The notes below the pieces were generated by a model. That model had not been told where the DNA came from and searched no databases. It was given only the letters and a program-made list of their open reading frames with translations. A DNA stretch of 64,000 nucleotides from Octopus vulgaris (lineage: Eukaryota): positions 85,560,001 to 85,624,000 of the forward strand of contig OX597814.1 in the NCBI GenBank assembly GCA_951406725.2. The letters run 5' to 3'. Both the position numbers and the translations under genes were made by a program. Of this stretch, positions 1 through 64,000 are shown piece by piece. Positions within the stretch are counted from its first letter, which is position 1. Every line of letters starts with the position of its first letter.

Positions 1-961
1 TCCAGTGCGAGCAGTGGCGTGCCTCAAGGTTCAGTGCTTGGGCTCTTCATAAATGACTTGCCCGACGACCTCACGCAACACACCCTTCTATTTGCCGACG
101 ATGTCAAACTGGTTGCTCCTCGCGGTGATATAGAGGATCTTCGTCGATGCCTCCACCAAATTTGGAGATGGTCTAACGAATGGGACCTGTGTCTGAACGT
201 GTCAAAGTGCTGTCATCTGCCTGTCGGCTCTCCTCCTGCAACTCAACTTGATTTCGAGCCGGGTCGTCTGCTGCTAGAGAGGACCGATCAGGTAAAGGAC
301 CTGGGTATCTTGGTGGATTCCTCCTTTTCGCCTTCGGCCCAGTGCGTCCATGCTGCCAACAAAGTACGCGGAATTCTGTTCTTGATTCGACGGTCATTCG
401 GAATGCTATGTCACGCTGGTGAGACCCATATTGGAGTACGGGATTCAAGCCTCTTCTCCTTATCTCCTCAAAGACATACAGCATCTCGAAAGAGTCCAGA
501 AGCTGGCTACCCGCATGGTTCTTGGTCTCAAGAATTTGTCTTATGAAGAAAGGCTGAAGATGCTCGACCTTTATTCTCTAGAAAAACGACGACGCCGTGG
601 AGATCTCATTCTTGCTCACAACATCATAAGCTAAGCGGAAAGTGTAACCTCTCGAAAGAGCTGTTCTTCACTCCTGCTCCAGAGCGTCGGCTGCGAGGTC
701 ATTCCGAAAAGCTCTAACTGCGACGATTTCATCTCAATCGAAGGAGAGGGGCTTTCTCCATCCGGGTTGCGGATCCGTGGAATAATCTGCCAGACGAGAT
801 GGTGAAGATGCCGACGACCGCTCGGTTCAAAGTCTCCCTTGACCTCAAGTGGCCTGAACTCTTTACATGAACATCACCCTGTACATAACTCCATGTCCCC
901 CTACATGGCCTTGCTTTTTGCTTTTTGAGCCAAAAAATTAACTAACTAACTAACTAACTAA
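1..961 (+). mobile_element. 3' end of a CR1-clade LINE (frameshifted RT C-terminus, 3' UTR, (CTAA)n tail)
   Basis: Translates to GVPQGSVLG...FINDLP...LLFADDVKL, then after a frameshift RPILEY...LERVQKLATRM...LSYEERL...RRRGDLI, then RGHS..L...FSIRVADPWNNLP. Ends in aactaactaactaactaactaa. Confidence 0.92.
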
Positions 962-979
962 CACCAACGATGGTGGACA

Positions 980-1037
<58 letters not shown>

Positions 1038-1195
1038 AATACGACAGACTTCTTTGAGTTTCCGTCTACCAAATCCATTCACAAGGCTAAGATCGGCCCG
1101 AGGCGATAGCAGAACATATTTGCCCAAGGTGCCACGCAGTGGGACTGAAGCATGTGGTTGGTAAGCAAGCTTCTTACCATACAGCCACGCCTGCG
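962..1195 (-). mobile_element. SINE family A, 5' half only (abuts the CR1 tail)
   Basis: Matches the copy at 9714-10150. The reverse complement starts gcaggcgtggctgtatggtaagaagc, a tRNA-like head. Confidence 0.85.
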
Positions 1196-1944
1196 TCGAA
1201 GATATGTAACGTTTAAGAAAGTGAGGAGGAAGGTTTTTACTACACAGCCATCGCCTGCTCCTAAGATATATTGAAGATATGTTAGGTTTAAGAAAGGGGG
1301 CAGCTAGTTTAGTAATCGTACTGGGCGGCCAAAATCCGCCCCAAACCCACGTTACACTACTGCAGCTGAGTGGGATTTCGGTTGGATTTGCCTGGATTTC
1401 TAACAGGTTGAGAAACTACATAAAGGTTTCTTGTTGCGGTTTTTAGAATTAAGTGTGACAGGAGATAAAAAAAAAGAATGTGAAGTTCCGAGTTCTCGTC
1501 TAGCGTCGTTCTAAGTTCCGAGGGTTTGTATTTATGTGCACTTCGTAGAGAACAACTACTGTAGACAAAGTCGAGTTGAGGCAGGGACAATGCCTGGTAC
1601 TTAAACCAGAGCATGTAATGTTAAAAATAAGTACCATTTAATTTAATCAGTGTGTATAATATATATACATATATATGGTTCTAAAATAATCCTTCATTGA
1701 AGCAGCAGTAGTAACAACAACAATAATACCGCCGCTGCTGGATTGTTTTTTTTTTATATACACGGCCTGAAACCAAGGTAAGGTTGTCATGGTTGGAATA
1801 TATCTTTGATCATAAGCTTGCTCGATCAAGACTGACCTGGGGCTAAACAAAAATAATACCTCATGGCTAGAATGCCTTTTATCATCCATCTGCTCAGTAC
1901 ATTCTAACATGGAGTTAAACAACAACAACAACATTGCTAAATGA

Positions 1945-2100
1945 TCTTTTCTACTCTAGGCACAAGGCCCAAAGTCTTTTGAGGAGGGGGCCAGTCGATT
2001 AGATCGACCCTAGTACGCAACTGGTACTTGATTTATCGACCACGAAAGAATGAAAGGCAAAGTCGACCTCGGCGGAATTTGAACTCAGAACGTAAAACAA
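1945..2100 (-). mobile_element. SINE family B fragment
   Basis: Contains gtcgattagatcgacc...ctggtacttgatttatcgac...gaaaggcaaagtcgacctcggcggaatttgaactc, shared with 37465-37654 and 55241-55461. Confidence 0.85.
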
Positions 2101-3325
2101 CGTTGCTAGATAATGTCTTCTAGCTACATTGTTTTGAAATTATGATATGGTAGTCACGGAAGGAATGTCATTGGTCATAGGCATACCCCATCAGAGTTTA
2201 CTTAGCGTTAAAACAACAAAAATGACCACCACCACATTTATCTATGATCGCTAACGTTTCAGGGTTTTTTTTCTTCTATGTATTTTCTGTTGACCAATCA
2301 AAATGCTTTAGCCGCCGTATAAGTCACGCCTCCTTTTAATGTTATGAGCAATAACTTTATAGCTTTCTATTCTTCTTACCCTTTGCGTGGTTACCAGCTC
2401 ATTTTCCCTCTTTTAAAATCTTTCACAAAACTCTGTTTCCTCTTTCCTTCTGCAATCATAAACTCACCTTCTTCCACGATTGCCTCCCTTCCTTTCCACT
2501 CTCGTTTCACCATAATAATCTTCCTCCTTTTCTTTTTCTTCTATAAACATTTTCCCACTCCTTCTTTCATCTCTGGTTTTTCTTCATCCTTCACCTTTCT
2601 TCTACTGCGTTATGTCTTTCCTTTCTTACTTTTACTGCTACCATTATTTTCCACCACTGCATTTCTTCGCATTTTCTGTAACAAATATAATCTCTTCATC
2701 CTCTCTTTCATTTCTTTATTCCCCCATCCATCTTTCTTTATTTTTACACTCTTAAACACAAACCTTCGCTCCAGTCTTTCTATCTACCCTGCGATCATTT
2801 CCTCCTTCTTCTCCCTTTCTTCACTCCTCTTACTGACAATATAGTCTATCCTTCCCCTTCTCCTCTCTTCGTTTTACGACCACCGCCATCTTCTAACAGC
2901 CTTCCATCACTACCAACACCACCATATTTATATGCCAGCCATTGCAGGTCGTCATATAAAAACCACGAAGTGAACAGCAGATGTACAAGAAATTCGACAC
3001 GGTTGTATTACCTTCTGCTCGGACATATTGTCGGGCATAATGTTAAAGCACAAAATATACACCAATAAACATACAAAACAAAATAAATACGAAATTTTAG
3101 TTTTCTCTGGGATCAGCGGGGTGCTGCAGTAGGACAAATATTATTTTTATTATTATATCGTGGTATATTGTATGTTTGTTTTATATACTGCGTTATGTTT
3201 CTGGCCATCACAAACGCCGCCACAACCATCACCACCATACGGCGTACCCCACTGTGTTTCCCTTTCCATACGACTCATTATTATTATTATTTTTATTGTT
3301 ATTGCCCCTGTGGCTAATAAAAGAA

Positions 3326-3326
3326 T

Positions 3327-3385
<59 letters not shown>

Positions 3386-3559
3386 GTTATTGTTATTGTT
3401 GTTCTATCTTTATATAAGGAATTGATTTAGAAGACATGGTCTTGTTTTGGAGCAAGTCGGGTGGAGGGACTGTAATTCAATAGGGTGCAGGCGAAAGTAT
3501 CGGGCCGTAAACCAAATCTGGTCAAAATATTATTCACTGGCAGTTTGTAGTTTAGTAGC

Positions 3560-3604
<45 letters not shown>

Positions 3605-4012
3605 GGCAGCAGTAGTACCAGTGTTGGTGTTGGTGGCAGTGGTGGTGGCGGCGGCGGTGGTAGTGGTGGTGGTCGTCGTAGTGGTGGTGGTGGTAGTAGT
3701 AGTAGTTGTGGTGGTGGTGATGGTAGTTGTAGTAGTAGTAGTAGTAGTGGCGGTAGTAGTAGTAGTAGTATAGTAGTAATAGTAGTAGTGGCAGCAGTAG
3801 TAGCAGTGTTGGTGTTGGTGGTAGTGGTGATGGCGGCGGCGGTTGTAGTGGTGGTCTTTGTCGTAGTGGTGGTGGTGGTGGTGGTAGTAGTAGTAGTGGT
3901 GGCGGCGGTGGTGATGGTGATGGTGGTAGTAGTAGTATTAGTAGTAGTAGTGGCGGTAGTGATGGTGGTGGTAGTAGTTGTTGTAGTAGCGTTGGTTAGT
4001 AGTGAAAGTAGT
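3326..4012. repeat. (ATT)n tract and long compound (GTA/GTG)n trinucleotide tract
   Basis: Seen directly. Source of the poly-Y, poly-I and poly-V ORFs. Confidence 0.95.
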
Positions 4013-4623
4013 AGCCAATTTTTTCGAGTGATTAAAAGCTTTCCATCTTCCTGTCAAATTTATGGCAAACATACAACTATTTTATTTTTTCCCTACACGT
4101 AAGTGGATGCTTGGTTTTTAAGGGTTTTATTTTTGATATATGCATCATTTGTATTTTATTATGGTCTCAGATGGTTACAGAAGACCACAAACACATACAC
4201 ACATGCATACATACACACAAACACGCACACACAAAAATGCATATACGCACACACCACATGCATACATAGATACGTATATGCTTATACGCATACATACACG
4301 CATGTGCAATGTGTATGAGTAAAGCAATGAAATAATGCATCTGGCTCCATGTAATTGTATATATGCATGAGGGCTGAACAGTGGTTATGTAGGTACACAC
4401 ACACACACAGACACACACGCACACACACGCATGCTCACACACACAACACACACACGCACAAACACGCGCACACACAGCATACACACATACACGTACACAC
4501 ACAATATACACACGCACAACACACGCACATACACAACTTACATATTCTCTCTCTCTCTCTTTTCACTTTTTCCATTTCTCTCTCTCCTTCTCTCCCCCGC
4601 TCACCCTCTACCTCTCTCCCTCT

Positions 4624-4676
<53 letters not shown>

Positions 4677-5023
4677 GCACACAAACATGAATATGTTATG
4701 ATTTCGTATAGAAATATCAACAATATGAATGAATGAAAATGCTTCAAGACAAGTTTTGTTCTACATATTAACGTATTAAATACATATTGGTGCAGGTATG
4801 GTTATGTGGTTAAGGGGTCTCACTGTGCGGCACTATAGGCAAGTGTCATCTTTCTTTGTAGTGATCAAATCTACACTTCTCCCCATGCCCCAGACTACAA
4901 TACAATATAGATAATGCACATGAGAGTGGATCTGATCATTAAAACCAACTTGTGAAAGCAATTGGCTTTTCTACTATGAGCCCAGATCCTTGTAAATGGA
5001 TCGAAGCCCGTCATATACGCATG

Positions 5024-5068
<45 letters not shown>

Positions 5069-5129
5069 GTGTATATTTGTAAATAGTAAGGGATTACCCC
5101 AAACGCTTACATGTTCGCTCTCAGTTTGA

Positions 5130-5461
5130 TGCAAACCATCTTCTGCTAGTTCTTTCATTCAAGCATTCTTTCCCATAAACTGAGTGTATGTTTCGAGTCG
5201 CTTCGGCTGCAGAGTTTCCTTTTTTGTACTCATAAAGCATTATGTGCCTCAAATGCTCTTTGGATACTTCCATGTTAGAAAGGGTTTTAATCAAAGAAAT
5301 TTTAATTCTATTATTCTGTAAAATAATATTTAATTAGTTTAAATGTACACAAATGCATAAAAATAATTTTTAATTCGATTAGACATACTAAAATACTATT
5401 AAATTTCATTCAATTTAAAAAAAAGTTAAAATCGGACAGAACTGATGGAATGACCTGATAT
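5130..5461 (-). mobile_element. mariner 5' remnant (TIR plus transposase N-terminal HTH)
   Basis: Minus strand reads KEHLRHIMLYEYKKGNSAAEATRNIHSVYG(K)ECLNERTSRRWFA with one frameshift. The end reads TA-tcaggtcattccatcagttctgtccg. Confidence 0.8.
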
Positions 5462-5502
5462 GTATGTATGTATATATATCAGGTCAGGTATATATATATC
5501 AG

Positions 5503-5533
<31 letters not shown>

Positions 5534-6069
5534 TGTATGTATGTATGTATGTATGTATGTATGTATGTATGTATGTGTGTATGTATGTATGTATGTATGT
5601 ATGTACGTATGTATGTGTGTGTGTGTGTGTGGGGGGAGTGTTTGTCCCAGCGCTGCTTGATAACCAGTGCTGATTCATTTACACCCCTGTAACTTAGCGG
5701 TACAGCACTGGGGATGAGTTGTTTGACCAAAACCTTCCAAGGCGGTGCTCCAGCACAGCTGTAGTTCAATGACCGAAACAGGTAAAAGATTTTTAAAAAA
5801 TCAAAAAAAAAAAAAAAAAAAAAATGAGAGAGATATGTGTACCGTTCATAAGATCAAATTCAAATGATATGATAATCAGAATGCCAAAAGCTTGAAAGAC
5901 TGAATGCTCAGAACACCAAATTTCGACATCTTAGTGGAAAATAATGTGCGGAAATGGGTTAAAAAGATATTTATTTGCAGTTTTGAAAGGAGGTTTATTA
6001 TAACACTTTTATTTTGCTGTTTCCAGAATAGCGAAGGAGAGCTAGATAGGGTGTGCATGTTTATTTACA

Positions 6070-6785
6070 ATAATTTTGGTACGAGACCAACTATTTTGAG
6101 GGGATGGGCAAGTTGAATACATCGATTTCAGTACTTGACTGGTATTTTATCACCCTGGTACGATAAAGGACAAGGTTCACGTTGGTAGGATTTGAATTCA
6201 GAAGAGAAAGAGTCGCAAGAAATGCCGCAAAGCATTTTGACCAAGGCTCTAACGATTCTGTTAGCTCGTTGCCTTACAATACAATAAAAGACGATTTCAA
6301 ATTTTGCTGTTAGGCCAGTAATTTTATAGCGAGTGCTCAACTTGTATTCATTTTATCGACCCTGAAATAGTGAAAGTTCAAGACAACCTCGGTAGAATTT
6401 GAGCTCAAAACGTAAAAAACCGGAATAAATGCTGCTAAGCATTTTGTTCTATGTCCTAACGATTCTGCTGGCTCGCAAACAATGACAGAAGTACCATTTC
6501 AGGGATACGATATCCAGGACATAAGCGAAATTCGAAATGGTTTATTTATTGAATATTTCTGTTCTTTACAATTTCCCTTTATTGAATAAGTTTCTTCTTT
6601 CTTTTAATACAAACATAAATATATCAAACGGTCGGAAGTCCCAATTTTATATGTCGATATTATATATACAAAGAAAGGCGGAGAGCTGGCAGAATCATTA
6701 GTATCTCAACCGGGCAAAATGCATACGGCATTTCGTCCATCTTTATGTTATGACTTTAAATTCCGCCGAGGTCTACGTTTCCTTA
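6070..6785. mobile_element. cluster of three decayed SINE family B copies
   Basis: Two minus-strand copies (about 6070-6280 and 6290-6480) and a plus-strand head ggcggagagctggcagaatc at about 6676. Confidence 0.7.
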
Positions 6786-7066
6786 GAATAATATATTTCT
6801 TCTTAACCTTCTTTTTAATATATTCATGTACTATTTCAGTTTGCTTTGAATTTAACCTGCTTTGAGTTACCTTGGTAACATTGTGTTAACGTAAATTTTC
6901 GGATTTATTGTTTTGACTGACCATATGTACCTTTTTTTCTTTAACTAAATATGGTGGCACAATAGAAACGATCACCGGTAATGTCTGAAGTAATCATTAA
7001 TTAAAAATGTGATTTTCACCATTTTTGTATGCACACACACACACACGCACACGCACGCACACACAC

Positions 7067-7132
<66 letters not shown>

Positions 7133-7139
7133 GCACTCA

Positions 7140-7755
7140 CACATGCATATATAATGAACTCCTTCGTCGAAAATGACGTATGAGTTTTCAGCTTTTGCCG
7201 AACGACTTGCACAGGTGACTTGTTTATAGTGATCAAATGTCCGTGCCGCACATTAGCTTACTCTCTTTATCGAATCGATGTTGCCTGAACAGGTGCACAG
7301 TGTGCCACGCGTCAGGTATCGAAGTGATCGCAGAGCAACGTGAGATGAAGTGTTTTGCTCAAAAACACAACGCACCACCCGGTCTAGGAATTGAAATCAC
7401 GCTCTCACGATCATGGGTGCAACACTCTAACCACTAATATACTAATATATATATATATTAGTACATTTGTACTTCATCGGTTACGAAGATGAGGGTTTCA
7501 GTTGATCCGATCAATGGATCAGCCAGCTCGTGAAATTAACGGGCAAGAGACCGAGCACTCCACAGACACGCGAACCCTTAGCGTAGGGAGATTCAGCGTG
7601 ACACCGAGTGTGACAAAGCTGGTCCTTTGATATACAGGTGCAATTTATTTTTGTTAGCTGAGTGAAATGGAACAACGTGAAATAAAATACCTCGATCAAA
7701 GACACAACGACTTTAAGATCGTGAGTCGAATACCCGAACCATTAAGACAAGTGCC

Positions 7756-7760
<5 letters not shown>
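7140..7760 (-). mobile_element. two SINE family C copies (tRNA head plus CORE-like tgttcttgagcaaaacacttcatttcacgttgctc segment)
   Basis: Homologous to 24197-24345, 24740-25030, 40395-40620, 47010-47265 and 47865-48190. Confidence 0.75.
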
Positions 7761-7788
<28 letters not shown>

Positions 7789-8207
7789 TACATATATATA
7801 TACACACACACGCACATATATATATATTTATATATATGTATGTATGTATATGTATGTATAATGTGTATGTAAGTACGTATGTATGTATAAACACACATAC
7901 ATGCATACACACACACATATATGTGTATATGTGTATATATTTATATATATATATTATAGATATGTAATTATAAGATTCAAAGATCTAAGCGTAGGAAGTT
8001 TGTAAGTTTCGAGCAATCTGTGGTAGGTACAAAAAAAGCAACGTTGAGGAACAATAGTAATTCATAGGCGTCGAAAATTTGAAATAGTAACCTTCGGCCT
8101 GACGAGTAGCTAGTTAAGTACCCCTCATTCAGTAATTATTACGTCAGACGATCTGCGATCCAGGAAACATATGTGGCTGGATTTTGCCTGTTTCACTTTC
8201 TCAATCT

Positions 8208-8260
<53 letters not shown>

Positions 8261-8463
8261 GAAATTAAGCCAACACTCCATATAATCTTTTCTGCTCTTG
8301 GTACAAGGCCTAGAGTAGTGGAAGGTGGGGGCAGTTGATAAATCTACTCCAGTACGCAACTGGTACTTAATTTATCGAAATCTGAAAGGATGAAAGGCAA
8401 AGTCGACCTCGGCGTAATTTGAACTCAGAACGTAAATACTTTTGTTTTTCTGTAAATTTAAAC

Positions 8464-8534
<71 letters not shown>

Positions 8535-8779
8535 TTTTACTTATTTCAGGCATTTGATTGCGGCCATGCTGGAGCACCGCCTTGAAGGGTGTTTTTTCAG
8601 TTGCAGAAATCGATCCCAGGACTTATTCTTTGTAAGCCTCGTACTTATTCTATGGGTCACTTTTGCCGAACCGCTGAGTTACGGGGGCGTAAACACACCA
8701 ACGTCGGTTGTCAAGCGATGGCGGAGGGAACACATACTGACCACACACATGCATAAATATATGCGTATATATATATATA

Positions 8780-8915
8780 CCGGAGTAAACACATAAATGT
8801 GAAACAAGGTGGAAAAAAAGAGTACTCAAATACCAGGGGTAGAATAATATGCTTTATTTAAAAGCAGCAGATATTCAACAAAAGCTTTTGTTGAATTTCT
8901 GCTGCTATTAAATAA

Positions 8916-8920
<5 letters not shown>
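8780..8920. repeat. asymmetric mini-foldback element in (TA)n, copy 1
   Basis: Hairpin 8847-8920 centred on caaaag|cttttg, with an unpaired extension at 8780-8846. The same element occurs inverted at 30610-30752. Confidence 0.85.
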
Positions 8921-8966
<46 letters not shown>

Positions 8967-9051
8967 GGTCCCGGGTTGAGTCGGAGTTAACCACAGTAAA
9001 TAAGGTACTCAATAAATAAGGTACTCAGTAAATAAGGTACTTTTGACAGCC

Positions 9052-9102
9052 AGCTTCCTGAAGATTTCATCTGAATGAAACAGTTCTAGTCCTGTAGAAG
9101 CT
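9052..9102 (+). ncRNA. type I hammerhead ribozyme motif in a ~160-bp non-coding insert
   Basis: agcttc-CTGAAGA-tttcatctgaat-GAA-acag-ttctagtc-ctgt-A-gaagct. Stem I is 6 bp, stem III 4 bp, cleavage triplet GUA. Stem II is weak. Confidence 0.65.
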
Positions 9103-9118
9103 CCTTCTATAAAATAAA

Positions 9119-9160
<42 letters not shown>

Positions 9161-9713
9161 GACGAGTTTCTTTCAGTTTCAGTCTACCAAATCCACTCAC
9201 AAGGCTTTGGTTGGCCCGAGGCTATAGAAGAAGACACTTGCCTAAGGTGTCATGCAGTGGGACTGAACCCGGAACCATGTGGTTGAGAAGCAAGCTTCTT
9301 ACCACACAGCCATACCTGCGTCTATTGATATAACATCCTGGGAAGGGAGCTACACCAACGATACATTGCCTGAGACTGACGTAACCAAGTTGTAGGAGGA
9401 ACTACATTTATGAATGCCGATACTCCATAAATTAGTGCAGATTATATACCTATTTAAGTCCATAATTTATATATTATAATTGTCATTTAATGTACACGCC
9501 CCTTTATAATACTCTCGTGCTAGCGAAAACACTATGCATGGTTAAACATGCGCGTGTTTAAATATAGATGCACGTGCCAAACCATATGCAGACATGCGTC
9601 TGTGTATTTAGACTCTGCCTCGTATAGTTGTTTGCACGTGTAGTTAAATAGACATGGAATTCTATGAGTGACGTACGCGTCATGTATAATCTGGAATTGC
9701 GTAAATGTTATAC

Positions 9714-9938
9714 TCTTTTACTCTTTTACTTGTTTCAGTCATTTGACTGTGGCCATGCTGGAGCACCTCCTTTAGTCGAGCAAATTGACCCCAGGACTTA
9801 TTCTTTGTAAGCCTAGTACTTATTCTATCGTTCTCTTTTGCCGAACCGCTAAGTTACGGGGACGTAAACACACCAGCATCGGTTGTCAAGCGATGTTGGG
9901 GGACAATCACAGACACAAACATATACACGCACACACAC

Positions 9939-9985
<47 letters not shown>

Positions 9986-10150
9986 TACGACGGGCTTCTT
10001 TCAGTTTCCGTCTACCAAATCCACTCACAAGGCTTTGGTCGGCCCGAAGCTATAGTAAAAGACACTTGCCCAAGGTGCCACGCAGTGGGACTGAACCCGG
10101 AATCATGTGGTTGGTAAGCAAGTTACTTACCACACAGCCACTCCTACGCC
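9714..10150 (-). mobile_element. full-length SINE family A (tRNA-derived head, internal CA/TA microsatellite, AG-rich tail)
   Basis: Minus strand reads ggcgtaggagtggctgtgtggtaag...ccgggttcagtccc (A/B-box-like). Near-identical copies lie at 19238-19660 and 43860-44255. Confidence 0.9.
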
Positions 10151-12810
10151 TCATGTTTGTGTATGAGTGTGTTATTTTCAAATATTTCGTTGTTTACTTC
10201 TGGTTCTCGCTCAATTCTTTTGACTAAGCGACAAGCTGAATATTTGAAACCAAAAGATTACTGGCGTATTCTGTGTTTAAAATTTAAATATTCACTCACA
10301 AAAAATAATGTTTTACAAAATATCCAAGCATCATCTTTTATCTTTTTACTCGATTTAGTCACTGGCTAAGTTTATGGTGGAGCACATCTTGAAAGGCTTA
10401 GCAAAACAAATTTCTAAAACTCTGGAACTTCTATCAGTTTCTTTTGCTGAATAGTTAAGTCACAGAAGACGTAAGCAAACCAACACCGGCCGTCAAGTGG
10501 TGAAGAGGCGAAAACAAAGACATATACCCATACATACACATATGTCAAAGTGAGCTTCTTAACCACATAAATTTTGACACCATATCACTTTTCATTAACC
10601 CTAAACTATATTTTTAAAAATCTGCTGCGCACTATATGAGAAATACCGATCTAAATGTTTGGGATATTTAGTTTCATTCTTCTATATTCTTTTTTAGATT
10701 TTGTGTTCGAATCCTATGGAAGCCGTCGACATTTTTCATCTATTAAGGAAGATCTCAAGAGGTTCAACATTCTCTTGGGGGATGCAGAGATGATACGAGA
10801 CTACCAGCGATGTGGAGCACTGGTGGAAGGTGCTTCTGGGACCGTTAACCAGTGATGATTCCAACCTCACCAAGCGAGAGCATAATGCAAGCGAGTGGTG
10901 ATGGTTACTCGATACAAGACCAGTCAATACAGTCAACTACGTATCCCTCCTTATAAATAGGTGACCATACAACAATGGATTGTGAAGCCCTAAACTAGCT
11001 TACTTCGCTTGTTTATCTTGTTTAGCAGGTGTCCAAATCTAGATTGATTCGCAGATATCATAACCTGGTTTTAAAGCCGGACAAAATGTTTCACAGCATT
11101 TCTTCCGGAAGAGTTAAAATGTCACGGAGGTCAATTTTACATTTTTTCCTTTCGGAGTCTGTAAAATAAGTACCAGTTGAGTACTGGGGTCGATGTAATC
11201 GATACCTCCTCCTCCTCCCCCCCCCCCTCCACCCCCTATATCTCAGGCCTTATGCTTATAGTAGGAAGGATTATTACCTAGTATATTTCTAGCGCATTCT
11301 CTAAGACTAAAAGAGCCGGTCGTCACTCCCGAGCGAGTATGGTTTAATGACACGTACCAGACTTTTGCTAATTGGTTTAGGTGCTTATGTAGTCAAGCGC
11401 AGACACTGACATACTCTCAGCTCTCCAATACCCTTGACTCAGTGACACCTTCAGGATGTGAAACTGAAGGATGAGAGGAAGCTACACTAGAACTTGGTTG
11501 CTACCCATTTCCTTTTAAGTAGATTGGAGCAATGTGAACATAACTCACTGCAGGGTCAAAGAAATGAACCCAAAACATTATGACCGTTAGCAGAACGCTC
11601 TAGCCACTAGGCTACGCGCATTCACAATCTTAACATCATGTTTTCAGTAAAACAACACAGGTAATACCTACTTCTTCATTATACTTAATCATAATTCTAG
11701 CAATTACAATTAAGACAGTATCATTTTATCGTTCTGTGTGATAGTTCCTCTGTTTTATATCCTCAAGAAAACATTTTCAAAGCAAGTAAATCATTTAAAG
11801 AAACTTCGCTTCACAAAACTCATTATCTAAAATTAGCTGTTAACACAAACATTACTAGACGTAAGTAGCCTATTTAAATCACATGAATACTAGTTTAAAA
11901 CTGACAAAACTAACTGGTGTCACTTAACGATCTGATTGTTGTTGTTGTAAAGCAATCACTTGTCTAAGATGGATACATCTTTTAGGTTCTGGAATTACTA
12001 TTTATTTAACTTCATAATATTCTTAGTTATTTTATAACTGAAAAGTAAAGAAATAATGACATAAACCTGTCGTATGATTGTTTTGTAAACATTTGCTTTT
12101 CAACACGTTTAAATAAAAAATATCAAGTAAACTTAATTCAAACGTACAATTTATACTTTGAATGAAACATTGTGTGATAGAGTAGTTAACATTGATTGAA
12201 AACCAGTACTATCTAAATTTGAAATAAATGAGTGAAAACAGAAGTAAAACGATACACCAGCTCGTATTTTACCTTTCGATAGTTCGGGATCAAGAGCCTT
12301 TTGTCAATACAAAGGAGCGTTAACTTCGAAATACTTGAGTCAAAGCTGAAGCATTTCGAGTATTTCACATAATTTTTAAAGTATTGTGGAAAGAAACATC
12401 AGATATCAGTCTGAGATACAGGAGCTTCTGACATCGTTGCTTACAACTTGGCATTGTTCTGCCATGGACTGTTCGAAGTTCTAAAATTTAAACTTCTCAC
12501 ACTCAGAAGTCGTAGAAAGAAGCATGATTTTTTCGAACGCTATCACTTCAGGGAAACTGAGTCTTTGAATTAGAAGTTGTTAATGGCAACAATATCTATT
12601 ATTTTCTCCTCAAGCCTTCTTTAAATTTAAATTAGATCATAATATGACAAACGATAGTGTGAGAGATGTCGCTTGTCTCAAGCTACAAGAATCATATGCA
12701 TGCAAACATGTCAGTTATTTCTGATATATATATATATTTATATGTATACATATATACACACACAATGCAATAACACACATATATTTGTGTGTGTGCATAT
12801 ATATGCACGT

Positions 12811-12843
<33 letters not shown>

Positions 12844-12939
12844 TTGTAAATATAAAAATGTTCTAAACGTATTTCAGCACAGGAATATGTAAACAAAATA
12901 ATATAAATATACATAGGCATACGCATAACTAATCTCTCC

Positions 12940-14960
<2,021 letters not shown>

Positions 14961-16889
14961 ATTTTCATGGATGTTGCGGTTTCATCTTTAATTATTGACA
15001 AGATGTCGAAGGTCGTCAGAGATTATGACAATGAATGAATCAATAAACTAAATAAATATATAAAGCAGAGAAGAGAGAGAGAGAGAGAGAGAGGGGGGGA
15101 TGGACAACTGGTGAAATATTCTACAGATTAAATACACCCGCCCGAACAACTCGACAATCTCATAAATGCCGCCATTAAGTGTTCCCTAAATTTCACACGG
15201 ATTCTTTTCCTCGTTTTCCTCCTATCCTTTACTCTCACCTTCCTCAACCATCCTCCAAAACCAAAAAGAAAAAAAACCCACTGCTCTATCTCTCTTATTT
15301 CTTCAGATTCGTTTCTTTCCATGCGCTCATCCGCCCCCCAAAAAAACAGAAAGAAAAGAGAGAGAGAAAGGGAGAGAGAGAGAGAGAAAGGGAGAGAGAG
15401 AGAGAAAGGGAGAGAGAGGTGGGGAGACTATATAGGCAAAAATCTGTTGGCGTTTTTCTTATTTTATTTATTACTTCTGGACTGGAGTGTAATGGATTTG
15501 GCGAGAGTATATGGAGCGTGTTAAAAGAGATATACAGATAGACAAAGAGCGAGCGGAAGATAGAAATAGAGACAGATATATAAAGGAATATCTGAGAACG
15601 AGAGAGAGAGAGTGAGAGATGTGTTAGAGGGTTCTGGTGGCGGGAAAAGAGTGGGATGTTTATTACCTTTATGTTTCCCTTATTTTTCCAACCACGGAAA
15701 GTCGTTAGAGACGCACTAAAGACTGAAGTTCCCAATACGGTGATATATTTGCCACTCCCAAGCATTGCCTGTTAAATATCCGCAAAAATAACATTAAAAA
15801 AGAAGAAAAACCACAATAAGTCAAGTAGAAAATGTTTGAACAGAAGAACGATAGGTTGTTTTGTGTATTGTATTTATTATATTTATTGTGATAGAGTGTT
15901 ATCATAATTATAGTTTTTGTTGTTATTGTCGTTGCTCTTGTGTTAGCTTTCAATCGGATGGGACATCACTGTTTACAGAAATCACAAAAAGCAAACGAAG
16001 CTACAATAAAAAAAAAATAGAAGAAAAACGTAAGAAAACAAAAAATAAAAACCCTCCACCGCAGAAAAAAAAAAGAAAAAAAATTGACGACATCGATGAA
16101 CAGCTAAAATGGTTTTATCCGCCCGGATATAACGGGAAACGAACCGTGAAAAGGAAAAATAACATTTCTAAATGAGAGGAAAAAAATAACACAAAACAAA
16201 AGATTAATCGGTGCAAAGCTGTTAATGTGCAAGTGCATTAGATTAAATTGGAATGGTTTCACACAATAAAAACAAGCCAAGCGTTATTGGTTGTGGAAAG
16301 TGGGGTTAGAAGACTAGCAATGCCCTCACTGTTGACATCATTTTATAAATACAGTTACAGCCACATCTTATAAATATAATACCCATATAATGTGACTGGC
16401 TTGGCTTCATTCAACCAGCAATCTGCTTTCCTCAATTCTATTTCTTTTTTTCTTTTCTTTCCTTTAATGGTAACATTAAAGGATTTACAAGACTATTTTC
16501 GGTGGTAGTGTTTGTTTCGCCTGCATTCAATCCCAATCAAGCGAGCCCCCGATTAAAAGTATTCTAATCATGATCAGTCATTTCACGGTGTAAGTTATAT
16601 TTAATGCCACTTGAACTTAAATGAATCGGTAAGATGTGGTATAAAGGAGATTTGGCTGCTGCTTCTCGCAAGTCGAGCAACCATGTAGAGAAGCATTCAT
16701 TACCTCGTTAAGATTGTAGGTTATGCCAATGTAGCTCTGAACCGAGCAGATATGATTAAGGGCTAAAAGCCATTCGTATTTGAATGTATCAAAAATTTCA
16801 TCACACGGTGTGTGTGTCCCAATTTCAAAACAGTAGGCTGCTGGATTACGCTACGATGCTCGGGAACAGCACTTTTTTCTAATGGGTAA

Positions 16890-17280
16890 ATAAATATTTA
16901 TAAAATCAAAGGTAGAACAGAAAAAACACAACAAACGGAAACCGTCAAAACACAACATGCGGAAAAAAAGGACAATAGCACAACAACGGTAAACAGGACA
17001 AAACAGAGTACACGGATCATCCGCAGCAAATTGCCTCTTCAGTCGGAGTCCGGAATGTCAATGTAGTTTCTCCCACTTATCTCCGATACTACTCGAAACC
17101 GGCTGGGCCAGGGACTTAAGCTAAAAGCATTAAGCCTCTGGGCAAAGCAAACATATACGAAAACAAATAAGTAAACAAGAGAAAGGGTCTTTCGACTATC
17201 AGACGTGGGTAGTAAGTTAGCGCAAGGAAAATAGAAATGGAAAATCTTAACAGACCGGGCGGCAGGACAGAACAGAAAAG
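16890..17280 (-). repeat. dispersed non-coding repeat related to 19710-20400
   Basis: Shared blocks in the same order: tcttcagtc, taagctaa(a/g)agcatta and gtctttcgact. Confidence 0.55.
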
Positions 17281-17308
17281 AGGCTACCTCTCTCCCCCCT
17301 CTCTCTCT

Positions 17309-17392
<84 letters not shown>

Positions 17393-17396
<4 letters not shown>

Positions 17397-17846
17397 GGAT
17401 GAATGAATTATCCTTTGTTTACCGTTAACATGGAAAATTCAATAAACAGTTACCAGGGTAGCAAAATTCACGCAAGTAACAAGGATGTAGCGACCTATTC
17501 AAAGCTAGAAACTCCGGGTTAATGTGCATTAATTTGTGTAGTATAAGTAAATATGTGGAGTTGAACGCAGATGCTATTCAAATTCTTTTACTTTCGACAT
17601 ATGTTTCGAAGACAACATTGGTTTTATTCCAAAGGAATAAACGGTGTAAAATGCAATCTTCTCATCAGGAAAGAAAGAGAGCCTAAAGGATTTTGTAACA
17701 TTTGCAACTCTGAACTCTTCCATATTCTCTTTTCTAAGAATCACCTTGTTAACACACTTATAGAGCGATCTTACAAATGTAAGCACTGGCAGAAACATAC
17801 TTTAGCTCATATAAGTGATTTTGCCAGTCTTTATAGTTTGAACAGT

Positions 17847-17848
<2 letters not shown>
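17393..17848. mobile_element. two-armed PLE remnant in (TA)n: minus-strand 3' end/pLTR joined to a plus-strand GIY-YIG C-terminus
   Basis: From about 17680 the plus strand reads KGFCNICNSELFHILFSKNHLVNTLIERSYKCKHWQKH, homologous to ORF 49087-49602. 17393-17673 is a reverse-complement homolog of 49868-50146. Confidence 0.85.
17591..17673 (-). ncRNA. type I hammerhead ribozyme (canonical core)
   Basis: Minus strand: ctttc-CTGATGA-gaaga...tcttc-GAAAC-atat-GTC-gaaag. Confidence 0.85.
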
Positions 17849-17903
<55 letters not shown>

Positions 17904-17905
<2 letters not shown>

Positions 17906-18930
17906 GGTCATCCCATAAATAATGCAGGGATGGCAATTGCATGAACTAAAAGTCGGACGAGGACGGGATAAACTACCTGCATCAAGGCAGGTAGTAATTT
18001 TACCTTATTCTTAGTGCAAGTTTTGAAGAGTTAATTTAACAATTAATTTTTTAAAGCTATAATGGAAGTGACAGAGGAGCATATCTGGCATATTTTGCTT
18101 TATGAATTCAATAAAGGCAACAACGCAACGGAAAATGCGTGGAATATTAATGCAGTATATAGTGATCGGACAATAAGCGTAAGCCAGTGTCAACGGTAGT
18201 TCCAGAAATTTCGAGCCACAAACTACAGCCTAGAAGACAAGCCTAGAATCTGTAAAGTTCGACGAGAGCATCCTGCAAACCCTGGTGGAGTAAAATCCTA
18301 TCGTAACTGTTGAGGAACAAGTAGAGAAGCTTGGATTTGGTCATACAACCATTCATCAACACCTGCGTACCATCGGAAAAGTCAGCAAATTGGGTCAATG
18401 GGTTCCTCACAAACTGCCCGAGTCTAATCGCGCGCAGCGTGTGAATGTGTACTCTTCTTTGCTGTCACGTCTCACGAATGAAACATTTTTGGACCGAATA
18501 ATGACTGGTGACAAGAAATGGATTCTCTATAAAAATGTCAAGCGCCGAGACAGTGGGTAGGGAAAGGAGAAATACTGTCACCGCAGGCCTAAGAAGGTTT
18601 TCACGGCGTTGTTATTTCTTTGGTGGAATATGAAAGGTTTAGTTCAGGAGATCTACTGCTAGCAGCTTGAGTCAATACTGGAAGAAAAACGACCATCTCT
18701 GGTTTCAAGACGAAAAGTGTTCTTCCATCAGGATAATGCTCGGCCACATACAGCGAGGATTGCGTTCCAAAGTGTGGAGCAGTTTGAATGGGAAACGATG
18801 CCCCATCACTATATTCGCCGGACATTGTCCCATCTGATTATCATTTATTCCGCAGTTTTCAAAATCATTTGGACGGAAAAATATGAATTTTGTAGACGAG
18901 ATCAGAACAGGAGTATTTTTCGTCACTGAC
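17904..18930 (+). mobile_element. mariner (DD34D) element with pseudogenised transposase
   Basis: End cgggtcatcccataaataatgc follows (TA)n. From 18062: MEVTEEHIWHILLYEFNKGNNATE..., GQWVPHKL, RIMTGDKKW, FHQDNARPH, YSPDIVPSDYHLF, with stops and frameshifts. Confidence 0.93.
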
Positions 18931-19179
18931 AAATCAGTTATGAAATTTTATTATGGTTGAGAGGCATCACTTCTTTTACTTGCTACAAGCACTGGACAGC
19001 GGCCATGCTGGAGCATGCCTAAAAAATGGGTTTCATCAAATATATTCATCATAATACTTACTTTATGGCTATTATTTTAAAAATACCCTTTTGTAGGGAA
19101 CAAAGAGCATTAGTTTCCAAGCGATGTCAAAATAAAAACAGACAATTGCACCTACACTAACTAGCTATCACACATACAT

Positions 19180-19237
<58 letters not shown>

Positions 19238-19239
<2 letters not shown>

Positions 19240-19447
19240 TTTTATTCATTTACTTGTTTCAGTCATTTGATTATAACCATGCTAGAGCACCGCCTTTTAG
19301 TTGAATAAATCGACCCCTGGACTTATTCTTTGTAAGCCTAGTATTTATTCTATCGGTCTCTATTGCCAAACCGCTAGGTTACGGGGACGTAAATACACCA
19401 ACATCAACTTTGAAGCGAGGGTGGGGGACAAACACAGACAGAGACAC

Positions 19448-19478
<31 letters not shown>

Positions 19479-19658
19479 TACACACACACACATATGTATG
19501 ACGGGCTTCTTTCAGTCTCCATCTACCAAATCCACTCACAAGGCTTTGGTCTTCCCGAGGCTATAGTAGAAGATACCTGTTCAAGATGTCACGCAGTGGG
19601 ACTGAGCCTGGAACCATATGATTGGGAAGCAAGCTTCTTACCACACAGCCACCCTGCA

Positions 19659-19660
<2 letters not shown>
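19238..19660 (-). mobile_element. SINE family A, full length
   Basis: Colinear with 9714-10150. Confidence 0.88.
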
Positions 19661-19700
<40 letters not shown>

Positions 19701-19709
19701 TATATATAT

Positions 19710-21160
19710 AAAATAAAATACAGAATGGGACAAGAACGCAAAACATCCGGACAACTAGGTGATACAACAAAACATCCAGATAGACGATACAAAAAAAAAA
19801 CAAGGACGGGTCATTCGAAGCCTTTTATCTTCAGTCAAGAACCGGATCATCCTTGCAATTTCGACTGATTAATCTAGAGATTGCTCCAATCTGGCCAACC
19901 CCAAGGAAAAACTAAGCTAAGAGCATTAGATTCCTTGTAAAAAAGCAACGAAACAAGGACGGGAAAACAGACGATGTTAAATACAAAATACAATAAAAAA
20001 CAATAAAAATAATGATAACAGGACATAAAACCGGCGTCTTTCGACTGGAAACGAATTGAATTCAGCTGGCGTGTATGGAAAATAAGCCTTACGGCAGAGG
20101 GAAGAATATCGACGTGGCAGTGACCACAGTCAAACGCAAAAGGGCTAGCAGTCGGCCAACGATCACGTGAGAAGAGAAGAGAGAGAAAAAGAGGAACAAA
20201 GGAATTAAGGAGGGGAGAAGAGAGAGAGAGAGAGAGAGCGAGAGAGAGTGTGTAGAAGATAGACTGAAGAATCAAGGAGTGGCGAGAAAAAAAGAGAGAC
20301 ATAGTGAAGTGCAAAGTAAGGAAGGCAAAGAAATGTGAGAGAGTGGGGAGATGCGGTTAATTAAATAAAAAGATAAGAATAAACCACAACGCGAGGACAT
20401 AGCACATGCAAAGTATTAATCAGACGCTCAGAGAAGAAAGAGTGGCTGTTTTATATTTTGAGCATAGGACTTCTTCGGACAGGAAGGAGGCAAAAATCAC
20501 TAACAGTCCATGTGTAGTTACAGTTTTAAAATGACCGGGAATAGATGGACAAGAGAAAGTGCTTTCTGGGAGAGGGGAGTGGGAAGAATGGTTGGAATTT
20601 TCTTGTGCGTATGTGTGTGCGCACGCGCGCGTTTTGTGGCGTGTGTGTGTGTGTGTGTGTACCTGTGTGGTGGCGTATGTGTATCTGTGTGATAGCGTGT
20701 GGTGTTGGTGGCACGTCTGTGTGTGCGTGATAGCATGTGTATGTATGGTAACGTGTGTATGTGGCAGTAACTGAATGTCTGTACGTGGTTGCGTGTGCGT
20801 GTGGCGATAATTGTGTGTGTATGTACGTGGTGTATGGCATTAACTGTGTGTCTGTATTTTTAATTGTTTACATGTATTTGTGCTGTGTGAGTGGTCTCTG
20901 TGTATGTTAATGTCGTAGTGAGAGATCAGTAGCTATAGTGGCAGGTGTGTCTATGGGAGGTTGTGACAGTTTGTGTTTCTGCCCATATGCGAAGATGGGA
21001 TGGTCAGTAATGAGTCGGGGGTAGTTTGAAGGGTGTCTGAGAGGTAGCCTGAAGCAGTCTGAAGGGTGTGTAAATGGGTGGTGTGGATATGTGTGTGTGT
21101 TGGCATATGTACGTAGATGGAGTGGGAATGCGTGTGTATGTGTGTGTGTGTGTGTGTGTC
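19710..21160 (-). repeat. (TA)n-flanked non-coding repeats, probably PLE-derived 3' ends
   Basis: A cacgtga..tggcc block is shared with 50860-51000 and 51465-51615. Minus-strand ccgaagaagtcctatgctcaaaat at about 20455-20480 resembles the PLE end at 59410-59505. Confidence 0.45.
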
Positions 21161-21174
21161 TCACTCTCTATACG

Positions 21175-21247
<73 letters not shown>

Positions 21248-21337
21248 ATAAAACGGTAAGATAACAAAAGAAAGAAAGAGACCTCAATATTATGTAAATA
21301 GAGGAAATTTATCTATACAATATGTTACATTACTCGG

Positions 21338-21411
21338 TAGTCAAGATAAAACTCTGAGTTTCAGATGCCGAAGTGGAAATCCACAACACCATCTCTTCGG
21401 TTATCTGGCTA
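21338..21411 (-). ncRNA. hammerhead-like motif in the PLE 3' region (mirror of 24006-24079)
   Basis: Reverse complement of the 24006-24079 motif. Confidence 0.6.
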
Positions 21412-21600
21412 TTTGAAAACGTTATGAAAAAATACCGTTAAAAATGAAGGGAAATTACTCTGTTATAACTCTGCTTTGCCTGTGTACTTATACATCGCTC
21501 GCATTTTTCGTCATAAAAATTATATAAAAATACATAAAAATATATAAAAATATATAAAAATATATAAAATCTTCTTGGGACATAACACAGAAAGCATGTT

Positions 21601-22640
21601 CTATCCGTTTTCTTTAGGGGACCAAAAACGTAACAGAAATTTAGTCACATGTGGGCATGATCCGAAAAGTTCTGTCCTTGTATTTAGACATGTGGTAGGG
21701 TCTAAGCTGCTTTTCCAGATAAGCCATCTCTCCATGTCGCATAAACCGCACCTTCCGCTGCCGTTAGTATAGGGCTTACATCTGGCCAAAATCTTCCATT
21801 GTATGTTATAATCGACACCTTTATCTCTTAAAGACCAAATATGATTGGATAATTGTGTCGCTTTTCTTTTGTTCCAGTGCCTAAAGCTCAAAGTGTGGTT
21901 ATTGAACCTGGCCTTGAAATTACCCTCTGTCAGGCCCACGTATTTCTTCGTCAAAACGGTGTCTTTAGTGGTTATAGAGTTTACGGTAGCTTCATATATG
22001 ATGGTCTTGGACATGCAAGCTCCATTTAGCGGGCACAATTCTTTATTCCTGCATGAACAGCTGTTTTCTTCTTGTGTTTTATGTATGTTATGATTGATTA
22101 TGTTTTTAAAATTGGTAGTTGAACTAAAACTAATTTTTAAATTGTGTCTATTGAAGAGTTTCCTATAAGCATGGTTAACTGGAAAATGTCTATCTATCAG
22201 TGCTAGGAAATATTTACCTATATTGAAGGCCACCTCGGGTGAGTAAGGGGGCGTAAACCAGATGACCTTCCTATTTCTATTATTCCTTTTCCTTATTGTT
22301 GGGCTGGTGATAGGTGTATATTTTATTTTTTCGCTAAAACCACTATCTTTTAAAGCTTTATTATAAACTGGGGCAACGCTATTGAAGATGTCCTCATTAG
22401 ATGAGAGGCTAGAAATCCTCTTACTAATATTTTTAACTAAATTTTTGAATACTATAGGGGGATGGCATGAACCTACATTAATATAACTTAGTCTATCATT
22501 GGGCTTCCTATAAGGCTTATAAATATTATTATTAAGATCTAAGGAAACGTCTAAGAAATTGACAACCGTCAGGTTAGTGTCTATAGTTATACTAAGTCCG
22601 AAGTGTTTCATTAACTGGATAATATCCTTCCTAAAACGAT
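21601..22640 (-). CDS. PLE ORF, truncated: RT C-terminus/thumb, CxCx5Cx5C linker, GIY-YIG endonuclease
   Basis: NFLDVSLDL, YRKPND, HPP, RKVIWFTPPYS, CSCRNKELCPLNGAC, IIYEATV...YVGLTEGNFKARFNNH, LSNHIWSL, CGLC..E, LN.R.E...C.H. Confidence 0.9.
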
Positions 22641-23816
22641 GATGGGGCAGGCATCTGTGATCTAATTGGACTCTTTCTCCTAGATACCTTCAGTAAGACA
22701 TTCCCTAACGTACATTTCGCCATCTACAAAGATGATGCCCTCGCCTTAACAGCTAATACAAATGGACCAGCACAAGATCGTTTTAGGAAGGATATTATCC
22801 AGTTAATGAAACACTTCGGACTTAGTATAACTATAGACACTAACCTGACGGTTGTCAATTTCTTAGACGTTTCCTTAGATCTTAATAATAATATTTATAA
22901 GCCTTATAGGAAGCCCAATGATAGACTAAGTTATATTAATGTAGGTTCATGCCATCCCCCTATAGTATTCAAAAATTTAGTTAAAAATATTAGTAAGAGG
23001 ATTTCTAGCCTCTCATCTAATGAGGACATCTTCAATAGCGTTGCCCCAGTTTATAATAAAGCTTTAAAAGATAGTGGTTTTAGCGAAAAAATAAAATATA
23101 CACCTATCACCAGCCCAACAATAAGGAAAAGGAATAATAGAAATAGGAAGGTCATCTGGTTTACGCCCCCTTACTCACCCGAGGTGGCCTTCAATATAGG
23201 TAAATATTTCCTAGCACTGATAGATAGACATTTTCCAGTTAACCATGCTTATAGGAAACTCTTCAATAGACACAATTTAAAAATTAGTTTTAATTCAACT
23301 ACCAATTTTAAAAACATAATCAATCATAACATACAAAAAACACAAGAAGAAAACAGCTGTTCATGCAGGAATAAAGAATTGTGCCCGCTAAATGGAGCTT
23401 GCATGTCCAAGACCATCATATATGAAGCTACCGTAAACTCTATAACCACTAAAGACACCGTTTTGACGAAGAAATACGTGGGCCTGACAGAGGGTAATTT
23501 CAAGGCCAGGTTCAATAACCACACTTTGAGCTTTAGGCACTGGAACAAAAGAAAAGCGACACAATTATCCAATCATATTTGGTCTTTAAGAGATAAAGGT
23601 GTCGATTATAACATACAATGGAAGATTTTGGCCAGATGTAAGCCCTATACTAACGGCAGCGGAAGGTGCGGTTTATGCGACATGGAGAGATGGCTTATCT
23701 GGAAAAGCAGCTTAGACCCTACCACATGTCTAAATACAAGGACAAAACTTTTCGGATCATGCCCACATGTGACTAAATTTCTGTTACGTTTTTGGTCCCC
23801 TAAAGAAAACGGATAG
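22641..23816 (+). CDS. PLE ORF, 5'-truncated: RT with YKDD motif, thumb, Cys linker, GIY-YIG endonuclease
   Basis: The frame is open 55 codons upstream of the Met at 22806: DGAGICDLIGLFLLDTFSKTFPNVHFAIYKDDALAL. No internal stops. RT motifs upstream of motif 4 are missing. Confidence 0.92.
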   Translation, partial: DGAGICDLIGLFLLDTFSKTFPNVHFAIYKDDALALTANTNGPAQDRFRKDIIQLMKHFGLSITIDTNLTVVNFLDVSLDLNNNIYKPYRKPNDRLSYINVGSCHPPIVFKNLVKNISKRISSLSSNEDIFNSVAPVYNKALKDSGFSEKIKYTPITSPTIRKRNNRNRKVIWFTPPYSPEVAFNIGKYFLALIDRHFPVNHAYRKLFNRHNLKISFNSTTNFKNIINHNIQKTQEENSCSCRNKELCPLNGACMSKTIIYEATVNSITTKDTVLTKKYVGLTEGNFKARFNNHTLSFRHWNKRKATQLSNHIWSLRDKGVDYNIQWKILARCKPYTNGSGRCGLCDMERWLIWKSSLDPTTCLNTRTKLFGSCPHVTKFLLRFWSPKENG

Positions 23817-24005
23817 AACATGCTTTCTGTGTTATGTCCCAAGAAGATTTTATATATTTTTATATATTTTTATATATTTTTATGTATTTTTATATAATTT
23901 TTATGACGAAAAATGCGAGCGATGTATAAGTACGCAGGCAAAGCAGAGTTATAACAGAGTAATTTCCCTTCATTTTTAACGGTATTTTTTCATAACGTTT
24001 TCAAA

Positions 24006-24079
24006 TAGCCAGATAACCGAAGAGATGGTGTTGTGGATTTCCACTTCGGCATCTGAAACTCAGAGTTTTATCTTGACTA
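24006..24079 (+). ncRNA. type I hammerhead-like motif in the PLE 3' region (variant core)
   Basis: agataa-CCGAAGA-gatg...gtggatttccac...catc-t-GAAAC-tcaga-GTT-ttatct. Has U4->C, an extra U before G12, and a GUU site. Confidence 0.6.
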
Positions 24080-24102
24080 CCGAGTAATGTAACATATTGT
24101 AT

Positions 24103-24143
<41 letters not shown>

Positions 24144-24196
24144 TACATATATATATATGTGTATATATATATATATATATAAATGTGTGTGTGTGT

Positions 24197-25030
24197 GCAG
24201 GCGCGTGGCTTAGTGGTTAGGGTGTCAGCACCATGATCGTAAGATTGTGGTTTCGATTCCTGGAGCGGACGACGCGCTGTGTTCTTGAGCAAAACACTTC
24301 ATTTCACGTTGCTCCAGTCCACTCAGTTGGCAAAAATGAGTAAGGTTTTAAAAGGGCGCATTTATATATATTTGTATTAACATTTATATATCTGTTACAA
24401 TCTCGCGCACACACACACCCACAATCATACATGTACACGATTGTCAACTAATTTGGTCTCCGTCTCCTAAGTTTCTGTCGTAAAACATTGATGAGCGCGA
24501 GATTGTAACAGAGGACACCTTCCAAACATGCCGTGCAGTGTGACCGAATTCGAACTCTCGTTATTGTAAAGCAAGCCTATACACAGCCATGTCCATGGTT
24601 GTCCTCTTAGATTCTTTAATATCATATACAGGGGTCTGTCTCCCCAAAAATTTTATTTAACTATAAATTGGGTTTATAAAGGGAACATTTATTTTACATA
24701 CATAGTTACATGCATGCAAACATACATACAACCACAACAATTGGCACTCTGTCGGCTACGATGACGAGTGTTCCAGTTGACCCGATCAACAGAAATTAAC
24801 GTGCAAATGGCTGTATACTCCACAAACATGTGTACCCTTAACGTAGTTCTCAGGGAGAATCCACAACACAGAATGTGACAAGGCTGACCCTTTGAAATGC
24901 AGGTACTACTCACTTTTGCCAGCCGGGTGAACTGCAGCAATGTGAAATAAAGTGCTTTGGTCAAAGTCACAACGCCCCGCCGGGAATCGAACTCACGGCC
25001 TTACGATTGGGAGCCTTAATCACTAAGCTT
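24197..25030. mobile_element. SINE cluster: family C (+) 24197-24345, decayed family A (-) about 24400-24590, family C (-) 24740-25030
   Basis: tRNA-like head gcgcgtggcttagtggttagggtg...ggtttcgattcct, and homology to the other copies. Confidence 0.8.
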
Positions 25031-27062
25031 TCACATACATACATACATACATACATACATACATACATACATACATACATACATACAAACATACATACAT
25101 GTGTGTGTGTGTGTGTGTGTGTTGTATGTACATGAACTCAAGGTCAGATTTTTATAAGGGAGTATTAGAGTTGTAGGTTCTCTTGATTGACATCAGTATT
25201 TTTTCACTTGTATTTTATTGATTCTGTCTTGGGAAGGACGAAACGGGGAAGATATCATATACTGTAAAGTTATTTTAGGTCGTCGCTCTATTGTTTGTAC
25301 TGTTATGTGTATGTGTCTTTCCAAAATGTATTAGAGGGTTGTGATATGACATTCTGATAACTGGGACTCGGAAACAAGATACCGACTCAATTAGTTCCCC
25401 ATTTATCCTTACTCAAAAGCGTTTGCCTCAGCTAAATAAAGAATATTAAGTGAACCCCCTCGCGCCCTAACAGTAAAAAAAGAAAAGGGAAAATATAAAA
25501 AAGGAAAAATGAGTCTAAGGGAAATAAGTATTATTTTAAATATAAGTGGTGGACAACGAAAAGCTATTAATGTTAGGACGCATCGACGTGAAAATTTATT
25601 GATTTTGTTTTGTTTTGTATCGTTTATTTTTAAATAATTGATTAACAAGGAAGTGCATTGAAAGACAAAAGAGAATAAATTAACACGCGATAATAATCAA
25701 AGTGCATTAGTGTGTATTATTTTTAACTGATATGTATAATGGAAACATTTTCGATGACCTTTATTCGGTGTCTAACATTTCATTGGGAAACAGCCAAAGC
25801 AAGTCGAATTGTATCAGAATAATTTGCTGGCAATGTATTTGGCAGCAGAGTTTGGAGAAGGAATTTCCTCATCTTGATCTCTTGAACATGAGGACGAATA
25901 AATGAAGAAATATATTTATAATGGCTAGTACTATATATTAACAAACACTAGCTGAGCCAAATTTCAACTCTCGGTTATAGTTATTTCATGAAGTAGCTGC
26001 TTATTTATATGTTCACTCACATAAACTTCGTCTTTATAATGAAACTATTCGTATCTGAAACCGCACCAGGAACCTCTCTAGTATAACTTTCATACGCTGC
26101 CCTCCCACTCACCTTTTATGTATTGAAAGGGTCATAGATGGCTCTATCCGTGTGCCTAAAGAACTAACATTGCAATGCATTGTGGGATATAGCAAATTTA
26201 TTGTACAATGTAAGTTCTGACTGTCGTATCAAGCTAAGCCAATAATAATATTTCTTGGTCACATTAACTTTGGAAAGAAAACCTTTAGGATCTATTTTCA
26301 TACTTTCCAAGATATTTATGCTATTTAGAAAGTAAGACTATTAATATAAAGACATTTACGACTAGGTTTTAGTCTTACTGCGATTTATTATCAATACAAA
26401 TATTTGTCTTGACCAAATTTCATTGCAATGTCACGGAAACATGTTAAAAGTTGTTTCCTTAGCTCCATAAATGTCATTGGCATAGTTCTCAGTCCATCAA
26501 TAAAGAAACTGTGGATAACGTTAAGATTCCTACAGTAGTCGAACACATAATCATAAAACTTCAATATACGTAGGTGATGCAGGGACTTTAGTACCAAAGG
26601 TAGATAATGTCATAAAGAGTTGTTTTCAGAAATATTCCGTGGAAGAATCTAGTATTAACAGATTGTTATTGTTTTCTGTTTATGTTGTTAATGCAGTTTT
26701 CTACATTAAGCATAATTCTTACAATGGCATTAAGAGAATGTTGTCGGTGATAAAAAGAATTTTCTTCCTTTCTTCTTCTTCCTTTTTTTTTGTAATCCAT
26801 CCATGCTATCAAAATATATATTCTTGTTGTTCCTAGGCAAAAAAAAAAAAGAAAATGTCGAGTTTTATTTATTGGGAATTATCAAAAACTTATTCCCAAA
26901 TCATTCGTTTGCATCTTTCTTCTTCGCTAACAGTAATAACTTTGGAGTAGTTGTATACTGTCAACTTAATGTGACAGTCCCATGAAGGGAATCACACCAC
27001 TGCTATTTAGCCCTAGGAAGCATCAACAATTCCTCTCGGCCTTGACACATCTCCTGTGTCCC

Positions 27063-27201
27063 CATGTTTACAAGGGGGAGACAAGCACCTCCACCCAGCT
27101 AAGCCTGCATCCAGAGACTAGTTTCTGAGTCTTTGCTCGTCATCAGTCTGGAGTAGCATGGCTTGCTAGTTGGAGATGCTTGTCTAGCCCCTGTAAACAT
27201 G
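27063..27201 (-). ncRNA. hammerhead ribozyme capping a long imperfect hairpin
   Basis: Minus strand: tccaga-CTGATGA-cgagcaaagactca-GAAAC-ta-GTC-tctgga (27110-27152). Stem I continues through agacaagcatctcca/tggaggtgcttgtct and catgtttaca/tgtaaacatg. Confidence 0.8.
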
Positions 27202-27398
27202 TAAGAATTCAAGTGAAATATCTTTGTTTGAGTGATAAAGGAAGCATGATCGAATCAGTGGGTAACTAGACAACTACTGGCATTCATTTCATCATTTTGT
27301 ATAAGTAATAAGAAATTTGATAGAAGCGTTTTATTCGCCGCTTTGGTGGATTCACCATTTATACGACCAACAGTACCACTTCCTTTCTTCTCTTTCTC

Positions 27399-27453
<55 letters not shown>

Positions 27454-27462
27454 CTATCCATC

Positions 27463-27843
27463 TAGTTACTTGTTTCAGTCATTGGATTGCAACGAAGCTG
27501 GGGAACCGCCTTGAAGGGTTTAGACGAACAAATCAACTCCAGTACTAATTCCTAAAACCGGTATTGTATCGGTGTCTTTTGCCAAACTACTAAGTTCGGG
27601 GAGGTGAACAAGTCAACAGCAGCTGTCAAGTGGTGGAGACGTGAGTAAACACAAAGACAAGCGCGCGCGCACACACACGCACAGACGCACGCACACACAC
27701 ACACACACATACGTTTACCAAATCCATATACAAAGTGTTGGCTATAATAGAAGACACTTGTCTAAGCTGCCACGTTGTTGGACTGAACCTGTAATCATGT
27801 AGTAGCAAAGCGAGCTCCTTAACCACACAGCCATGCCTGCGCC
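27463..27843 (-). mobile_element. SINE family A (older subfamily)
   Basis: Colinear with 9714-10150 but diverged. Confidence 0.8.
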
Positions 27844-28214
27844 TTGTAGATAATTTTTTTTTCCAAACAATGTCTTATACTATTATTTTTCATGAACATA
27901 TCCATAAAAAAAAAAAAAAAACTGCTGTCGTAGTTTCTCTTTCATTCTATTTTGAAACCATAACTTGTCAAACTTCTGCGCACAAGCATCTTTTGTTCGC
28001 CTTACATCAGTCCATCACTTCATTCTTCAGGAATTCGGTGAAGTCATGGGACTGCAGCATGGCGGATTGTGAAGAGATAGCGGAAGAGTTCAACTGAGCC
28101 AAAGGTGCTTCTTACATGGATGCTGAGCGGAGGAATCCTAGATCAACGGTCAAGATCACCAAACTCTATGAAGAGGATAACTGCAACGTATCCATAGGGG
28201 TGGTGTCTATGGTT

Positions 28215-28330
28215 CTGTAATCAGCTAATGAAAGATTCACTATGACTCAAGCTCCCAATTCAAATTCATAATAATGGAATTGGATGGCGACAGAGTCTCA
28301 TGGGAATCCACCAAAGCGGCGAATAAAACG
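28215..28330 (+). repeat. unclassified dispersed repeat (inverted homolog at 60315-60430)
   Basis: cactatgactcaagctcccaattcaaattcataataa is the reverse complement of ttattatgaatttgaattgggagcttgagtcatagtg at about 60370-60406. Confidence 0.8.
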
Positions 28331-28458
28331 CTTCTATCAAATTTCTTATTACTTATACAAAATGATGAAATGAAATCTAATTTTCAAAAGAAAAACATTT
28401 ACTACCTTAAAATTAATACATATGTGTATGTATATCTGTGTGCATGTGGGTGTGTGTC

Positions 28459-28492
<34 letters not shown>

Positions 28493-29178
28493 CGTGTACA
28501 AGTATGTATATATACCTGTATATCTGTATGAATGTATACGTGTACATGCGTATGTGTCTATTTGTATATACGTGTGTATTTGTATATGCGTGTATATATT
28601 TATATATGTGTGTCTGTGAAAACACCCCCCACTACACAAACACAACACATAATACCTACACGCATTGTTAAGTGTGCCTAAATTTATTGTAATTTTACTT
28701 AATACGAACATATTTCTCTGTTTACATTTGATACCAACATATTTTTATTTATATTTATTCTCTTCTCTATAATACTTTGCTTTACAGAAACCAATATAAG
28801 ACATTGTTTTACATTTGAGATTGTTTAAATACCCTTTCAGTTGAGGATATTCAATTTACATAGTTTTCATTGTTTTTCAAATAGCCCTTTAAATAATATG
28901 CTTTAATTTTTTATATGTTTATATTTGATTACCACCCCGTCTATCAATCTGTTACCTTCTTTCCCATCCTCTCTTTCCTCCACCTAACACTTTTTTTACT
29001 CTCTTTCCCCTCTGGTTATAATCTTCTCCTCTACTCTCTTTCTCTCACCCCTTCCTAACCTCCACAATTTTTTCTCTCCCACTCCATTCTCTTTTACTCC
29101 TTCGACTTTGCTTAATAGGTTTTATTTCTATTATATTTTTATGCCTTACCATATTGTCCTCAACTGTTGCACTTTTAT

Positions 29179-29221
<43 letters not shown>

Positions 29222-30324
29222 TTCTCTCTCTATTTACTCAGTAAATTACTTCCTTTCCTCCTTTCCCCCTCCCTACTCCTCTGTCTCAATAATCTTTCTC
29301 TTTTACTGTGTAGCGTTCTTTACTCATTGCCTGCAACCAAGCTAACTGTATGCTCACATCTTGTGGCTCTCACCTTGTAGCTCTCATCTTAACTATCTCT
29401 CCCCCACCTCTCTTACTTTCTTTTACATTCTTTTTCCCATTCTGTATACGATATAAAGCGTGACTGGAGGAATCAGTCAACCAAGTAACCAACTTTTATA
29501 TCAGCTATTATTATATAGCTGTTAGCGAATATCAGCACGGCATGAAAACAACGAGTTGATACAGCTTCGGATAGAATGACTTGTAGTAATTGTTCTGGCT
29601 CTTTGCATCTCGAGTTCAAGTGGCACAGAGACAAATTTTTGTCTTTCACTCTTTCGGGATCTACACTTATAAAGAAGTCAAATACTGGGATCATTCACTT
29701 CTCTTTACCTCGGATTTGGTTATGTGAGATAACCAAGAAAGCAACGTTCACACCCATCTTTAGTCCGTTTCGTCTAAATGTACCCTGATAAATTACTGAT
29801 TTCTTTAAAATCAAACAGTCCAAACAAGAAGAGGCAGTATTAATGGCCTTCACAGAATAATGAGACTGATGTAGCTGACTTTTGTCGGTCGATGTCTGGC
29901 AAAGAAAACCCGCGCTAAGTGGAATTCTTGCAAATTTACGACAGGTTTGTGGAAGAATGATTGGGCGAAGTGCTTAATGCGGGACCCGTTATGGGGAATG
30001 AAGAAGAGACGAATATATCTGATGAAGGTGAGTGAAAGGATGTACGGTTAGCTAGATCTGAGGAAATGAGGGGTCATTTTGTAGAGGTAGAAAAGGAAAA
30101 TAAAGTGGAGGGGGCAACAAAGCGACTGTAGTTTTGCTTTTAGTGTTTGATTAAAGAATGATGTAGCGGAATCTTTGCCACCAATCAGTCGAATGGGTTT
30201 TTGACCGTTAGATTTATGCGTCATCAGCAAGATTTTTATTTTCAATTGTGATTAAGTGCATTTTCTACGTCTTTATTACATATATGAAACTGAATATTGC
30301 TTCCATGATTAATCGTTTTGTGTT

Positions 30325-30417
<93 letters not shown>

Positions 30418-30609
30418 TATTCTCTGCAGTGAAGAAGTAGTGTATATTAATGCTTCACTATATTTTTAGTTTTTTTTTTGTGTTGTGTGAAGTAGTGCAT
30501 TGCAATTGCTCTTTGTTGTAAATAAGCAGGAACATGCATATATGCGTGTGTATGCATATGTGTTGCGTGTGTGCATGTAGTGTGTATGTATATATATATA
30601 TATATATAT

Positions 30610-30752
30610 GTACTTTATTTAAAAGCAGCAGAAATATTACAAAAGCTTTTGTTATATTCCTGCTGCTTTTAAATAAAGCATATTACTCTATCTCTGGTAT
30701 TTGAGTAGTCTTTTTTACACCTTGTTTCACATTTTTGTGCTTATTCCGGTGC
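30610..30752. repeat. asymmetric mini-foldback element in (TA)n, copy 2
   Basis: Hairpin centred on aaaag|ctttt at 30645/30646. Inverted homolog of 8780-8920. Confidence 0.85.
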
Positions 30753-30830
<78 letters not shown>

Positions 30831-30835
<5 letters not shown>

Positions 30836-31102
30836 GTAATATAAGATTAAATTTTTCGAAAAAGAATTCTATCAATGGCCAGCATATTAAAAAATACCTT
30901 TAAAGGTTAAATTTATAAACAACTTATAAACAAGGGCAAAAGAAAAAAAATCTAATGCCAAATATGCCGAAAATAGACAAATCGTCGATAACCATATAAC
31001 CATCACTATAACCATGCTTATAGTGATAAATTATATGGTTATTGACGATTTGTCTATTTTCGGCATATTTGGCATTAAATTTTTTTCCCCTTGTTTATAA
31101 GT

Positions 31103-31105
<3 letters not shown>
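30831..31105. repeat. asymmetric foldback insert in (TA)n, ~90-bp arms
   Basis: Arms 30919-31011 and 31018-31105, loop ccatgc, unpaired left extension 30831-30918. Confidence 0.9.
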
Positions 31106-31139
<34 letters not shown>

Positions 31140-31188
31140 TTGTTTAATGTGAGAGACGAAAGATGGAAGATACAAGAACGTTTATTAA

Positions 31189-31292
31189 TCACTACAATTG
31201 TTTCGACCCATCTAGCATCGATCCCTCACGGGTGGGATACTTAGCAATTGATTTAGGAGTATCCGACGGTGTAGCTGTATCTCTTCAGGTGA
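31189..31292 (-). ncRNA. type I hammerhead ribozyme with long stem II
   Basis: Minus strand: tcac-CTGAAGA-gat...gtc-GAAAC-aatt-GTA-gtga, followed by aataaa and then (TA)n about 45 bp downstream. Confidence 0.75.
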
Positions 31293-31859
31293 ATACAAGA
31301 TGCATCTTGTTAAAACAACGAGTGTTCTGCAAGATACCGTCTCGGTTTTTGTGTAGAAAAGCAACAAATTAAGGGATACAGCTTCATTTTTATATAAAAT
31401 CAATAAGTAACAAATGCAAAAAGTAACGAAAGCACAAGACAGAAAAAGTATCAAATATGACCGTTAACAGATATGGATGTATAAATTCCCTCACTTAGAT
31501 TGTATGGCGCACGTACACTCGCTCGTACAAACATATAAGCGTACGCACACGTGATTTGGCGCACATACGCTCACACAGCGAATTAAATAGCTACTTAGTG
31601 TTTATAAGAATGGGGAGGCTAGAGCTAAACTTAATTCATCTGTACCTTAGGGTAATTCATGATTATTAAGTTGGTTAATGGTTACTCAAATTCATTTCCA
31701 CTGCATTCTGCGAAAGTGCATTTATAAGAATGTAAGAATCTTGAGAATCTTTCAGAAATTTTATTAATCCTCTTATTGGTCCATAAAATAGACAGATTTA
31801 GTATATGAACCGTCACTTCCATGTGTTTACCCACCCACCCTTATCCAAGCGTGTACTAT

Positions 31860-33510
31860 TGATTCTACCTTGGTCCTTATACCTTGCGTCCACTAACTCA
31901 CCCACTACATCTCTTTTTCCTCTTAATTTCTTACCCTGCTCCGACAATATACCTCTTCCGCCGCCTACAATCTGACCCACTCATCTCTCAATTCTCTACC
32001 TTCATGTGTGCCTGCAGCCTTCTAGACCACCGCTTCTCCTTCTCCACACTCCTCCAGGATACCTTCCCTACTCCCATCACCCACTGTCACACTTGCCCAT
32101 TTCTTTGTAAGACCGCCACTTTCGCTGGGCCAAACGGCCGCATCTTCCACATTAGAGACTCTTTTCACAGAACCTCTAGTAATCTGATACACGAGCTACA
32201 ATGTTCTTCCTATCGTTATATTTACATCGGGTAACCCGGCATCCAATTGGTCGACAGGTTCACGCAGCATCTCAGAAGTATTCGACATGGCAACGAGTTG
32301 CTTTTCTCGCAACGTTTTCGCGCCGCCGACCATTCCACCCAATAACTCACAGACGTGGTCGAAGCAACTAACCACGGTTCCCCCATCACTTACCTCCAGA
32401 GCGAACAAAAGCTCATTTTCTCTCTCCAAATTCTGAACCCCAACTCTTTTCCTTTATTGTTTCTCCAAACCAGCTCCATTACTATGCAATACTCCCTCCT
32501 TTCCCATGCCATTTACACCTACCTCACCCACACTCTTCTCCTACCCACATCTTAACCCATACTATCCTCACACCCATGGTACACGCTCTCAACATACCAT
32601 CACCGTCTCCACGTACACAGACTCATTCCTCTCTTAGACCTTCACTCTCACTTCTATACCTTCACTTCCTCTCACATATTCCCATGCATACACACACCTC
32701 ATCTCCTATGTCGTGTTTTCCCATTCACACATCCACGTAGACCAGCACGTTCACACATACACACTCGCTATTTTTGACACACACACCCACACATTTTTAC
32801 TCTTCATACACGTATATCTCACCACACACATACTGCCATTCAGCCAACAGTTTGTCTCATCACACACACACACACGCACGCACATACGCACGCACGCATG
32901 CACATGCACAAAAACCGGCTTTCTCACACCTTCCCCCTTTTCTCCTCTTATACATACATACATATGCCACTCTTCTGTTTCAAGAGATTCTTTTCCCTTC
33001 CCCCGGTATTTTCCATTACATGTTGTTCTGTCCAACCCTTCTACTCCACGCATTCCTACTCAATTCCCCGCGAATTCTATCCAATTTTCCTTCCTGTGTA
33101 TAATACTACTTCTTTGCCATCCTTGGACTCTCTGGATTTTCTACCAGTAGCATACTTTTATTTTTAAATTATCTTTTCTACTTCCTTTCTGTGGAAAAAA
33201 AGCTTCACACTCCGACATGCACTCAAAGGTACACAACTACACTCCACCCATATGCCCATCCCTAAACACGGACACCTTATCTTCTCTTTTTAACCTAACC
33301 CATAGAGCCGCAATCTCACCTGGCTTCTAACCCCCCGCCCGCCTTTTTCTCGCTGACATTTCCTCTTTCTCATACTTTTCTCTTTCTTCCGACGAAGGAC
33401 AGACGTCCGAAACATTTTTACCTTTTAGACGTTAAACAAATACAGTATTTATTAAACTTTGTCCTCCCTGTGTTGTCTTTCTCATTCTTTTACTTTTCAT
33501 TGCATTTACT

Positions 33511-33515
<5 letters not shown>
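31860..33515 (+). mobile_element. decayed Neptune-type PLE 3' portion (Cys knuckle, GIY-YIG, long C/A/T-rich 3' UTR)
   Basis: CHTCPFL...TFAGPNGRIFHIRDSFHRTSSNLIHELQC...YIYIG, then QLVDRFTQHLRSIR and EQKLIFSLQILNP across frameshifts. Partial hammerhead ccgacga-aggac-agac-gtcc-gaaac at 33389-33413. Ends in (TA)n. Confidence 0.8.
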
Positions 33516-33599
<84 letters not shown>

Positions 33600-33635
33600 T
33601 ATGTATGTATGTAACTCTCTCTCTCTCTCTCTCCG

Positions 33636-33678
<43 letters not shown>

Positions 33679-35094
33679 ACTGAAGAATTGCTATCTCGAA
33701 TGAAATAACATAGCGATCAAGCAATGTTTAGAAATTCATGTGAAAACGTGTACATCCAAATTCCAATGAAGTATTTAACTTAATTTTTTCTTTCGATTTT
33801 CGTTCGGTATTACGTATAGCGGTATAATTTATAATTTACATGGTCTTTATCCTAGAGCAGAATAATTCAAGAGAGTTAGTGTTTTTTTAATAACATCAAG
33901 ATTGCATAATCTTTACACGTATTTCACTAGCGGGTTATTGCATGTTGTGCTAAAATGTTTACATGGTCATCCCCGAGACATCTTGACGGCAGTCATTCCT
34001 TGTCTTTTTTTTCCTGTTTTTGTTCTATTGGCAAAATAAAAATACTATCCTTCCTTTCCTTTTCTTCACTACTATATAAAAAATGTTCGATTAGATTTAT
34101 ACACAGTTCTAACTTAGCTCTGTAAACCAAAAAAAAAACAAAACAAAAAAAAAACGGAAGCACAATTACGTTCTCCATTCATCTTATTCCAGTTCTCAGA
34201 CTCTTCTGTTTTGGAAGTCTGGCATAGCACTTCGCTTTCATGTTGCCAGGTAGAAGCCACATGACTGAAATAAACTTTTACGGGGAATCAAATTTAAACA
34301 GAGATCAGAAATAATTAACTGTCAAAAGGTTTAAGTTAAAAATCATCCGATTAGTAAGCCAATGGTCCTGCTATTCGTGTACGCGAACAAGTGATGAAAA
34401 TAATGTAGAGAATTTCCACTATCTGGGTAATTACCAATCGCAGAACACAGAAATTGATTCAAGACCAGATAAAATGCGCCAGCGTAATCTTTGGATGTTT
34501 GAGAGGACAGTGGAATGAAAATAGTTCATGATCGAAAACAGTCAGTCGTGAGGAATATGAATTAAACTTGTTCAGGTTTCTGAGTTGTATACGACTCTGT
34601 TATAGGCAACATATTCATAGCTGGAGATATACAAAGAGATATCTAACGAAATCCATGCACATTCGGACAGAGATATATCGGTGTAGTCGAACTAGTCAAT
34701 ATCACCTGGATTGAAGCCACGATTTCGCAGCATCAGCTTCGCTGGGCTGGCTGTATCGTACAAACGACGGTTCAAACAACTATTATTCTCTTTTATTTGA
34801 AGGAAGAATAGCAAACAAACATAGGACAAAGAAAATAGCTCAAGATTGTTGTTGAGGGATATTCACAAAATTGTGTACGAAGAAATTATTGGTAAATAAC
34901 CACACAAGTGAATGAAATCCTCTGTGACACGTTAGGAACCGAGAATGTCAACGATGAACATGGGTACAGAAAACAGCGTGGAGTGAGTGACCTACTCATT
35001 GCCATTTTTCGCACGAGTTAACAAATGCCCAGCCCTCGACCGGACTTGTTCAATATCTTTTTTCAAGTTCTAAACAAGGCGAGAAGTCATTTTG

Positions 35095-35400
35095 TGTAAA
35101 GTACTAGGAAGAAGAAATTAAGATGAAAGGAATGAATTTACTTTAGACTTGAAAGAGTCCGGAGCATAAGAAGGAGGAAAATAATAAGATAGAAGAGAGT
35201 TTCATGTCTGGCAGTTCGATGGAAAAAAAGCTACGATCATAGAAAGACTCTTATTCGTGGAAGTACAGCAGCATTTGGATGAAGACGCCGTGAGTTTCGA
35301 GTCACGCGGGATGGTACAAAGTGATTGGCCTACTTAGCCATATGCAGGTCCACAGAAGTAGACCTACGTGTCAACAATCTTCTTCGACTTTGAAGAATTA
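35095..35400 (-). mobile_element. old L2/CR1-group LINE 3' remnant
   Basis: Minus strand reads approximately SFFHRTARH*NSLLSYYFPPSYAPDSFKSKVN, resembling the conserved FF.R...WN.LP..F....FK C-terminus. Confidence 0.55.
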
Positions 35401-35939
35401 CCTACGTATAACCCATATGTGTTTCCTTCAAAGTGCATTCAAGTGTTTTGCTGTGTTTACTGGTGAAGGCATTGCTTAACTCTCTGCAGTATGTTGTGAG
35501 TATTCTCTGGAAAAGTACCGAACATAAATTAGTATCTCGTAATTGAAAGAAGTTTCTTCAAAAGCAGAGTTAAATTTCAGTCAGTTCTATCATTTGCTGA
35601 GAATTTCGCAGAAATATCACAAGTGTACTAAGAAGTATGTGTATGTATTAACATTTGTTTCGGTGTTAACTTTCATGGAAGCTTGACTTTTGCCTTATCA
35701 AGAATTATTTTAACAAAGATATTGTCTACAGTGATAAGAAAAAGAAAAAAAAAAAAGCAAGTTACTAATCCTTTCTTTGACCTATTACAAACTAATTATT
35801 GGCATTCGATTTCATTGATTTTCAGCTTAGATTAGAATGAATTAACGAACAAATCAAAGTAACTAAAAAACAGAACAAATGAACAAAAATGAAACCAATG
35901 TTTAAAAATCATATTATTTTATTCGTAATTACATGTGAA

Positions 35940-38670
<2,731 letters not shown>

Positions 38671-38967
38671 ACCATGATGGATCAATTATTACCTTATTAT
38701 CTATCCAGATGCTTTTCTTTATTTCCTCCTCCATTTTGCTTTACCATTTTTTTCGTTCCTCTTTGTTCTCGTCTTTGTTTTTCACTTTTGTTTCTGGTCT
38801 GCCTTTATTCCTTGTATTTCCACTCCTTCTTATTATCCACCTCATCCCACTTGCACTCATCTCCTTTCTCACTCTTCTTCTCCCCCCCCCTCTCTCTCTC
38901 TCTCTCTCTCTTTTTCTCTCACTCACTCACTTTCTTTTTTCACTATATCCCTCTCGTCCATCACACA

Positions 38968-39523
38968 TACAAAGTGCATTCCAGAAGTTTTGAGACTTTT
39001 GCAGGAGGGACATTCATTAATTTCAAAGAAGTATAAAACTCTAATCTAATTCAAAATAGGATACGCTAACTTCAATGCACTTGTAGCACTGCAACCACTT
39101 CATGACGTCCCCAATGGAAGTCCTTCAGAGCGAAGGTATCCAGGAGCCTTGTCACAACCTCTTTCATATTCCTCAGCTTGTTCCTTGTGACTTCAGCTAA
39201 AAGTCACAAGGAACAAGGCCTGGACTGTGGGGAAGGCGTAGGACAGTTTTAGTGCTCACCTCTGTCAAGTGGTTGGTTATTCTGTCATTCTTTTACTTGT
39301 TTCAGTCATTTGACTGCGGCCATGCTGGAGCACCGCCCTAAAGGTTTTTTTTAGTCGAAGAAATCAACCCCAGAAATTATTCTTTGTAAGCCTAGTACTT
39401 ATTCTATCGGTTCTTTTGCCGAACAGCTATATTACGGGGACATAAACACGCCAACATCTGGATAGATAATAAGGCAATAATTGATCCATCATAATGATTG
39501 TCACCGTCGTTTGCATCATCATC

Positions 39524-39575
<52 letters not shown>

Positions 39576-39900
39576 CCACCATCATCATCATCATCATCAT
39601 CATCATCCTCGTCGTCGTCGTCGTCGTCATCATCATTGTCATGTGGTTAGGAAGCAAGCTTCTTACCACACAGCCACGCCTGCGCCTATACCAGGACGGA
39701 ACTGAGAACGGCTGCTTTGTCCTGGTGCAATTGCTCCGGACATCTGTGAGAACATTTCTTCCTGAACGCCCTCAAAACCTTCACAAAATACTCTTTCTTG
39801 ACTGTTTAGCCAAAGGGAACTCAGTCAATGTAGATTATGTTCTTGCTGGAGAAAAGGTGGTGAAAGAGGTCTTCGTGAGTTTACCGGTGGGCTAGCTTTG
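38968..39900 (-). mobile_element. decayed mariner 3' half interrupted by a SINE
   Basis: 39700-39860 (-) reads KNIIYID*VPFG*TVKKEYFVKVLRAFRKK...LHQDKAAV. 39050-39170 (-) reads MKEVVTRLLDTFALKDFH...KWLQCYKCIEVSVSYFE. Confidence 0.75.
39288..39688 (-). mobile_element. SINE family A whose centre is replaced by an inverted copy of 38557-38711
   Basis: SINE sequence runs to ...acgccaacatc and resumes at catgtggttagg. The interval is the reverse complement of the (GAT)n...gatcaattattaccttattatctatccagatg block. Confidence 0.85.
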
Positions 39901-40009
39901 CCTGGTATCTTGTGCCAGAAAACAACAAGTACTAAGACGTTGCGCATAAAGCCGGAGTTTTAGTGGAAACCCAGCCTGAGCACTTTCTACATATGCCTAT
40001 TAGACTATG

Positions 40010-40620
40010 TGAAGGCTCATGGCTCAGTGATTAGAGCACCGGACTCACAATCACGAGGTAGTGAGTTCCATTCTCAGACTGGTCTGTATGTTGTGTTCTT
40101 GAGCAAGACAATATATTTCACATTGCTCCAGTTCACTCAGCCGTAGAAATGAGTTGCGACGTCACTGGTGCCAAGCTGTATCAGCCTTTGCCTTTCCCTT
40201 GAATAACATCAATGGCGAAGAGATGAGGGACTGGCATACATGGGCGACTGCTGGTCTTCCATAAGCATAATAGCTCGGAGGGTAACTTTCTACGTGCAAT
40301 CGCATGGTCAATCATGACTTGAGGGTGTCTTTTATTACACTACATCTTTAGACGCAATTTTATCTGTATTCTATATACATACATACATACATATGATGCG
40401 GAGGTGCGTGGCTTAATGGTTAGTATACTGGACCCGTGATCGTAAAATTTTTGTTTCGATTTCTGGACCGGTAATACGTTGTGTTCCTGAGCAAAACACT
40501 TCATTTCACACAGATCGCAAAAATGAGTAATCCTGAGACGGACCGGCGTCCCGTTCCATCTAATGGGAAATATATACGTCACTGAATCCATGAAATTGGC
40601 CTTAGAAGCATATGTCTTGG
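40010..40620 (+). mobile_element. two SINE family C-type copies
   Basis: Heads tggctcagtgattagagc...gagttccattc and gcgtggcttaatggttag...gtttcgatttc, each followed by gttgtgttc(t/c)tgagcaa. Confidence 0.75.
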
Positions 40621-41147
40621 GGAGGATATTTGGTCCTTGTGTATGTGTGTGTATGTGAGTGTGAGTGTGTGTGAGTGTGTGTGTGTGTGAGTGTGAGTGT
40701 GTGTGTGTGTGTGTGTGTTTACATTTGTTGTTAAACCGAATATTGTGTCCCACTACGTCTCAAAGTTAGCAGTTCATCAAGCAGAGATCTATAAAATAAA
40801 TACCAGCTAAAATACGTACTGAGGTCAGTATGATCAATTGGATTTTTGAAGATGATGCCCTATCATGGCGACAGTCGAAAGACTAACCCCAATAAAATAA
40901 TGTTTAAAGACTTAATGACTTCAGATTTAAGGTAATGGATTTCTAACCACAAGATAATGAGTTCAAAACTTCGTGTTGAACTTCCACTCTATACAATAAC
41001 TCTACATGTACATCTCAGTCTGCTTGACTTCCAACAATTAACAATTGTAATTTGAAGCTCGATTGTTAGCAGTAAGAAAGATGTCTAGATTTCATAAAGA
41101 ATTATTGTGCAAAATATTCTGAGAAAAAGTATTTTTACCACAGCAAA

Positions 41148-41191
<44 letters not shown>

Positions 41192-41651
41192 AAGTATCTC
41201 TGTGGTAACTTGAACTACTACAAGTAACAGCCAAATTTCTCTTAAAACACATCCTTTCATCAAAAGAAAACACAAATTTATAGTATTTCAGGAACAGAAA
41301 AAAAAGAATCTATGCAATGGGTCTGCTACATCAGAGGCAACCCTGGGCTAAAGAAGACACAGACAAACATACTTCACATTAAAAGATTATCTACTAAATA
41401 ATACTAATAAAGTTGACGGTATATCTTTTCATTCCCTGGTAAAACTCCATAAGATTGTTCAGGCAGAGTTGCCTCCCTTACCTAAAGACCTCAAAGTTGT
41501 GCGACCCGACCTCGTTTTTGAGGTTATTTTTGTAGTAAGAAAGAGTTGTGCAAAAAACATACATTATTTGGTAGCCGAAAGATTACTGAATCTTTTGATA
41601 CTTCATGTGTCAAAATCGGCAACTCAGTTTTCGAATCCATAAGGAACATAC

Positions 41652-41745
<94 letters not shown>

Positions 41746-41750
41746 GTTCG

Positions 41751-41793
<43 letters not shown>

Positions 41794-41977
41794 TCCCTTA
41801 TATTCCCAGTCTCCGAGAATGACTCTCCTTCAGTTTTTCTTTTTCCTCATTGTTTGTAATTTACTAACTTCCGGTCTGTTATAGGTATTGTACTTTGCAT
41901 TCTTACAACAGTTGCATCACCGATGGCTGTGTCTTCGCATACGATTATCGACTTGCCGTCTCTCTTTTGAAAATAAA

Positions 41978-42054
<77 letters not shown>

Positions 42055-42057
<3 letters not shown>

Positions 42058-42250
42058 TGTTTCACATTTTGGCACAAGGCCAGAAGTTTTGGAGGAGGGA
42101 GTAAGTCGATGACATCGACTCCAGTGCTCAATTAGTACTTATTTTATCGATCCCGAAAGGATCAAAGGCAAAGTCGACCACGACAGAATCTGAACTCAGA
42201 ACATATAAGAGCCAGAAGAAATGCCGATAAGTATTTTATTCGGCGTGAAA
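42055..42250 (-). mobile_element. SINE family B with (AAT)n tail
   Basis: Family B core; the (AAT)n tract at 41990-42057 abuts its 3' end. Confidence 0.8.
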
Positions 42251-43859
42251 AGTGCTTTGTGATACGGTATTGTTCTCCGCTTTGATGAGCCTGCAGGAGA
42301 TAATGAAAGGCCACTAAAAAGCATCACTGCGTTTAGATCATTACGCAATTAGACACAAGGCCAGTAATTTTGATGGGAGGAGGTTAATCGATACCATAGA
42401 CACTAGTATTTGATTGCTACTTTATTTATGATAATATTGTATAACAGTATTATCATAAATGATAATACCGTGTAACAGTCCTTGGGCAACAACTATTATT
42501 TCCTATTTGTTTAGCCCTAGAAAGTATGAAAAATGGCTGATATTTCCTTCAAACTTTGCTTTTGTTACATTTATTAAAATCCCAAAGAATCTATCCCAAC
42601 ATGAGCTATGATGCTCCCCAACTACTTCTACTCATGTTCAGAGGTGCATATATTGTCAGTCACTAAGGGACATGCTCAAGTGGTTAAGGTCAAGCAATCG
42701 ACAAGCAAATTTGTGGTATTGAGCTGAATATTTGCTATAACGATATTTCTGCTTCAGTAACTCAGCATTTAATCTGTCTGAAATGTAATGGAGAATAGAT
42801 CAGTTTTAAAACACTGATGTCCAGGGGTTATAGAAGCAAAGTTTGAAGGTAATAGCAGTAATTACCTTTGATTTCTGGATAGAAGTAAATATAAAATAAC
42901 ACTTATTGAGCAGGCACAAAGAAAAAATATATAAATAAATAAAAATTAAAATTTCGTTACACAGTGTAATTAGGACGCTACAATTTAGAAGGTGTAACAA
43001 GAAACTATGAGACGGAATGAAATGACTGGGCGCGGTTGTTTGACCACTGACATTTTGGTGTGGTTGACTGGACAGTCAACTTGTTTTGGTGACAGCGCAT
43101 TATGGCACGGGAGACAAACGTACACAAACTGGCACGTGCACAGAGAGAGAGAGAGATAGTGACAGACAGACAAACAGACAGAATAACAGACAGGGAGAGA
43201 GAGAGAGAAAGAGAGAGAGAGAGGGAGGGAGAGAAAGAGGTGATGAGCGATACTATACATACAAACATAACTTAATGCTCATGCACATAAATAGAGAGAG
43301 AGAAGGAGAGGGGTAGAGACGCGTTGCAGCGAGAGAAACTTCAAAACGTCTGATGCTGAATAAATCAGCGTCCGACTCGCTAACGTCTCATAGCAGAAGA
43401 AGAGGAATGAAACTGAATCCATAGCACAGTTTCTTTTCATAACAGAAGCAAATGAACCTCACATATAAGGCGTTGAAACGATGCAATTGTTAGAGTATCG
43501 GAGAGAATGTCTTGCACTATTCGTTCTGGCTGTTTTCATTCTGGGTTCAAATCCTGCCGAGGTTAACTCTACTCTTCTTCACTTCAGAATCAATAAATAA
43601 AGTACCACTAAAGCACAAGGTGCGATTTCTTTTTCGTTCCTCACTCTTTCTCTTTCAGTGTTTGCCTGTCAGATATTCTGAATCGGACCGTTCTGTGATG
43701 GGGGAGAAACAAGGGATTGCTCAAATTGGGGATCTACATTTATTTTCACTCTGATTCTATGATGACTCCACAAGAAAGACCTTAGAAATCCTGCTGATGG
43801 AACTGGAAAAGGCATGGGCCTGATGGCGTAATATTTTTGCTTCCACTTGACTTTACTCA

Positions 43860-44255
43860 TTTTACTCTCTTTACTCTTTTTCTTGTTTTAGTCATTTGAC
43901 TGTGTCCATGCTGGAGCACCGACTTTAGTCGAGCAAATCAACCCTAGGACTTATTCTTTTTAAACCTGGTACTTATTGTATCGATCTCTTTTGCCGAACC
44001 GCTAAGTTACGGGGACGTAAACACACCAGCATCGGTTGTCAAGCGATTTTGGGGTGACAAACACAGACACACAAATACACACATACATATGCACATATAT
44101 ACGACGGGCTTCTTTCAGTTTCCGTCTACCAAATTTCAGTTTCCGGCCCGAGGCTATAGTAAAAGACACTTGCCCAAGGTGCCACGCAGTGGGACTGAAC
44201 CCGGAACCAGGTGGTTCGTAAGCAAGCTACTTACCACACAGCCACTCCTACGCCT
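43860..44255 (-). mobile_element. SINE family A with a small internal rearrangement
   Basis: Colinear with 9714-10150, except that tttcagtttcc is duplicated in place of ccactcacaaggctttggt. Confidence 0.88.
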
Positions 44256-44384
44256 ATGTATCGATCCAAAATAAAAAACAAAGCAATACTAAAATGAAAA
44301 CAAAATATATATTTATGCATGCTTGCATGATGTATGCATGCATGCAGGCATGTATGTCTGAATGTATGTATGTATGTATGTATG

Positions 44385-44416
<32 letters not shown>

Positions 44417-44630
44417 CAAACTATGTATTAGAATGTTCTGTTTAATATAATCAGTACTGCAATGTGCTAAGAGCAAGACACTGCACAAATCTCTACTAAA
44501 CGTATCTGGCGGCAGAGTAGCGAAAACCCACTTTCTCTTGAATATAAAAGATAGAATGAGAAGGAAACAGAAAGAGATAGCAAGCTAGATAGACAGACAG
44601 CTGTATGTATGTGTGTGTGTACATACATAT

Positions 44631-44710
<80 letters not shown>

Positions 44711-45271
44711 CGAGTAAAAGAAAGAAAAGGAGAGAGAAAATAATCTTGGAGAAGGCGGGTGCCGAACTTTGCGGCGGATTGTAATGCTCTTTGGTGGATT
44801 ACAATTCCTAAATTGAATCTTCTCGAAAACCTGAACAGAATAAATAACAAAGAAAACATAGACCAACCTTAACATGAAAGTATAGCAAAGTGAGTGATTG
44901 AGAGAGAGGGAGGAAGGGACGGAGTGAAAGGAAGAGAGAGAGGGGGAGAGAGAAGGATGAGGTAGGCGTGAGTAGAATAATGGAGGAATGGCAGCGAAAC
45001 AAAGATCCCTGATCGGGCTTCCATTTTCAGATTATTATACACATGTAGAAAAGATTGATATAGTAATTAGGCGGTGTGAAACTGATCGATTTACTAATGT
45101 TTAAACGAATTAGAGGGAAAAATAGTCTGTAAATTGAATTAACAACAGCAACAGCGCTAACAAATCAGAGCCTACTGTATTTCAGGATTTGACAGGATTT
45201 CGAAAAACAACAAAAATAGCAGTAACAATGTCACACGCGCGCACAGTAACAACGTCTCTCTCTCTCTCTCA

Positions 45272-45312
<41 letters not shown>

Positions 45313-46274
45313 GCCAAAAGAAAGACATATACACAACAATAATATCAACAACAACAATAGCAACTACAATAGCGGTAACAATTACAACAATAGCAATAAC
45401 ATTTACAACTAGAACGATAACACAAAAAATTGTCGTCACTGGAAGGTTTCCAAAAGTTCAACTTCAGACGCAGAGGGGCTGGCATGGGATCGCCAGCATG
45501 GGATCGCCAGCATGGGATCCCCAAACCTGATGGCCGAATATACGAAGCCTGTACTTGACTGATATTTTATTGTATTGAGCCCGAACAAATGAAAGGCAGT
45601 GGTGACTTTGGAGGGATCTGAACTCAAAAATTTAATGAGATTGAAAAATTCTTTTAAGCATTTGTCCGAAGTTCCAGCCATTCTGCCAATCCAGAGCCGA
45701 CAGCAACAAAAGCAGTATTAGTGCTGATATGGACAATAGCAACATCAACAACACTTGAACGGACATAAACAAGAGCAATGGAGACCTACACAACAGTACA
45801 AGCCACTACGAAATTATCAACAATACCAGGCGCAAGAGCAGCTATGAGAGTAATGACACGAAATGCGGCAATAATAAACCCCTGCAACAATAATAGTAGA
45901 GCCAGGGAAGGCAACAATAATTACAGCAAAAAGTCGAAAGAGTAATAACAGCTAGGGAAGAAAATTCTACTTGTGCAACCAATAAAACTACAATATAGAG
46001 CTGAGGGAGTCCATGCTTAAATTAAAATAACCTCGTTTTGGTCACTGGACACGTCAACGGCATCGTTTTGGAACAGGAGCAATAGCAATGTCATACATAT
46101 ATGTATGGCATTGTAAATATATGTAAACAGATACAGCCACATACACACACACAGGCACCACACACACACGCACCACACACACACGCACCACACACACACG
46201 CACCACACACACACACATACACGCACACACTCACTCACACACACTCACATACATATGTATGTGTGTGTGTGTGA

Positions 46275-46325
<51 letters not shown>

Positions 46326-47009
46326 CATACACACACATATACATATATACATATATGTATATGCATATATGTATATGCATATATGTATACATGCATACAT
46401 GCATGCATACATGCATGCATACATACATACGTACATACATACACACACATATATATATATATATATTAATATATGTATGTATTTACATATACATGTAAAG
46501 TATGTGCCTATGTATATATATGTAATTTAAAATTAAAGCAATTATTTTAAATATAGTTAAAGAATAACAGCGGAACATTTACTGACGGAATGACTCAATA
46601 CTGAGAATAGAGTCTAATTTTTTGTAAAGCTCGAGTTAGCTGGGATTTCAAGTTTCACATATAGGCTTATTCAACCGAATGTATGCGCACCTGCGCGCGT
46701 GTGTATGGTGTGTGTGTGTGGTGTGTGTATGGGGGTGTATTGGTGTATGCGTGGGTGTGTGTACATACATACATATCTCTATTGGCAAGAAATCTTGAAA
46801 TAAAACTGAACAATGAGATACATATATTGATGTGCGCATTCCATACCACTCGGACGTGAACAGCTGTTTAGTGATGAGTTTGGTATTGGAAAACTACTTC
46901 TTTTTATAGGCAATCTATGTAAGTAACACACTTGCTCCATAGTGCTGATGATATATGTGTGTATTTTAAGTCAGGTGACTCTTATTGCTACTGATAATAT
47001 TGCACAAAA

Positions 47010-48190
47010 AAAGGTTAAATTTTCCTTCTCAAATCATACCGAATCATAAGGACCAGTTTCTCGTTTTCTATGGTGTATATATTCCCAACCTGGACGGACG
47101 TCGGTCCGTCACAGGATTACTCACTTTTGCTAGTTGAATGAACTGGAGCAACGTGAAATGAAGTGTTTTGCTCAAGAACACAATGCGTCGCCCGATCCTG
47201 GAATCGAAACCATATTCTTACGATCATGAGTCCCACACCCCAACCACTAGGCCACGCTACTCCACTGCTGATAACATGTAACCTAGTACCACCTGTCGCT
47301 TGGTCGGGCCATCGATGACTAAACCGACAACTCTATCAAGCCTGCTTTGCAAGGATGATGGCTTTCGATTAACACCTTGCAGAACGAAAAACAAAACCTG
47401 TCAACAGCCATCCAATAGCTGGGAGGGAGAAACCTCAAGTCTTTGTTTAGCAGCTTTCTAAGAGAAAGGAAACTCACATGTAACATCTGCGACTTTGTTT
47501 GCACCCAATGATGTAGACTAGTTCTCTCTTTTGGGAAATGCAGAAGTTGTTTCGTGAGTGGGATTGGCCTTGTACAAGGCCTTTCCTCACTTTCAAAAGT
47601 TTCAGGCACAGCATTGCTTCATTTCTATGGCTGGCCGTAGTAAAAAGAAACGAAGATCAAAACAAACAATGAAACATTCTATGATGAAATAAAGGCATGT
47701 GCCAGCGTGGGAGATAACACTCTGAACACGCACTGCGAGAGGTGCATATCGTTGTCACATCGTCCATTTTTGCAAAAGCAGGGTTAAAAAGTCACATTGC
47801 TTTAAGACAACAATCAAATAATGGCATTGCTCAAAATACAGTCACAACCATTATGTATATATAACTGGCAACCTGTCGGTTACGACGACGAGGGTTCCAG
47901 TTGACCCGTCAACGAAACAGCCTGCTCGTGAAATTAACATGCAAGTGGCTGAGCACTCCACAGACACGTGTACCCATAACATAATTCTCAGGGAGATTCA
48001 GTATGATGCACAATGTGCCAAGGCTGGCCCTTTGAAATACAGGTACTACCTATTTTTGCCAGTTGAGTGGACTGGATCAACGGGAAATAAAGTGTCTTGC
48101 TCAAGGACACAACACCTCGCCGGAAATTGAATGCACAAACTTACGATCGTGAATCAAATACTCTAACCACTATGCCACATGCCTTCACAT
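47010..48190 (-). mobile_element. two SINE family C copies (47010-47265 and 47865-48190) flanking unclassified sequence
   Basis: Homology to 7140-7760 and 24740-25030. Confidence 0.75.
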
Positions 48191-48256
48191 ATGTGTGTGT
48201 TTGTGTGTGTGCGTGTGTGTGTGCGTGCGCGCGTGTTTGTGTGTGTGTGTGTGTGA

Positions 48257-48345
<89 letters not shown>

Positions 48346-48349
<4 letters not shown>

Positions 48350-49125
48350 AGGTCTGATGAATAATTATTCGGACTGTTGCCATAGTAAGGAAGCTTGGGA
48401 ATGCAGAGTAAAACAACAGTTCTCGGAAGGAAGGTGCGTAGCTTGTGATCGTAGCATTGACCATGACAGAGAAAGTTGCTATAGTGATACCTGCTCAGAA
48501 GCCTACGCAAAGTTGCAGAAAGTGTATGGAGACAATGCATGAGCCGCACACAAGTGTACGACTGGTTCAGACGTTTCCAAGATGGCCGAAAAAAAGTCGA
48601 TATTGACGAACGTTCTAGGAGATACACAGCCAGCAAAATTGAGAAAAACATCGCAGATGTGCGTGCAGTTGTGTGAAGAAAGCGTCGAATTACCATCCGT
48701 GAGTTATCAGACAATGTGCAGATTAGTTACGATTCAGTTCAGTCCATTATCATTGAAGTTTTCGGTATGAGACGCGTGTTTGCTAAGTTTGTGCCAAAAC
48801 GGCTTTCAGCTGACCAAAAAGACACCCGGGTTTCAGTTGCACAAGATCTCCTTGATTGTCTCGAGAACGATGAAAACTTTTTGAAAACTTTGCGTAGGCC
48901 TCTGAGCAGGTATCGCCAAACTTTTGGCAAAATTTGATGCAAATTCTGTGCTCAGCTTCCTCTGTCTTGGTCAATGCGACGATCACACGCTACACACGTT
49001 CCTTCCAAGCACTGCTGTAAATAACGGAACTGAGCTAGAACGTCAAAACCTCGTGCGCATACATAGCAGAGTCCAAATGTCAGTCTGTGCCAAGCGGCAA
49101 GCGGCTTCACTTGCCGTGCTTTAAA
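48346..49125 (+). mobile_element. mariner derivative with its 5' end duplicated in inverted orientation (long-TIR, MITE-like)
   Basis: Plus strand DTCSEAYAKLQKVYGDN..SRTQVYDWFRRFQDG...GMRRVFAKFVPKRLSADQK. 48886-49014 is an inverted homolog of 48417-48514 reading EHRICIKFCQKFGDTCSEAYAK. Confidence 0.85.
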
Positions 49126-50142
49126 AATAAAAATACATCTAAAATGTTAGTTTGGTTATATTTATATACATTAAAAATATATTTTAATGCATTTATGTCA
49201 AGTAACTCTAAAATTAAAAATTCTATATACCAGTGTAAAATTATTACTCATAATAAAGTACAATTTTACATTGGAAGCACGTCGTTACAGTTATCTAAAA
49301 GAATTTCTATCCATTACTCAACATTTAGGGATAGGAATAAACGTAACAGTACAGGGCTCAGTAAATTAATTTGGGATCTAAAATACCACAATGAACAATT
49401 TAATTTAGAATGGTTGATTCTCTCAATCTCGATATCTTATGACAAAGGCAAGGAATTGTGTCTTCTCTGTAATTCTGAACTATTTTTCATTATTTTTTCT
49501 AAAAATCCCCTAGTAAACACGGGTATAGAGCGTGCATACCGATGTAAACATTGGCAAAACACACCTTTAGTTCATATAAGTAATCTCTATCATTATATAT
49601 AATGTAAACATTAATTTTCTTTTTATATTTAATATTCACTAAAAAAATACATGTTTTCCTAGTTTAAAGGTTTTATTTAATATACATATACTCATATACT
49701 TCTCATTAATTTAACTTTTCCTTATTTTATCGCCACTCTTTCTATAGGCTACTTCTGACGTTATATCATATAACGTTTTTTCAAACAAAATTAATAGCGT
49801 TCAGTAAATCACTATACATATCCATCATTTTCTGTTAAAATGTCTTATTGACGAGTTTCATTTCTTCACTTCCCTGAAGAGATTACATTGTTTTACATCA
49901 TTTATTCCTTTGGAATAATACCAGTGATATCTTCGAAACATGTGTCGGAAGTAAAAGTATTTGAATTACACCTGCGTTAAACTCTATTTATTTATATATC
50001 ATACAAAAAAAATTCACTTAAACCCGAAATTTCTACCTTTAAAAATAAGGAGATATACCTCTTTACTTGTGTGATTTTTGCTACCCTTGTAACAGTTTAT
50101 ATATTTTTTCCGTATTAATTGTTAAGGGAAAATACACACATC

Positions 50143-50146
<4 letters not shown>
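49125..50146 (+). mobile_element. second Naiad-like PLE 3' fragment (GIY-YIG, 3' UTR with hammerhead) ending in (TA)n
   Basis: SIYQCKI...FYIGST...KRISIHYSTF...STGLSKLIWDLK...EW.IL...CLLCNSE...LVN...RCKH (stop at 49602) parallels the 22641-23816 endonuclease. Confidence 0.88.
49868..49952 (+). ncRNA. type I hammerhead ribozyme
   Basis: acttcc-CTGAAGA-gat...atcttc-GAAAC-atgt-GTC-ggaagt. Homolog of 17591-17673. Confidence 0.78.
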
Positions 50147-50216
<70 letters not shown>

Positions 50217-50309
50217 CACACATATATATATGTATGTATATATAGTCCTAGCTTGTATGTATATATATATACATACACACACATATATATATATATGTAT
50301 GTATATATA

Positions 50310-50668
50310 GTCCTAGCTTGATTTACGCGTTCGTTATCACAACCTCGTTTAGGCTTAGCTGCCCTTCCTATTTGTTTTCATTGTCTTGTTTGCGTTACCA
50401 ATTTTGATCCTCTGCAAAATCCCAAATTTTATTTAATTTGCTTTGCGGGAGTAATTGCTTTATCGAAAGCGTATATTGTTCTTAAATGCTCGAAATACGA
50501 GACTAGAAAAACAGTCAACAACTGATGAAGAGTCGTTCTCTATGTTTGTTTTGTTTTCCATTTGTTGTTTGATGTATTTGTGATTAGTACTTTTTTGTTG
50601 TACTCGTTTCACGACGTCCTTTGCCCACATATGTATATATACGCAGAGATGTAAGTATGTACCTATAC

Positions 50669-50713
<45 letters not shown>

Positions 50714-51409
50714 CTATTCATATTATTATATGATTGAACACCAAGCATCCTCTTCCAAGTATGTTTTATGTTAATAATTCTGATGCGCACTCCATACGAT
50801 GTTTTTACTCTTTCGTTTTTCTTTCTCTTATTCTTTTATCTCCTCTTCTCCCACTATTCTATCGTATTACTTTGTCACTTTCTCTCCCTCACTCCTCCTC
50901 ACTTGCTCACGTGGCTCCCACGTGACCATCGGCCATATTTCTTTCTTTCCCTCCATTGTAGCTGCAACAAGGAAGACGTATTCTTGTTTGTCCCCTGTTC
51001 TAGCTTGACTTACGCGTTCGCCATCACAACCTCGTTTAAGATTAGCAGCCCTTCCTGTTTGTTTTCACTGTCCTGTTTGTGTTACCAATTTTGACCTGGA
51101 TAATCCCGAATTTTATTTAATTTGCCTTGCAGGAGCAAGTGTTTTATCGAAAGCTTATATTATTAAATACTCGAAATACGAAACTAGAAAAACAGCCAAC
51201 AACTGATAAAGGGTCGTTCTTTATGTTTGTTTTGTTTTCCATTTGTGTCTTTCGTTGTTCGAAAGAATAGTTCATGTTCGATTGTACTCGTGCTTCGTAC
51301 TTTTTTGTTGTAAATGTTTCATGACGTCCTGTGCCCACATATACATACTTACATACATACATACATACATACACACACACATATATATATAGATATAGAT
51401 ATAGATATG

Positions 51410-51448
<39 letters not shown>

Positions 51449-51615
51449 CACGTAAACCCGAAGGACAGGAAGCAAACATGAACACGTCTTCCTTGTTCCA
51501 GCTACAATGGAGAGAAAGAAAGAAAGATGGCCGATGGTCACGTGTGAGCCACGTGAGCAAGTGATGAGGAGTGAGGAGTGAAGGAGAGAGAGAGAGTGAC
51601 AAAGTAATAGGATGT
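50310..51615. repeat. stack of related non-coding repeats between (TA)n tracts
   Basis: 50310-50630 and about 50998-51340 are diverged direct repeats. 51465-51615 is an inverted homolog of 50860-51000. Confidence 0.85.
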
Positions 51616-51623
51616 ATATATAT

Positions 51624-51678
<55 letters not shown>

Positions 51679-51696
51679 TATACATATATATATATA

Positions 51697-52667
51697 TAAT
51701 ATAATAATAAGAGTAAATAATTTCTATAAAGGCTTTTAAAAAAACCCCAATTATTTACTGGTAGAATTCGGTATGTAAATATAGCCGATTACCGGCAGGA
51801 ACTTCTGTAAAGTTCAGTATATATATTGTATATAAGAAAAAGGGACAGGCAAACAGGTTGCTTGACCGCATACCGAAAAAATAGAAATAGCAGTCAAGAA
51901 TGCTTATTTCTATCAAAGTTGGACTCCAGGCACGACAAACCCTGTAATTCACATATGCAAAACAGAAGGAATAGATAACGAAAACGAAGTCTGTTGGTTA
52001 TCTGTGAACATCATGTTTCTGGATTATAAACATATTGAATATATATTTTTCATATATATTTTTGATATATATTTCATATACATTGCATATATATTTCACA
52101 TCCTTCTTCAGCACAGCTTTCCATTGAAAAAGATTTATCATAGATTTATCAAATGCTACGTACCTCAAACCTTCTGACCATGCGACATCAAAATATTTGA
52201 GGAAAGTGAGCAAAAGCTAAACCTACATAGACGTTTGAATTCGTAAATCTTCCCTCCAAAATTTTGCCATGCGCACCACAAAAATAGTTCCATAAGATTG
52301 GGAACTATTGGGTTGTCATAATGGAGTGAAAAATCCAAATAGTAATATAATAATAAGAGTAAATAATTTCTATAAAGGCTTTTAAAAAAACCCCAATTAT
52401 TTACTGGTAGAATTCGGTATGTAAATATAGCCGATTACCGGCAGGAACTTCTGTAAAGTTCAGTATATATATTGTATATAAGAAAAAGGGACAGGCAAAC
52501 AGGTTGCTTGACCGCATACCGAAAAAATAGAAATAGCAGTCAAGAATGCTTATTTCTATCAAAGTTGGACTCCAGGCACGACAAACCCTGTAATTCACAT
52601 ATGCAAAACAGAAGGAATAGATAACGAAAACGAAGTCTGTTGGTTATCTGTTTGCCTGTCCCTTTTT

Positions 52668-52675
<8 letters not shown>
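51697..52675 (-). mobile_element. non-coding 1.5-mer tandem element (309-bp direct repeats, 646-bp period) with a 28-bp inverted tip, in (TA)n
   Basis: 51697-52005 appears identical to 52343-52651. 52648-52675 is the reverse complement of 52475-52502. The strand is inferred from the geometry. Confidence 0.8.
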
Positions 52676-52722
<47 letters not shown>

Positions 52723-52981
52723 GACGGGCTTCTTTCAGCTTCCTTCTACAAAATACACTACCGAGAATTTGGTCGGCCCATGTATTGTGAGTGTGTGTGA
52801 ATGTGTGTGTATATTGAACAATATAGAAATAAAGAGAGGCAACTTGATCAAATGGTAACAGCAGCAGTAGTACTATCATCATCATTACTACTACTACTAC
52901 TATTATTATTATTATTATTAGTAGTAGTAGTAGTAGTAGTTGTAGTAGTAGCAGTAGTTGTTGTATTACAGCAGCAGCAGC

Positions 52982-53015
<34 letters not shown>

Positions 53016-53057
53016 TAGTAGTAGTAGTAGTAGAAAAGAAGAAAGTAAAAGAAAGAA

Positions 53058-53094
<37 letters not shown>

Positions 53095-53347
53095 CTATAA
53101 GAGACAGTAGATGCCGTGAAGAGAATGAAAAGAGATTGGTGTTACCAACAGTGTTGATCTCAACAGAGAACCTTCTCGTGTCGGTTCTAGAAATCTAAAT
53201 ATCGTCTTAAATAATCGAATTATGCCGAAAGGGTGTCGTTCTAAATCAGTGGTTTCTCTGTCTCTGGTTTTTCCTTTCCTTTTTTCTGTATTTTCTTTTT
53301 TTTTTATTTACTATTTCTATTTTTCTCAAAATAAAAAAATACTTCTC

Positions 53348-53390
<43 letters not shown>

Positions 53391-53742
53391 TATTATTTAT
53401 TTATTTATTTATTCATTTATTTTTGGTAAAGATAGATTCAGCCTACATCTGGGATAGACTTTGGGAAGAACAAGTGCCGAAGATGTATCGTTCTGAGAGG
53501 AAGACATGCCAATTTTCACACGAAAATGTCAGAAAATAGCATTCGTATTTTCGCAGAAAAATATTTCTTTTCTGAGAGATTGAATAGAGACAGAAGTCGT
53601 TTTGGCATTGTGTGTATGTATAGATGTACTTTTTACATGTATTTAAATCGGTATACGTATGTACACACGTACACACGCATGTATGTACATTTGTACGTAT
53701 AAACGTATACATACATACATACATACATGCATACATGTATGT

Positions 53743-53788
<46 letters not shown>

Positions 53789-54529
53789 ATATGTGTGTAT
53801 GAAATCATTTTAATGTGTGTATGTTAGTGTGAGAACTGTTTCTGTGTGTATGTCTGAGCTCGTCATTACATAAACACACACAAATGCGTACACACACACA
53901 CACACACGGTCACAAACACACATTGTATATTGACGAAAGTACTAGTAATACGTAAATGTTAACACGCAGGGAGTTACATATAAAGTTACATAAATATTCA
54001 CAGATCCCACACAAACAATGTATATATATACACACTTATACTCAATATACACATACACACATACGTATATATAGCTAAGCATACACACTTAATATATACA
54101 TATGTGCGTGTGTCGACTGTATGTATGCGTGTGTATGTGTGTGTGTGTGTGCTTATAGAGACTTAGAGAGAGAGGGAGAGAGAGAGGGGAAAGGGAAATG
54201 TTACGTAAAACATTTATATGAAGATACTTTTAAAAAACGATACGGGTGTCCACTGAAGGATTTGCCACTTTGATATATCTATATGCTAGTCCAAGTTGCA
54301 GATGTGCCTAAGATGATCTCGTTATGGCACACCGAATAACACTGTTGTAGACAATAGGAAGAATATATCAATAGAAACATACGTATATGCACGCACGCAC
54401 GCACACACGTATGCATTAATATATGCGCATAAATATATTGATATTTTTATACATGCACGCATACATACATACATACATACAGACATACATACATACATAC
54501 ATACATACATACATACATACATACATACC

Positions 54530-54616
54530 ATGTTCATGTTGAGATTTCAATGAAGGTGTCTTGGATCTAGGTTAGAAACTGGCACTCCATTGGTAAGAAA
54601 TCTTCAAATAAAACTA
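54530..54616 (+). mobile_element. short retroelement 3' end in (CATA)n
   Basis: attggtaagaaatcttcaaataaaact matches attggcaagaaatcttgaaataaaact at about 46780, which is also flanked by CATA repeats. Confidence 0.55.
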
Positions 54617-54699
54617 CGTACGTACATACATACATACATACATACATACGTACATACATACATACATACATACATACATACATACATTCATACAAACAT

Positions 54700-55200
54700 A
54701 TAGAAGAACATGATGGAACACTCCAATAAATGTATCAATTTGATGCAAACATAACAGACCTAACAGTGTTCAGTAGGACAAGGAACCAAATCATAAACTG
54801 TTGTAGAAGTTAGCCCAGTTGATGTGAATGTAGAATCAAAAGTGTAGGAAAAAGAGAACATTTATGGCCAATTAATGCGTAACTTAAAGCTTTGTATCCT
54901 GATTATAAATTCTTATTTGTAGCTATCATCGTATGTGCATTAGGTTATGCAACAGCAAATTTACACAAAAACCTAGGAATACTGGATTTCACGGAAAAAG
55001 AGCAAAAGAAACTGACTTAGATTCTTCAAATCCAATCTATTAGTGGCAGAATGAAGATTTGTAAGACATTTAAAAAAATTCTCCATCTGAGATTTTTATG
55101 TGAATAGATGCGCACACTTGGGTGTATGCATCAACAGTTCAATCAACACATCAACACAACCACATATTTAAGAACACCGGGAACCCTCTTAGATAATGAC
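54700..55200 (+). mobile_element. R4/Dong-like non-LTR retrotransposon 3' end (restriction-like endonuclease) in (CATA)n
   Basis: Decayed translation HNRP...VVEVS.PVDVNVESKV*EKENIYGQLMRNLK.LYPDYKFLFVAIIVCALG...LQIQSISGRMKICKTF is a PD-(D/E)xK RLE C-terminus. The 3' UTR ends aatgac|atacat. Confidence 0.78.
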
Positions 55201-55240
55201 ATACATGCATACATGCATACATTCATTCATACAAACATAT

Positions 55241-55461
55241 ATATTTCTTTACTACCCACAAGGGGCTAAACACAGAGAGGACAAACAAATGGATTAAGTC
55301 GATTATATCGACCCCAGTGCGTAACTGGTACTTATTTAATCGACCCCGAAAGGATGAAAGGTAAAGTCGACCTCGGCGGAATTTGAACTCACAACGTAGC
55401 GGCAGACGAAATACGGCTACGCATTTCGCCCGCGTGCTAACGTCTCTGCCAGCTCGCCGCC
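55241..55461 (-). mobile_element. young SINE family B copy with 14-bp target-site duplication
   Basis: catacaaacatata occurs at about 55227-55240 and 55465-55478. Confidence 0.9.
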
Positions 55462-55477
55462 CTACATACAAACATAT

Positions 55478-55624
55478 AGAAGAACAAAGAATACTGGTGG
55501 AATACGCCAATAAAAATATCAATTTGAAGCAGACATAACAGACCTGCCAGTGTTCTGTGGGACAGGGAACAAATCATACACTATTGTAGAAGTCAGCAGC
55601 CCAGTTGATGTGAAAGTAGAATCT
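55478..55624 (+). mobile_element. second R4/Dong-like RLE fragment
   Basis: Reads KEYWWNTPIK...HNRPASVLWDRE...TIVEVSSPVDVKV; a diverged duplicate of 54700-54838. Confidence 0.72.
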
Positions 55625-56940
55625 TGTCACTTTGTTAGCGACCGGTTTGATCTCTCTCAAGAACTTAAATCAAATATACATACATGCTTATACATTTATC
55701 TATATACTCATATATTTCTATGCACGTGTGCTTATGTATGTGTTTGTGTATGTGTGTATATCTGTGTGTGTGTGTGTGTGTTTTCAAGTTCACAATCTTA
55801 TAAGTTCTACTTATAGAGTCTCTCTTTATATAATTTGTTTTGAGGTTAGAATTCAAGGCGATATACACATATGTAGATATACATATGTATCTTTCTATTA
55901 TACAGCTTAGACAAAGGGAGAAGAGTCAGGCTCATGACATTTCCCAAAACTGTTGGTTGTTGTGGTGGTGGTTAAAATGACGAACAAAGAGCAGCTCATT
56001 TTTGCTGGAAAAGCAGCGTATCAAGAATTTCAATTATCTTAGACGGAGAGCTATTCCACATACATAAATAAGAATGTTCGAGGCTAAAGGTAACTAAAGA
56101 GTGATATCGTAGTTGAAAGAAACATCAGAGATACTTTACCACAAATAGAAACTGCAGGAGCTTCTTAAAGATGTTGTAAGTCCTTTTTCTTGATGTTGAA
56201 ATAAAGCTGTCGCATTATTGGGAGCTCTTTTGTATCTCAAGCAAATCATTAGCGTTTCGCTCCTTTGCCTGCATGCTTTATCTGTGTGGGGCAACAGGAA
56301 CTGATTTAGGTCTCATTACGGATGGGGTCCACCTGTAGTCTCTTGTCAATCATGCCCACCTCCAACTGGTTTTGTGTCAGCTGCGACGATTTCTTTCGAT
56401 GGTTACCTTTACATGTCTGGGTTTCAAACCGATGATCTAACGCAAGAAATATGCGCGCACACACAAACAAATACGCGGATGCATGCACACACAAACTCAT
56501 AAACATATGTGTATACACTTACATACATACACACAAATTCATATATACATTATATATATATATATATATACATCATATATAAATATATGTGTGTGTGTAT
56601 ACATATATAAACACACACACATACATATCAACAAAAATGAATTAAGAGAAATATCTCAGAGGCCAGTGGCATGTATTTGAACAACATAGACAAATCCAGG
56701 CATATCAAATACTATACAACATTAATTCCTGATTCATCAAAAGTTATCTCCGCCTGTAGAGGATGTATCATAATTATCTATCGGTAACTATGGCCCACTC
56801 TACTTGAGAAGGGAAGATAATCTCATTTTTTAAGAATTTCTCCTAAGCTGACATACCATTTAAGGAAAAGGACAGGCAACGACACTCCTTTTTCTACTAG
56901 TCAAACTCCTCTGGCTATTGGAAATAAGGTCGGATAATTG

Positions 56941-57007
<67 letters not shown>

Positions 57008-57032
57008 AACACATACATGTATGTATATATAT

Positions 57033-57256
57033 CGTTGTTATTATGCAAAAGTGCCATAAGTCCAAAACGTTGCTGTTTCAGAAAACGAAAGATTAGTTTC
57101 ACCATTCCATAGCAAAACCGTTGTAGTACACTTTGACAATTTTGAGATCCGAAGTAGCTGGAGATACAATAGTTTGACCAAACGAACCAGCTATTGAAAA
57201 GAAAAAAAAACGCATTTGGCCAAATTTGGACATAAGACAGTTTAACATAATCGCAA

Positions 57257-57258
<2 letters not shown>
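57033..57258. mobile_element. MITE-like element with ~35-bp imperfect TIRs, flanked by TA
   Basis: Left end cgttgttattatgcaaaagtgccataagtccaaa; right end reverse complement cgttgcgattatgttaaactgtcttatgtccaaa. Confidence 0.7.
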
Positions 57259-57305
<47 letters not shown>

Positions 57306-57781
57306 AATTGAGATAGGGGTTGTAAATGCAACCCTCCATGGGATAACATATATCCAATATTCTGCTAGTGAAGTACCCAACAAAGTTAATACATAAATGT
57401 TAAGGATTGCGATGCAATCAATTCATTTACTGTATTATATGGGCGAGCGCGTCCGAGCATGTGCATCAATGTGTGCACTCTCGCGCGCTGCGCTTGCGGA
57501 CATTCACGTGTACTTGTAAGCGTGTTCTGGTGTGCATCTCGGTGATCGTGCGTGCGGGAGGGACGTGTGCGTGTGGGCCCGGCCATGAATTCGCGTGTCC
57601 GTGCGAGGGCGTGCATGCTCATGTATGTGCATATGGGTGCATTTCGGCGTATCCACTTATATTTACTATATTAGGTTTATCCTTGTGCTCTTCTTAATTT
57701 GTATTCCATTTTATTAATCTATTTATCTATACATGGATATATATATATATATATAATAAATAATTAAATAAATGAATATAA

Positions 57782-57852
<71 letters not shown>

Positions 57853-58993
57853 ATATTTATTTATTTAATTATTTATTTTTGTTTATTTGGCTCTTACTAA
57901 CTTATAATTAATTTAATTTAATTTGTAATTAATGAACTTATATCTAAGTTAATAGTAACTTCTGTTTACTTTTTGTGTATGTATATATACGTCTTTGGAT
58001 GGGCAGACATATATTTTTAATTTATGATTTAGTGGATGTGGGTTGAGGTGTCGAGGTGTGTGAAAATGTGTATGTGTACGTATGTATGTTTTTATACGTA
58101 TAGGTATGTTCGTGGGTGGATGTACGGATGTATGTTTTTCTTATACATATGAGTACGCAGGTGCGTATTTGGATATGTATATATGTATATGCAAATATTT
58201 ATTTATGGGTGGATATAAGTATAGGTTTTATTTGTACGTATGAGTGCGCAGACATATATTTAAATATGTATATATTTGTGTGCGAATGCTCCTTGATACA
58301 GTATATGAGGTTGTATTAATATCTATGAGTATATGCAGATGTGCGTGTGAGTGTGTGTGTTAGTGTATAGACACTGCGGCCTGTACTGATTTGTCTATAA
58401 GCCATGCGATGACAGACATGCACTCTGCAATCTAGTGATTGTGTAACGATGTGTCGGGGTTTACTCATGTGTGTGTGCATGTGTGTGTGGGTCTTTATGT
58501 GGACGTGTGGGTTTAGGGTTGGATGTGGATGTGTATGTTTTTCTTGTGCGGTGTGGGGGCTCTCAACGGACCAACCATGAGGAAGACAATGATAATTTAA
58601 ATTCAAATCCAATAGTGTATTTATGTCATAAGGAAAATTACTAAATGGAACCTGGACATACATATGTGCCACTTTGGATCCTAACGTAAGCGATATTAAC
58701 AATATTATGAATGATAATGATGGTAGCATTAATGGTATTGACAACGATAACGATGCTAACTTTAATGACACTTTGGAAATTAGTAGGAAGTAATATAATG
58801 TACTATTGACTATGTATATTTGCATCTAGGTACTAATATGTGTATGTTTATTATCACAATATTAAGTTGTAAAACTGAAACATTGAATGTGGAACATATA
58901 TATTTACTAATTTATATTATTTATTTACATTATTATGTATATGTATATTTTTATATGTATAGGAGTGTGAGTATATGCACTCATTTGTATATG

Positions 58994-59126
58994 TATATCT
59001 CCGAAGAGGCCTTATGATACTTTTGTAAATGTATCATTTATATCCATATATTGACCTACCATAAAAGGCTAATATTGGTAAAATGAGACATACTTATCTA
59101 CATGGCCGAAACAGCTGTAAGATGTA
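58994..59126 (+). ncRNA. type I hammerhead ribozyme with ~90-nt stem II insertion
   Basis: tatatct-CCGAAGA-ggcc-[92 nt]-ggcc-GAAAC-agct-GTA-agatgta. aataaa at about 59298 and (TA)n at about 59372. Confidence 0.78.
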
Positions 59127-59409
59127 ATCTATACTTATATTTATATTTACTTATATTTATATTCTCTTTTTTATATATATTCTACTTATTATACAACATT
59201 ACTCTTTTATGTACACTTTTTTATGTACATTCCTTTGTGTACACTGATTTGTGCTGCTTTTTTATGTTTAACCCTACAGTCTCTTATGTGGTGGTTTAAT
59301 AAAGTATGTGATTGAGTATTATCTGGTAATTGATATTTGATTTAGATGTATTTCTCCATTTTCTAATTTTGTATATATATATATAGTGAGATTTTACAAA
59401 AAAAAAAAA

Positions 59410-59505
59410 AAAAACCAAGACGGGTGTGTAAACAACAAACAGATGTATTAGTTTAACGCTCGGTAAGTGAGAAAGTCTTTTACGTTTCGAGCCTACGCTC
59501 TTCGT
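59410..59505 (-). mobile_element. PLE-like 3' tip with partial hammerhead
   Basis: Minus strand cgaa-gagc-gtag-gctc-GAAAC-GTA. The downstream cgttaaac.aataca motif is shared with the Neptune-type end at about 33430. Confidence 0.5.
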
Positions 59506-60094
59506 GCTCTTACAAACCATACTGCTTCTGTTGTTGTCAATGTGGTTGTTTTTGGAGTTGTTGGTAGCGTTGTTGCGTCATTGCTACAAAATTAACCATT
59601 ACTGAAACCCACCTGATGCGCTTGTCTTTCATCCCAAAGTGTTTTTCTTTTAAATTTTGCTATGTCTGAACTTTATCTCGATCCTGCATAAAGCACTCAA
59701 TTCGTTCCTTCCTGCACAACTACAATTCCTCGGAACTCACTGGGACTCCCCGTTACTCCATATTGTTGAAAGTTTCCTGTTTGAGTTTCAACCCGTGAAA
59801 CTTCGAACTGAGCATTAAATGCACAATGAAGCACAAGATTTCTCTGTTCAGGAGACGTTTGCCACGAAGTTTGCCACTTGAAGCAAGTTGATCTTGGCTC
59901 ATGTTATGTTGAGCGTGCCACCGCAGACTGATTTTATTTAATCTTGTCTTGCTGAAGTCACCAGTTTTCTTAACTCTGCCAGTATACGAATCTTTTACTT
60001 GTACAATTCTAGTTCTGAAAATCTCTTCATACTATCACAAGGATGGGAGGTTTACAATTTTTGTGGTTCTTTGATTCCTTTCGTAAATATGTTC

Positions 60095-60630
60095 ACTGTG
60101 TGGTTAAGAAGCTTCTTTTGCAACTATGTGGTTCCTAATTCAGTTTAACTGCACGGTATTTTGAGGAAGTGTCCTGTACTATAGACATGGGCCGACCAAT
60201 GCCTTGTGGATGAATTTGGCTGATGGAAACTGTGTAGAAGCCCGTCGTATGTGTGTGTGTGTTTGTGCTTGTTCCGCATCACCACCACCTGTTGAGATCC
60301 GGTGCTGGTATGTTAATCTTTTTTCACTACTTTCATGGATTTCCATGACTCTGTCGCTATCCGATTCCCTTATTATGAATTTGAATTGGGAGCTTGAGTC
60401 ATAGTGGATCTTTCATTGGCTGATTACACAGTCGTCACTCCGTTAGGTATTTTCAAAATACCCGTATATATATGTTTACGTCTTCGTAACTAACCGGTTC
60501 GGCATAAGGGACCGATAAAATAGGTACTAGACTTTGAAAAATAAGTCCTGGAATCGATTTGTTCGACTAAACCCTTTAAGGAGGTGCCCAGCATGTCTGC
60601 AGTCCAATGACTGAAACAAGTAAACGATAA
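60095..60630 (+). mobile_element. decayed SINE family A interrupted by the 28215-type repeat
   Basis: 5' part at 60095-60315 and 3' part at 60490-60630. Confidence 0.7.
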
Positions 60631-61699
60631 AAGATTAAAGATTAAAAGTAACCTCAGCATTTCTAAATAGCTAAGCGTGATGCCCACAGGAGAACAGAAA
60701 CAATACCGTACCGTAAGTAGGATTAGAACTTGAAATGTCTTCTCGAAATATCGGCATCTACTAAGCATCTCAATTTTTTAGTAGCTTAGTAGCTAGGTTC
60801 TTTAGTTTCATCACCTCCAGACAAAGAAGTGGCTTCACTCTCTGATTTAGCAACGTGGTTGTCGTGATCTGGATTATAGCACCACATGGTAATTACATGA
60901 CCTGAAAGAAGCAGACGTTTTGTGTTATCTCTGTGTATTAGACTTGAACAATTACGTTCTGAGGATGGCTCTCGTCTTAATTAATAAAACTTAGAATCCT
61001 TCACAATATCCTTGAAACTTTATCCAATCTCACCGACCCATTCTGTATGGTCAAATTGTAGATATTTGAGCTGATAACACGTCCTTTCTTTCCTTTTATT
61101 TTGCTTGTGATCGATCTTTCTAAAAGCAGATCGGCACTGTTCTTGAACATTATCCCTCCAGTTAGTAAGTCGACTTTTATTTAGCTGCTACTAGTGAGAC
61201 TAGCTTTGACTAATGGCACTAATCAAAAGCTCTTCCTAACACTAATTGGTAATGGAGGGAGTGGGACAGAAGATATGTCACTAATGGTCAATTGGTAGCT
61301 TATTAATAACTAGTCGTTTTGTATCTGCTGGATGATGAATCAGGGAATCTCTTTTGGGACTAATTTGACCCCAAAATCTCCATACATAACTGAAAAGTCG
61401 TTGCTACAAAACTCCACTACTACACTTGCAGTTCAACCCCAACCATCACCCTAGCATACAATCTACTTTCCACCACTTTTAGTCTCGTACTAATCACAGC
61501 CCAGTATATAACCCCCATTCTCTCTATTACCACCACCTCTGTATTTGCTTGTAGTAGCTACTAAGAATTTTTCCTCGTACTTGCATCCATCACGATTAAC
61601 AGTGCAATTCTTATAGACATCTGTCTCTCACCTCCACTAATAACTAAACGTACTATCCTCTACTCATGATATTCTCTACTCCTACTAGTATTTGCATGG

Positions 61700-61915
61700 T
61701 ACAGGCAAGCTGGCAGAATCGGTAGCACGTCGGACAAAATGCTTAGTGGCATTTCGTCCGTTTTTACGTACCGAGTTCAAATTCCATCGAGTTCGACTTT
61801 GTCTTTCATCCTTCGGGGTTGATGAAATATGTATCAGTTGAGTACTGGGGGTCAATGTCATTGACTAGGCTTCTGCCCCCAAAATTCAGACCGTCTGCGT
61901 ATGGTAGAAATGATT
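61700..61915 (+). mobile_element. SINE family B
   Basis: gctggcagaatcggtagcacg...ccgagttcaaattcc...cgactttgtctttcatccttcgggg. Confidence 0.8.
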
Positions 61916-63005
61916 ACACACGCAACAATCACAACTCACCTATCAACCCACTTACTTACTTACTTACTTATTTACTTACTTACTGTACCTACCAACCTAC
62001 CTACCTACCAGCCTACCTACCTATCTACCAACCAACCTATTTATTTATCCTCCTACCCCTACCACTACTAACAAGAGAGCTTGCAATGCTAGCCACCTAC
62101 CATCTCTCTTCATAAATACTAGCACTACAACAATACCAAATACCCACCTACCCTCCACCAGCATCACCACCACCACAACCACTTCCGACTGCACTAACCA
62201 CACAAATAATCTCTTGTCTCCTTCCTTATACACTTATTTGTTTCTCCACGTGCAGCCCTTGCCCATCAATCCATCAGTCTTAGGTAAAGCTAATATGGTT
62301 TCAAGGATATCTGAGTCCCTGCCAGCTCTGCTTGAAATAATTCTGTAATTTTTGGTGTCCATAGCTAATTACCAGTTTCATTCCACAATACTAGCACCAT
62401 TAAATTCTCTAGTGACCATTCTTATATTTCGTTTGGTCAATGATCAACAATGTTAGTATATTGTGGCCAAATTCTAATGTAGGCTGAAGAATGAAGACCA
62501 ATGTATGACGGAAAAGACTTTTACGCACCAACAGCACTCTACAGACAATACATTCACTAAACCTGTTTCATTCTTTTGAGACAGTAAGGTTTTTAGTATG
62601 CTCAATATGAAGCAAATATACATGAAAGACTTCTTTATTGCTTAGTTGCTGGACTTTCTACTGTAAGCCTGTCAAAGGAGTTTAGTAAATTATTATCTAA
62701 GGGAATGGATCCTTTTCTTTCAGAATACCTGATTTCTTCATTAGCAATTTAGTAGAGCTATTTTATTATTTCTTATGAACTGTCGTCTCTCATAGCTACT
62801 TTCTTTGGTAATTAATACAAATTTACTAGCATTAATCTAGACTAACATTCCATATTTTTTACGCGTGACTGTACAGTGGAAAAATTATGGAGCTACACAT
62901 TTACAAGGATTTTTTTTCTTTAGCAAAACAGCTTTTCATATATCCATCTTGTTCAAATTTCCATACCGAGTTCATTTTGAGAGGCAGTATTCCTGCTCTA
63001 ATCCT

Positions 63006-63172
63006 CATACATACATACATACATACATACATACATACATACATACATACATACATACATACATTCATACATATATACATACATACATACATACATACAT
63101 ACATACATACATACATACATACATACATACACACACACACATACATATAGATAGATAGATATAGATAGATAT
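63006..63172. repeat. (CATA)n plus (TAGA)n microsatellite
   Basis: Seen directly. Confidence 0.95.
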
Positions 63173-64000
63173 ATTGCTTATAATTAGTTAGTAATTAGTG
63201 AAAATGCTTTGGATATACTTTAATAGTACTGGGATGTTTTTTTTTAGTTTTGGTGTTTCTGTAATTACCGCAAAGTTTATTACGACTGAACCTATCAAAC
63301 ACAAGCAACAGTTCGACGAATGAACAGAATACGTTCTGGAATTTCATCAGACTAAAAGAGGAAGTTTGAAGTGTTCAAAGTGGAATGGTAAAGAATAAAT
63401 ATAATTTCACAATTACTATCTCCATTTTCTCTTAATCTTTATAATTTTAGTTGTATGCGAATGGTATTCCGTGTAAGATTGTTAGCATAGAAGAGTGTTT
63501 GACATAAGCGGAACATTTGTAGGGAGAATGTCTTCATTGGATTTTTCTTTGGCCGATTCATTTTGATAGGGTCTGTTTACTTGACTTTTCATTGCCAGAG
63601 GTATTCTGTTCTGGGTGATCAACGTACTAATGTATAATCAACGTTGTGTGACTAATTTCCATTATTTTTCATTAACAAATAAAACACGCAATAGAAGGGT
63701 CCTACTCAAGAGAAATTCAGTTTTATAAGACAGCACTACTTAACATGGTTAACATCACGACACTCTGCTATCCCGAGGGTATAATAGGCTGAACATAGAA
63801 GCTATTGTTTTATTGCAGCTAAAAGTTGCACGCAGTCATATGCTATATTAAAAAAAATATTAGCCACACATTTGACATAACACCATTTATTTTAGTTAAC
63901 TACTTTTTCCTTTTACTCTTTATCCTCTCATGTATTCTCTCCCAAAACTTCTTTCGCACTTTCTTAATTATCACCTACCTATTTGTATTTTTTCTGGTAT

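Follow-up and report, generated by a model that had tools for sequence, protein, structure and literature searches.

Paired long and short ends in the foldback insertions of a young Hydra-clade Penelope-like element family of Octopus vulgaris

Insertions of a young and abundant Penelope-like element (PLE) family in the Octopus vulgaris genome are, as a rule, two-armed foldbacks set within (TA)n, in which two head-to-head copies direct their 3' ends outwards and one arm ends with a tail (long end, L) that the other arm lacks (short end, S). Inverted arms and a one-sided tail were already known in PLEs, and what this family adds is the near-exclusive pairing of one L with one S end, together with a class of loci in which each arm holds sequence absent from its partner. 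The window, by which we mean the whole stretch of 64,000 nucleotides that was analysed, contains one such foldback at 21244-24107, which to judge from its sequence and that of its relatives was probably formed by overlapping twin priming on one RNA, the two resulting cDNAs then templating each other.

The foldback in the window and the family it belongs to

The two inverted arms of the insert, at 21310-22640 and 22777-24107, are 1331 bp long each (1334 bp in a repeat search that counts the TA overlap) and differ at four positions (21483, 21672, 22081 and 22124), and the 136 bp between them (22641-22776) are element sequence corresponding to positions 1057-1192 of the 2590-bp family unit, present in the right arm only. 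On the forward strand this spacer shares its reading frame with the right arm (ORF 22635-23816) and carries the YKDD motif of the reverse transcriptase (RT) at 22725-22736. The left, tail-bearing arm (21244-22640, reverse strand) runs from unit position 2590 to 1193 and is devoid of the RT active site; it extends 66 bp beyond the equivalent end of the right arm, to 21244, and these 66 bp (21244-21309, reverse strand, unit 2525-2590), located between two inferred RT start sites, constitute the tail missing from the right arm. The tail-less arm (22639-24107, forward strand, unit 1055 to 2524) is 5'-truncated, retains an open frame that covers residues 318-708 of the family's 708-aa protein and terminates at TATAGATA (24107). 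Both outer ends merge into (TA)n, annotated as repeats at 21175-21245 and 24100-24181, and the analysis of joints places the head-to-head junction at a 2-nt microhomology, AT, at 22639-22640. Across the 2.8-Gb genome, this exact junction is found a single time. The foldback is a real structure, beyond chance, and the arms, the in-frame YKDD spacer, the one-sided tail and the (TA)n ends all measured as the first-pass annotation had described them. The early end of the right arm, there read as a stop, is instead a second fixed start site and not a truncation; the exact pattern of the S end occurs 1060 times at TA repeats, next to 1364 occurrences of the tail-bearing end. Beyond the right-hand (TA)n, and adjoining it, lies a tRNA-like region recognised by eye (24200-24330), presumably a tRNA-like SINE, in which ARAGORN found no tRNA.

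On its sequence motifs the element belongs to the Hydra clade of PLEs, as a new family, and not to the Naiads to which it had initially been ascribed, because it combines a C-terminal GIY-YIG endonuclease with RWK, DKT, CxCX5C, CxxC and CxH motifs and has no CCHH; this call comes from the motifs and from a comparison by eye with the printed alignment of PMC8557442. In the 708-residue protein the RT precedes the endonuclease (YKDD at residue 346, GIY at residue 576), RWK is found at residue 37, DKT in place of DKG at residue 114, the CxCX5C linker at residue 557 (and in 119 of 120 homologues), and, around the conserved E and N, CxxC at residue 660 and CxH at residue 691. The stretch from GIY to YIG is free of cysteines, CCHH and the CX2-5CxxC finger are absent, and the sole DKG string, at residue 635, lies inside the endonuclease and not at the N-terminal motif position. 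Within the right arm of the window locus, a motif search places the linker, which is diagnostic of the Hydra clade, at 23358-23384, and the endonuclease occupies 23415-23816 (stop codon 23814-23816), both on the forward strand. The truncated frame of this arm gave one weak Pfam match, to GIY-YIG (E 0.046), and a Pfam search of 15 full-length family proteins gave no match.

The Hydra clade, as characterised in the available text of PMC8557442, comprises elements with a single ORF, under 3 kb, with a C-terminal GIY-YIG, RWK, DKT, CxCX5C, CxxC and CxH and no CCHH, and the present family shows the same layout and size (single ORF, 2590 bp, C-terminal GIY-YIG) as well as insertion into (TA)n. Naiads, according to the same partial source, share with it the (TA)n preference and the tandem and inverted insertions, but have an N-terminal endonuclease with CCHH, measure 3.4-4.4 kb and are reported without a canonical hammerhead; an affiliation with them was rejected on the lack of an N-terminal endonuclease, of CCHH and of CX2-5CxxC, and on the 2590-bp unit. 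Neptune, Nematis and Penelope-Poseidon were also rejected, CCHH in the endonuclease and an N-terminal DKG being both missing here. Of the families described in that paper (Craig et al. 2021, PMC8557442), Hydra-1_Obim comes closest, with identity at 113 of 166 positions in two RT/thumb blocks, counted by hand on the printed alignment. The two families have in common the Hydra motif set, a unit under 3 kb, the (TA)n target and a 3' hammerhead-like motif, and differ in the tandem pLTRs, which are present in the family studied here and listed as lacking in Hydra-1_Obim, and in the hammerhead core, which here reads CCGAAGA. In addition, the RT motif reads YKDD, as against YRDD in the Hydra rows of the printed alignment, and the tail has 66 bp in contrast to the 30-40 bp described in the same paper.

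A DNA search with the element returned 1702 candidates, of which 40 were scored, and these all lie near 100% identity. Tandem copies define the 2590-bp unit with its single 708-aa ORF, for which a real copy (L033:5913-8502) serves as reference, and the best database homologue of the protein is 52% identical. The family is young, as proposed at first pass, because arms and loci are nearly identical: the divergence between loci is about 0.4%, and only 61 of 47,484 sites distinguish the paired arms of young loci. The genome holds over 1000 young insertions and intact 708-aa ORFs, and the window locus is an ordinary copy of this young, abundant Hydra-clade family, with a known architecture. Two very long insertions, of 13.8 kb (L065+L040; G000:C1, 57.209-57.223 Mb) and 15.4 kb (L059+L066; G000:C3, 37.22-37.24 Mb), carry several tandem units per arm, and these units differ at family-wide SNPs.

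A type-I hammerhead-like motif with Hydra-type layout is predicted at unit 2428-2490, corresponding in the window to 24011-24073 on the forward strand and, as its left copy, to 21344-21406 on the reverse strand. By eye, its stems I-III fit the Hydra layout and the hammerhead table printed in the available part of PMC8557442; the fold has a z of -1.4, and an Rfam search gave microsatellite noise and no hammerhead match. The core reads CCGAAGA instead of CTGANGA in all 100 listed of 3975 pattern matches, so that in all of these the conserved U at position 4 of the core is replaced by C, and the predicted ribozyme may be weak or dead in a family that is actively spreading.

Pairing of the long and short ends

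Within the first 193 Mb of contig C1, 115 insertions are marked by the two end patterns, and a hand-merged census finds 74 of them two-armed, 28 with an L arm only and 13 with an S arm only, the one-armed share (41/115) being about a third. The two-armed foldback is the norm of the family, and the structure is not the unusual one that the first-pass annotation took it to be; it had in fact been described for PLEs, including Penelope-13_HM of the Hydra clade, which the available part of PMC8557442 lists with a 5'-truncated inverted copy.

From coordinate lists alone, outward-facing ends form 51 L/S pairs, no L/L and no S/S pair. Among 171 loci, 111 two-armed insertions have both ends at (TA)n, and these are 110 L/S, one L/L and no S/S, a tally in which a small number of genuine L/S loci appear as single arms because the script had split them; loci chosen regardless of their ends gave 40 L/S, one L/L and no S/S. 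The sole L/L insertion (L043:1284-8554; G000:C24, about 19.245-19.253 Mb) has 2.66 kb mirrored, including about 2.1 kb of flank, and reflects either an assembly error or a later repair event at the palindrome. The L/S rule is also obeyed by a sister subfamily that is older (identity about 90%), and by a second Hydra family, whose tail measures about 145 bp and whose two-armed loci, 9 among 30, are all L/S, in a search that needed an L arm and took 1.5-kb flanks only, so that S/S could not show.

This second family is itself represented in the window by a divergent, 5'-truncated Hydra-type element at 49230-50146 on the forward strand, which ends in (TA)n, encodes an endonuclease 35% identical to that of the first family and has a canonical CTGAAGA hammerhead core near 49870-49950; the family yielded 4297 search candidates. 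Adjoining the 5' end of this element is a degenerate transposase remnant seen by eye (48350-49100), which we take to be mariner-like.

An inverted 5'-truncated copy and a one-sided tail are given for PLE insertions in general in the available parts of PMC8557442 (Fig. 2 legend) and PMC3846280, and the insertions analysed here agree with those accounts in the head-to-head arms, partial tandems, one-sided tail and microhomology joints. The difference is that in those passages such structures are 'often' or 'optional' and are explained by self-priming or endonuclease resolution, whereas here exclusivity has been counted. In a search with most subscription literature outside its scope, we have found no published account of an exclusive L/S pairing, of the argument from arms that are not subsets of each other or, in PLEs, of overlapping twin priming, and the available passages of PMC4209133, PMC13282606 and 10.64898/2026.07.22.740005 are silent on a pairing rule.

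Source, stops and joints of the two arms

The L/S insertions that were classed (88) comprise 72 simple and 16 complex ones, the latter being set aside. A haplotype test at 34 family-polymorphic sites in 74 arm pairs evidenced differences between arms in 9 of 1015 comparisons, versus 19% upon shuffling, with 0 of 2000 shuffles as low, and in the 58 youngest pairs the arms differed by 0.6% versus 8% in shuffled pairs. On these polymorphisms the arms share one source, and a common source is all that the haplotypes speak to; the evidence is entirely genomic, and a shared haplotype also fits two RNAs of the same source or conversion between the arms.

The positions at which the arms stop point further. 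Whenever an S arm stops at unit 2400-2470, its L partner stops there as well (16/16, 3.8 expected), and among the remaining 54 pairs there are 8 whose two stops lie no more than 35 bp apart (1.5 expected, an excess that hotspots may inflate), arm lengths being otherwise uncorrelated (Spearman -0.08, 54 pairs). The L arms with a stop inside the tail number 13, and in 9 of them the stop falls within 13 bp beside the S start (p 0.003), in a hand-curated list and with an interval picked after the data had been seen, three of the nine being single arms and TA microhomology offering a possible explanation; for arms joined to an S arm the figure is 6 of 8 (p 0.008). One RNA is favoured as template because of the shared stops at 2400-2470, the near-equal stops and the stalling of L beside the S start. 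That two RNAs of the same source were held by an asymmetric dimer, one subunit starting at the tail end and the other internally, we regard as unlikely: such an arrangement would explain the L/S rule, the independent arm lengths and the shared haplotypes without any displacement, and it fits the discordant complex loci L033 and L047, in which the arms differ at family SNPs, but it predicts neither the joint nor the near-equal stops nor the L stalls, and it gives no simple reason why the subunits never choose the same site. Like these two loci, the longest one (locus A), where a 10-bp repeat sets the second unit of one arm apart from that of the other, speaks against a single RNA.

The shared stop, just 5' of the hammerhead-like motif, is likely to be the RNA 5' end, that is, the transcript start. 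Hammerhead cleavage was rejected as the origin of this end, as the predicted cut, at unit 2484, is situated downstream of the stop (unit 2404-2460), and therefore the templates would be uncleaved or religated; a weak cluster of stops, a small group, is found at unit 2485-2500. The interval 2404-2460, which corresponds to about 23987-24043 of the window on the forward strand, is a stop hotspot for both arms and gives rise to many miniature foldbacks of 200-280 bp with paired hammerhead-like motifs.

The relative reach of the arms bears on whether one was copied from the other. In the 72 simple insertions, L reaches farther 5' in 26, S in 29, and the remaining 17 are equal to within 15 bp; in 25 of the 72, S reaches farther without an upstream copy of the tail, so that each arm has private sequence and neither is contained in its partner. 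The window locus is in this class, its tail being on the left only and its spacer on the right only. As folding back can yield nothing that the template itself lacks, plain foldback is excluded for these 25 insertions, and from such sequences both arms are read as primary cDNAs. Foldback or self-priming of one cDNA (available part of PMC3846280), with the endonuclease trimming the hairpin to a one-sided tail (available part of PMC8557442), is thus very improbable and, barring additional template switches onto antisense RNA, is excluded as a general route, with the insertions that hold arm-private sequence and those that consist of an S arm only (13/115) standing against it; a subset of loci may still derive from it, given the near-symmetric joints (17/72), the perfect palindrome at the joint of one locus (L054) and the 26 cases of S inside L, and shared haplotypes would be expected from it as well.

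The first-pass annotation had proposed that each (TA)n strand primed its own cDNA, which the L/S ends and the neither-subset arms make likely, and had left three routes for the template. Foldback is excluded at the window locus, where neither arm is a subset; a single rolling circle is not supported at locus A and L033, where tandem units differ at family-wide SNPs, though it may apply elsewhere; and two RNAs are a poorer fit than one.

Classification of the family copies by arm overlap and junction microhomology, as that annotation had advised, evidences overlapping arms in 67 of the 72 simple cases and non-overlapping ones in 5, so that the overlapping outward-facing arms on which its reading depended are indeed seen in other copies. 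The joints could be anchored in 63 of the 72, of which 20 have inserted bases and 43 do not, and 24 of the 43 clean joints have a microhomology of at least 2 nt, versus 18% at random (p 2e-8); no (TA)n was found in the anchored simple joints. Separate insertions into one (TA)n are highly improbable as the origin of the arms, and so is a later exchange between copies by recombination or gene conversion: they would give L/L and S/S pairs and mismatched haplotypes, the joints are free of (TA)n and have short microhomology, and 86 of 117 private variants are found in one arm only, which indicates that homogenisation is incomplete. Secondary events do occur, as seen in the mirrored flank of L043 and in a junction shared by L035 and L053. 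The latter two loci (L035:5480-5540 and L053:5450-5510) are unlinked and have unrelated flanks, and their identical foldback junction is found nowhere else; it arose either from a hairpin that moved as a unit, from conversion between loci or from a hotspot.

An assembly or chimeric-read artefact at the window locus is hardly credible. Long palindromes are hard to assemble, and none of the contigs of seven public runs (X8, X5, X1, X11, X7, X17 and X18) that cover the element bridges the junction (they probably stem from other individuals and are uninformative), but the flanks are unmirrored, the arms have four mismatches, unequal ends and a spacer in one arm only, and more than 100 loci, as well as a second family, follow the L/S rule. 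At the window locus the empty site and the target-site duplication are unreadable within (TA)n.

Overlapping twin priming as the probable mechanism, and its significance

Overlapping twin priming, the reading we prefer for the window foldback, would proceed as follows. The GIY-YIG domains, probably as a dimer, would nick both (TA)n strands, and the two 3'-OH ends would prime on one and the same RNA, the first where the tail ends and the second 66 nt upstream, the ATA sites pairing briefly with the TA end. Both start sites read ATA^AAT, and some S ends have T in place of the G of TATAGATA, as expected if a TA primer pairs there. The tail-primed RT would trail the other RT and displace its cDNA, and a stall behind it would result in non-overlapping, L1-like arms. 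Both antisense cDNAs would stop together at the RNA 5' end, or separately; their 3' ends would then anneal via 1-4 nt, each templating the second strand of the other, and the product would have head-to-head arms, 3' ends facing outwards and the tail on one side. To our knowledge, PLEs lack RNase H. Displacement and mutual templating are steps that we infer, and so is the dimer, which is proposed by analogy with the Poseidon element PAc (PMC11167929). Since 41 of 115 insertions are one-armed, either the element can also insert without twin priming or the loss of an arm is frequent.

In L1 twin priming, both target strands prime on one RNA and microhomology-joined cDNAs give an inversion, the internal site being variable and the pieces non-overlapping. 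The family under study resembles it in the two-strand priming, the microhomology joints and the inversion, and differs from it in its fixed second site and its overlapping arms (67/72, with 5/72 non-overlapping). A parallel in the ends is offered by Poseidon PAc in vitro (Frangieh et al. 2024, PMC11167929), for which both target strands are cleaved and extended, the tail is delimited by a pair of adjacent internal RT starts, a dimer is predicted and hammerhead cleavage is unneeded. PAc is thus alike in the cleavage and extension of both strands and in the two starts that bound the tail; it is of another clade, and its starts are not homologous to the target, whereas both starts of the window family end in ATA. 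In that study no strand difference in start site was observed, and pairing within a molecule, inverted arms and the second strand are unaddressed (PMC11167929).

Synthesis of the second strand and the formation of tandem and inverted copies in PLEs are named as open in PMC11167929 and in the available text of PMC8557442. The present family offers a counted rule, one long plus one short end, and a class of loci incompatible with foldback, and it makes this mechanistic question testable, with over 1000 young insertions and intact 708-aa ORFs as a practical substrate. It also means that the genome carries many near-perfect kilobase palindromes. More broadly, and with a little less than an even chance of being right, we suggest that overlapping twin priming may be the standard integration route of endonuclease-bearing PLEs, in which a dimer would copy one RNA twice from fixed staggered starts, the tail would correspond to the spacing of the two RTs, and the cDNAs would prime each other with no separate second-strand step. 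If this is true, a single process would account for the arms being inverted and head-to-head and for the tail being on one side, and the telomerase-related RT of these elements would be a strand-displacing double copier.
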